Origin: Glaucostegus cemiculus
Taxonomy: Eukaryota
Reading direction: 5' to 3'
Assembly (NCBI GenBank): GCA_976551045.1
Contig: CDPCPM010000073.1
Location: 28,830,001-28,894,000 of the forward strand
Length of the DNA stretch: 64,000 bases
Shown: positions 1 to 64,000 of the stretch, one piece after another
Position numbering within the stretch: position 1 is the stretch's first letter
Layout: each line of letters starts with the position of its first letter
Translations under genes and position numbers: made by a program
Notes under the pieces: generated by a model
Seen by the model: only the letters and a program-made list of their open reading frames with translations
Told to the model about the DNA's origin: nothing
The model's database searches: none

Positions 1-1389
1 GATTTGCATTCAGCTAACAGCATCATCGATCTATACAAAAATGTGAAATCCAGGACTAGTATTTAAATCAAGTGTGAGGCCTTCTAATAAAAGCATGTGA
101 ACAAAGTATTGAAGGACACAGCAGACACCTTCAGAGCTAAGTTTAAACAGGTCATGATATAATATGTAAATCTTGGTCTTTACTACAAACCCTGTTAGAA
201 AAAAATCGCCAATACTCTTTTTCAGAAAGGAGTTTTGAGTAATTCCTTTGGTTCACCTTATGCTTTTTTTTGTATTAGTGGGTTGCTCAAACATCATTCA
301 GAATGGTCTCCCCAAATATTTCACCAAATTTTCAGTGATGGTTTTCTAGCTCCCTCCACTTTTTCAACAAGTACATATCTTGCCTAAATTCTATTTTACT
401 TTGCCATGCTTCAAACAAATCAAGAACTCAACAGTTGAAATTTAATAGATAGTAAGTGTGATGCTTTTATGCAGTATGTGCTGTTTAAAATTTTGATTCA
501 TTATAGATTTGGTTTGAAGTTAATTGCTTTCTTCTAAAGAAATTGACCCTCATAAGGACATTCAAAGAATACTACAACAAAAATACAGCAATGTGATATC
601 AATTTGAAATAGTTTGAAGACTTGAGAGCAATACAGGATTTTTGAGTATTGAATCTGTTGTGATTGCCAGCTATGTCCAAGTTTTATTTTTGGAAATGCC
701 ATAACTTTTGACAGTGAGCAACTTGCGTTAATTATACACAGGAGGGATTTAAGTCACCAAGTGTGGTGTCCACAAAATATCTGGACAGCATTGTTAAATA
801 TCAAGAAAGTGAAAATCCAAGTTTTCAAATTGGAAAAAATAGGCAGAAATAATTGTGGCATAGAATTACCACATAAATGCTAACAATATATTACGTCAAA
901 TATTACTTGGGTCAAGAATACTGAGTGTTTTTAATGTCATAATGTTCACAAAAGTGGACTAAGCTTTTGTAAAGCCATTCAGCTAAAGGTTGCTTGGAGA
1001 CAGTTCAGCTGCTTTCAATTTAAGGTCCATTCAATGCCACGCTCTCTGACAGTGCATAGCACGAAGTAAAAGAAAATCCATTTATTCAATGGTATAATTG
1101 AGAACAGAATGCTTAGGTGCACTTGTACAAGATCTTTTCATGTCTGCACCTTTTCGTCCTACTCCACCTAACTGGATAAAACATTAAGTGACTACATTAA
1201 AAGCTCAAAATACAAACCTCATGCCCACCCTCAATTTAGTCCTTGGCAGGCTTACAGCCAACTACTGATTGACCACATTTGGCACAAAATAGCACTATGT
1301 GAGGTAGCTAGAACAAGAGCAAATCAAAATTTTTTGGAATGTGGAATATGAAGAAATGAAAGATTATTAGTTTCTGAGGTTCATTAAGG

Positions 1390-1760
1390 CTGTGGCTGTA
1401 CTGAGGTTGTTACTGGATTAGAATTCAAAGGCCTGGTTGTGAATCCAGAGATCTAAATTCAGTGGATCCAGTGATCTGAGTTCAAATCCCAGCACAACAG
1501 CTGCTATATTTAAATTCTAGTACCTACATATGGCTAAAAAGATCAATATTATCATTGATTTTGAAAACCATTAGATTACTGTAAAGATCCATCTTGCTCC
1601 CTTATCTTCCCTAGTGAAGTAAATACATGATCCTCACTTGATTTGACCTAAATTGCATTCAGGCCCACAGTAATGTGATTGACTCTTAGCTGGCCTCTGA
1701 AGTGGCACAGTTCAGAAGGCTGTTCAAATGGACGGTCTTGCTAATGACATCTGTGATGTC
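1390..1760 (+). mobile_element. Old tRNA-derived chondrichthyan SINE, decayed copy
   Basis: B-box-like GAGTTCAAATCCC near 1478. The body (cccacagtaatgtgattgactctt, gcctctgaagtggc) resembles an abundant shark/ray SINE. A reverse-strand relative lies at 21180-21550. Confidence 0.6.
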
Positions 1761-1780
1761 CAAATGATTATTAAATTAAC

Positions 1781-1885
1781 ATGGAGAGAATAAATGGGAT
1801 TAGTGTTGGTTTAGTGTGAATGGGTGCTTGATGGTTGCTGCAGACTCATTGCACCAAAGGGCCTGTTTCTATCCCTAGTCGCTCT
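1781..1885 (+). mobile_element. 3' fragment of a CR1-tailed SINE or CR1 3'UTR
   Basis: aatgggtgcttgatggttg...aagggcctgtttct matches the CR1-type 3' terminal motif seen in other copies in this window. Confidence 0.6.
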
Positions 1886-2450
1886 GTTGACAACCAATCA
1901 AACAAGTGTAAGAATTGTCATTGTGCAAACAGAGTAAACTGAATTTGTACGGAAGCTTGATTTTGAGGAATACTTGCTGATTCTTGGTACAAGAAGTGCT
2001 ACCATGTCCCATTTCCTAGCAGTGAAATGTCTGTATTCTAGAAAACCCCTGGAATTGGCAAGAAAGTCTTGAAGATTCACATAGAAGTTAATTACATGCA
2101 TTCCATTCTTTAAAAAAATACACAGGATTGAATACAATTCAATTTTAATGCAATTGGAAAGCAATTTTTATTTCTAATTTAAGCACTTGGGTTATTTTTC
2201 AGGTTATACTTTTTAATGCTAAAATGGGAATAGAAATCAGTGGCAAAACTGGTCCAAATGCAAAAATGAGAAACATACCATTCTTATATGGATGGTTGTT
2301 GGGTCAAGAAAAGAAGCAACAGATCTTTAAAAAAGTCAAATTTTAACAAATAGCAACCTGCAATTTTTTTTTAACACAGTTGATCAACATGTCTCGATGG
2401 TAATTCCAAGGTTCCCAGCAATGTATGCTCAGTACTCAGCAAGACTGCAG

Positions 2451-2555
2451 GGGAGGGAGGACCTATACTGCAAGGATGGGTTACACCTCAACTCAAAAGG
2501 GTCCAGAGTCCTGGCGGGATTGTTTAACATAGCTGTTGGGGAAGGTTTAAACTAA
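2451..2555 (+). pseudogene. CR1 ORF1 C-terminus (SGNH esterase-like)
   Basis: Translates GREDLYCKDGLHLNSKGSRVLAGLFNIAVGEGLN*. DGLHL is the D-x-x-H catalytic motif of SGNH hydrolases found in CR1 ORF1. Confidence 0.85.
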
Positions 2556-2638
2556 TCAAGCAGGGGGATGGGACCCAGAATACTAGGGTAAAAGTAGATA
2601 GAGAAAGGCAGGAGTTAAATAAAAATAGGTCCTAGTTA

Positions 2639-5600
2639 GTGCGTGATAAGGATGGCAAGACGGACAGGCAGGTGATTAATCAGGGTAACATGCTGAATGA
2701 CAATAGTACAGTAAATGAGGATGTTAGGACACAGGATGTTAGACTAGAGTTGGAGGCAAATAAAAAGAAGTCCATGATAGTGAGCAGTCAGGATAGAAAG
2801 AAGGGCAAGGAAATGAAAATTAAGGATAAGTTGCTGAAAAAAGGAAGCGCAACAAAATCAACAGTGGTTAATGAGCTAAAGGTATTATACTTAAATGCAC
2901 GTAGCATCAGGAACAAGGCAGATGACCTAGTAGCACAGCTGCAGATTAATAAATATGACATTGTGGCAATCACTGAGTCGTGGCTGCATGATGGATGTGA
3001 CTGGGAGCTCAATGTCCAGGGGTACACAGTGTATAGGAAGGATAGGCGGGAAGGTAGAGGGGGTGGTGTGGCCATGATGGTTAGTAATGAGATAAAAATC
3101 AATAGAAAGGAAGGACATTAGGTCAGATGAAGTGGAAACTTTATGGGTGGAGCTAAGGAATAGCAAGAGTAAGAGGACAGTTGTAGCTGTTGTATATAGG
3201 CCCCCTAATAGCAATCAGGAGGTAGACCATAAGTTGCGGTTAGAGATAGAAAAGGCATGTCAGAGTGACAATGTTAAGATAATTATGGGTGACTTTAACA
3301 TGAAGGTGGACTGGGAAACCCAGCAAGGCAGCAGTTCTCAGGAGAGCGAGTTTGTTGAATGTTTACGGGACGGCGTTTTGGAACAACTTGTTGATGAGCC
3401 CACCAGGGGATCGGCTGTTTTGGATTGGGTGTTGTGTAATGAACCGGAGGTGATTAGAGAACTAAGGGTAAAGGAACCATTAGGAGCTAGTGACCATAAT
3501 ATGATTGAGTTCAGAATGAAATTTGAAAAGGAGAAGCTGATGACTGGGGTGTCGACATTTCAGTGGAACAAGGGGAATTACAGAAGGATGAGAGAAGAGT
3601 TGGCCCAGATTGATTGGAAATATAAGCTCGCTGGAGGGACAGCAGAACATAAATGGGTGGAATTTAAGCAAGTAATAAGGAAAATGCAGGACAGACACAT
3701 TCCAAGAAAAAAGAAGGTTTTAAATGGAAAAAGGGCACAAATGTGGATAACGAGAGAGGTGAAAGCTAAAATAAGAGCAAAAGGGAGGGCATATAAGGTA
3801 GCAAGAAAAAGCGGGAAAACAGAAGACTGGGAAACTTTTAAGAACCTACAGAAAGAAACTAAGAAGGTCATTAGAAAAAGAAATTATGAAATGAAATTGG
3901 CAGAAAACATTCAAAAGGATACTAAGAGTTTTTTTAAATATATAAGAAGTAAAAGAGAGACGCGGGTTGATATAGGACCGATAGAAAATGATGCAGGAGA
4001 GATTATTATGGATGATAAAGAGATGGCGGAGGTGCTAAATCAGTATTTTGCGTCGGTCTTCACGGTTGAAGATATTAACAATATACCGGTTAGTCAAAGG
4101 TCTCGAGGGACGGAATTAAGGACAGTTAAGGTTACTAGAGAGAAAGTGTTGGGGAAGCTAAATGGGTTAAAGACTGATGTCTCCGGGACCGGATGAGATA
4201 CATCCCCGTGTACTGAAGGAAGTAGCTTTAGAAATAGTGGAGGCATTAGTGATAATTTTTCAGGAATTGATAGACGCTGGAGAGGTTCCGGAGGACTGGA
4301 GGGTCGCGAATGTAGTTCCATTGTATAAGAAAGGTGGGAAACAGCACAAAGGAAATTACAGACCTATCAGTCTTACGTCTGTGGTGGGGAAGATACTAGA
4401 ATCGATCCTCAAGGATGAGGTGATGGGATACCTGGAGGTGCAAGGCAAGATAGGTCCTAGTCAACATGGGTTCGTGAAGGGAAGATCCTGCCTGACCAAT
4501 TTATTGGAGTTTTTTGAAGAAATCTCAGGCAGGGTGGACAAGGGAGAGGCCGTAGATGTAGTGTATTTAGACTTTCAGAAGGCATTCGACAAGGTGCCGC
4601 ACAAAAGACTAATTAGTAAGATGAGAGATCACGGAATAACTGGCAGGATAACAGAATGGGTGGAGAGTTGGCTGGATGGCAGGAAACAGAGGGTGGGAAT
4701 AAAAGGATCCTGTTCTGATTGGCTGCCGGTTACTAGTGGTGTTCCGCAGGGGTCGGTGTTGGGGCCCCTTCTTTTTACCTTGTATATTAATGATTTAGAC
4801 GAAGGAGTTAATGGGTTTGTGGCCAAGTCTGCAGATGACACTAAGATTGGGGGGGGAGTGGAGAGTATTGAGGAGACAGGAAAGTTACAGAGAGACTTGG
4901 ATATTCTAGGAGAATGGGCGAAGAAATGGCAGATGAGGTTCAACGTGGAAAAATGTGCAGTTGTACACTTCGGAAGTAGAAATGGACGGGCAGACTATTA
5001 TCTAGAAGGAGATAAAATTGGAAGCACAGAAGTACAAAGGGACTTAGGGGTGCTCGTACAGGATAACCTAAAGGTTAACCGCCAGGTTGGATCGGCAGTA
5101 AGGAAAGCAAATGCTATGTTGGCATTTATTTTGAGGGGTATAGTATATAAAAGCAAGGAAGTGTTGATGAGGCTATACGGGGTGCTGGTGAGGCCTCACT
5201 TGGAGTACTGTGTGCAGTTTTGGGCCCCATACCTTAGGAAGGATGTGCTGATGTTGGAGAGGGTTCAGAGGAGATTTACTAGGATGATTACTGGGATAAA
5301 AAAGTTTACATATGATGAGCGACTGTCGTCATTTGGAGTGTACTCGTTGGAGTACAGAAGAATGAGAGGGGACCTAATAGAAACATACAAGATGTTGAAA
5401 GGAATGGACCAAGTGAATGTGGTCAAGCTGTTTCCCTTGGTGGGGGAATCCAGGACTAGAGGACACAACCTTAGAATTAGAGGAAGCAGGTTCAAAACAG
5501 AGATAAGGAGGAATTTCTTCAGCCAGAGGGTGGTGAACCTGTGGAACTCCTTACCACAGAAAGCAGTGGAAGCCAGATCATTGGGGATATTCAAGAAGGA

Positions 5601-5667
5601 AATAGATAGATATCTAATTGGTCAAGGTATCAAGGGATATGGAGATAAGGCAGGGATTTGGACTTAG
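2639..5667 (+). pseudogene. CR1 ORF2 (endonuclease + reverse transcriptase), frameshifted
   Basis: EN motifs YLNARSI, ITESW, YRPP, GDFN, SDH. RT motifs PGPD, YRPISL, QHGF, DFQKAFD, GVPQGSVLGP, with SADD in place of FADD. Split by frameshifts near 3110 and 4180 into ORFs 2639-3121, 3132-4196 and 4177-5667. Confidence 0.95.
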
Positions 5668-6352
5668 AATAGTTTTTTTTTCTTATCCTCTTTTTTTCCC
5701 CACCCTCCCTTCCCTTTGGAGCAGACTCGATGGGCCGACTGGTCTGCTTCTGCTCCATTATCTTGTGATCTTGTGAACTCTTTGACCTAGTAACCTTCCT
5801 ACATGAGTATTTCTGTGCACTATACTTCTATAATTTTGCAGTTACTGCAAAGACATAACTGCCAAGCAACTATTTTAGCTCTTTTATAGAGAAAGGATTT
5901 CTGCTGATTAGAACTATTATTTCATATCCTCGATCAGTTTAAGAAAAATCAATGCTTAAAAGCACAAGTTAACACAACTCTCTGTTGCACATAGTACTAA
6001 GCCATGTGTATCATAACAAAGCACATTGAACACAAGTATTATAACTCAATTTTCACAGTGATGTCACCAAAGTAAACTTGAGAACTAATCTGATTTTTCT
6101 CCACAAAAAATTGGGAAAATTCTGGGATTTATATGTGAAAATTGGAAGAAAATAATTTGAACTTTGATTTGGAAATAATGATATGAGTGATTCTGAATTT
6201 GCTAAAATAGGTTATTTTTCTAAACTGATAAGGTACATGATGTCCTACAAACTTTGCAGTTTCTTAAACTGACAAACAGGCAAATACATTTTCCACAATA
6301 GCCTTATTTGTAGATGCAATCACTGCAGATGCCCTTGTTCTTAGACAAAGCT

Positions 6353-7565
6353 ATAGAGTTTTACAGCGCAAGAACCTTCAGCCCAACTCATCCAAGCTGA
6401 CCTGCCACCATCTATGCTAATCTCATTTATGTGCATTCGGCCCATATCCCTCTGCTCACTTCCTGTACAAGTACCTGTCCAAATACCATTAAACATTGGA
6501 ATTGTACCTGCCTCTATCACTTCTGTTGGCAGCTTGTTCTATAAAACCACCACACTCTGTGGAAACTCTTGACCCTCAGAACTCCTTTAATTTTTTTCCC
6601 TTTTACTTTGAACCTATGTCCTTTAATTTTAGACTCCCCTACGTGAGGAAATAGGGTCAATATTCAGATGCTATCTATGGCTCTCATAAATTAATAAACC
6701 TCTTTATAAAGTCACCCCTCATCCTCCAACATTCCATTGAGAATAAACCCAACCTATCTAATCTTTCCTTATAACTACAGCCCTCCATTCCAGGCAGTGT
6801 CCTGGTGAATCTTTTCTGCATTCTCTCTCATGTTATCACATCCTTCCTGTAGGGTGGTGACCAGAACTGTACACAATACTCCAAGTGCGGCCTGACCAAT
6901 GTTTTGCACAGCCGCAACATGACATCTCAACTCTTATACCCAGTGCCTCGGCCTATGAATGCAAGCATGCCAAATGCCTCCTTCACCACCCTATCCACCT
7001 GTGTCGCCCTTTTCGAAGAGCCATGAACTTGCACTATGAAGTCCCTCTGTATTTTAACGCCCCTGAGGTCCCTGCCATTAACTGCATATGTCCTGTTAGT
7101 ACTTGATCTCCCAGAATGAATTACCTCACACTTACATGAATTAAATTCCATCTGTGACCGCTCTGCCCAACATTCCAGCTGATCTGTGTCCATCTGTATC
7201 CTTTCATAACATTCTTTACTATCTACAAATCCACCAGTTTTTGTGTCATCAGCAAACTTACTATGTCCACCTACATTCTCTACTAGTTATGACAATGGTC
7301 CCAGCACTGATCCCTGTGGTACACAACTTGTTACAGACTTTCAGTCAGAGGGTCACTATCCTCTGCCTTCTGTCACCAAACCAATTTTGGATTTAGTTTG
7401 CCAATACACCTTGGGTCCCATGTGCACTTTCTGGACCTACTTACCATGCGGGACTTTGTGAAATGCCTTGCTAGAATCCATGTAAACCATGTCCCCTGCC
7501 CTGTCTTCATAGGATTTCCCCTGCCCAAAGCCATATTGACTCCTAATCAGTCCCTGCTTTTCCAT
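6353..7565 (-). mobile_element. CR1 LINE, 5'-truncated, decayed
   Basis: Minus-strand ORF 6927-7193 (WAERSQMEFNSCKCEVIH...GMLAFI) is homologous to the RT C-terminal region of the 4177-5667 ORF. CR1 3'UTR at the left end. Confidence 0.9.
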
Positions 7566-8520
7566 GTGACTTTTGTATCATGGATATCCTTGGGTACAGT
7601 CCTCTCCCTTAAACAACAATAGAAGAAGTTAAAGGAGATGTTGCAAGAGGCCTTGCTTTGAGTTTGTATGGAATTGCATTCTAGCCTAGGGCTTTGCCTG
7701 TAGAAAGCAAGGTGATAATTTTATTAAGCATCTCAATTAGGTGCAGTGTCTACCTCTTCCATTACAGGCCGAGTCTATGGTGTTAGATCCTCCTCACTGC
7801 TGACATTTTCCACGGGTTACAACTTGAGGCAGTGCTCCACCCATTTCTTCATTTCCTTTCAATTGTTGATGACTGTGCCATTTTCAATGGAGCTATTTTC
7901 TCTGCTGATGGCCTTGTTGTCTCTTTAAGTGGATCTAGCACTTCATGTCTCAGAGGACAATGGGATGCTCTGACAGAGCTGCACCCCACTTTTGTGAATG
8001 CAGCACCCAGCAGTCCGTGAGACATTATCAGTCTTCTTATTTGTGTTCCCTTATGTAGTTGATGAGGGCAAATTGCTGAGTTTCAATGATAGTTTCATGA
8101 CAGCAATGGTGAATAGATCAGTCTGCATTTTTCCATCTTGTTCTCTATATTTTGAGAGTGTGGTGTCATAAATAGGATTTCAAATTTAATTCCATCTCAC
8201 TTCTGCACTCTGTGTGGGAATACCCAAGAGCACTTGCTCCAGAGATGGGTCTTCTGGGTTTTATCTGGGTAGGCTACATCTTGTCTGGGTACAAACCAGG
8301 GAGTGATTTATGCCATAATCTGGCACTGTAATAGATGTTGGTATTGAGAATGTTGTTAAGAAAGTAACATTGCATAATGACCAGATCCATTTTCTGCCAG
8401 TCTCCTGACCTTGGATGTCTCCAGGGATGGACTGGAATATTGACTGGGGCTGATACTGCTGATGTTGTTGCTGCAGAGTGATTTTGGGACGAAATCTCAC
8501 TTGCATCATATCAGCTGTTA

Positions 8521-8587
8521 TAACTGAGTTCCTCCAGCATTTTGTTTGTTGCTCCAGATTCCAGCATTTGCAGTCTCTTGTGTCTCC
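8521..8587 (+). mobile_element. Penelope-like terminal-repeat fragment
   Basis: ctgagttcctccagcattttg...ttccagcatttgcagtctcttgtgtctc. The same motif family recurs at 13148, 49000, 54886, 55785 and 63510. Confidence 0.6.
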
Positions 8588-9029
8588 AGGCTGCTATAAC
8601 TTGATATAATTGCTGCAGTTTATGGGGATTCTTTGTAATCTTGCTTTTCATATTGCTGTAAAGCTAGAGTTAGTGAATATTTTGAAGATTAGTGTACATA
8701 CAGGTAGATTATTAAAATGTCTTGAGCATGTAGAGAAAATAATCCACAAGTCTAAATGATGCTGGCTTTTGTGACTGAAGAAGATACAGAGTCTGCAGTA
8801 GCTGTACATAACCGCAGTCAGAGCAGTCCCCAGAGTGTTGAGAGCAGTTCTGAGGACCACATATTTAAAGGGATATATTGGCTTTGGAGGAAATGCTTTA
8901 TAGATTTAACAGTCTAAGTGGACATCAAGAGTTAGATTGCAAGGAGAGATTATAACAACTTGGTGTGGAAGTTAGTAAATATAACTTTGTATAAGAATGG
9001 AGGCAAAGAAATGAGAGGGAAATTGTCAA

Positions 9030-9900
9030 GTTGACTTGACATCGATTATCGGTAAAATGCTGGAATCAGTTATAAAGGATGTAGTATCAGAGCACTTGGA
9101 AATTCATAATGTAATTAGGTAGAGCCAGCATGGTTTGTGAAGAGAAAGTCTTTTTTGACAAATCTAAAAATCTTTTTAAGGAAATGACTCTCAGGGTTTC
9201 CATAAGGCATTAAAGTTTTTTACATTAAAAAAAAAGAGTTCATAGTGTTATTAACACATTGGATGAGATCATTTGAACCTTTGGCCAGTTGTTATGTCCT
9301 TTCCTCATTCAGTGCATACAAAAATTCCATACCTCTGAACTGCAGCATGGAATATTGAAGCTGGAAGTCACCCTGAACTGAGGGCCAGATAGACTTAATC
9401 TTTCATTCCTTATCTTTAATCTTACAATTAATGTACATAGTCTAAAATTTTCCACTACATTTTTTAAAATGTTCAACAGTTTAAAGTTTTTAAGTTAAAT
9501 CAAACTGTTTCCAGATGTTCTGGTCATCAAAGACACGGGCAGGTGAAAAAGCCTTTAACAGCACCATATGTCAGAAAGTCCTCAGGGTGGTCTGGCACTG
9601 CATCTTGAATACTGCCACCTGAGGCCTAGTCAAAGAATATGGGACAGCCATACCAATGAAGCCTTGAGGACTTCAGGAGATGTGGTTACAGAGGTAAGTG
9701 GCACTGGGAGAGGTGTATTCGAGGCACAAGCTCTTAACAGTAGGCTGTGGGTGTTGGCATGGATAGAGAATTGGTTGATGGTTAGAAAACAGTTTGTAGG
9801 AAGAAACTGGGCTTTTTCAGGAAAGCAGACTATGGTTAGTTGTTTGCAATAGAGTTCAGTGCTTGGCCTTCAGCTCTTCACAATTTATGGAATGATTTCA
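9030..9900 (+). mobile_element. Old CR1 RT fragments (9030-9250 and 9745-9900) separated by unrelated sequence
   Basis: ggtaaaatgctggaatc, cagcatggttt and WIENWL-encoding tggatagagaattggttg are collinear with CR1 RT. Confidence 0.65.
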
Positions 9901-10174
9901 GTGAAAAGACAGCATCCTGTATCGAAAGAACCATTCAGCAGATCAAGCAGAATGAGTTCAACCCTGTGAGTAATTATACTGGTGGATGGAATTTAATGTA
10001 TGGAGAATACTTGTATTCTTAAACAGTACCTACTTCAATTAACTGGGTATTTTCTTGAAGTTAAGTTATTGTTTTTATTCATCCAGGGGATTGAGTGTCA
10101 TTGGAAGTTCAACATTTTATGCTATTCCCTAATTGGAGTTGGAATATTTGTGTCCCTTATATGAACAGCAGTAA

Positions 10175-10473
10175 GGCAGGCACAGTAGCAAGGTGGTTAG
10201 CATAATGCTTTACAGTGCCAGCGACCCGGGTTCAAATCCGGCCACTGTCTGTAAGGAGTTTCTATGTTCTCCCCATGTCTGTGTGGGTTTCCTCCAGGTG
10301 CTCTGGTTTCCTCCCACATTCCAAAGAAGTACAGGTTAGGAAGTTATGGGCATGCTATGTTGGCGCCGGAAGCGTGGCAACACTTGTGGGCTGCCCCCCA
10401 AAATCACTACGCAAAAGATGTATTTCACTGTGTGTTTCAATGTACGTGTGACTTATAAAGATCTTATCTTATC
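10175..10473 (+). mobile_element. V-SINE (tRNA head + V domain) with Rex1/Babar-like tail
   Basis: A/B boxes (tagcaaggtgg; gggttcaaatcc), V-domain gtgggtttcctccaggtgctctggtttcctcccaca, tail tttcactgtgtgtttcaatgtacgtgtgac followed by (TATCT)n. Confidence 0.88.
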
Positions 10474-10830
10474 CTTTAACCTGGAAGCAAAGGAAAATTA
10501 GAGGGAGATTCTTCACTGGGTGGTGTGTATCTTGTCATGGCTAGATAGAAATTGATATTGATGTTCAAATTGACAAAGTGCACACAATGATGGAAGGTAA
10601 TAATCTTTCAACAGAATGAAATCTGTAACAGTCGTTTAAGAAGGCAAAAAGAATCATTAGCCACCGAATTTATTGCACAAATTAATTTACATTTTTAAAA
10701 TAAACATCATTACAATTTTTAAGATGATTAGTCTCTAAGCCACAGTGATAAATCTTAATAAATTAAGATATTACACTGGCATCTTTACTTGTGAAATGCT
10801 CCCAAATATAAATAAGTGTTGTCTTTGCAG

Positions 10831-10890
10831 AAGATAATTATGTTTGCTCCCATGTGCCATATTGATATTAATTTGTTAACTGTTGAAGAG
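10831..10890 (+). CDS. Candidate isolated 60-nt coding exon of an unidentified host gene (KIIMFAPMCHIDINLLTVEE)
   Basis: Acceptor gtctttgcag, strong donor GAG/GTAAGA, length divisible by 3, only frame 0 open, unique sequence. Peptide not recognised. Confidence 0.3.
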
Positions 10891-11289
10891 GTAAGATTGA
10901 CTTCAGATTTTTATCCTTCTAAAATAATATTCACTTTTCCAATTCAAATATTTTTTCTTTGTCTCACTAAATCAAATTATTAGATTAAGTCTATCAAAAC
11001 TGAATCTTTTTCATTTGACTACATGCTCAATGTTTATCATTCTCAATTCAGTTCCTCTCTTTTTCCATTTCTCAGTTTTTCATCTGCCAAAGCTTAAAAA
11101 GAAAAGACCATGTAGTTTTCAGACTTGTTTAATTTTTTCCCTGTAATTTTGATTTGGTAATTCTGACTCTCTCGAAGGAACTTAACTGAGCCAGCCATAG
11201 TCAGGCTTGTGGCTGGATGTTTTAAAGCCAGTGACTTACTTCCTAACTACCTAAAGATTTTGTACCAGTCATCAGGCACAATTAAGCAG

Positions 11290-11520
11290 TGTGATTACTT
11301 ATCTGGATGAGTGCAACTTCCAAAACATCCAGGAAGCTCAATGTCATCTGGGACAAATAGCTCTTTTTTGAGCACCTAATCCACCACCCTCAGCATGCAA
11401 GTCCTCCACCACTACCTTAACATTGCTACAGTTTGTAGTCTTTAGAAAATGCATTGCAGCAACTTAGAAAAGCTTCTTTGACCAACATGTTACCACCTAG
11501 GAGAACAAAGGCAGTGTGTA
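11290..11520 (+). mobile_element. Old CR1/L2-superclade LINE 3' coding fragment
   Basis: tggatgagtgcaactt...aagctcaatgtcatctgggacaaa...atgcattgcagcaact resembles the C-terminal ORF2 of a second shark LINE family. Confidence 0.5.
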
Positions 11521-13147
11521 AATTAGTGATAGGTCATCAAGTTCAGTTAACAATTTGTAAAATAAAACTATATCCTAGTACAGTTTTGATTTCCATCCTA
11601 ATAATGATGTAAAGAGTATAACTTTTCCATATAATTCAGATTTAGTTTGGTCACTCAGGATTAGTCATATCTGTTTTTAATATCTTACTTTTGAATTTTG
11701 ATTGAGAATGCCAGATTTTAGTTAAAGAAAAGTGATTGCACATGCATGGAAATAATTCCTTCTATTATAAAATAAATATAGAATCACAGCAGTGCAGTTA
11801 TTCAGTATCCAGGGATCTCAGATCAGATGCTTTATCATCAATTGCCAGATGGCAATACCGAGTGTATATTGCATGTCTGTGATTTAGACGGTCATATGTA
11901 GGACGGAGCTTTGCAGTTTTAAATCCTTTGAGTCCTCAGGCATAAGAGTTGACAATCTGAAACACTTAACTGAACTCTGGATACTTTATCAAGTGTCTGG
12001 GCAATGGTCCCTCTGAGCATTCTGTAAAGCATCTTTGATGTTGCATTGTTTTGTGGTTTTACACTTCAAACATTGACTCACTGAAGAGCATAAAACAATT
12101 GGACCAATAAGATGGAGGATCCAGCTTCAGTGACCCAACATGAAAATTACATAGTTATAGAACTGAATATTTAAAGATGAGGGTTGAACAGATGCAATTT
12201 CTATATAATTTTCATATTGCATTACGTATGTTGTGCTTTGACTTAAAAAATAGCAAAGTAAATATTTGTGAGTTCTGTCTGACATTTAAAAAAAATACAT
12301 TGACCGTACTTGTAATTTATTTTACAGTATATCTGAAGAAAGACAAGTAAAAATTTCCTTAATTTTATCCCCTTTTCTCCTTAAATAATGATTTATTGGG
12401 ACAAAATTCAATTAAGTGCCCTCTATCTGAGCTAAGTGCTTACATGGGAAGTGATATCACCCAGATTCTTGCCTGCATTTCCAAGTATGGACCCTGGAGA
12501 GTGTTTCGGAGTAGAAAATCTTATTGATCTGGCTACAAATTCATCCCCCCTACCTATCCTTACCACCCCCCCCCCCCCCCCCACCACCATTGCTACTTAG
12601 TCTGTGGACTAAAGACAGACCGAAGTGTAAACCTTAAATTTTTTCCATGTTTAAGATGTGGTAGAATTTTCACTGTATGTATAAAAATAAAATGTCCTTT
12701 CTCATGCAGTACTTATGATACATAGGTTGTGTCAAAATGTCAACATGATTTTAAAATGTAATGGGCAGGAAAACGTAACTTACTGCTTTCGAATCACGGC
12801 TTATAATTTGTTGTTTTTGATTGAATCTTTAAAGATTGTTTGCAGTCAGCTTTATTTTGGTTACCAAAATACAATGTTTAAATGGTAATTCAGCTTCAAT
12901 GTTTCTCAGAGGATTTAGAATGAAAAATGTGCATGCAGATTTACAAAAAATGATTATTATGAAGTCCCATCCTTGGCCTGCTGCTGTACAATGTTGTAGT
13001 AGTCATCTTTTCAATGTCTCTCTCATCCTTTGTTCAAAATGAAAAATATGACTTACGCTCTGTCAAATTATGAAAAAAATATTTTCATAAAAGTGATGTG
13101 GTAAATGATATATGATTGGAAAATTCTTCATGTACTGTTAAGCAAAC

Positions 13148-13372
13148 TCTGCACATTCTGAAGTCTGAAATAAAATCAAAAAGGCTGAAAATACAGAACA
13201 GGTTTGGCAGAATCTATTGGGAGGAAAAATGAATTAATGGTTCAGGTGGATGACTTTACATCAGAATGTATGATGGAAGATTCTGTTGAAAAGTCATTGA
13301 CATAAAAGGTTAACGTTTTCTTTCTAAAGATGCTGGCTGACCTATTTGTTATTTCCACCATTTTCTTCATTT
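13148..13372. mobile_element. Penelope-derived fold-back element (two diverged terminal repeats in inverted orientation)
   Basis: 13175-13266 aligns to the reverse complement of 13281-13372, with a spacer of about 14 nt. Confidence 0.65.
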
Positions 13373-14539
13373 ATGCTTAAAATTAAAGATAAGAGACCAA
13401 AGATAATTAATCGTTTTTCATTTTATTTTCAGATATTTTTATCCTGCCTAGCTTAGGTCTCCCACTATTCTTTATTCAGTGATTTTAAATTCCATTAAAA
13501 ACTACCATACATTTCAAAAAATAAGAAATCAGGAATGAGAAATTGTGTTCATATCATCCTGAACCATAATAAAAATTGATAGATGAGCAAAGTTACTGGC
13601 ATTAATGTGAATTGAGTACATATACAGCATGAAGTTGCCACAGAACAATAGCCCTCACTGGATATGGCATAAGAAGCACAGAACTATTTTTAACTCTATT
13701 AAAAATCTTGGTTTGTATATGTTCACTCTTTCTCATTGTAGCAATTTACAACCTTTACTTGTTCTCTTTCTTTTAGCTATCTACCCCATTTGTTCTAGTC
13801 ACAGCTTAATTACAGGCAAAATTTGAGACAGTATTTTGATAGGGCTAATTAGCTGTAATATGATGAGGTTTCTCATGTATCCCATCTCAGCTGAAAAAAA
13901 TGCAGTTTAGTTTATGTTCTGCTCAAGTTGTATTGAATTAACTGCAAGATGAAGGCAAGATACTAGGAAGGAAAAATGGAAAATGCTGGAAATAGGGAGG
14001 CAGCATTAGTGGAGAGAAACGGGTTCACATTTCACTTTAATAATCTTTCATCCTGGGAAGTTGACTAGGGCAATGGATTTCGTATAATAGGTAAAGCATG
14101 TATGAAAATTGAAAATACTATCATCAGTTCAGTTCAAAACTATCTGGAAACAATAGCTATGTATTAATTTAAGACTAGAATGGCCATTATTCTGGTTTTT
14201 CCTTTGAATTTGCAGTGACCATGACCCAAATTTACGATTATTAACCGTGGCTTCAAGGCTATATGCTTGACTTGCTGTTTGTTCAGTGCCTGAGCCTAGC
14301 ATCAAAATGTCTCATAAAATCCCTTATGTCCTGCTCTATGAAACAAAAAAAAATTGTGATTCAAAATAACCAGACACTGTAGAAGCAGGGGGAAAATAAT
14401 AAATGGTGTGATATATTTATCTCTTTCTTATTGTCCTTAATTTCCCACAGAAAAACAAAGACTGGTCACATGCACACTGTATTGCAGCAAAAATTTAGGG
14501 ATCTGTCCTGCTTGCTCACTCTTTCTTCCTCTCTTAAGT

Positions 14540-14880
14540 GGAGTGTTGTGAGAAGTAGAATAAAAAAGGAGAGTGAAAGGAAAGGGAAAAGGCAAAGCAT
14601 GAGTGAGAGCAACTAAGGTAAAAGATGAAAAAGATGGAAGGAAATAAATAAAGAAGAGGTGGATGTGACTGGGAGAAGAGAGGAGGAGGCGGTGAACTGT
14701 GAGGGAACTGGAATGAGGAAGATGAAAATGGAGAAGATGCAAAAAAACGAAGAATGGAAAAGGCAGGTCAGGAAGGGAACCGAGTCACAAGGGAGAGAAA
14801 TAAAGTAAAAGGATAGACAAAAGTGACTGAAATCAGCAAAATGCTGGGAAACAAAAGTGGAGCTATGAAATTAAAATGGA
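14540..14880. repeat. Purine-rich low-complexity tract
   Basis: Almost only A/G on the + strand. Confidence 0.75.
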
Positions 14881-15751
14881 AGAAATTGAGGTACATAGAA
14901 CAATACAGCACAGGAACAGGCACTTCAGCCCACGATGTTGTGCCAAACCAGTTACATTAGTAATAAAATGCCCAATTAAACGAATCGCTTCTGTCTACAC
15001 AATGTCCATATCCTACCCTCTCCCTCACATTGATGTGCCTAGCTAAGAGCTGCTTGAATGCCCTTATTGTCTTTGCCTCCACCATCACCCCTGGCCGCGC
15101 AGTCCAAGCACCCACCACTCTCTATGTAAAAAAAAACCACGCCCCACACATTTCCTTTGAACTTACCCCCATCACCTTAAATGCATGCCCTCCGGTATTC
15201 CAACCCTGGGGCAAAGATACTGGCTGTCTACTCTATCTACACCTCTCATAATCTTTTAAACCTCTGTCAGATCTCCCCTCAGCATCCACCACTCCAGAGA
15301 GAACAGACCAAGAACGTCCAACCTATCCTCATAGCACAGGCCCTCACATCAGACAGCATCATAGTAAACCTCTTCTGCACCCTCTCCAAAGCCTGGACAT
15401 CCTTCTTATAATGGGGCAATCGGAACCAAATGCAATACTCTTGATGCAGCCTAACTAAAGTTTTATACAGCTGCAGCATAACTTTCTGACTCATGAATTC
15501 ATTGCCTTCACTATTGAAAGCAAGCATGCCATATGCTTTCTTTACTGCCCTATCAACCTGTGTAGCCACTTTCAGGGAGCTATGAACTTGGACCCCAAGA
15601 TCCCTCTGCTCATCCACACTGTTAAGGGTCTTGCCATTAACAGTGTACTGTCTCTTTACATTTGATCTCCCAAAGTGCAACACTTCACATTTGGCTGGGT
15701 TGAACTCCATCTGCCATTTCCCCACCCATGTCTGCAGCTGATCTATATCCT

Positions 15752-16036
15752 GTGTAGCGGTTAGCATAATGCTATTACAGCACCAGTGACCTGGGTTCAA
15801 TTCTGGCAGCTGTCTGTATGGAGTTTGTACATTCTCCCTATGTCTGTGTGGGTTTCCTCTGGGTGCTGTAGTTTCCTCCCACATTCCAAAGATGTACAGG
15901 TTAGGAAGTTTTGGGCATGCTATGTTGGCACTGGAAGCAGGGTGACACTTCGGGGCTGCCCCTAGAACACCATACACAAAAGATACATTTCACTGTGTGT
16001 TTCGATGTACATGAGACTAATAAAGATATCTTATCT
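15752..16036 (+). mobile_element. V-SINE with Rex1/Babar-like tail, nested in CR1
   Basis: Collinear and highly similar to 10175-10473, same (TATCT)n end. Confidence 0.9.
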
Positions 16037-16194
16037 TTGCCAGTCTTCTATGCTATCCACAGCACCACCAATCTTTATATCATCTGCAAACCTATTAAGC
16101 CACCCATGTACATTTTCATCCAGGTAATTTAGATACATCACAAACAGCAGAGGTCCCAGTATGGATCCCTGAGGAACACCACTACTCACAGACC

Positions 16195-16635
16195 TGTGGA
16201 AGTTGACCCACACTGTAATAAATCAGACAACAGCAGAACCAAAGAATATACGATTAATGCTTTATTAGTTTAATGCTAGCAGGAGTGAGGAATACAGAAA
16301 AAGAGTGAACAGTGTAACCCGAGCTCTGTACTGATCCCACTCGGAAATCTGTGGTTATCGCCTCTACTCTTATACCCACTTCGTGAGAAACCACCGTGGT
16401 GCACTTACTAAGGCATTTGCTTACAGCAAGCTTTTAGCAAAACAAGCTGTGTCTTAAAAAACTTCTTTCTTTCTCACTCACACCTGGACATTTTTACAGC
16501 CATAACTATAGTCACCCCATGGTTGAGGCACTATCACATCATGGGAAGAATAACTGACTGTGGGAAGAATAGCTACACGCCATTAATCCTTACGTTGCCA
16601 GTCGTTAACCCTTGCATTCCCAGTTATCTTTTACA
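16195..16635 (-). mobile_element. Solo LTR (441 bp) of an LTR retrotransposon or endogenous retrovirus
   Basis: Begins TG and ends CA. Flanked by a 4-bp direct repeat GACC (16191-16194 and 16636-16639). Imperfect terminal inverted repeat TGTGGAAG / TGTAAAAG. Minus strand has TATAA (about 16370) upstream of AATAAA (about 16262). Confidence 0.85.
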
Positions 16636-17324
16636 GACCTCTAGCTAGAATTAGTCCCATTGATCACTACCCCCTGTCTTCCATGGGCAAGCCAGTTCTG
16701 AACCTAAAGGGCCGATTTACCATGGATCTCATGCATCTTAATCTTCTTGATGAGCTTCCTTTAAGGGACCTTGTGAAACGCCTTACTTAAATCCATGTAG
16801 ACAACATCCACAGCTCTACCTTCATCAATCACCCTTGTGACCTCATCAAAAAACTCAAATCAAGTTAGTAAGGCACGACTTGCCCTGCACAAAGCCATGC
16901 TGACTGTCCCTAATTAGGCTATGGTTTTCCAAATGCTCATAAATCTTAGCCCTAAGAATCCTCTCCACTAACTTCCCTACCACTGACATGAGACTCTATA
17001 GTGGTCTATATATGAGACTCTAATTGTGGTCTATAGTGACCACAATTATCTCTGTTTCCCTTCTTGAATAATGGAAAAACATCAGCTGTTCACCAGTCCT
17101 CCAGGACCTCGTTTGTGGCTAGAAAGGACATGAAGATATTGGTCAAGGCCCCAGAATTTGAAAATTAAGAAATTGAAAAGAGAAACAGAACCTAGGGAAG
17201 AGAGAGAGAATTATTTTTCTGGCAGACCATGTCATTAGTGTCATTAGCAAGAATGGTATCAGAAGATGAAAATATTTTGATGGGCCCCGAGCTAAAATAT
17301 TTGAGGACATTTTCATATATTAAC

Positions 17325-17575
17325 GTGTGACTGATGGGGCAGTGGGTGGATTGTTTGTGAGGTGATCTGACCTTCCACTGCTTAAAAAGGGTCTCTGTGT
17401 GCTTCTGATGCACAGACTCAAAGTTCTTGATATCATCCCAAATGATCCTTATCCACTATGAGCAGTCATGGGCTTGGGATTGCCAAGAACCAGTGGGGAT
17501 GTTGCATTGCTTCAAGGAGGCTTTGAGCACAGCCATGAATCTTTTACTCGGTTCACCTGGTTGTTTTTCCCATGC
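17325..17575 (-). mobile_element. RTE-like LINE 3' fragment, old
   Basis: Similar to 22200-22400 (cttctgatgcacagactcaaagttcttga vs ctcctgatgcatgaacttgagtttctcaa). Resembles an RTE ORF C-terminus. Confidence 0.5.
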
Positions 17576-18908
17576 GGTGGTGAATTTCTTCAATGATGAC
17601 TAACTCTACTGAGAGGTGGCTCCTGGGATGTGGGAAGTAGTCAGATTTTTTCAGGGTCTTGCTCTAAACCTTTATTATCAGAGGTCATCCTGTGTTCAAG
17701 CAGCTTACAGTTGGGAACAAGAGAATGTGCTGCTTTTGGAAAATTTTGTTTACCTTAAGTCTGAAATGGCAGATGTTATTGTTGTTTGTTTTGAATGGTT
17801 TGTAACAGACCACCAGCTATTGCTTTTGTGCTCTGATTGATTAAATGTGTTTTACTTTATCAGTGATTGAATGATGCTCTTTGTGCTTGGTTGATGTTTG
17901 TTGCTGATAGCTTTTTCAGAGATGCCCACATTTTCTGTGAGATTGGCTGAAGCCTTTCGAAGCTTTTACTGATAGCAAATCCCTTCAGCTGATTCAAGGA
18001 AAGACCAAACATCAAAACTCTATTGTTACTCTTAGGATAAAATGAACAAACTAGAGAGGTTTAAAATTGGTAGCAAATTATGACTACTTAATATGAAAGA
18101 TGTACTTTGGCAATTATTTTACTTTAACTTCGGTGCAATAGTTCCACTTTTTTCTATTTATTACATTCATGTTAGGTGTTATAGTTCATGGTAATATAAC
18201 TATTTATCCTGAAGTACTCTTTGTGAGTTTACAAAATGATTTAGTATGAATGTCTAAGTTTGTTGGAACAAACCTGAATGAACAAATTGACATGTACTTC
18301 CTATGCAAAAGTGTTTTGTACTTTTCTATTGCTTATGCACTAGATTTTTATTGAAGACGATAAATTTCAAGTTTATTTAAGTAATACATGCATTACAAAA
18401 TGTGTTTATGTTTGCCCTATTAATCGCAGACTTGAATTAAAAATAGGGATCGCTCAACTGACAAATGTTCTGGTTTTCAATTTTCACTGAAATGCAGTTG
18501 ACTCTTGAGGCTGTGTGTCCATGACTTACAAGGCTTTCTCCCCGCTATAATGAGCACTGCTTAATGTTAGCAATAAACAGCAATTGAAATCCCAATCAAG
18601 TGAAGGGGAATTTTTGTTGTCAACAAAGCTCACAATCCACCTGATGTACAACTGCCTCAAAGTTGGGGTAGGGAAGAGAGGGTTGGGGTAAGGAGGAGAG
18701 AATAGAGAATGGATAAGCAATGGGGGTAGGTGGTAGGGTTAGGGAGGAGAGGGGGGAGTGAGTAAGAATAGGGAAGAGAGTTGAGTGGTTCCAAGGAACA
18801 CAGCAGGAACAGGAGATAGCTGGAGCTGGGTGGTGGTAGGGGTAGGTGGGAAGTGAAATGCATCTTGTGTGTTTTATGATTACTACTCTGAAAGAGTATA
18901 TAAAGCTT

Positions 18909-19325
18909 CAAAATTGAGCTTATTGTCATATGCACAAGTACATGTATGCACAGGTACAATGAACAACTTGCAGTGGCATCACAAGCACGTAGCATCAGAT
19001 AAGCAGCATTTACAAAGACATAAATTAAACATAAATTGTACACAGTTTTTACAAGACAAGAATCTATCCACAAAAAAACCCCAGTCCATTGTAGTGCAAA
19101 GTGATCAAAATGGACATAGTGTTACTACACTGAGTTTGTGATTAGAGTTGTGCAGGTTGGTTCAAGAAATGAATGGTTGAAGGGAAGTAGTAGTTTTTGA
19201 ATCTGGTGGTGTGGGACTTGATTTCTGTACCTCCTGCCCGATGGTAGCTGCAAGAAGACAGCATGGCCCAGATGGTGAGGATCTTCAGTGATGTTGCCTT
19301 ATTGAAGAAGCACCTCATGTAGATT
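18909..19325 (-). mobile_element. Rex1/Babar-like LINE 3' end
   Basis: Minus strand encodes PSGRRY...IKSHTTRFKN..FP across a frameshift (end of ORF 19142-19597), then a 3'UTR ending ...gtgcatatgacaataag. Confidence 0.8.
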
Positions 19326-19899
19326 ATGCATATTATGCTTGTTTTTATCTTAGAAGATTTATTAATAAAACAATATTTTATTACTTCAGATCCTTGCATT
19401 GATATAGTTTTAAGTCCTTGGGTGTTCCTGAACCAAATGTCTGAGCTCTGGAATGCAGTCAGAATTTTTACATTGAAACTAGCAGGAAACACTTCCATGA
19501 GTTTTTGCTTATCCCACCTTTTTACCAGTACATGATCCTTTGTAAGTTGAGGGATACCTGTTAATAAAAACGAAACTCGCAAATATTGAATATCCAAAAC
19601 AAAAAGGAGAACTCTGGGTACAAGTACCTGTTGAGAAGAAGCAGCAAGGAAAATTTAGACTTTTCAGAATAAAGTCTGAACAATGTTCAAAGAATCATTA
19701 ACAAAAAAGTAAACTAAAGGAGAGAATCATACACTTCATAAAAAGAAGTTATTTTCTTTGGGCAAGTTATCAAGATTGGTGGTTCGACTGAACATGATGA
19801 CTTTAGATCAACTATTATTCCCTTCCACAAAAATAATTTAGCAAAAAGAAAATTGGATCAGTTTACTCAAGGTAAACATTAATTATCAATCACTGAATG

Positions 19900-20480
19900 C
19901 TGGCAAGTCCATGCTAGCTCCACATAAGAGCATTCCATCTAGTACCACACTCTCTCTATCCACAAAGCCCTGAAAATTCTTCCCTTTTAGATAGTTTGCA
20001 AACACCCTTTTGAACACGGCAATTGAATCTGTTTCAATTAACTCTCATGAATTCTAACCGCTTGCTGTGTAAATGGATTCCTTCCTTGTGTCACCTTTAG
20101 TTCTTTTGCCAATCATTTTAGTTCCATGCCTTAGTTCTTGACACTTTATCTACTCTATCCATATCTTTAAATATATCTTTTGGATCCTCTAACAATCTCC
20201 ATTGCTTCAAGCAGAACAATCCCAGCTTCTTCAGTCTATCAGCATAACTAAAGTCCTTCAACCCTGGAATCATTTTGATAAATCTCTTCCATACCCTTCA
20301 CAACTTTTGTAAAATGTGGTATCCATACCTGGACACAATAGTCCAAATGTTGGTGAAGTGGTGTTTTATAATTAGAAACTAAGTAATCAAAATTTCTTTG
20401 CTCTTGTATTCTATGCCTTTTTTTGTATGAAGCTCAAGATTTTGCAAGAATCTTTAAGCTTTCTTAACCTGTCCAGCCAC
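19900..20480 (-). mobile_element. Old CR1 3' fragment
   Basis: cccagcttcttcagtctatc, cctggacacaatagtccaa and the 3'UTR are collinear with the reverse complement of the CR1 3' end. Confidence 0.7.
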
Positions 20481-21179
20481 TTTGAATGAACTATCCCCAT
20501 AACAGTCCCCTGCTCCCAGATTTCTTTGTTCTTGCATCCTTTATAGAATTGTGCCCTGGCATACCTATTCCAGAAAAGTTCACTTTTACATGGCATATAT
20601 TAATATCCTTTGAAACTGGTGCGCTAGTTACTTGCACTGTATGTAATAAACATGGAGAGTTATTTTTTGCATTTCCCCACCAATTCTTCTCCAACCCTGC
20701 ACTATCAATTGGTGATGATGACTATAACAATGCAGTTCTCCTGTAACTGTGTGGTACTACTGTCTATAGTTGACTATTTTTGCATCCTAATACTGTAGGA
20801 GCAAGAGCAGATTAATGACAGATGAGTATGCCCTTTGGCAAGGTAAGAACCATGAGCTCTGTATTACCAACTTCACTTGGTGGAGAGAAACTGCTTCCAG
20901 CGAGATGAAAATGACACAACACACAAATGATTTGATGGCACAGTACAATTTAAACAGAACGGATGTTCTATTATACTTTATAGATTTCAACCATGTTCAT
21001 GCACTTTGTATAAAGAACCTTTTTTGTACTGCAGTGCACTATTTTATATTTTTGTTATTTTATGAATATTTTTCTAGTGAAATATTGACTCTATTTCTGA
21101 TTTTAAAAAGTCACCTTTCAGAAAACCATGAATGCCCTTATTTTCCTTATTGAGTCCTTTCTCAAAGGTGGCAACTTCT

Positions 21180-21550
21180 CATTTATTCACTCAAAGTATA
21201 TGAGGCTAGGTGACTGGGCAATTATTTTTCATCTCTAATTACCCCTGGATTCAGTGCTTTTTCTAGGCTATTTCTGTGGATGGTCTTAATTGCCGGAAGT
21301 TGCATGCAAACTAGACTTGGGAAGGATGGTAGATTTCCTTTTCTTAAGTTTATTAAACAACCAGGTGGGTTATTATGATGATCAAGTAGTTTCATTGCTG
21401 TTATTAGTGATGCTGCATTTTATACCGAATGTATTTATTTACTTGAATTTAAATTCCCCAGCTGTCATGATGGAACTAGAACATGTGCTTCCTGACCAAT
21501 AATTCAAGCCTTAAGGTACTTGTCCAATGACTTAAACGCTGTGTTATGCT
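21180..21550 (-). mobile_element. Old tRNA-derived SINE, same family as 1390-1760
   Basis: ttgaatttaaattccccagctgtcatgatgg and aaggatggtagatttcc are reverse-complement matches to the 1390-1760 element. Confidence 0.6.
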
Positions 21551-22199
21551 GCTAGAACTAACGTTGTGCTTTTGTGTCTCACTTGAGTGACTGCTTCAAG
21601 CCTGAACGTGACTGTAACTTCTGCTGCCAGCTTGGAGCCTTCACAGTCTAGCTTTGTTCTATCCTTCCTTTATATCACTTTCATGCACTTCCCAGCATGT
21701 TTTTACTGAAACAAGTGTGACTAGTTTTAACTAAATCACTACAGCTGATTCAGTTCAAAGTAGGTGAATCAGTACAGACTGAGTAGGGCACTTAATACTG
21801 TTTGGCTCTTTTCCACACAGGCTAAGTGCATTTGCCAAACACACCCTCAAGTAACTAACAATCAATGTATTTTGTTCTGAATTGAGCAATGTTTGTATGT
21901 AATCTTAGTAGATACTTGAGAGCTGTGGTGTATTAGAATAGTCAGGAAAATCTACTATTGACCTCAGTTTTCCAGGTTTGTTCTTGTTTGGTTCCAGCTG
22001 TTGTTTCCACTGACAAAAAATGATGTTATGCTTGATGGATAAAAAAATAAGAGCATCTTGCTTTGAAGAAGGCAATATAAAAATGTAATTGGAAAATACA
22101 CATACTGTATATACAACACCATGGCTGTCATATCAAAACATATCAGAAGTTGGGTCTGTCAATACCTTCCTGTGCTGTTGCAGTCTTCCCAGGCAATAC

Positions 22200-22870
22200 C
22201 TCATGACTGAGGATGACTTGTTTCAACAATTTGATGGTTCTTGGTTGGCTGGTGAGGCCAATGTGGGAATCACAGAGTTTTCCACAGCCAGGGGCAGGCA
22301 GCTATTTAGTTTGTGAGTGGTACCGTCCATTACTGCAGGGCTTTTTGGTGCTCCTGATGCATGAACTTGAGTTTCTCAATGCCACCCTGAATGCTTCCCC
22401 ACTGTAATATATTTTTAAATTTTATTTACAGCGTGGTAACAGGCCCTTCTGGCCCAACGAGTCTGCGCCGCCCATTTTAAACCCAAATTATTCTACCCGT
22501 ACGTCTTTGGAATGTGGGAGGAAACCGGAGCACCCGGAGGAAACCCACGCAGGCACAGGGAGAATGTACAAACTCCTTACAGGCAGGACAGCGACGGGAA
22601 TTGAACCCCGATCGCTGGCGCTGTAATAGCGTCGCGCTAACCTCTACACTACCGTGCCGATCTCAGTGAAGATGTTAGCCTGGGAAGGGACACTGATATT
22701 GATTTGTTTGTCTTTCTAGTGAATTATGAGGATTTCACAAAGGCAGCATTGGTGGTATCTTTCCAGTGCCTTGAAGTGCTTGCTGCAGGTACAATAGGTC
22801 TCCGAAGCATGGAAGAGGGCAGGATCACTGCAGTCTAGTAAACCCCCATGTTTTATGCCAGGTCTGATCA
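22200..22870 (-). mobile_element. RTE-like LINE fragment interrupted by a young SINE
   Basis: Minus strand gives decayed ...KALERYHQCCL..IL...N.SV.SQANI, typical of the RTE ORF C-terminal region. Confidence 0.6.
22409..22658 (-). mobile_element. Young V-SINE with CR1-type tail
   Basis: CpG-rich. Minus strand reads GGCACGGTAGTGTAGAGGTTAGC (A box), GGGTTCAATTCC (B box), V domain, then ttgggccagaagggcctgttaccacgctgtaaataaaatttaaaaa. Confidence 0.92.
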
Positions 22871-23584
22871 CTTCATCTTCAGTTAGCTGAAGATGAAGTA
22901 ATTAAGTGATCTCACCAGGGAAGGTAAAGAAACATAGACATCTTGTTCTGAACTTATCACACAATACAATAATGTAGCACTTCTTATAGGTGGAAAAGAA
23001 GTGGGAACAGGGAGCAGCTGGCAGAGAGGGTGATTGCTTTTGTTTCCCCATTAGTTCAAGGCTCTCTTTAGGCCTTGAGAACAATCTTTTCTCAGTAGTG
23101 TAGGATAATTGGATAGGTGCCTACCACTTTCTCACATGTGGCAGGATAAAGTGGAGGATTCCATACTGAGCTTAACATCCATGTAGGCAGCCTTTGCAAG
23201 TGCCTGCATTGCAAAAACTTTCCTGTCAATATCTTCTCCTTTCTGAAAGCTGAGGCTTTTGCACATAAAGGCTTTGTGCTACAATTATCTTCAAGTTATT
23301 CAGTTTATCACATTGGAAGGATGGCAAAAACTGTGATTAGGAATGTTAATGCTGAGGTTTGCCCAAGGGTAGATCAGCATATGCAGTAAAATAGAAGTTT
23401 CCAGCAGGGGCTGGAATGTTCCTCTTTCAGTGTGAATGTTTGCTGTTATACTTGGCTGATGCAACATTTCCAAATCATCCTTCCTCTTGGGAAGGACCAG
23501 AATCCAGTCTGTTTGTTAAGGCCAGTTGCTTTTTGCTTTATCTGCTGAATAGGAGTTACTGCTTCCACTTGGTGTGAAACATTC

Positions 23585-26210
23585 AAGGGGAAAATTTGGA
23601 AATTTCACAAAAATATATGATTAACCTTTGCCGACTGATTTCAATGCACGCAGCATACCAACTTTAAATTTTAAAAATTTCTGCATCCTGCCAGTGGCTA
23701 ACAGCAATTTCAAGTGCATCAGCAGGGTGTCAATATCATGACACTGTGAGCTCCAGTTTAAACAAGCCTGCATAGGTTAAAGCTAACCGGCACCAAAAAA
23801 AAGTGAAGGTGCATTGCAAGCAAAGGAGGTGCTGCCAGTCGCATGGGAAATGTTTCTGACCTGTGAATTGGTAAAGAATGGCACTGTGTAGGTGAGAGCA
23901 AGCTTCAGGTTTTTGGATGCTGCAGTGGAGACCAGATAGGGGAAAAATGCTTTTAATCTTCAGGGGGCAGTAGGTCTTCCAGACACAGGAAGAAAGTTGA
24001 AGTGGATAAGCACAGAGCTCATTGCCAGGTGTTTAGCCTTGCAACGTGGTGCCATAAGTAAGGGAATGTATCTTCAAATAATATTTTTTACCAGATGCAT
24101 TACGAGGCTCAATTGTTGCAGAATGTAGCAATTTATCAACAGGAAGGTAGCTAACTGTCACATGCATCACTGCATCTCACAGAATTAATTTACTGCTGTT
24201 GGCTGCACATTGGTTTCACACAGTTTGGCCACACTCGGCTATTTCAACCACGACAGCCACCTCGTCTTAGAGAACAGGAGTGACACATTTTTCACAGTTT
24301 CAGGATAAAATCTGTGCATAGCTGAAGACAGCAGGGGCAGCTAGTAACGTGAATGACATGACTTTGTGTCCTAATCTCCATGGAGGACATTCCTGCCGTT
24401 ATTGTAGTGGCCATTGCTGAAGTCATGGCCAGCTGAAAGGCTGAGCCACTGAGGATGTAAGTATCTTCTGAGCTAATCCTCCATCTGCTAGGGAAGGTTA
24501 GTGCAGGGTTCAGATTGTGAGCGGGTGGGATTGCATACAATTTACACAATAGAAGACTTGGATGAGTCAAGTCTTGGAAGGGGGAACATGCAGAAGAAAA
24601 CTATTGCTTGCCTGCAGATTGTTTGTGATCTCACTGCATACGCCTTTATATTGGAACTTGGGAGCCCATTTTGACCATATGGCTGTGGAGCCCAATTCCT
24701 TTCACACATTTGTGGGTCTGACCATGACTGACACCATAGTGTTCAATTCAATACAAGACAGTTGCCACCTGACTTTCAGGTCCTGCAGTGAAATCTCAGC
24801 TGCTTGTTAGACTAACATTATATAAAGTCAGCTTTCTAGCATGTGAGCTCAGACTGCGGCCATTATGGCTTGCAGAGTTTCACAATCTACCCTCCAAATC
24901 ATTCTTGGGATTGTTCAATGGAAATGATAACTGGAGTACAAATTGCCGACCAAGTGAATGTTTATCTGTGGCGAAGGGTAGATAAAGGGTAGCAACTGTT
25001 CAATGAATGGGGAACAGGGATTCTTCATGGGCAACCTGGCCACAAAGGAGTTATCCTGTTTCCTGTTGGTTTCTCTATTCTTGTCCACAGGGAATCTGGT
25101 AAATAATTTTTTCACCCAGAGAATGCTTGTAATCTGGAGCACACTGCCTGACTGGATGGGGGAGGCAAATACTCTCACATTTAAGATGTATCTAGATAAG
25201 CACTTGAATTGCGAAAGCAATGATGGCTATGGAGCAAGTGCAAGGAAATAGGATTAGTGTAGATGGGTAATTGATAGTTGGCAGGGACATGGTAAGCTGA
25301 ATGGCTTCTTTCTGTTCTTTGTGACTCCTTGGCCTTTGTGTCCTTCCATTCCTGCTCCTCTTCCTCATGTTCCTCTATTTCCACTTTCTTCTCAGCTCAG
25401 TTGGTTGATGGCAATAGCTGCTCTCTCACAATGGCAAAAGTTGTGAAGCACACAGCAGATGATGAGGTATTTTGACACCCAGTGCAGACCAGGGGATGGA
25501 ATTATTGTTTCAGTTGGTCAATTGTCCACTTTGTTTGATATCATGTGACAGCTTGGCTCTTATTTTTTTCACATTGACAACATGCACCTGGGATGTGCAC
25601 CAGAGTCATCAGCTCTGTTGTTACTAAATACCTTTGCCACCTGGTAGCCACTCTTTGATTTACCTTGCCAGTACAAATGCTGATGCTGCATTGGTCTTGT
25701 GCAAAATGAAGGCATCGTAACTGCTGCCAGATCACTGGGTGTTAACCTGCACAATACACTGTCTTAGGTTGCACATTGACGGAGTCCTTTTCATTTTCAG
25801 TACACAGTGGAATTGATGTGCAGCACCCACAAAATGATTCACGAGCAATCAATAACATTCTGCACTTTGGAAGCCAGTAGTCATCACAAAGCTGAGTGCT
25901 CTCTCTACCTGTGTGTCTCTGGAAAGAATGAATGCATTTACCTCTCCTTTTATAGAGAGCCTCCTTGATGTTCCATCGGCACAGTGCATGACAAACTACA
26001 GGATGTTTCAAATGCTTCCAGCTCCAAATTGGAAAGATCAGGCACACGAAGATTCATTGGTGTAACCATCAAGATCTTCTGCGTGCCGTTGGGGAGGGGG
26101 GCAAAACAATGTCTGATGCGATTTGCATCAACTTTGAACTTGCATGCAACAGCAGTCACTCTCTTGGCCCTCAAGTGGCAGTCATGGTGGCTGCACTAAA
26201 TAATAAGCCT
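23585..26210. mobile_element. Decayed PIF/Harbinger DNA transposon (Myb/SANT-like gene on +, DDE transposase on -)
   Basis: Minus strand 25340-26200 has remnants SVNVQ, GSSYDAFIL, WLPGGKG, LMTLV and an acidic C-terminus EIEEHEEEEQE, in the order expected for HARBI1-like nucleases. Plus strand near 23880-24055 has RFLDAAVE, resembling the Myb/SANT partner. TIRs not identified, so ends are approximate. Confidence 0.62.
25088..25327 (+). mobile_element. CR1 3' fragment nested in the Harbinger relic
   Basis: Encodes NNFFTQRMLVIWSTLP...FKMYLDKHL...GYG, the CR1 ORF2 C-terminus, followed by the 3'UTR. Confidence 0.85.
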
Positions 26211-28083
26211 CTTTCCAAATGGTTAGGAGGCCTTGTATTTTCTTTTAGCTTAAGTACTTGCAATTTTGTGGGAACATTTTATTCTTTAATATTACACTGT
26301 GGAAACAAAACAAAAATCTGCCTACCTCAAGTAATGTTTTTCATTTGCTATTTGTCCAGTTGTGTATCTCTGATCAGCAAACTCCCATTGTGTATGGTAC
26401 TTCTTAGCTTTTCCTGTGGTGCGAAGGAACAATAAATTCATTAAATTAAAAGAACATGTGACATTTAAATGTAATAATTGTTCTGAATGAAGAACAGTAC
26501 CACATTAGCAAAACTACATAATGTCTAACAAATACATTTATTTTTCCTCTTGTTTTTACCTTTATTCAAAAGAAAATTGGCAGAAACATCTTAAACTTCA
26601 ATTGGAATAATCCAGTCTTCCTGTCCAGTGATTTTAATGTGTATCACTGACAACTAACTTAAAAAATTGTTGGTACTAAAACTTTCATTAAAGGAGACCT
26701 CCAGGCAATGAGAACAAATGTTTAATCTAACCAGAAATGCATTAGTACTTAGTCACGATTTACTTATTTTCAAATTTTATTTTAGTTTAGTTTCTGGTAG
26801 CCTGAAGTATTCATTTAATTAGACTTTTACGATTGTGGATCCATACTGAATGTTATAAATATTTTAATGTGTAATTCCAGCAAAGTGGTGGCATGAACAT
26901 GCTTACTCTCATATTCTTAATTGACTCTGTGGTTCTGTGGTTTAAAGTTATCTTTTTGGGGGTTTTATTGCTTTGTTTTTTTTAGCATTTGGTTGATTTT
27001 GTAGCTGCAGAATATTGTATGTGCAATTCAACCATTTGTTGCAGATTATTTTTCATGTGCAAGTAGATTTCTGTTTACTATGCAAGTATTAATCTATGCA
27101 ATAGACCATCTTCATATTAAAATTGAATTAGCCTTGAATACAAACACTGCCTAAGTGCAGCTTTCCTGATTTACATTAGGAATTAACTTTGCAAGTCTGC
27201 ACTCTTGAGCATCTAGTGGTCTGTGTAGTTACTGGGAAGAATTCATTTGGGTTCATATTTTGGCCATAAGATCATAAACACATCTGTGTATCTGTAAAAA
27301 TGCTTTTAAATCAGGCTTTGACTCCTTATGATTCCTGAGGTAGATTTTGTGTACCCCTTCTGCAGTTCAAATCTGCCTGGTATAAAACAGCCCAGAACCC
27401 AAAGGTGTCTCATGAGACATCTTATGTAGGGAATATCGCTGCTAATTGGGATTATTGTGGTTGCTTGCTTCTATCAAAGTAGTCCATTCTTTTCTGCTGA
27501 TAAGATGATGTCATAGCACTGAAGAACCTGAGGTTATTACTCTTGCTTACACCATTTCCTGAAATGCTGAAGAACGGAGGAATGTTTTGTGTCATATGGT
27601 GGTGACAAACAGAGGAATGAGGGTACATCAAATCCAGAGGGAAGGATTAAAGTTTTGTATTATCAGGCAAACAGAAATTTAAGAAGACACGTTTCCTTGT
27701 GCTATCAATGGATTGAAATGCATGTTGTCCAATGATTTGATTGCAACTCTGGGACAAACACCAACTGCAATTGTATCTTATTGCAAGAGTCAACTGTGCT
27801 CCTAATGTGCAGTACGCTTACCATCTTTACCTCTGGAAAAGAGCCAAACTCTTGTCTTGTAACTGAATGACTTGGCAACTATCCTGCAGGGATAACTCCC
27901 TTAAAAAAAGTATAATTTCTCAGGATTTTTTAAATCTCATATTTGCACTTAAAATTGGGAATAAATCTATATTTTTGAAGCTATCTGATGAACACATTTG
28001 CTTTAAGTGTTCAGGTAGGATGAGAAGGTTGTCCATGAGGAAATATTGAGTCTAAGTTAACTAGAGATTAGTTATATAATTCT

Positions 28084-28318
28084 TCTAATTATATAACAAA
28101 TCTTTTTCTTTTTATTTTTTATATTACATTTATGAACTGAGATATTGTTGGAATTATTTATTTTATATACATCATATTTTATTGCTTTTTTTATGATTAT
28201 CTACGATTTATTTGATATTTATATAATACATGTGTAAACATTGTTGTTATATATCTTAACCTGTAATGATTTGTTATCAATAAAAAGATTGAAAAAGAAA
28301 GAAAGAAAGAAAGAAAAA
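28084..28318 (+). mobile_element. L1 3'-end fragment (about 230 bp) of the same family as 29013-34690
   Basis: Closely matches 34475-34690 by direct comparison. Has AATAAA and a (GAAA)n tail. Confidence 0.92.
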
Positions 28319-29145
28319 TAAGAAGTAATATCATTGAAAAATAAGAAAATAGCGAGATGATGAAAAAAATGTCAAGAGCTCAGAATCATAGACTCAGGAG
28401 AAGGGTTGGCCAAATGGACAGAAATACATTGAAGTTATTTCACTTGTAAAATTATGAATCATTGGGATTTTGAACGATGAATGCTGTGGATGATCAGACA
28501 TTGAGTACGTTCAAGGTTGGGATTGCAAGATATTTGGACAAAAGGAATTGAAACTTAGGCTGGGAAGATGGAGTTAAGATAAATCAGCCTGTACACTGGG
28601 ACTGTATGCCTTTCTTCTCCTCTTCTATTCATTATAGTTTCTGTATAATTATTCCAAGTCTTTTGACCAGTTTACACTAATAACGTCACATCTGAAAATG
28701 AAATAGCCTAAAATTTAGAATATAATATTGGAAATGTCACTTAGCCAGTGGTATCTTGGGTTTTGCAAATTGGGTTATATAGTACTAGGAGAAAAATATT
28801 TAAAGCTTAATTTTAAATTCCATTGATAAGACACCAGAGCAGAGGAGGAGAACCTTGAGACCCAAGTGGAAATCTAGAAGGAAACCTTTTAAAAAAAAAA
28901 AATGTTCAAAAGGGTTTGGTTAAAATGAGAAGGGAAAGACTGTGCCCAGTAATTGGTGAGCAACTGCTTAAGTGTTATCAATTCAAATTTGTCACTACAA
29001 AAGTGAATAGAGCCTAGACTCTCTTGGTGACGCTCATGGACTGAGCCACAACTTGGCTTTGGTCCAGGTACTTTTCAATCCACTATATACCACCCTTTAA
29101 TAAGTTTTTTTTTACAATACTGTTGTAAGTTTTTTAACCGTTAAA

Positions 29146-29930
29146 ATGAGCACCAGATCTAAAGCTTCTGCTAATGGTAAAGGTGTGGTAAAGGTAATGG
29201 AGACCAGCCTACTTTGGAAGCTATCTCTAATCTGGAGAGAAAGTTTGACCAGAGCTTTGCCGAATTGAAGTCTATTTTGAGGGATTTCGAACAGAAGCAG
29301 AATATTTTGATCAAAGAGAACGCCAGACAGAAACAATTAATTGCTGAACTTGAGCAAGCTGGTAAGGAGAGAGATACCAAACTTCATTCGCTTGAAAAAG
29401 CCTTAAATACAACCAAGTAAACCTTGGAAAAACAACAACAGAGGATCATCGACTTGGAAGGACGCAGCAGAAGGAAGAATTTAAGGATCATCAACTTTCC
29501 GGAAAACACTGAGACTGGTAACCCTACGGAATTCTTCTCTAATCTTTTGGTCGAAATATTTGGTCCTGAAATGTTTCCTGTCCAGCCGATTCTGGACAGG
29601 GCTCATAGAGCATTAAGATCTAAACCTGCTCCGGATCAAAAACCTCGGCCAGTAATACTGAGATTTCACTATGTTAGTATCAAGGAACAACTGATTCGTG
29701 CCGCTCGTAAACGTGGAATGATTCAACTTAAACAATGGAAGTTTCGAATTGTTGAAGACTACGCTCCAGAAGTTATGAAAGAAAGGATGACCTGTAAACC
29801 AATTATGGCTCGTCTTTATCAAAGCAATTACCATCCTGCTCTTTTATTTCCAGCAAAGCTCAGAATTATACTACCTGATAAAACGCGCAGGTGGTTCAAA
29901 TCAATTGAAGAAGCTGAGAAATTTTTGTGA
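29146..29930 (+). pseudogene. L1 ORF1 (coiled coil + RRM + CTD, Transposase_22 type)
   Basis: ATG at 29146. Motifs DLEGRSRRKNLRI, LDRAHR, PRPVILRF, LLFPAKLRI. One early frameshift and a premature TAA at 29418-29420. Confidence 0.9.
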
Positions 29931-30507
29931 GATTAGCTCTGAATTTTTGGCTGTTAAGAAATCCACTGGCAATTCAGTGTTTTAATGTTATACTAAGCGC
30001 TTCTCTTACTGGTTAATTAGGTTTTAGATTCATACCTTTCCTTTCTTTTTTTTTAATGTTTTGTTTGAATAATAATTAAGTATTTTAACAAATGATTGAT
30101 TATTTGCTTTTTTTTTGAAACAATTATTAAACTGTATTTTTTAATTAGGGGCTGGTAACGCCCTTTGGATCTGTTCCAAATTTAGAGTAATGTTTTACAT
30201 TCCTTTGCTTCATCTAGTCAAAATAGCTAGTTGTTTTACATATCAGTACTGTTGGACTACTGCCACCAAGAGATATGGGGTTGTTTACATTAGAGGGTAG
30301 CTTACTGGCTGTCTATTGGTCAGTTTTTGGGCTGTTGGGGGAGGGGGGTGGGGTGTCTTTTTCATTTTTTCTCTTCTGGGCTAAAGTACAATTTTTTCTA
30401 AACAGTCGTCATATCGGTTTCCTAGATGAACATTTTCCTTCCTGCTGTCGAGACCTGGACATATTTTTAACTCTTTACATACCATGTTTTTTTTTTAAGT
30501 GGTTAAA

Positions 30508-33500
30508 ATGGATAAGACTATTAATTTTATTTCTTGGAACGTTAACGGGTTGAACTACCCAATTAAAAGACAGAAAATTTTTAAGGCTTTCCAGAGATTA
30601 AATGCTCAAATTATTTTTGTTCAGGAGTCTCACATTAGGAAGGAAGATAATCAACGATTTTTTAGATTTTGGAGGGGTCAGCAGTTTCACTCTAACTCAC
30701 AAGCAAAGGTGAAAGGAGTCTCTATTTTTATAGATTCTTCTATTTCATTTGTTCATCACGAAACGATATCAGATCCAAATGGTAGATTTTTATTAATTGC
30801 TGGTTTGCTTCATAACAAAAAAGTTGTTATGGTAAATGTTTATGCACCCAATGTAGATCATCCGTAATTTTTTAAACATTTGTTTGCATTTTTTCCTAAT
30901 TTAAATGAATATACTGTGATTATGGGTGGAGACTTTAATTTCTGTTTAAACCCTTCGATGGATAAATCTATGTCAAAACCTGCACTTCCAAACAAATCTG
31001 CTGTTTTTATTAATTCCTTTTTAGTTGAATCCAGAATTTTGGATGTTTGGAGGTTTCTACATCCATGTGATAAAGAATTTTCATTCTTTTCTCATGTCTA
31101 CCATAACTATTCAAGGATTGATTATTTTTTTATCAATGCTAGTTTAGTTCCACTTATTATGGATTGTAAATTTGATGCAAATACTATATCTGATCATGCA
31201 CCATTGATTTTATCAATTAAATTACCAGCTGTATCCTCTGATGTTAGACAATGGCGATTCAACCCTTCTTTATTACAAGACTCAAATTTTCTCCATTTTA
31301 TTAAAGAACAAATTTAATTTTTCTTTTTAACTAATTTTACTGAAGAATTATCTAGTGGGACATGGGATACTTTTAAAGCATACATCCGTGGTCAAATTAT
31401 TTCATATTCCGCTGGATTGAAAAAACAAACGAGTAATGAAATACGTACTCTGACTGACGAGATTAAAGAAATTGATGATAAATATTCCGATACTCCGAAC
31501 TCTGAGCTTATTAAAAAGAGAACAGAGCTTCAAGTACAACATAATTTATTATTAACATCTTCAGTTGAAAATCTACTGCTTAAAAATAAAAGTCAATTTT
31601 ATATACATGGCGATAAGTCTGGTAAATTATTGGCCAACCAATTGAAAGACACTCTATCTAAACGTCAAATTAATAAAATTCGTAAACCAGACGGTACCTA
31701 TATGATAGATCCTGTTCAAATTAATAAATCTTTTCAGGAATTTTATTCTTCTCTATGTCAATCAGAATCATCTGATGATCCCACACTAATGTATGAATTT
31801 TTAAGAGGTTTGAAGATTCCTCCACTTTCTTTAAATGAATGTTCTATATTTGATGCTCCCATGTTAGAAGAAGAAATAAGGAATGTGATATTTTCAATGA
31901 AATCAGGTAAAGCACCAGGTCCTGATGGATATACAGTTGAATTTTTTAAAGCTTTTTCCGATATTCTTGTTCCCTGGCTAGACAAAATTTTTAAAGATGC
32001 TTTATCAGTGGGCAAGTTACCACAATCTTTTTATGAAGCAACTATTTCTTTAATTCTTAAAAAGGATAAAGATCCCACTGTGCATCGTATAGGCCTATCT
32101 CTTTATTACATGTAGATTTTAAAATATTTTCCAAACTATTGGCCCTTAGGCTGGAAAAAGTTCTCCCACAAATCATTTCTGAAGATCAGACAGGATTTAT
32201 CCAGAATCGTTATTTACATTTTATATACTCCTTCATCTCAAATTCCAGAATGTGTTGTTTCCCTAGATGCTGAAAAAGCATTTGACAGAGTTGAATGGGA
32301 TTATTTATTCACTACACTTCAAAAATTTAATTTCAGCCCTAAATTTATATCTGCGATTAAAATGATTTATTATACACCAATGGCTTCAGTATTCACTAAT
32401 AATCAAAGATCTCCTTTTTTTAGGCTCTTTTGTGGTACTAGGCAAGGTTGTCCGTTAAGTCTCTTATTATTCGACATTGCTTTAGAACCTTTGGCTATTG
32501 CAATCCGAGACTCTTTAAATATACGCGGTATTATTCGTGGACAGAAGACTCATAAGATATCTCTTTATGCAGATGACTTATTACTTTATATTTCTAATCC
32601 AGACGAATCGATCCCTGCAGTCCTATTATTGTTAGATCAATTCAGTGGTTTTTCTGGTTATAGACTAAATCTTAATAAGAGTGAACTTTTTCCACTGAAT
32701 ATGAAAACCTCAATTTATAGCCAGTTACCCTTTAGATTGGTAACTGATTATTTTATGTATTTAGGTGTTAAAATTACTAATAAACATAAGGATTTATTTA
32801 AAGCTAATTTTTTACCCTTATTCGACCAAGTTAAAGAATTGCTTACTAAATGGTCTCCAATGTCTTTATCATTGATAGGCCGAATTAATGCAATTAAGAT
32901 GACTATCTTACCAAAATTTTTATATTTATTTCAAGCGATTCCAATTTTTATCCCAAAGTCTTTTTTTGACAAGGTTGATTCTAAAATTCTTTCATATATT
33001 TGGCAGAACAAGAATCTAAGACTAAGTAAGAAATATTTACAAAAATTGAAAAAGGATGGTGGTATGGCCTTGCCTAATTTTAGATTATATTATTGGGCAA
33101 TCAACATCAGATATTTAATTTTTTGGACACAAGACTTAAATGTTATTCAATGCCCTAAATGGGTACACCTTGAGTATCAATCAACACTTGAATTTTCATT
33201 ATTCTCTATTTTAGGAGCTTCACTCCCTTTTGCACTTACCAAATTAAGTAAATATATGACTCACCCAATCATTAAACATACTTTACGAATATGGTTTCAA
33301 TTTTGTAAATTCTTTGGATTGACTAAATTTGTTTTGTCAAGTCCTATACAATCTAATGTTTTTTTCAACCATCTAGACTAGATACAGCTTTTTCCTTATG
33401 GAAAAGGAAGGGAATAGTATGCTTTTGTGATCTATTCATTGGTAACTGTTTTGCATCTTTTGAACAGCTGTCTAATAAATATAATTTACCTAGATCACAT

Positions 33501-34250
33501 TTTTTTCGATATTTGCAGATTAGAAATTTTTTAAAAGCTACTATACCCTCCTTTCCATTTCTTTATAAAGACGAAATCATTGATAAAATTTTAGGTTTTA
33601 ATCCTCATCAGAAGGGCTTGACAGCAATAATTTATGATTTAATTATGAAAATACAGTCAGATTCACTGGACAAAATTAAAAATGATTGGGAAAGTGAACC
33701 TCCAGATTTCTATATCTATAGAGACTTGGAAGAAAATTCTTCATTTACATCCTCAATGTGTGCCAGACAGTCATTGATACAGTTTAAAGTTGTGCACAGG
33801 GCCTATATGTCCAAAGATAAGCTAGCTCGTTTTTATGATCGTATAAACCCTATATGTGACAGATGTAAATCGAACGTGGCTTCTTTGTTGCATGTGTTCT
33901 GGTCTTGTCCTTATTTGGAAAAATATTGGAAAGACATTTTTAATATTATTTCAGATGTATTGAAGATCGATTTACAACCTCACCCTATTACTGCAATTTT
34001 TGGATTACCATGGATAAAGTCTGGCCATTTACCTGCTTCTGCTAATTGTATGATTGCTTTTGTTACATTGATGGCCAAACGAGCCATTCTGCTTAAATGG
34101 AAGGATCCAATACCCCCTACCACTTTTCAATGGTTCTCTCAAACTATATTATGTCTTAATTTGGAAAAAATTAGGAGTGGTACTGTTGATTCTTTGCTTA
34201 AATTTGAAGATATTTGGAGTCCATTTATTCAATACTTTCATATGATGTAG
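30508..34250 (+). pseudogene. L1 ORF2 (APE endonuclease, RT, C-terminal CCHC), multiple stops and frameshifts
   Basis: ISWNVNGL, QESH, NVYAPN, GGDFN, SRIDY, SDHAP, KAPGPDG, GTRQGCPLS, LYADD, CDRC...H..W.C. Confidence 0.95.
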
Positions 34251-35437
34251 TTTCCCCTTCTATAACTTTTTTTTTAAATTTAGAGAAACGGAGCTGACGA
34301 CATTATATTGTTCTATTTCTATTGAAAATTTTAGCCCAGTTTTTTTTTCCTTGTCTTGTTTTTTTTCCCTTGTTTTGTTTTTTTTCTTCTTTTTTTTAAA
34401 TTCATTTTCAGTTTAATTTACTCTATATTATTATGATTTTTTAAAATTGATTTGGGTTTTTTTTTGCGTTTTTTTTCTAATTATATAACAAATCTTTTTC
34501 TTTTCTATCTTTCACATTACACTTATGAACCGAGAGATTGTTGGAACTATTTCTTTTATATATATCATATTTTATTGCTTTTTTTAAATGATTACCTACG
34601 ATTTACTTGATATTTCTATAATACATGTGTAAACGCTGTTGTTATATATTTTAACCTGTAATGATTTGTTACCAATAAAGATTGAAAAAGAAAAGTGAAT
34701 AGAGAAAAAAAATAGTCTGTTACAAATGTGAAATGCTTCAACATCGGGATTAGTTCTTGGAAAGAACAGATATATATTCCGATATGGAGGGAGAGGAGGG
34801 TAGTGGAATTAATTGCAGACTGCCCAATCAAAAGTTCTGCTTTGTGATCTTTTAGGTTATGGAGCTTCAAATCAAATGAGTTCCAGTTCCCTACTGCCCA
34901 TTGTGTACTAGGAAAAAAACTCAACTTTTCAATTTATCTGCTAATTGCTTTAAATCTGCCCCCCAAAACCATTTATTATTCTCTTTCAAAGGAAATAAGA
35001 CCTCCCTATTCACTCCATCATGGCCATTCATAATTTTAAACACCCATTAAATTTCTCTCAGGATTCCTGTTTAGAAAGAAAAACATCCCTATCTGTCTGA
35101 AATTCCTTCACAACATTCTCATGAAGCTGGTGCAATCAATTCCTGCCTGCACTGTTTTCACTTTGCTCTAGCTGTGCCATAATTATTGTTTAATGAAGTT
35201 CTAGCAAAACCTCCTTTGTCTTATGTTTTGTGCTTCCACGTAATTGTTAGAGAAATGAATGTGAAGTAAAAAAGCTACGTAAGTGATGCCTTCAGAAGGA
35301 GTAGGATTGTGAAAAAAATAGAATGACAAGATCTCATTGAAGCAAACAATGTTCTTACCAAGTGTGACAAAGTAAATGTGGGGATGGTGTTTTCCCAGGG
35401 GTCAGATTCTCTAAGTTAGGGCCAGCCATTTACAAAA

Positions 35438-36537
35438 TCACACAGCATGGAAAACGGTTCTTCGGCCCATTGAGTTGCACTGACCATCAAGCGCCCATTT
35501 ACACCAATCCCACACGAACTTCATTTTATTCTGCCTGCATTCCAACAGTTCCCCCAAGATTCTACCACTCACCTACACAGCAGGGGCAATTTACAGTGGC
35601 CAATAAATCAACCAACCTGCATGTCCTTGGGATGTAGGGTGAAACCAAAATATCCAGAGGGAACCTACATGTTTAGAACCATAGAACAATACAGGCCCTT
35701 CAGTCCAGCTTGTTGTGCCGACCTTCAAACCACACCTAAGACTATCTAACCCCTTCTTCCCACGTCACTTTATTTTAATTATTTCCTCCATATGCTTATC
35801 TAACAATCTCTTGAACTTGACCAATGTATCAGCCTCCACCACCACCCCAGGCAGCACATTCCTTGCACCAACCACTCTCTGGGTGAAAAACTTCACTCTG
35901 ACATCTCTCTTAAACTTCCCACCCAATATGTTAAAGCCATGCCCTCTTGAGCATTGGTGCCCTGGGGAAGAGGCTCTGGCTGTCCACTCTATCTAGTCGT
36001 CTTAATATTTTGTATACCTCTATCATGTCTCCCCTCATCCTCCTCCTCTCCAATGAGTAAAGCCCTAGCTCCTTTAGTCTCTCCTCATAATCCATACTCT
36101 CTAATCCAGGCAGCATCCAGGTAAATCTCCTCTGCACCCTCTCCAAAGCCTCCACATCGTTCCTTTAATGAGGCGACCAGAACTGGACACACTACTCCAA
36201 GTGTGGCCTAACCAGAGTTTTGTAAAGCTGCATCATCACTTTGCGGCTCTTACACTTGATACCACGACTTATGAAAGCTAACATAAGCTTTCTTAACTAC
36301 CCTTTCCACCTGCAAGGCAACTTTTAGTGATCTGTGGTAGGAACCCGCAGATCCCTCTGCTCCTCCACACTGCCCAGAATCCTGCCATAAACCTTGTACT
36401 CTGCCTTGGAGTTTGTCCTTCCAAAGTGTACAGGGAGTACGTGTAAACTCTATACAGACACCATCTGAGCTCAGCGTTGAACCCAGATTGCTGGTGCGGT
36501 GAGGCATATGCTCTACTAATTGTGGCACTCTGCCACC
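35438..36537 (-). mobile_element. HE1-like V-SINE split by a CR1 insertion (SINE parts 35438-35671 and 36430-36537)
   Basis: The V-domain sequence breaks at ...gaacctacatg and resumes at acagggagtacgtgtaaactc. tRNA-like head at the right end, CR1-type tail at the left end. Confidence 0.8.
35674..36430 (-). mobile_element. CR1 3' fragment nested in a SINE
   Basis: ORF 35931-36155 ALERVQRRFTWMLPGL...SLERRRMRGD. Confidence 0.9.
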
Positions 36538-36804
36538 TTAAGTAAGGAATTTAAGATATTTGTCCAACCAGATTTTAGATATTAGAGGTTCATGCAGGGA
36601 AGTGGCACAGAAATGAAGGATCTTATGTTTTAATTACATATATAACTGAGAAGAATGGGTATGGTGAAAGAGTGGAAAGGTTCAATAAATGATGTACTTG
36701 GATTTTAAGGAAAATCTACAAATCTTATTGTGGAAAGTGGAGTGGAAGAAGTACGATATTTGTAGTGTTCCTTTTTTGTTTCTGTACCATTTAAGTTCTT
36801 GTCT

Positions 36805-37625
36805 TCATTTATTATGATTGTGATTAATGAAGGTGGAAAAGGCCCGATTGCTAAATTTGCTGATGACACAAAGGTAGGTAGGAAAGAAGGCTCTGATGAT
36901 CTGTAAAATAGGATGTAATGTGGGAAAATGGGGTACGTTTGTTTTGATAAGAAAACTAAATGCTGAGAGACTGTAGAGCTCTGAGATGCAGAAGGATTTG
37001 GGTGTGTTCATGTACACTTTACTAAAAGCTAGTATGCAGGTAGAACAAGTAACCAGGAAAGTTAAGAGTTTTAGTGTTTATTGCCAAAAGAATTGAATAC
37101 AAAAGCTAAGCTTCAGTGAGAACATATCTGGATTATACTTATAATATTGGTCTCCCTATCTAAGGAAGAATGTTAGTGCATTGGGAGCAGTTCAGAGAAG
37201 GTTCACCTGGAATTGGCTGATTGTCTTATGAGAAAATATTGGTCAGGTTAGGCTTGTAGCTGCTGGAGTTAGAAGAATGAGAGGGAACTTGATTGAAACA
37301 GTTGGGTGTAAACATGGTCAGTATGGAGACAACATTTACTCTTGGAGCATCTTGAACTGGAGGTCACCGTTTAAAAATAGGGTGTTTCCCATTTAGGCAG
37401 AGATGAGTTTTTTTCCCCCTCTGAGAGGGATGTGAGTCTTTGGAACTCTTTTCCTCAAAGGGCCATGCAAGCGCAGTCTTTGAATGTTTTGAGGCAGAGG
37501 CAGATAGATATCTGGTAAACAAGAGGATGAAAGGCTACTGCAGGTGGGTGAGAATGTGAAGAGTCATGATCTTATTAAATGGTGGAGCAGGTTCAAGGGG
37601 CCGAGTGGCCTATCCTTTATCTGCA
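36805..37625 (+). mobile_element. Old CR1 3' fragment
   Basis: aaatttgctgatgacacaaag (KFADDTK), gttcagagaaggttcac, and 3'UTR ggagcaggttcaaggggccgagtggcc. Confidence 0.8.
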
Positions 37626-38321
37626 CTGCTCGTGTTTCGATTGCATACAGGCTACAGTAGAAAACACATTAAAGGTCTGCAACAACTCATGAAATGTGCC
37701 ACAGGAAATCTAACAGTTGGAGGCCAGTTGGGGAGAAAAAGTTGATTCCTTATTGTGAGGATCATTCCAACTATGGAGCAACCTTCAATAAGTAATTTCT
37801 TATAACCCAGCACATCTGTCTGTCTCAGTCTTCCTTTCTCCCTGCTGAACTGATAAATCTTAAAATCCGTTTGCATAAGTATATTAAAAGTTGAGTTCAC
37901 AAGGCAATTTGATTTCAGATTAAAAGCTGTTTTTTTAAATTAGTAATTTTTTAAAATATCTTGTGTATATGTAGTTGTAGCATGGACCTCCAGCTTATGG
38001 AATTGAACCATTTATTTTTTTCATTTATTGTCCATGTACATATGCGTTCATATCAAACAACAGGAAACCTATAGGATTCCATTCCTCTCGACCTGTTGTT
38101 TTCTAGTTGTCAAACAAGCCATATGACCTTACTTCATGCTGCACTGAAGAAAATATATTATTCCTGAGGCATGTTTGAAGCTTGTTTTTGAGTTTTATTG
38201 ATGTGTTCTAAATGATTTTAGGCATGTTCTTTTGGTTTGCAATGTTCTAATTCATCTTAGATTCATGTGTTGAATTATCATGACCAGAATAATTCTTGAG
38301 AGTGAAACACCAACACATTTC

Positions 38322-38905
38322 AGTCATAGAGTTATACAACACAAACAGGCCTTTTGCTCTGCCATGTCCATTCTAACCATCAAGTATGAACCAAGCACTG
38401 ATACATCAGATCAAGAAAGATAGCTAATCTTTCTTGATCTGATATACCAGTGCTTGGTTCATACCCTTCCATGCCTTGGTAATTCAAGTGCTCATCTCGG
38501 TATTAAAGTGTTGTGAGAGTTCTTGCTTCCACCACTCATTCAGGCAGTGCTTTTCAGATTACAACCACCCTCTGGGTGAAGAAGTTCTTCCTTAGATTAC
38601 CCCTAAGGGGCACTGGTTTAGAGTAAGGGCTAAGTTTAGTTTTAAACATTTCTGCTGTAGGGAAAAGTTTCTGCGCACTTCATAATTTTGTATGAATCTA
38701 TCAGCACCCACCTTGGCCTCCTTTGCTCCAAAGGAAACAAACCAAGGCTAAGCAGTCTCTCCTCTCAACTCAAACACTGCATCCCACACAACATCCCAGT
38801 GAATCTCCTCTGCATCCTCTCCAGGGCAATCATGTCCTTCCTATAGTCTGGCAACCAGACTATACTCAGTATTTCAGCTGTGGCCTAACCAGTGTTTTAA
38901 AAAGC
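38322..38905 (-). mobile_element. CR1 3' fragment with internal hairpin and micro-inversion
   Basis: Tail agtcatagagttatacaac; accaccctctgggtgaagaagttc; gtgaatctcctctgcatcctctcc. Confidence 0.8.
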
Positions 38906-39914
38906 AGCTTTGGAGCTTCAGGCCTTGGTCATGTTGGATATGAAATTGTTGTGTTTTGTAACTAAAATGGGTCACACATCAACCAATAAATTTTAACCAC
39001 CAAGCACTGAACAAAAGCAGTCCTCTGATTTAAACCATGAGATACTACTTTGATTGTGTCGCAAAAGAATGCAGGACAGAAGTGTAAAGCAGCACCAATA
39101 CAGCTGATAAAGAGAAACCCAAGCTGGACAAGAACAAAGAATGTTATTTGTATTCCAAAGAAATCAATTATTTGGAGGAAGTCAAAGTTGTTGTTTGGTT
39201 TTTGGGAAAAATCAAGTTCAGTGGAAGAGGGCATTTATGGATAGAAATTAGCTTGGCCTTCTCTAAATAATTAGAGTAGTTTAAGATTATTGGTAGGAAA
39301 TGCATTACTTTTCATATGTCAAATCAAAATTAAGGGCATTTTAAACGCTCTATATTCAGTTAAGTATGTGGAAACCATTTTGTTGATTAAACACGTTTTT
39401 TGTTTTTGATATTTGTTCATTTGAAATTTGAACTGGATCCTACCTCTACCGATTAATGTATATATTATAATTGTCTCATTTAATATTAGATTTCATTAAG
39501 TCTGCAAAATAATGGTAGGAGATTGGCATATCTGTAGAATTCTAGCCCTGGGCTTAACTGAATTCGAGGTAGTTATGCCCCAGCACTGTAACTGTTACCA
39601 GCATCATTAACTGTTAAAGGACATTGACAAGTCTAATGTTATTCATCCTACTTTATAGTTTGATAAATAATTTGATGACAGTAGCTTGGGGCCCTAAATT
39701 AATAAAGGGTTTTTAGTCTTGGACAGGTTAACATTCAGATTTCTTCTGATGTTTTTCACATAAAATGTGCACACGTCCTTTGACTTTCAAGAATGACGAC
39801 TCCCCATAATTTAGTTAACTTGTAATGCTAAATTTGGATAAAGATGCAGAAATCTAAAGGCATTAAGAGTTTGATAACTTTCGGTTGGTTTGGTCATGAT
39901 TGCCAACTACTTTT

Positions 39915-40365
39915 AGAATATAAAACAGAACATGATGTTGTGACAAACTAATTAAGTTAGTAACTAAGTGTCAAACTAAACAAATCCCTTCTACCTACAT
40001 CAGGTCCATACCCCTCTATTCTTTGCACATTCATGTGCCTATCTAAGAGCCTCTTAAGTGCCTCTGTTGTATTTACCTCCACTAACACCCCTAACATTGC
40101 ACTCCAGGCACCCACCACTCTGTGTAAAACAAAACATGCCCTGCACATGTCCTTTAAGCTTGCCCCCTCTCACCTTCTAGTATCAGACATTTCAACCTTG
40201 GGGAAAAAGATATTGGGAGTCTATCTATGCCTCTCATAATTTAATAAAGTTCTATCAGGTCTCCCCTCAGCCTTTGCCACACCAGAGAAAACAGCCCAAG
40301 TTTGTCCAACCTCTCCTTGTAGTATGTACCCTCTAATCCAGGCAGCATTCTGGTAAACCTTTTCA
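39915..40365 (-). mobile_element. CR1 3' fragment
   Basis: ORF 39957-40148 RVVGAWSA...LKRLLDRHM...GYG. Confidence 0.85.
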
Positions 40366-40514
40366 TTCGGTTAATATTGTATAGCTGTTGTCATGAGTAT
40401 GTTTACAAATTTGATGTTGAGTTTTGTCCCTGGATGAGTTTCCAATGACATGATCATGTCATCATTAAGCCTCAACATGTCCATCTCTAGAATATCCCCT
40501 GAATATACCCCTTC

Positions 40515-40880
40515 CTCTGTTCACCTGCCACTGAAGCCTTAGTATATGTCTTTGGTGCCTCCATACTTAATTATTTCACCTGCTTTTTTGGGCCTCCCAT
40601 TCTTCATGCTTCACAAAGTTAAGCTCATCCAAAACTCTGCTAACTTACAGAGTTACCACAACCCCTGAGCTCATAGGAAAGAGAACGTTGGTGTTGTTGC
40701 ATAGAAAGATCAAAAATATGCATTTTCTGTTTTTATCTTTGCATTCATATATTCATCTTTGTTCACATCCTTCCATTGGTTCACCCCTCCTTTTCTCTGT
40801 GAAACCCTTCACAACCTCCCTAGATCTTAACATTATTCTAGTTCTGATATCTTAGACATCCCGAAGCATTTGATGGTGTT
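40515..40880 (+). mobile_element. Old L2-like LINE 3' fragment
   Basis: Decayed EALVYVF..S.L.Y......GLP....HK.KLIQNSA, matching the L2 ORF2 C-terminal pattern (aagctcatccaaaactctgct). Confidence 0.55.
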
Positions 40881-41435
40881 GTTGCCTTGGCAGAATGATG
40901 CAATTTAGCTACAGCTACAAGCCCTAATTATTTCTCATCGATGAGAAACTTTAGTCAGGATTTTGCAGTCAGCAGCAAAGAAATGCTACTCAGCAATGAC
41001 CTGAGACAAATTTGTCATAAAGTGATCCCTGTAGTATGGATTTCCCTTTACCCAACATCAGCTGTCAGATGTCAACTCTTGGGGATCTCTGGCACACAGA
41101 CACACTGTCAATAAGTATGCTGAGCATACAGTTGAATTTAAGAATTCTCAGTGACAGCAAATCAAGTTCAGGGAAGAGATCATTAATCACAGGTATTTTT
41201 TTAAGCATAAATTATTTGGATATGCACAATAAATTAAGGTAGACCTTAACGTAAACCTTTAAGACTATAATATTTATTGTAAAATTAAAATGCATGGAAT
41301 CTCTCCTGACATAGAAATGTACAGGCCAAAATGAATTGGAAGGTTCAGTGTCTCAACAATGGAACCATTGCCAACTCTGTTAGTTATTAGAGGACGTTGA
41401 GAAAATTGAAATGTTTCTCATCCTGAAGTACACTT

Positions 41436-42040
41436 TAGAGTCATAGAGTCATACAGCATGGAAACAGGCTCTTTGGCCCAACTTGTCCCTGTTGACTGTT
41501 TTGTCCAGTGAGCTAGTCCTATCTGCCCATGTTTGGCCCATAGATCTCTAAACCTCTCCTATCCATGTACTTATCGAGATGGCTTTTAAATGTTGGTGAT
41601 GTGCCTGCCTCAACCACTATTTCTGGCCACTCATTCCAAATATGCACCACCATTGTGTGAAGAAGCTGCCCCTTTTATCTCTTGCCTCTGATCTTAAACC
41701 TATGCCCTCTTGTTTCTAGCACCCGCTCCCAGGGAAAAAGACTGTGCTTTCACGCTATGTCCCTTAAGATCTTGTATATCTTTATCAGCTCACCCCTCAA
41801 TCTCTACGTTTCAAGGAATATGGTCCTGGTCAATACAATCTCTCTCTGTAGCTTAGGTCCCCAAGTCCAGGCAACATCCTGGTAAGTCTTTTCTGCACTC
41901 TTTCTAGTTTAATAACCTCTTTCTTATAACAGGGTAACCAAAACTGTACAAAATACTCCCAAGTGCGGCTTCAGCAATGTTTTATATACCTGCAGTATAA
42001 CTTATACTCAATGCCTTGACTGATGAAGCATGCCAAACTT
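41436..42040 (-). mobile_element. CR1 3' fragment
   Basis: (TAGAGTCA)2 tail, acagcatggaaacaggc, caggcaacatcctggtaa. Confidence 0.85.
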
Positions 42041-42149
42041 TGAGAAATAATTTAATGACAGAAGCACAGAGCCCTAAAATACAGAAGGTTTATAAGAAAT
42101 ACTGGAGTACCAAGGATCCAGTGCAAATGAGGAAATAAAATAAAAGTGT

Positions 42150-43765
42150 TAATAAAGAAGTACTACTAAAGAAGTTAATGAACTAGGAAACTGATAAACC
42201 CCAAGGACCTGGTGACCTACATTCCAGAGTTTTGAAAAAAGCAGCTATGGAGATGGTGGATGCTGTGGTTATCATTTTCCAAACTTCTGTAGATTCTTGA
42301 ATAGAGCCTGCAGGTTGTCATGTGGAAAGTGTGACCCCAGTATATAAGGAGTGAAAGACAAAATCCTGAATTACTGTAGTTAGCTTGACATTAGTAGTTG
42401 GAAAATTGCTGGAGTCTATATTTTAAAAAAAGGATGTGATATTGAGACATTGAGTAAATGATAATATGATTGAACAGAATCAACATGGATTAATGAAAGG
42501 GAAATTATATTTGACTAATCAATCAAGTTCTTTTAGAGTGTATCAAGTGGAGTAGATGAGAGGGAATAGGTGCATGTGGTGGGTTTGGGTTTTCAGAAGG
42601 CTTTTCATCTGGTCTCAGTTGGGAGATTGTTGAACAAGTTAATGCTCATGGAATTGGAAGTAATATACCAGCATGGATTGAGAGTAGGTGAACAGAAAGA
42701 AAACAAAGAGTAGGTGTAAATGCTTCTTCTCAGTTGGCAGGCTGTGCCTGGTAGGGTACCACAGGCATTTATATCAATGATTTAGCTGAAGGGACCGAAT
42801 ATGATACTTCCAAGCTCGCTGATGATATGAAGTTCAGTGATAATGCGAGTAGTGATGAGGATAGAAAGTAACTTCAAAGGTACAGGAAAGCTGCGTGAAT
42901 GGGCAACATCATAGTAGATGCAGTACGGGGTGTTAAAGTCCACTTCAGTAGAGGAACAGACTCTTTGACATCCAAAGGAACCTGAGTGTCCTTGTACATG
43001 GATTAATTAAAGCGAAATTATATTTGACTAATCAATCAAGTTCTTTGAGTGTGTATCTAGTTGAGTAGATGAGAAGGAATGAGTGGATATGGTGGGTTTG
43101 GAATTTCAGAAGGCTTTTGGAGTCACTGGAAGCTGACAAGCAGTTACATCAGGCACTTAGAAAGGCGAATGGTAAGTTGGCCTTTATTATTGCACTCAAA
43201 TCCTCTTAATAATAAAGACATTGCATACCAATTATATAGAGCCTTAATGAAACCACATCTGGAATATTGTGTATAATTTTGATCATTTTACCTAAAAATG
43301 ATATATTTGCTGTGGAGGGAATGCAATAAAAATTCACCAGACTGGTTCTTGGTACTGCAGGTGTGTCACATGAGGAGTGTTTGAACAGGCAAAGCCTCTC
43401 TATTCTATCAAGTTGTGAAGAATGAGAGGTGACCTCATTGAAACATATAAAATTCACAAGGGTAGATACAGGAAGGAATTTTGCTGTGGCTGGGGAGTCT
43501 AGAACTAGAGGTTATCGGCTCAAAATAATTTCAGCCATTTTGGATTGAAATGAAGAGAGTAGTGACATTTTTAGAATTCTCTATCCAAGTGCTGTGGAGG
43601 CTTGGTCATTGCATTCAAAAAAGAGATTGATAGATTTCTGGATATTAGAGGAAAACGGGATATGAAGATAGGGAGGAAAATGGTGTTTCGGCAGACGATC
43701 GGCCATGATATTGTTGAATGGCGGAGCTGGCTCAAGAGGCAAGATGGAATACTACTTCTTCCTTG
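42150..43765 (+). mobile_element. Old CR1 (RT through 3'UTR) with an internal duplication of about 120 bp
   Basis: ccaaggacctggtg, caacatggat, tttcagaaggcttt, gctgatgat, KPHLEYCV, AFKKEIDRFL. Confidence 0.85.
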
Positions 43766-44429
43766 TGATATTTTCTTTGCACGAGGCACCAGAAAATTAG
43801 TTTTTATTTGGTGCCAGAAAGATTAAGCATTAATTTAGAATTTGGCCTTCTTAAAAACTCAAACACAGTTCCTTCAACTAGGTGCAACATACTCACTGTC
43901 CTTTTTTTTATAGTCACGATAGTTAGCCATTAATTGACTGATTTAGTCTGATTAGTCCAAAGAAGGCAGCAACAGAGCACTCTGCGGAGGAGTAGGAGAT
44001 CTCAGAAGTTAATTTGTGAACTGTCACGTTAACTGCACGTCTTCCCAAGAGCTTACTGTCAGGTTATCTTGCATTGTAACAGTGAGTGCTGATATCTTTG
44101 CCATTTTTCTCTGGAAATTTCAGGCTTCAATACCTGAACTCGTTTTTTTTGCTCTTCCTTTTCTTCAGAGTGGAAGTGGAGACACTACATTTTTAAATAA
44201 TATATTGCAGTGTGTAATTCTGCTTTAGAACAATAACTTTAAATGTATTAATGAAAACCTATAAGAAAATTCAACAATGAGATAACCAGTGCAATCACCA
44301 TATTCCAGAATTTGCTGCTACAAATGCTAAGAGCTGAAGTTGTTATTCACTCTTATGACTGTGCCACAAACTTGCACAAGAAATTGATGGAAGTACCAGC
44401 TGATGATGGGGAAAGATTAACATGGCATC

Positions 44430-44925
44430 CATAGTTCTAGAGTTGCACAGCATAGAAACAGACTCCTCAGTCCAACTTGTCCATGTTGACCAAGATGTTT
44501 ATCCAAGATAGTCCCATTTGCCTGTGTTTGGCCCATATCCTTCTAGAAACCTGTTTAAGTGTCTTTTAAACACTGTAGCCAGCTGCACAGCTTCCCCGGC
44601 AGCTCATTCCAAATATCCACCAACCTGTGTGGAAAAAGTTGCCTATGGGATCCCTTTGAAATCTCACCCGAAATCTATGTCCTCTGGTTTTAGACTCCAC
44701 TATACTATGAAAAAGACAGTAACCATTCATTTTATCTATACCTGTAATGATTTTATGTACTTTGACAAGGTCACTCCTTAGCCTCCTATGCTCTAGGGGA
44801 AGCAGTCCCACCCTATCCAGCCCTTCCTTATAACTCAAGCCCTCAGTCCCGGCAACATCCTAATGAATCTTTTCTGAACTGTTTCCAGCTTAATGATATC
44901 CTCCTTATAGTTAGTGACCAGAAAC
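44430..44925 (-). mobile_element. CR1 3' fragment
   Basis: ORF 44566-44838 SYKEGLDRVGLLPLEHRRLRSDL. Confidence 0.85.
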
Positions 44926-45225
44926 TTGGCAAATGATAAGACTGACATTTTTAGGTATTTAGATGGAAGAAAATTTGAAACAGCAAAAGTATGAGTTGGA
45001 GTCAATTTAGATAACAAACAAGTATAAAAAGAAGTACACATAAAGAGAGAGAAAGGAAAAACAAGACAAGAGTATTTTTAAGATCGAAAAATATTTAGGA
45101 ACAATCTGCAGGAATGTGAACTTACTGTTTAAGTAATTACTTTCTTCCATGTGTGATGTTAATCTCAAAAACATAATTATGAAGTTAACAGGATTTTTAT
45201 ACCATGAAATAATAACCCTAACTTT

Positions 45226-47088
45226 CACAGCACATAGAACACTACAGCACAGTACAGGCCCTTCGGCCCACAATGTTGTGCCGACATTTTATCCTACTCT
45301 AAGATCTATCTAACCCTTCCCTCCCACATCGCCACCTATTTTTCAATCATTCATGTGTCTATCTAAGCGTCTCTTAAATGACCTTAATGTATCTACCCCC
45401 ACAACCTCTGCCGGCATTGCGTTCCATGCACCCACCACTCTGTAAAAAAAAAGTACCCCTGACATCCCCCTTATACCTTCCTGCAATCACTTTAAAATTA
45501 TGTGATAGCCATTGTCGCCCTGGAAAAAAGTCTCTGACTGTCCACTCGATTTGTGCCTCTTATCATATTGTACGCCTCTATCAAGTCACCTCTCATCATC
45601 CTCTTCTCCAAAGAGAAAAGCCTTAGCTCACTCAATCTATCCTCATAAGACATGCTCTTCAATCCAGGCAACACCCTGGTGAATCTCCTCTGCTCCTTCT
45701 TTGAAGCTTCCACATCCTTTCCATAATGAGGCAACCAGAACTGAACGCAATACTCCAAAGTGTGGTCTGACCAGAGTTCTGTAGAGCTTCAACATCACCT
45801 CGCAGCTATGGAACACAATACCTCGACTAATGAAGGCCTTCTTAACAACCCTATCGACCTGTGTAAGAACCTTGAGGGATCTCTGGACGTGGTCTCCAAG
45901 ATCCCTCTGTTCCTCCGCACTGCTGAGAGCCCTGCCATTAACCTTGTATTCTGCCTTCAAATTCAGTCTCCTGAAGTGTATCACTTCACACTTATCTGGG
46001 TTGAATTCCACTGGTCACCCGACCTCCAGGCAGAATATGCTCCATCTACCACCACCCTCTGTCTTCTATGGGTGAGCCAATTCTGAATCAACACAGCCAA
46101 GTTTCCCTGGATCCCATGCCTCCTGACTTTCTGAATAAACCTTCCATGAGGAATCTTATCAAACGCCTTACTAACATCCATGTACACCACATCCACTGCT
46201 CTACCTTCATTAATGTGCTTTGTCACCTCCTCAAAGAATTCAATCAGGCTCATGAGGCACGACCTGCCCCTCACAAAACCATGCTGACTGTCCCTAATCA
46301 GTCTATGCTTCTCTAAATGCCCATAAATCCTGTTTCTAAGAATCTTCTCCAGTAATTTGCCCACCATTGAAGTAAGACTCGCTGGTCTGTAATTCCCAGG
46401 GTTATCCCTACTTCCTTTCTTAAACAAAGGAACAATATTTGCCACCCTCTAATCGTCTGGCACTACTCCTGTGGCCAATGAGGACACAAAGATCATCAAA
46501 AGGTGCAGCAATGTCTTCCCTAGCTTTCCGTAATAACCCTCGATATATCCCATCTGGTCCTGGTGACTTATCTATCTTAATGTCTTTCAGTAGTTCCAGT
46601 ACATACTCTTTCCTCACATCGACATGCCCTAGCATATCAGTCTGTCATACGCCATCCTCACAAACGTCAAAGTCTCTGGTGAATACCGAAGCAAATAATT
46701 CATTAAGGACCTCCCCTACCTCTTCCGACTCCAGGCCTATTTCCTCTTTTATCCCTGATTGGTCCTACTCTCACTCTATTCATCCTCTTGTTCTTCATAT
46801 ATTGTACATGTAGAATGCCTTGGGGTTTTCCTTGATCCTACTTGCCAAAGACTTCTCATGTCCTCCTCTAGCTCTCCTAAGTCCATTCTTAAGCTCCTTC
46901 CTGGCTACCTTGTAACTCTCCAGAGCCCTGTCTGATTCATGCTTTCTGAACCTTAGGTAAGCTGCTTCCTTCCTCTTGACAAGATATTCCACATCTCGTG
47001 TCAACCACGGTTCCTTCACTCTACCATCCTTTTCCTGCCTTAATGGGACAAACCTATCCAGAGCAGGACAAACTTATCCAGAGCTGGC
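45226..47088 (-). mobile_element. CR1 LINE, 5'-truncated, with an internal deletion removing the GVPQGS-FADD block
   Basis: ORFs 45981-46445 (PGNYRP, DSQHGF, SKAFDK) and 45643-46011 join directly at about 46010. Possible TSD AACTTT at 45220-45225 and 47089-47094. Confidence 0.92.
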
Positions 47089-48689
47089 AACTTTAATTTG
47101 TTTCTTGACACAAAGAGAAATTGACAGCTACATCATGTTATTTGCAAGACTACCGTAGTACAACGCAAATTGTCCTACAATCTGTGGTGATATTCATGTC
47201 ACATCTTTTCTTAACACATATTGACTTTTTTTTAACATTCTAACAATAACATGTCATGAACTCGCTTTATTTATCCAACAAATTTGTTCACTTTCATGAA
47301 AATTCTGAACATCAATATATAAGTGGAAGTGCAGTATTAGACCCATGCAACTTCTTGTTTTCAAATCGGTGAAAATATCTTGGGTCTCCAAGCAATTGTA
47401 TGAAAGCTGATCTAACTCTGCCTCCAGTTAACCTCCATACTGTTATGTCACTCAGTTGTAAATACAACAGCACCATTTATTGGGAGCAGGAAGATTTGGA
47501 GGAAATTTGGAACTACGAGTCGTATAATGGTTCATTGAAGTAACCATTCTAAATAACTATTAATAGCATCAGAATTTAGCATTTTTTTTTTCCATGCGTA
47601 CCTCATCCCACTATGAGCATTTCCAGCTCAAGTTAGTATAAAATATGTAAACTGCCAAGAGGGACTAAATATTTTAGAAGTGCAAAGACATGACAGAAGT
47701 CAATGTACCTTATTATAAAATGTACCTTATGAATAAACTTCTGCAATTGTACAACAGACCAGTCAGTATCTTTAAGAGAATGACTAATATTTTGTTTACA
47801 ATATTTTTAGAGGATCTCGTATGCCTTGATGAAGGAATTTATCTAACCTGTTTACCTACTTTTTCAGACAATGATGGGCCCTCTGCACATTTCTACCATT
47901 TATTTATTTTCTCCAGATATACAGCTTAAAGTATTTATTTTTAGTTCTACATATTTTACCTGTAATTTTTGTGATCCGTTTTAATTTGTATGCCGATCAT
48001 GTTAGATTGAATTGCTGTAGGTGATGATATCGGAAAATAAAGTTACAGAACAAAAGGTTGTGCATTTTTTTATCATTTATATTGGCTGTGATATCGAGCA
48101 AAAGCAAATTACTTTTGTACCATCTGTCTTATTAAAACTGACTGCAATAAAAGCCTCATTAGTGCTCATCCAGATCAATGTCTTCTTCCAAAACAATGAG
48201 AGCACGCATTGACCAGTAAATTGGTATGGTGCCTTCGGCAGTGGATTAAAACAATATCTTTGGAGGATGGAATTTTCAAATATCATTTCTTTCAAACAAA
48301 CAAGCCCCAGCTTATTCATTTTGTCATTTCAGTGCCGTAACTAATTTTGTAAGACCTTCTCATTGCTGCTTATGGTGTTAAAGTAAATCACAATCTCACT
48401 CTCATTGCCAAACTACTGTTTTATGGTAAATAAGAATCCTTTAGGGAGAGCCCATTATAGTATTTAGAATAACACACTGTAGTTCTTAGAAACCTATGAA
48501 CGCTACAGACGTCTATGCGCAGCTCAGTAAGCTACAGCATTATCAGCCTCCGCAAATCAACAGATTTTGATCCTAAAAGTATAATCTTTGCTTGAAATGT
48601 TCTCACTTTCAGCTGCAGGATCTTGAGAGAAGTTGCTATTCCAAAGGTAGATGTCAAACAATAATGTAATCTAAACAGGAAATTCAGGT

Positions 48690-49275
48690 CCAGAAGTATC
48701 TGCAGAGAGAGAGAATAGAGTTAAAGATACAGATTGATGACCTTCTTTCAGAACTAAGAAACCTTGTTTTAAGCAGAGGGGGAGAGGTGGAAGGACAAAG
48801 GACTTCTCTGTGAAAAGATGGAATCCAAGAAAGACTAAATGACATAGGTGGTGGTGATGACGACAGTTGACATAGGGTTTTGAAGTCATGTCAATTGCAC
48901 ATGATCTGTCTGGAAGTGATGTAAGTAGAAGATGAATGAATATAGAGTTGAAGAAAAGGAAAAAAACATTGCTGACACTATGAAACACACTCACAAAAGT
49001 AAACACTACATATGCTATAAATCTGAAATAAAGATATTGAATGTGGGAAATGCTTAGCAGATTAGGCAGCATCTGCAGAGGAAGAAACTGAGTTAACATG
49101 TCAGGTTAATGAATTTCTGATGGAAACTGTTGTGGCTGGTTCTCTGAAAATATTAAATTCAGTATTAAATCTTGAAGGTTATAAAGTGTCATGTCAGAAG
49201 ATGAGTTGCTGTTCCTTAAGTTCATTTTAGGCTTAAGTTGAACAGTATAGGAGGCCATAGACAGAGAGATTAGTG
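48690..49275 (-). mobile_element. Penelope-like element remnants
   Basis: Two terminal-repeat copies (48690-48760, 49010-49115) and aagatgagttgctgttcc...gaacagtataggaggcca, resembling the 3' coding end of these elements. Confidence 0.55.
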
Positions 49276-52069
49276 GTGGTTTCGAGAATTTGGTTTGTTT
49301 TGTTTTGCAGTATTGGTCATAGTCTTTTGTCTTTGGCCATTTCTTATCCACCTATATTGTCTCCTAGTTTGCTCTTTTCAAGTTCTCTATTCCAATTGTC
49401 TCCAATGCAGAGTGAAAAATTTGGCATTCCACACCCACACTTCAACAGGGTGATCTTCAGGCCACTAGTGATTTCTCAGACAGTGGGTTAAACAATCCCC
49501 ATTCACCATTGTAGGCTGAGATTATTTCCATTTTAAGGAGTTTCTGTTATAACTCCATTCACTTCTACTAGATAAAAGGAACTGCTGAAATCTTTTTAGA
49601 GGATACAGAAACATCCTTGGTTCCATTTGGATAGTTTTATCAATTTTTTGCAGGAGCAGACTTAATTGTTCCCATAATTTATTCCATTAATTTCATTTCT
49701 TGTGCTTTCCATCTTGGCTATTTTCATGTTCTATTCTGGGAAAGTTATAGTTGGTAGTATTGTCACATCCAAATAAAATTCAGGTTTAGTTCATCATTCC
49801 AGTAGGTACTTCAGAAAACTTTGGGATGGATCCTTGGTGGCAACATTCAGTACAATGCCAGGGACTTGAATGCATTAATGGCATTTTTTGCAGATGCCAA
49901 AACAAGCCCTACCCACAAAAGATAAAAGATTGACAGCTGGCTATGGTAGGGCCTGATTAGGTGCAACTGACATGGACTCTGAAATATTCCATGCACTCTG
50001 ATTGTTTCTGAGACAAATTCAAAATCATTTAAAAACTGAAAAAAGCCTCCCCCAAAAAAAATCATAAATGTTAAAAGACCTAAACTAAAACCAGGCATAT
50101 CCACCCAAAATCACATAAACTCTTTAAAAGACATAAACATTTCTGAACCTAAGTAGTTCAAACACCTTCAAAAATGACAGACTTAAAAAAAATATCACAT
50201 TAAAATTAGTTTAAAACTATTTGAAATTTTATCTGGAGGACTGTTTAGCATGTTAATTGGGACAGAATGCTCTTGTGGCTGTCCCTCCAACGTAACCAAG
50301 AAAAAAAATCAATTACACCCGTTCTTAACTACTGCATGACTCTTCAGTGAAAAAGGAACCTCAATGTAGGACATTTCGACAAGTTGACATGCTAACCATC
50401 AGGGCACAGCCTTCTGCTCACCAGTAAACAGCAGCTTATGAATTTCCAGATTTGCACCTGGCTGTGCTGACATGTGGAACTGTGGAAACGTCACCTGTGC
50501 ATGATGTTATGGGTATGCACTGATAGTTTGGCTGACATTTCTTGTGCAAAGTTTAGGCTATTATTCATCTAATGCCTTCTCAATTCCAATCTAATATTTT
50601 ATTTAATTTTGCACATTCCTCTTTATTTGTAAAGCAACCTGTGGGGCATTCATTTCAGATCATTAACCTCCTCAGTAGATGGAGCATGTCTCTTTTCTTT
50701 TCGTCTTTTCCTTTTTTATTCCACAAAAGACACTTGCTAATCTTCCAGGAGCCTTGATGTTATTTTTTCCTTCTTTACAATATCTGATGTGTGTTCTAAT
50801 GATTTCTGGTCTTATTTCACAATTTCAGCAATTGTAGATTTTGTTTCTGTTCTGAGAATAGCTCAGTACAGTTGTATGGCTGGAATAATGTTTTATACAT
50901 TGAATTATGAAATATGCTGTGGACTTCTGTGACTTAAAATTTGATCTAACAATCTTTGGATTAAGCTACTTAAGATTGGATGGGTCCAAAAGCTAGATCA
51001 TTGATTCCAGTTTTCATTTTGGAATTACCATGAAGGAGTAGTAAAAGGTGCACACTTGTTTGATTCTGCAGTTGTGATAATTGACCTTGTCCACCACTAG
51101 CTTTATCAGACTTCCAAAATTTATAGTTTTTCTTTTGATCAAATGGGTAAAATATAACCTCTTGCAGGTAAGAGAACAGCTTTGTAACTCAATTTTAAAC
51201 TGACAAAGAACTGCTCAGTATAATGGAAGCGTTTCTAAATGTAATTATCCACCCACACAACTTATAAAATTATTTTCTGAACCACATTCTCTGCAAACAA
51301 ACAGGGCATTTGTCTGTGTATAGAATCTATTAACATGATACTGCTCATGGTGACCTTTGCTGTACAGTTTGATTATGATTTTAAAATGGTCTTGATTTAA
51401 GATGTAACAGGACTGACCATCACCTAGACTTGGGTACATCGTTACTCAATTTCTGAGTTTTTTTAAAGCAAACTGCATTTTAACTCTATTTTTAACAAAG
51501 AGTGATAGTGCATATCACTACCTCCACTATCATAGCCACAGCAGAACCTACTTTTATGTAATAAAGCCATTTGCTTTATTGGTGGTTTAACCTACTTAAA
51601 GTAAGTGAGTTAGTACACCTGCAATAGTAATCAGTAATTGCAGACCAGTATGTTGTATACATTCAGATGCTGTTTACCCTAAGTATTGTTCCAAGCTCTA
51701 TGCTTTCAAAGCTGTATTTAATTTGTGAAGTAAATGGTACACTGATATGGCTTTGACTGTAGCTGGGTCAATAACTGGACCTTTATCCTGTTTCCCAAAG
51801 GAAATTATAACACCATGTCTGGGTGCATCTCAATTGGGACAAAATGCAATTAATGAATTCCCATTGATGTAGGATGAAAATTACATTCATCAGACAAAAG
51901 CTTAATCTGGTGACATGACATTCCTCTTTTATCTCAATGCATGTGTCATTAACACCTTGAAAACAGATGGTTGGAGAAGGTTAAACACTCATTTATGATT
52001 GACTTCAGTAGTGGTTATTCAACTCTTGCACTGGGTGAAGGTTGGTTATGTCTGAAACAATTCCCGGTA

Positions 52070-52370
52070 TCATTAATATTTCATTTGTTCCTCATTTCCT
52101 TTTTTCTCCTCTTTTCTCTCCCTCCTTTTGCTTTGTTCTTATTGCCTGCACTTCTGTTTTTCCCTCTCTTTTTCCTTCACTTTTCATTTGTTCTTGTTCT
52201 GATCCATTCATTCACTTCTGTTGTTTTGCTTTCTTCTCTACTCCCTCATTTTAAACTGTCACCAATTTCTCCCAAACCCTTGCGCTCTTCGCTGGCCTCT
52301 TTTTTACTCATCTTACTTATATCTCCTCTGCTGTTGTGTTTTCCATTCTGTTTTTTTCTCCTGCTTCCTA
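52070..52370. repeat. Pyrimidine-rich low-complexity tract
   Basis: Almost only C/T on the + strand. Explains the spurious Phe/Leu/Ser-rich ORF 51971-52513. Confidence 0.8.
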
Positions 52371-53589
52371 AAGCATTGGAGCTGTCATGTGAAGAGGTTT
52401 CAGGGAGCAGTGTGAGGATAAGAGAGCAGATGGAGACTCAGTCAGCTGGCGAAAGGAATGCTGAAATACAGGTTGATAAGTTGGATATTCTTAATGTTGA
52501 TTGTCATCTATGACAGTTTTGTATTATTGGTTGAACCTCACCTGGGTAGGCAGGGGAAAGCTTTTGAAGAAGATTATCAAATTATCCATGAATGCACCAG
52601 CACATAATGCTCTCCACTTACTGCTGCCCAGCGAAATACACTGAGAAAGCAATTCCTCCTTTTTTTTGTGGCATATTCTCAGTGACTTAAGACACTGCAC
52701 AAATATTTTTTCTAAATAAATGTGCAGACGCATACACATTAGTCTGTACCAGGCACCATACAAAACAATCCTGAAGTCTTGACATAGCTTTGTTTTTGAA
52801 AAGATCCCTGTCAGTAAAAAAAAATCAGAGTTATGCCCTTCTTATACTGTGTTTAAATTAGTTGTTTTTACATTTGCCTCAGGGTTAGAAATAACAAGTG
52901 ATTTATTTTTAAATGTTATCTCTTTGTAGCCACATTGTGGAAGCAGCATAGATTTCTGTCAGTAGCTATGTGTTGAAATGATGAATGGTCACATGTATAT
53001 CAGCTGTTTATTCAGATTCACATATACAGTGCTTTTGAGGGCATTGATGGAAAGTGTAGCACTATTCTGCTAACACATCATTGGGATATATTAAGTGTTA
53101 AATATTACTGTAGGTAACTGTTCAAATTAAGTTGGAAATACATCCATCTTAATAAAAAGAAAATTACTGCTATCTTTACATTTCAGTTAATTAGTTGATT
53201 TATGTTTGAACAATGTGGCATCTTCCAGAAGAGTATTTTAATGCCATCTGCTGCATATGAATTGCATCTGGTTTCCTGCCTCCATAATTCAGAGTATAAA
53301 ATATAGTGTTGGGATCATTTTGAACCAACACAATTGAGAGCTAGTCAGGGAATATCTTGCTTTAACTGAAAAGTGGGCAGGTCAGATGGCATGTTGATCA
53401 TCAGATTCAGTTGTGCTCACAGGTGGAGTTCATCTCCCTGTGAGCAGTGCAGAGGAAATCGATGAGAATGAAAGGAAGCAATACAGAGGTTTTCTCAGGT
53501 GGACAGGGACGGGTCAGTAGATGAACAGCGGCAGGCATTCAGATAGCTAGTCCACAATGTTCGTCAGGTATTTATCCAAAATTAGTCAA

Positions 53590-54835
53590 AAGAGATTCCT
53601 TGAGAAAGGGACAATCTCTGGTTAACAAAGGAGGTTAAGGATACTGTTAAATTGAAAAGTAGGGCACACAAAGTGGCAGGTGCTGGTGGGGGCCAGAGGA
53701 CAGGTAAATTTTCAGGATCCAGCAGGGAAAGACTAAAACGCTCATAGGGGAAAAATATTAATATATCAAATATTGTTCTGTGGGTAAGTAAAAAGGAAGA
53801 AGGCAGCGAAGGTAAATGTGGGACCTCCAGAGAATGAGGCTGGTGAATTAACAACAGGAAACAAAGAAATGGTAGATACGGTAAATCAGTTGTTTGCATC
53901 AGCCTTCAATGTGGAGGACACTGCCAATACAGGTGACCTCTGTGTTATGTGGAGGGGGAGGTCATAATCTTAGAAAACAGTCTGTATCGTGATTTTCCAT
54001 AACATGAAGCCACATTACCTGCACATACATCAAGAAAGGCAAAATGAAAAAAAGTGAATCTTGTGTTCATTTATTTAGATTTTTTCATGTAAATTCTATG
54101 AGAGTAAGATTTATTCCATTATCTCAAAATTTTGGATAGTGACTCGTGACTTCTGTAAGGGTGAATTTCCATACCTGAATGGCTGTAACACAGGGGTTGC
54201 TTGTATCCTGAAGATGACAGGTGGGCTCGTTTTGAATAATGTGGAATGACTTGTAAAAAAAAATCCCAATTACAAGGGATAAAGTAACTAAAGGCGACGA
54301 GTCTCTGGTACCTGGTGGCCTGCACCCCCAGATTTCAAAGGAGGTGGCTGCAGAGACAGTGGACCCATTTGTGAAAATCTTTCAAAACTCACTAAATTCT
54401 GGGAGGGTACCAGGAGATTGAAGAACAGCCAATGTGACTCCTTTGTTCAGAAATGGAGGAAGACAGAAGGCAGGGAACCATTGGCCAGTTACTTTAACAT
54501 CTATTGTTAGCAAGATGCTCAAGTCAACAATCAAAGAGAAAATAGCTAGTTATTTAGGAAAGCTGAATATAATCACACCAGGTCAACATGGTTTATAAAA
54601 GGTAAACATGTTTGACAAATTTTTGTTTCTTTTTATTCTTTGGGGATGTGATAGGGCGAGTTGATAGAGAGGAACCTCATTTAAAATTGAGGTGCATAGA
54701 AATTTATTTTCTCAGAGGATAGTGAATCACTGGAATTCGCTGGCCCTGAAGAAGACCTGATGCCACCAAAGATCAGCAGAGCAGGCTTGAAGGCCTGGTG
54801 ACTACCTCCTGCTATTTTCTTGTGTTTTATGATGT
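53590..54835 (+). mobile_element. Old CR1 fragments interrupted by a MITE
   Basis: tttgcatcagccttcaatgtggaggac, ctggtacctggtggcctgcacccc, aatgtgactcctttgttc and caacatggttt are collinear with CR1 ORF2. Confidence 0.75.
53930..54203. mobile_element. Tc1/mariner-pogo (Tigger-like) MITE, 274 bp
   Basis: Imperfect TIRs CAGGTGACCTCTGTGTTA and TAACACAGGGGTTGCTTG. TA on both flanks (53928-53929, 54204-54205). Host CR1 sequence is continuous across it. Confidence 0.75.
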
Positions 54836-54885
54836 GCATGAAATTGGATTTTATGATTAGATGAATCTGATGCATTCAAGCTGGG

Positions 54886-55027
54886 ACAGAAATAGAAAAT
54901 GCTGGGAAAGCTCAGGCCCAAAACATTGTCAGTTTCCCTTTCCACAGGTGCTGCCTGACTTGCTGAGTTTTTCCATCATTTTCTATTTTTGTTTCATGTT
55001 TCCAGCATCTGCAGTTTTTTGATTTGC
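54886..55027. mobile_element. Penelope-derived fragment with a 30-bp inverted repeat
   Basis: 54886-54915 pairs with 54963-54992. Contains gtgctgcctgacttgctgag...ttccagcatctgcag. Confidence 0.65.
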
Positions 55028-55048
55028 ATTCATGCTGGGTGCCATTTT

Positions 55049-55236
55049 AGAATCAGAATCAGAATCAGAATCAGAATCAGAATCAGTTTTATTGTCACAA
55101 CCATATACATACATGGTACGCATAGGAGCGAGATACCGTCCTCCACAGGAACACGTCTCATAGAAAAGAATAACATAACAACCAACAGAGAGACACATAC
55201 ACACTTGGCAGAATACACAGTACAAAACATTACTCA
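55049..55236 (-). mobile_element. Short copy of a (GATTCT)n-tailed retroposon
   Basis: (AGAATC)6 then ttttattgtcacaacc...; closely matches 62187-62360. Confidence 0.85.
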
Positions 55237-55334
55237 TTAGTTCTTACATAAATAGATCTTAAAGTGAACGGGCTGGTGTCAGGCAAAGTTGTGAAGTCTT
55301 TTTGAAATAAAAGTGGTGCTTGAGTACCTGGGCA

Positions 55335-55520
55335 AGATTTATACTTTACCCAATCAAAATAAACACCTGCTGGTCATTATTTCATTTTTTCTTGTGGGAG
55401 TTTGCTGTGTGCAAATAGGCTAGCTTTCCTGCATAATCAAATTGGTTACTTCTCACTGGTTGTAAAGTGCTTTTCAATATCCTGAGTTTGTGAATGCACA
55501 AAATAAATGCAAGTTTCTCA
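55335..55520 (+). mobile_element. Deu-domain SINE (SacSINE1/AmnSINE1-like) 3' part with L2-type tail
   Basis: tgtgggagtttgctgtgtgcaaataggct...ggttgtaaagtgctttt...atcctgag...taaatgcaagt. Confidence 0.6.
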
Positions 55521-55559
55521 TTCCTACTGCAACAAAAAGTGTCCATCCTGCAATATGTG

Positions 55560-55726
55560 CTCTTTACTCTGTACTGGTATTGTTTTTACCTGTACTACCT
55601 CAATGCACTCTGTACTAACTCAATGTCAATGCACTGTATAATGAATTGACCTGTACCAACGCTGTGCAAGACAAGTTTTTCACTGTACCTTGGTACAAGT
55701 GACAGTAATAAACCAATACCAATACC
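55560..55726 (+). mobile_element. Rex1/Babar-like 3'UTR fragment
   Basis: tttttcactgtaccttggtacaagtgacagtaataaa followed by (CCAATA)n. Confidence 0.75.
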
Positions 55727-55784
55727 AGTATGTCCTGAAGGCCCTTCGGATGGACTTGAACCAATTATCTAGTGATACATTTAG

Positions 55785-56060
55785 GAATAAAAAGTAAACT
55801 TCTGGAAGAACTCAGCAGTCAAGCAGCATCTGTGGAGGTAAGGATTTAGTTGACATCTTGGGTCAAGAGCCTGCGTCTGGATCAACGGATCAGGCAGCAA
55901 CCATAGGAAGATAAACATCTACTCGACTTGATTATCTTTAATCAAAACTGGGAACCGTTTAATATAAGGCAAGTTTTAAAATGTACACAAAATGAGAAGG
56001 GAGCAAAGAGCAAAAGGGAAGGTCTTTGATTGGCTGGAAAGAGGTGATAGTTTAAAGGCA
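55785..56060 (-). mobile_element. Penelope-like terminal-repeat fragment
   Basis: ctggaagaactcagcagtcaagcagcatctgtggag...gttgacatcttgggtcaagagcctgc. Confidence 0.55.
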
Positions 56061-57477
56061 AAAAAAGGATGTGGCCTAATGGAGGCCCATTTACCTGGCA
56101 ATGCATTTTGTGCATTCTAGCTATAATTTTGATCATGGGCCCATAAATTAAAAAAATTAATTTCCTGAGGTCCAAGGCATTGCAGATTATTGAAACATCT
56201 CAAGCAAGGATAAGGCCTTTCCTGTGTATGTTATGAGCCAGAGCTGTAGCCATCCGGGGTTTGTGGTGTGAAGGTGCAGTGAGGTAGAGGGGAGTGGAGT
56301 AAGGCATGGATTGGCTGCTGGCGGTTGGTGGTAGTAGGAGGGAGAAGAAACCTGCAAGCAATGGTCTGGGGGATGGCAGTGAGAAAATAGTGAGGGTTGT
56401 CATTGAGTCAGGGGATGGGGTTCATAATAACCCTACTTGGAGGTCAATGAGTTGGGGGACTTCTGGTCGGTGTTGTGAACTTGATGATGAGGGTTGGAAC
56501 AATAGTAGAATTTTATTGGGGTGGGGGTGGTGCTAAATAAATCAAGGGGAACCTACATGAGTCAGATTCTTAACATCTGACTGGGACCAGTTCGTTGAGG
56601 CCCTCTTTGCTGCTGCAAGGATAACAGTGCTATTAAACATAAATCACAAATATAGTGTGATGCCCAACACTAAGTGCACTTCAGATCCATGTGGGCATTT
56701 CCTTCCAGTCACAATCCAAATGAGCATTGAATGGAATGATGTTATTATGTGCACATCTGACACACACAACACATCATTTGTGCAAGCATAATTTCTGTCT
56801 GGTCAGAATTCTGGAGTGGCATAGCTTTTAAACTGGAAACTATTATATTTGTGTTGCCTTCTGGGAAAGAGAAGGTCATTTTCATGTGCTGAAACAACAC
56901 TGTCATGTGATGGATTTTCTAGGCTAAGGTTTCGCATATGGGAATGTAAATTCTGACCATTTTCATTCTGCTGGTCATTTTACTGATGTCTGTGCATAAT
57001 TGTCTCTGCATTGTCCAGCTGGAATAATCAGAATTCATCTTCAGCTCACTTAATTCATTATGTTCATAACATTCAGGCTATGAGGAATTCAGATTAATTC
57101 AAATTAATGTTAATGTTTGCTTTGGTGCTTATCCCGTGTGTCAGCCATATTATTTTCTTTCAGTAATTTCACTGCTTGTAACGTGACAGCTTTACTCTTC
57201 AGAAGGTCAAAAACAGTTTATAAAAATCCATCAGAATCAGTAATTGTTTTTTGAACCTACTCAAAGGACTGTTGATTTTACTAAGAGATGCTGTTTCACA
57301 TTATTAATGTGCATGTGCTGGCTATAACAATTACTGCTTTCATGGAAAGATGATGCTTTGTTTGCTTTGGTCAACTACAAGTGATAGTTTTTTTTATTTC
57401 AGTCAAAGCACATTTTTATCCTTTGAAATCCTTGAAGATTAAAAACAAAATGAGTGATTTTTGCCTGTTGTGCAGAA

Positions 57478-57960
57478 TTTATAGCACACGAACAGGCCAT
57501 TTGGTCTGTGCCAATGTTTATGCCTTAAACAAATCTCTTCAGCCTGACTTCATCCAACCCTATCAGTACATCTTTCTCTTTCTTTTGCCTAGTTTCTTCT
57601 CAAGTACAACTGTGCTATTTGTCTCATTTGCTCCACGTAGTGAGTTTCAGATTTTAACTGTTCTCTGGGTAAAAAAATTCTTTATTGGATCCATTTGTGA
57701 TTATAATGTCCTCATGACCTCTAATTTTGGATTTCCATGAAACTAGAAACGTTTCGATCCTATCAAACCCTTTTTATAATTTTGAGGACCTCCTGTAATA
57801 ACTTATTCATTACACTACTCTTCAGGAAAAGGAGGAAATGGTGCATCTGATAGTTCTAATGGCTGAGTTCTAGTTTCACACTTGTAAATCTTCATTGCAT
57901 CTTCTTCACTATCCATATCTCCATTTTGTAAATGGAGACTGGAACTCTGCAGATTAATCT
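57478..57960 (-). mobile_element. Old CR1 3' fragment
   Basis: atagcacacgaacaggccatt, actgttctctgggtaaaaaaattc, ttgtaaatcttcattgcatc. Confidence 0.65.
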
Positions 57961-58097
57961 AATTGTAATAATGATTTTAAAAAGTATGAGTTAATAGTTG
58001 TAGTTAAATTATTTTCTGCTGATAAATAGTTACTTGGAATAAGAGACTTTAGTTCTGCTGAACATCATCTTAAAATTGAATGTGATTTTGTATGCAG

Positions 58098-58150
58098 TTG
58101 TGACGGGAAACATTATGGACGTGAGCTCAAAAGTGACGCTGTCCTGATGG
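58098..58150 (+). other. Candidate 53-nt exon or conserved non-coding element
   Basis: Acceptor ttttgtatgcag, weak donor G/GTGGGG followed by G-runs, 3 CpGs retained. One fully open frame reads CDGKHYGRELKSDAVLM. Confidence 0.25.
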
Positions 58151-61100
58151 GTGGGGGGAGTGGGTGTGGAGGGGTATTTTATGTCGAATGCATTAATAGT
58201 TTGATCAGTTCAAAACCATAACACAACGCATTTATCTTTGCTTACTGCATTTGAATTTGATTTAAAATGTATTTGAAAAAAGTTCAACACTGCACTTTTT
58301 AGCTGCCCTATGATGTGCTGACTACTACTGTTCAGCGAATAGAATTGTAATTTTAAATCTATAGTCCACCTATGATAACCTACAGATGAATGAAAATGTA
58401 GCGATGGTTTTCCATGTTAAGTGAATAGTTGTGAAAATCTTTTTTGTTTGCCAGCTTTCTGAGCTGTGTTGAAAGCCTCCAAGTTTGGGCTCATTTCCTG
58501 TTTTGCTGTTTTGATCTCACACCATAGGAAGTGGTCCCATCTGATATCAATTCTTTTCTGCTGCAAATGTCCTGGACGGAGAGTCATTCAAATTCCAAGT
58601 ATCTATAAACTATTGACTAGGTGTACAGAGTATTCAATCAATAATGTGTTTCATGATGCTGTGGCTTTACTGTAAAGATTAAAACCGCATGAAAGTCATT
58701 GTCTCTCCAACATGTTCAAATACATCAAGGAATGCCATGTGACATAGCCTATTGGTTTTCAAGAAAATTCATTTTGTAAACGCATAAAATTTTTGTACAT
58801 GCAAGGTTTTTGTTGACATCAGTGGTCCTCAAAGCTTCTGTGGTTTGGCTTTGCTATTAACGTCTAACATTGAAATCAGATTTGCACCTTTTATTCTGAG
58901 ACTTTTGAGGTATGTGGTTGTAAGAATGTTGCACACCTTGAATATAAACCTCCACTGAGTCTCTGGATTCACCTTGGCTGGCATTTATTAACCATATTGC
59001 CTTTAGTTACCCCTCAGTCTCAATAATGGTGATGCTTTAAGTTAAGATTTAAAATAGCTCTTTTTTTGGCCAATATGGAAGATTAAAAAATATACATTTA
59101 ATGCCAGTGGCATTCAGCAGTAAATTGGCATTTAATGCAACTATTAAATATTTAATTGATTGCGACAATATTGCTTCATGGGTTTAGGTAGTAGGTGAGA
59201 CTGCTAACATCCAACAGAAGGGGCCAGACCAACATTCAGTCTGGTCCCAGCATCTTGAGGACTCCAGTGGCAAGTTTCATTATGCTCCAAGTGGCCTCAG
59301 TAACCTGATGCCAAATCCTCTGGTGAACCACTGACAAAAGTGTCTGAGGTGGGAAATAGCTGGAAGGGTTCAAAGAATTGCTCTTCAGATTCTGTCATTG
59401 TGGGGCATCTTTGTAAATTGGAATTGTCTCAATCCAAAGGGAATGGGTAGTCTCCCTCAAGGGTGACCTGTAAACTGGGAAATATGCCATAGATCTCCTG
59501 CTTAAACATGGAATGGTCATGTGTGAAGAGATTACGGGTTTCTACGCAGTAACCTTCATCTGTGCAGGCAGAGCAGGCCAACTGCAGTGTTGCCTGCAGA
59601 AGATGGCATGTGTCTGCCAGCAGTGACTAAAGGTAGGATCGTAGCTTCCACTACACCCTTGGGAGGTATGCTTCCTTTGTAGGAGCCTTCCTTCTCCTCC
59701 TCCAGGGTCTGTTGGCATCTGGTTTATCTTTGGGCTGGCCTCTTGCCTTGCTGCAGACTGTACTGCAGACTCAGCTGGACCATCACTGAAATACCAACGC
59801 CAAATAGGAAATAAATAAAAAATCCTCCTCAGTGTTTGCCAAGATTCCCGAGAGTGCTTGCTGCAATACCCGCTTGGCCTTTGGAAGAATTTCAACTAAT
59901 CTGCAGTTTACTCCCCAGCAAAGCTACAAGTGGTTGAGTACATCCTCAAACACCAGGGGTGCTATGCACTCTGCAGCTCTGAAATCCTCATCTCCTTTCA
60001 GTGGTGTACACTGTTGCATCAGTGGGGGAGCTCCAGATGAGTATTGCATGGGGTTTTACATGATCTATGTGCCCCTTAATGCCATCTGTTTCAAATGTCA
60101 GTGCATTACATGCATAGAAAGATCTTCATGATGCTGGAAAGGAGCACCTAACTGCATTTGCAAAATCTTCGCCAGCTCCACTTCTGGCCCTCTGTTCTAT
60201 ATGAATTTAATATTGTTTGAGAGTCTTTGAGAATAGATGTTGATTTTAAAGCCAGCTAATTATCTTAATGTTAGTAAGGAAAGATCGTGCTAATTGATGG
60301 GTGCTATGATGATTTCTGTTCAACATGCAGAATAAGAGATAAAAAGGCAAAAAAGCTTATTGATCCTTGTCTAACCATTTAAAAAGAGAGCTTTTGGGGA
60401 AATAATCAAACCTTTTCTCAGGTAAATTGATTGGTGGGGGCTGAGGATAATGGCTGAGGAAAAGTAGCAAACTGGTTGAGCTTTGGGGTTCTTAAGGTTT
60501 CACATTTGGGAGGTATGTGGATGGAGTAGTTGAAGGTTTTATGGATAATGTAAAGCAAGGGAGAGAAGGGGATACTGATTTTGATGTAATCCCAAGGAGT
60601 GTGGATAATGATTAAGGAATGGTTAGTGTAAAGGTGAAGAAAAACGGGTGCTTTGAGAATGAGCCATGTTTTGGTAATTGGAGAGGGATATGAAATAGAA
60701 AAGTCTTGGGGTCACATTCACTTTGCAAATGCAGGCTGCAGTCATCTCCTGTGCCTCAGTCATCTACCAACCAAAAGGGAAGGACTATGCAGAAACAAAA
60801 CAGAGGGAAGGAAGGGAAATAAAAAGAACTGAAGGTAGTGAAATGAATGAGAAGGGTCGAAAGCTGAAGGGTGGTCTGTGAAACAGTAATACAATGACAT
60901 CAAAGCTTCATCAGATTGTGACTGCATTCTCGAACCATGGGTAAAATGCTGGTGGAGATTGACTAGTAATGTACTAAAAATCCTTTTTTGTCTGCAAGCA
61001 TTTTCTGTCAATGTTTTTCATTATGAATTCCTACATTCACATTTATATTGGAAACTGCCTACATAAGGTTGTCTGACTGCAATTACATGACTCTCTTCCC

Positions 61101-62186
61101 CCAGAGTGTTACTGCAGCACAGAATTGACCAGTTATATATAATGATTATATAACTGACAGATTTAACTTCTGTCCAGAAGTACTTATTAGTTTTTGAAAA
61201 CTGCACGCCTAAGTAATTTTTCAAACAATCATTTGCAATTTTGGAAAGTCTTTTAAAAGTAGCATTTTAAATTTGGTGTTTGTTGGTTTTAAGTACTTTT
61301 GTCTGTTAAATATTGTGATATATTTTAAAACCTTGTTAATATTTTTGTTGAACTGATTTACGTCTGCATGATTCATTGAATGTTATTCAACTGTGAAGTT
61401 TTTAGAACTGGGATTTTTGTTTTAAGAAACAGAAAAATGTACTGATGAGACGATATCAAGATCAATATCCACTATCGGTTGGGGCAAGGAAGAAAATTAA
61501 TGTTCTAAGTGTGGTCCATATCACTTTTTGAGACTACTCTGGTTCAGTACCTCAACAGTTGGTTTAAGATAAGATTGTGTTTAGGCATGATTTTCTAACT
61601 GCCCTTTTCAATTTTGTTCACTCTTCTTCTGAGGTTTATTCTGGGGTAGGTTTGGTCGTGCAAGGTTTCAAGGCACTGAGTGCTCTCTGATGCATTGGCC
61701 ATGTGAGCTTTCCACTGGTATGAGATTAGATAGTAGATGTTGGGAAGTTATTTGACATGATCTGCCCTAGCCTAAACTTTTACTCATGGTAGTTACGCAA
61801 GTCTAGTAGGGGGTCACTGAATAACAGTCATGCTTCCTGGGTGTGAATGTACAGAATTCTTTCTAAAACAGGATAAGGTATTGGGCTAACTGTTGGCCAT
61901 ATAAATTGGGAGCAGGAGTTGGTCACTCAGCCTCTCAAGTCTGCTCTGCCATTCAGTGAGACCATGGCTGATCTGACTGTAACCTCACTTGGCATTCCTG
62001 TCTGCCATAGTAACCTTTCACCTCCTTGCTGATCAAGAATCTATCTACCTCGGCCTCAAAAATATTCAAAGCCTCTGCCTTCACTGCCTTTTGAGGAAGA
62101 AATCTAAAGATCACAACCCTCAGAGAGAGAAAACAAAATCCCTTCACTTCTGTCTTAATTGGGCAAATTCTTATTTATAAACAGTT

Positions 62187-62809
62187 CAGAATCAGAATCA
62201 GAATCAGAATCAGTTTTATTGTCACAACCACATACATACAAAGTATGCAGAGGAGCGATATACCGTCCTCCTCATGGTCTCGTCCCATACAAAAAAATGA
62301 CATAACAACCAACAGAGACACATACACACTTGGCAGAATACATAGTATAGATCATTACACCTTAAAAGCTAAGGGGATTGAACTTAAATTCAGGATCGAT
62401 TTTCACTTACACGTATACATGTGCAAAAGACATCAAAGACAACAAAGGACACCTGGACAAAAACATCAAAACATTAACAGCCCCCCTGCCTCACCCCGCA
62501 CCGACGACCACCTCCAACCCCCCCAGTCCTACAACCTCAGGGCCCACAGACCATCAACAACCCCCGGCCCACAGTCCGACCACCTCCGGCCCACAGTCCG
62601 ACCACCTCCGGCTCCTTCGCCTCCGGCACCACCTCCAGCCCACAGTCCGACCACCTCCGGCCCACAGTCCGACCACCTCCGGCACCTTCGCCTCCGACTC
62701 CGCAGTCCGACGACCTCCGGACCCGAATTCCAGCCTCGCATTCCGACGACCTCCGACCCGAATTCCGGCCTCGCATTCCGACGACCTCCGGCCCCGAACT
62801 CCGGCCTCG
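62187..62809 (-). mobile_element. Young non-autonomous retroposon with (GATTCT)n tail and GC-rich tandem repeats
   Basis: 5-bp TSD CAGTT (62182-62186, 62810-62814). (AGAATC)4 at the left end. CpG-rich repeats. No RT similarity seen. Confidence 0.8.
62563..62809. repeat. Compound GC-rich minisatellite
   Basis: About 4 copies of 22-bp CCGGCCCACAGTCCGACCACCT with interspersed CCGGCACCTTCGCCT-like units, then about 2.5 copies of a 35-bp unit CCGGCCTCGCATTCCGACGACCTCCGACCCGAATT. Confidence 0.9.
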
Positions 62810-63509
62810 CAGTTACTCCTAGTTCTAGATTCTTCCCCAAAAGGAAACATCCTCTTCACATTTGGGCTGTCAAGACGACCCCCCCCCAAGGATTTTATAT
62901 ACTTCAGTCAGTTCCCTTCTCACTATTCAAAACTGCAGCAGATCCAGTCCTGGCAGGGTAGGCTTTTCCCCCAGAAGGCATTCTGACCATTCCATGTAAT
63001 TGCACAGTAAACCCAGTTAGATGCTTAATGTATTTTTTCTTCAATTTACAAATCATCTTGTAGTTTCTCTCCTGAATTTAAAGTTATTGACATATGTTGC
63101 TGTATGATTCCATAAACTGGAGTACACTCCAGTGTTTCACTTGAGTAGTTGTACTTTGTTAGCCTTGCTACTAAGTATAGACAAGTAATTAGAGCAATGG
63201 CGCAGTACGGCCGGGCCAAATCTTGTCCTCATCTTAGACCTAGGCACATCTTAGTGAGGATCATTGAACAGTAGTCAAATACAGGATCTTTTGTTAATTT
63301 TCCTTCTATGAGAATGTCTTTTGCTGTCATCATCCCAACAGAGATCAACTCACCAAGTACCTGCCTTTCTAAATGTTTGGATCTAGTGCATCTATCACAC
63401 TTAAAAGCATCTGTTAGATGGGTATGTCGACAAACAAGAAAAACTGGAATTAGGATTAAATTTAGAATTAACAGAGCAGATAGGAATGCTAACAATAAAC
63501 CAACAAATT

Positions 63510-63650
63510 AAAAAGCAACATGTCACAGAGGTTGGAAATCTGAAATTTAAGAAAACGACAGAAATGCTGGAAGTGTTCAGGAGGTCAGACAGCATTTGTG
63601 GAGAAAGAAACAGAGGTAATATTTCAGGGCAATGTCCTTTAATTTGAACA
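63510..63650 (-). mobile_element. Penelope-like terminal-repeat fragment
   Basis: gttggaaatctgaaat...aaatgctggaagtgttcaggaggtcagacagcatttgtggagaaagaaacagag. Confidence 0.6.
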
Positions 63651-64000
63651 AAAATATCTGTTTGGGAAAAGCCTGCATATCTTTTCCCTCTGTTTTTGTC
63701 TCTCCAAGATGAGGAGCCAGGGTTCACAAGCAACCATGAATCTACAGATAAGCATACATTGCTATTGGTCTCTAATTCTTCATAAATGGGAATATTCTGG
63801 TCAACTGGAGCAGGATGTTCCCCACCTCTCAGGCCTTAGAAGACCAAGCTTTACCAGCAGAGTATAGATTGGGTGTTATGTGGTCTTATTTTATTATTGT
63901 TAAATAGTAGTGCATCTTTTGATATACTTTGAGCATCATTAATCTTTATAGATGAAGAATCTTTTCATTTATTTAATGAAAAGATTCTTCATGTGTAGGA

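Follow-up and report, generated by a model that had tools for sequence, protein, structure and literature searches.

A dead copy of a widespread LINE, CR1, in the 64,000-nucleotide stretch of Glaucostegus cemiculus DNA that we analysed (hereafter the window) carries at the end of ORF1 a recoding-type signal that, judged by comparison of sequences, is real and strongly conserved. This signal is most likely a programmed -1 frameshift site with an atypical stimulator, and we put the probability that such frameshifting yields an ORF1-linker-EN-RT fusion in CR1 at roughly 0.8. In the abundant CR1 elements of vertebrates, the same putative signal of heptamer, stop and G run ends ORF1 in nearly every lineage examined. 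The features of the copy in the window are listed here, all on the forward strand.

2450..5779, + strand: 5'-truncated, inactive CR1 LINE copy (alignment to copies L192 and L194)
2451..2555, + strand: 3' end of ORF1, comprising the final 34 codons and TAA stop of an SGNH/GDSL esterase, with the D-G-x-H loop and the terminal Leu-Asn
2525..2527, + strand: final stop of the ORF2 (-1) frame upstream of the heptamer
2546..2552, + strand: slippery heptamer U-UUA-AAC in X-XXY-YYZ phase
2553..2555, + strand: ORF1 stop, adjoining the heptamer (CTA, Leu, when read in the -1 frame)
2555..2875, + strand: charged -1-frame linker of 107 codons following Phe-Lys-Leu; stop-free in the window family
2563..2572, + strand: conserved G5-N2-G3 motif (+11 to +20 counted from the heptamer), a candidate stimulator on the 3' side
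2633..2635, + strand: TAG private to the window copy (a sense codon in 29/29 other copies)
2876..5667, + strand: ORF2 (APE endonuclease, reverse transcriptase), interrupted by frameshifts near 3093 and 4178
5668..5779, + strand: 3' UTR with a family-specific C-rich tract, terminal stem-loop and short ATCTTGTG tail repeat (sequence inspection)

The copy in the window is dead. It is 98.4% identical to L192, a copy elsewhere in the genome with an intact ORF2 (1042 codons open). Compared with L192 it has the TAG at 2633, one base inserted near 3093, 6 nt missing near 3878 and 2 nt missing near 4178. The full-length ORF1 of a sister copy, L016, matches SGNH esterases (PF13472, E 3.6e-16; PDB 4c1b, E 9.5e-30), and ORF2 contains the domains PF14529 (APE endonuclease) and PF00078 (RT). 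On inspection of the sequence, the element lacks poly(A) and ends in a stem-loop followed by a short tandem tail, an ending that is a hallmark of CR1 LINEs. By its esterase ORF1, its APE-RT ORF2 and its 3' stem-loop and tail, the element is classed as a CR1 LINE; the named proteins closest to it come from rays, skates and sharks. In the window family (L003, L012, L018), a 22-residue unit (AVPLENRYLILDSVGEDD...) of the ORF1 linker occurs once, twice or three times. Elsewhere in the window, both strands hold many older RT fragments of CR1 type (6696-7568, 15121-17149, 35789-37538, 41525-47058, 53607-54751 and 62010-62171), and a tblastn search found no ORF1 end retained among them.

Positions 2541-2555 read GAA GGT TTA AAC TAA, with T-TTA-AAC at 2546-2552, and the in-phase X-XXY-YYZ heptamer that an earlier note had placed directly before the ORF1 stop is indeed present. 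The same note had stated that the -1 frame is shared with an open reading frame running into the endonuclease. This is borne out by ORF 2636-3121, which lies in the -1 frame relative to the ORF1 remnant ending at 2555 and reaches the endonuclease start LKVLYLNARS at 2876, 330 nt (110 codons) past the first base of the heptamer. Upstream, the ORF2 frame opens just 6 codons ahead of the heptamer, and no ATG occurs in those 6.

To examine the family of this copy, we used a DNA search of its own genome in which 2174 candidates were found, 40 were scored and 30 loci were returned, the window copy among them; these loci are the copies nearest to the query and not a random sample. All 29 other copies have a heptamer-to-EN distance of 330 nt, and the exact heptamer and the stop are each present in 28 of the 29. 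The TAG at 2633-2635 had been described as the sole block to the -1 frame between heptamer and EN, in an already mutated copy. We agree with this description, as all 29 other copies have AAG at this codon with an open frame, and there is no fixed stop among them. The 9-mer TTTAAACTA is found three times in the window against an expectation of 1.5, and at least three occurred in 13 of 100 shuffles. Taken alone, the 9-mer is thus no more frequent in the window than chance would give, and the case stands on position and conservation. Its two further matches (50207 and 56048) lie away from CR1 junctions and were rejected as candidates.

Junctions of other families were collected by searching the genome with four divergent ORF1 proteins (30 loci each among 123-133 matches), and metagenome contigs were searched with an alignment (41 loci, most stopping short of the junction). 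Each junction was anchored by an esterase profile ending six residues before the end of ORF1, so the heptamer played no part in finding junctions. Among 165 anchored junctions, two of which are counted twice (L155 and L189 overlap), exactly TTTAAAC precedes the first ORF1 stop in 125, a sequence one base off does so in 14 and some other sequence in 14, and 12 have no stop in reach. EN could be located for 142 junctions and lies in the -1 phase in 116, in frame 0 in 19 and in +1 in 7. The out-of-phase single copies that were inspected from these 26/142 are old or indel-bearing members of in-phase families.

Clustering of the junctions gave 28 groups. Seven groups of at least five copies are in the -1 phase and stop-free. 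Two old groups appeared out of phase with 6 and 4 copies; at 30 copies each, their column majority is -1 and open to EN, with 15/30 and 14/30 single copies still in phase and open. By column majority, the heptamer, the -1 phase and a stop-free frame were therefore found in 9/9 families with at least five copies. Heptamer-to-EN distances in these nine families are 123/129, 126, 132, 132, 162, 192, 294/303, 306 and 330 nt, and metagenome contigs from other animals gave 99, 99, 132 and 141. Close pairs differ by clean 9- and 6-nt indels, and more distant pairs by ragged gaps that individually are not multiples of three. Conservation of heptamer and phase across families with diverged linkers, as the frameshifting proposal foresaw, is thus what we observe, in all nine multi-copy families and in most single junctions (116/142).

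The first base of the heptamer is T in 22/23 representatives and G in one. Variants reading G-TTA-AAC occur at L034, L113, L137 and L155, and in L034, a distant lineage, the start of the G run is also about three bases earlier. The one DNA copy of the distant lineage covered here is open and AUG-less from heptamer to EN, and look-alikes of this lineage are mostly from molluscs, which we treat as a lead only. We take L032, L035, L038, L042 and L048 to be bird-type by their sequence. No relatives were found in the viral and prokaryotic-genome collections searched.

We assessed constraint on codons with 18 lineage representatives, picked after seeing the anchored junctions (a 19th, without a stop, was dropped), which are 28-67% identical to the window family. 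In 31 esterase columns the same residue is found in at least 80% of the 18 lineages, and only two of these columns have a fixed codon: the final Leu, TTA in 18/18, and the Asn, AAC in 18/18. The share of the top codon in the remaining 29 columns is 0.31-0.94, and TTA accounts for 17% of ORF1 Leu codons. The free synonymous change in these two codons that would have spoken against a slippery site was accordingly not seen in the 18 representatives, and nucleotide conservation at the heptamer exceeds what the protein requires.

The Leu-Asn end could instead be kept for the structure of the esterase, with the phase inherited by chance. Leu-Asn does end 48/57 anchored homologues (query included) and, in the distant lineage, 103/112 anchored proteins among the best 120 of 1745 matches, and named lizard, turtle and frog proteins share it; all of these proteins are related by descent. 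A structural role is contradicted by the fixation of only these two codons among the 31 conserved columns. The tail from the D-G-x-H loop to Leu-Asn varies from 26 to 39 residues, and the persistence of the end while this distance varies indicates that it is tied to the stop and not to the fold. Chance inheritance of phase would have to account for at least 10 different linker lengths, all multiples of three, and we find this alternative scarcely credible. A test of the residue before Leu (codons unable to end in T in 1/81 distinct tails) looked supportive of a slippery site and was dropped because positions -6 and -7 are almost as depleted (3/81 and 2/81).

No ATG was found in the ORF2 frame upstream of the heptamer in 21 representatives; the distance from the opening of this frame to the heptamer is 1-9 codons in 19 of them and 35 and 37 codons in the other two. 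Downstream, an AUG before EN is absent in 4/9 multi-copy families. The five families with an in-frame linker AUG, the window's included, have it at codons 48, 5, 28, 15 and 52, positions that are not conserved. As the first in-frame AUG of the window family lies 48 codons from the heptamer, the argument from a missing start codon comes from its sister families. Some copies of the 126-nt family also have a linker AUG (L208). In the intact copy L212 (1030 open codons) the conserved EN Asn is residue 104 and the first Met comes 61 residues later, at 165; in the intact copy L210 (978 codons) the first Met is at 47 and this Asn at 48.

These data bear on a second alternative, in which ORF2 is translated from a conventional linker AUG by reinitiation, leaky scanning or an IRES, and the heptamer and G motif serve as a reinitiation or RNA-packaging signal. 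The five families with a linker AUG are in keeping with it, as are the 306-nt family and two metagenome copies, whose AUG lies within 4-5 codons of the heptamer. UGGGA, the core of the calicivirus TURBS, is also found within the G motif in many families. Intact copies of the four families lacking an AUG before EN would, however, lose the start of EN, and no stop interrupts the frame ahead of the first AUG. The shuffle probability of a stop-free run up to the first AUG or EN is 0.03 for the window family, 0 of 2000 for the 294-nt family and 0.02-0.10 for the other AUG-less groups; we did not use the product of these values because the 16 groups were picked from in-phase clusters. In addition, UGGGA is absent in the 123-, 126- and 99-nt families and sits downstream of the stop, whereas reinitiation elements, in the portion of 10.1101/2023.09.29.560040 used here, lie upstream. 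We therefore regard initiation at a linker AUG as improbable.

A missing AUG alone is no proof of frameshifting, because in mammalian L1 any sense codon can replace the ORF2 AUG, according to the relevant passages of PMC1965478. We therefore weighed AUG-independent termination-reinitiation of the kind proposed for mammalian L1, in which realignment at or near the heptamer would produce a free ORF2p in the -1 frame. Such a process agrees with the flexible start of L1 ORF2 and would account for the AUG-less families too. No base separates the stop from the heptamer, the frame is open from that point on, and the title of a cited paper attributes expression in rat L1 to reinitiation rather than frameshifting. 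Reinitiation nevertheless offers no reason for an exact in-phase X-XXY-YYZ heptamer, including the freedom of its first base (T or G), and conservation of a near-cognate start codon is not seen within the first 12 codons, where the 294-nt family has none. Given this balance, we consider reinitiation, the leading alternative, unlikely and favor -1 frameshifting. Pooled pN/pS of the linker in sister families (0.97 in the -1 frame versus 0.89 and 0.87 in the other frames) is about 1 in all frames; it reveals no amino-acid selection on the linker in the -1 frame and is uninformative on frame.

An RNA-level route is a further alternative, with ORF2 joined or freed by splicing, polymerase slippage or an internal promoter. 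Inspection of the sequence provides an AG-GT junction ahead of the heptamer in the window family and a TATA-like TTTAAA. The base before the heptamer is C in 8/23 representatives, which removes the GT, and the stop, which across families is TAA or TAG, is TAA in 7/23, which removes the AG acceptor. The A run is just three long, and an internal promoter would bring no gain for the AUG-less families. We consider an RNA-level route very improbable. Together, the open frame, the non-random phase and the fixed TTA and AAC codons support the proposal of the earlier note that a -1 frameshift gives an ORF1-linker-EN-RT fusion.

The proposal had also included a G-rich stimulator at the usual spacing. 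The quoted G-rich segment (CAGG...) starts at 2561, with a G5 run at 2563-2567 and a G3 run at 2570-2572, giving a spacer of 10 nt. G is present at +12 and +14 in 22/22 representatives, at +11 in 20, at +13 in 21 and at +15 in 19, and at +18, +19 and +20 in 20, 19 and 18 of the 22; columns +21 to +33 after the heptamer are variable. Some of the conserved Gs (+11, +14 and +20) fall on third positions of -1-frame codons, which points to constraint on the RNA. The G-rich motif thus survives as a conserved element, but not as a structured stimulator at the usual spacing, since its spacer is 10 nt and no conserved hairpin accompanies it.

Folding of 2553-2640, which had been suggested as a check, gave -13 kcal/mol (z -0.92), unlike a classical stimulator. 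Local folding z values in 10 families range from -2.0 to +0.9, with a value below -1 in one only, and consensus folding of nine lineages gave -0.09 kcal/mol. With folding tools that do not model pseudoknots, no conserved hairpin, and no stem of a stem-loop or pseudoknot 5-9 nt downstream, was found, and positions 2400-3000 have no Rfam matches at E 1. A long-range downstream partner of the G motif above shuffles was not detected either, and upstream partners are not common to families (a comparison made with no shuffle control). A pyrimidine- and C-rich tract in the 3' UTR (5690-5722; L192-L195), present in the window family alone, could pair with the G motif. Pairing of the window-family 3' UTR with the motif (-20.0 kcal/mol) falls inside the shuffled range of -19.3 to -25.2 and the tract is absent from other families, and we rejected this long-distance pairing. 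Among the top duplex partners of the G motif in 6/10 families is a coding stretch for P-G-P-D-x-I-x-P, about 1,470 nt before the ORF2 stop (about 4190-4210 in the window). Its pairing with the motif is not above shuffles, and its recurrence is probably due to proline codons.

The G-quadruplexes that stimulate frameshifting, as described in part of PMC3919603, have four G tracts, the first of them 6-8 nt past the heptamer. CR1 has two conserved G tracts only (G5 and G3) after its 10-nt spacer, and we set this class of stimulator aside, although an intermolecular or two-tier G-quadruplex may form at the motif. With low confidence, we infer that the motif is a protein-bound or non-canonical G element. 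What the alignments do show is a short conserved motif, unstructured and about 11 nt downstream of the putative slip site, the kind of element seen in PRRSV, where nsp1-beta and poly(C)-binding protein act on CCCANCUCC, 11 nt 3' of the shift site, according to the section of PMC5009743 on this virus. Both are short unstructured motifs at the same distance, the G run of CR1 starting at nucleotide 11, but the CR1 motif is G-rich and CCCANCUCC is C-rich, the -1 heptamer of PRRSV is of another type, and a binder in CR1 is hypothetical.

Other known systems share different parts of the CR1 arrangement. The U_UUA_AAC site of a coronavirus (IBV), as given in the portion of PMC5009743 on that virus, has the same heptamer in the same phase and likewise places the upstream ORF in excess over the polymerase; CR1 differs in having no conserved pseudoknot or stem-loop and in having its stop directly after the heptamer. 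The APE-type non-LTR elements TRE5-A and TRE3-A of Dictyostelium are said, in the part of PMC5911963 consulted, to need a -1 frameshift for ORF2. They belong to another clade and have another ORF1. Mammalian L1 and SART1 resemble CR1 in having a bicistronic LINE RNA and a scarce ORF2 product (relevant sections of PMC1965478, PMC3592465 and PMC10275272), but their termination-reinitiation gives a free ORF2p, whereas the layout of CR1 points to a fusion. The canonical CR1 LINEs of vertebrates described in the main text of PMC13343379 have the same esterase ORF1 and APE-RT ORF2.

In the mechanism that we propose, most ribosomes would stop at UAA or UAG and release ORF1p (about 307 aa). On a minority, the Leu- and Asn-tRNA would re-pair on UUU and AAA, CUA would be read next, and translation would continue. 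The product predicted for the window family is a fusion of about 1,350 aa (307 + 1042 - 2), and the charged, unconstrained linker would span about 30-107 residues across families. ORF1p would thereby be made in excess of ORF2p, as in gag-pol expression, at a level set by the fraction of ribosomes that slip. The pause would most likely come from G5-N2-G3, acting either as a site for a bound factor or as a non-canonical G structure, with a contribution from the neighboring stop; this is the weakest step, and if frameshifting occurs we would give it even odds. Passages of PMC5009743 rank U_UUA_AAC with the heptamers most prone to shifting on mammalian ribosomes and mention one case in which a stop just 3' of the shift site is needed for frameshifting.

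Haas 1997 reportedly describes, by its title, two closely spaced ORFs, and may take up frameshifting. LINE ORF2 expression is usually explained by reinitiation, and the translation of CR1 ORF2 is not addressed in the literature searched. We found no description of CR1 frameshifting among the papers searched. The main text of PMC13343379 has no occurrence of the terms frameshift, overlap, slippery, translation or start codon, the portion of PMC3905857 covered does not contain the word frameshift, and in the covered portion of PMC11835228 the word concerns retroviruses. If the frameshifting proposal is correct, ORF2p would be an esterase-tethered fusion made at a set ratio, which would explain the start-codon-less ORF2 of many CR1s and alter both the annotation of CR1 proteins and their expression for study. 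It would also add a eukaryotic frameshift signal with no structured stimulator, the candidate signal being about 30 nt long. A broader and more tentative proposal, which we think possible but doubtful in full, is that in most vertebrates the dominant LINE produces its RT fused to ORF1 in gag-pol fashion, by way of a -1 frameshift signal that has persisted across lineages ranging from cartilaginous fish to amniote-type and probably invertebrate ones. A host protein that binds G runs, or ORF1p itself, would recognize the structure-free G5-N2-G3 as the stimulator, so that a cellular retroelement would use protein-stimulated frameshifting, possibly with autoregulation.

A small number of copies have ORF1 and ORF2 in one frame. 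Seven single copies (L292-L298; G000 C302, C101, C208, C326, C92, C76 and C56) contain indels, mostly in the G run before the heptamer, that bring ORF1 in frame with ORF2, and L292 has an open frame of 1002 codons beginning at the esterase loop. Two RefSeq models of Hypanus sabinus (P0035 and P0088) are of the same kind, and a search with the longer protein found one fused annotated copy among 6 matches. These in-frame copies may be mutations or homopolymer errors. We rejected a permanently fused family, as the seven long-frame copies carry different private indels and show no fused subfamily.

Among the protein records, three CR1-type esterases are labelled Pseudomonas, Symploca and Gammaproteobacteria (P0022, P0078 and P0099) and are probably animal contamination in bacterial assemblies. 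Pieces of CR1 ORF1 also occur in host gene models (P0019, P0072, P0080, P0088 and P0091-P0093), among them RPS24, TMEM204, ABHD14A, HAO2, STS, mesothelin and others, where they reflect either exonisation or annotation error.
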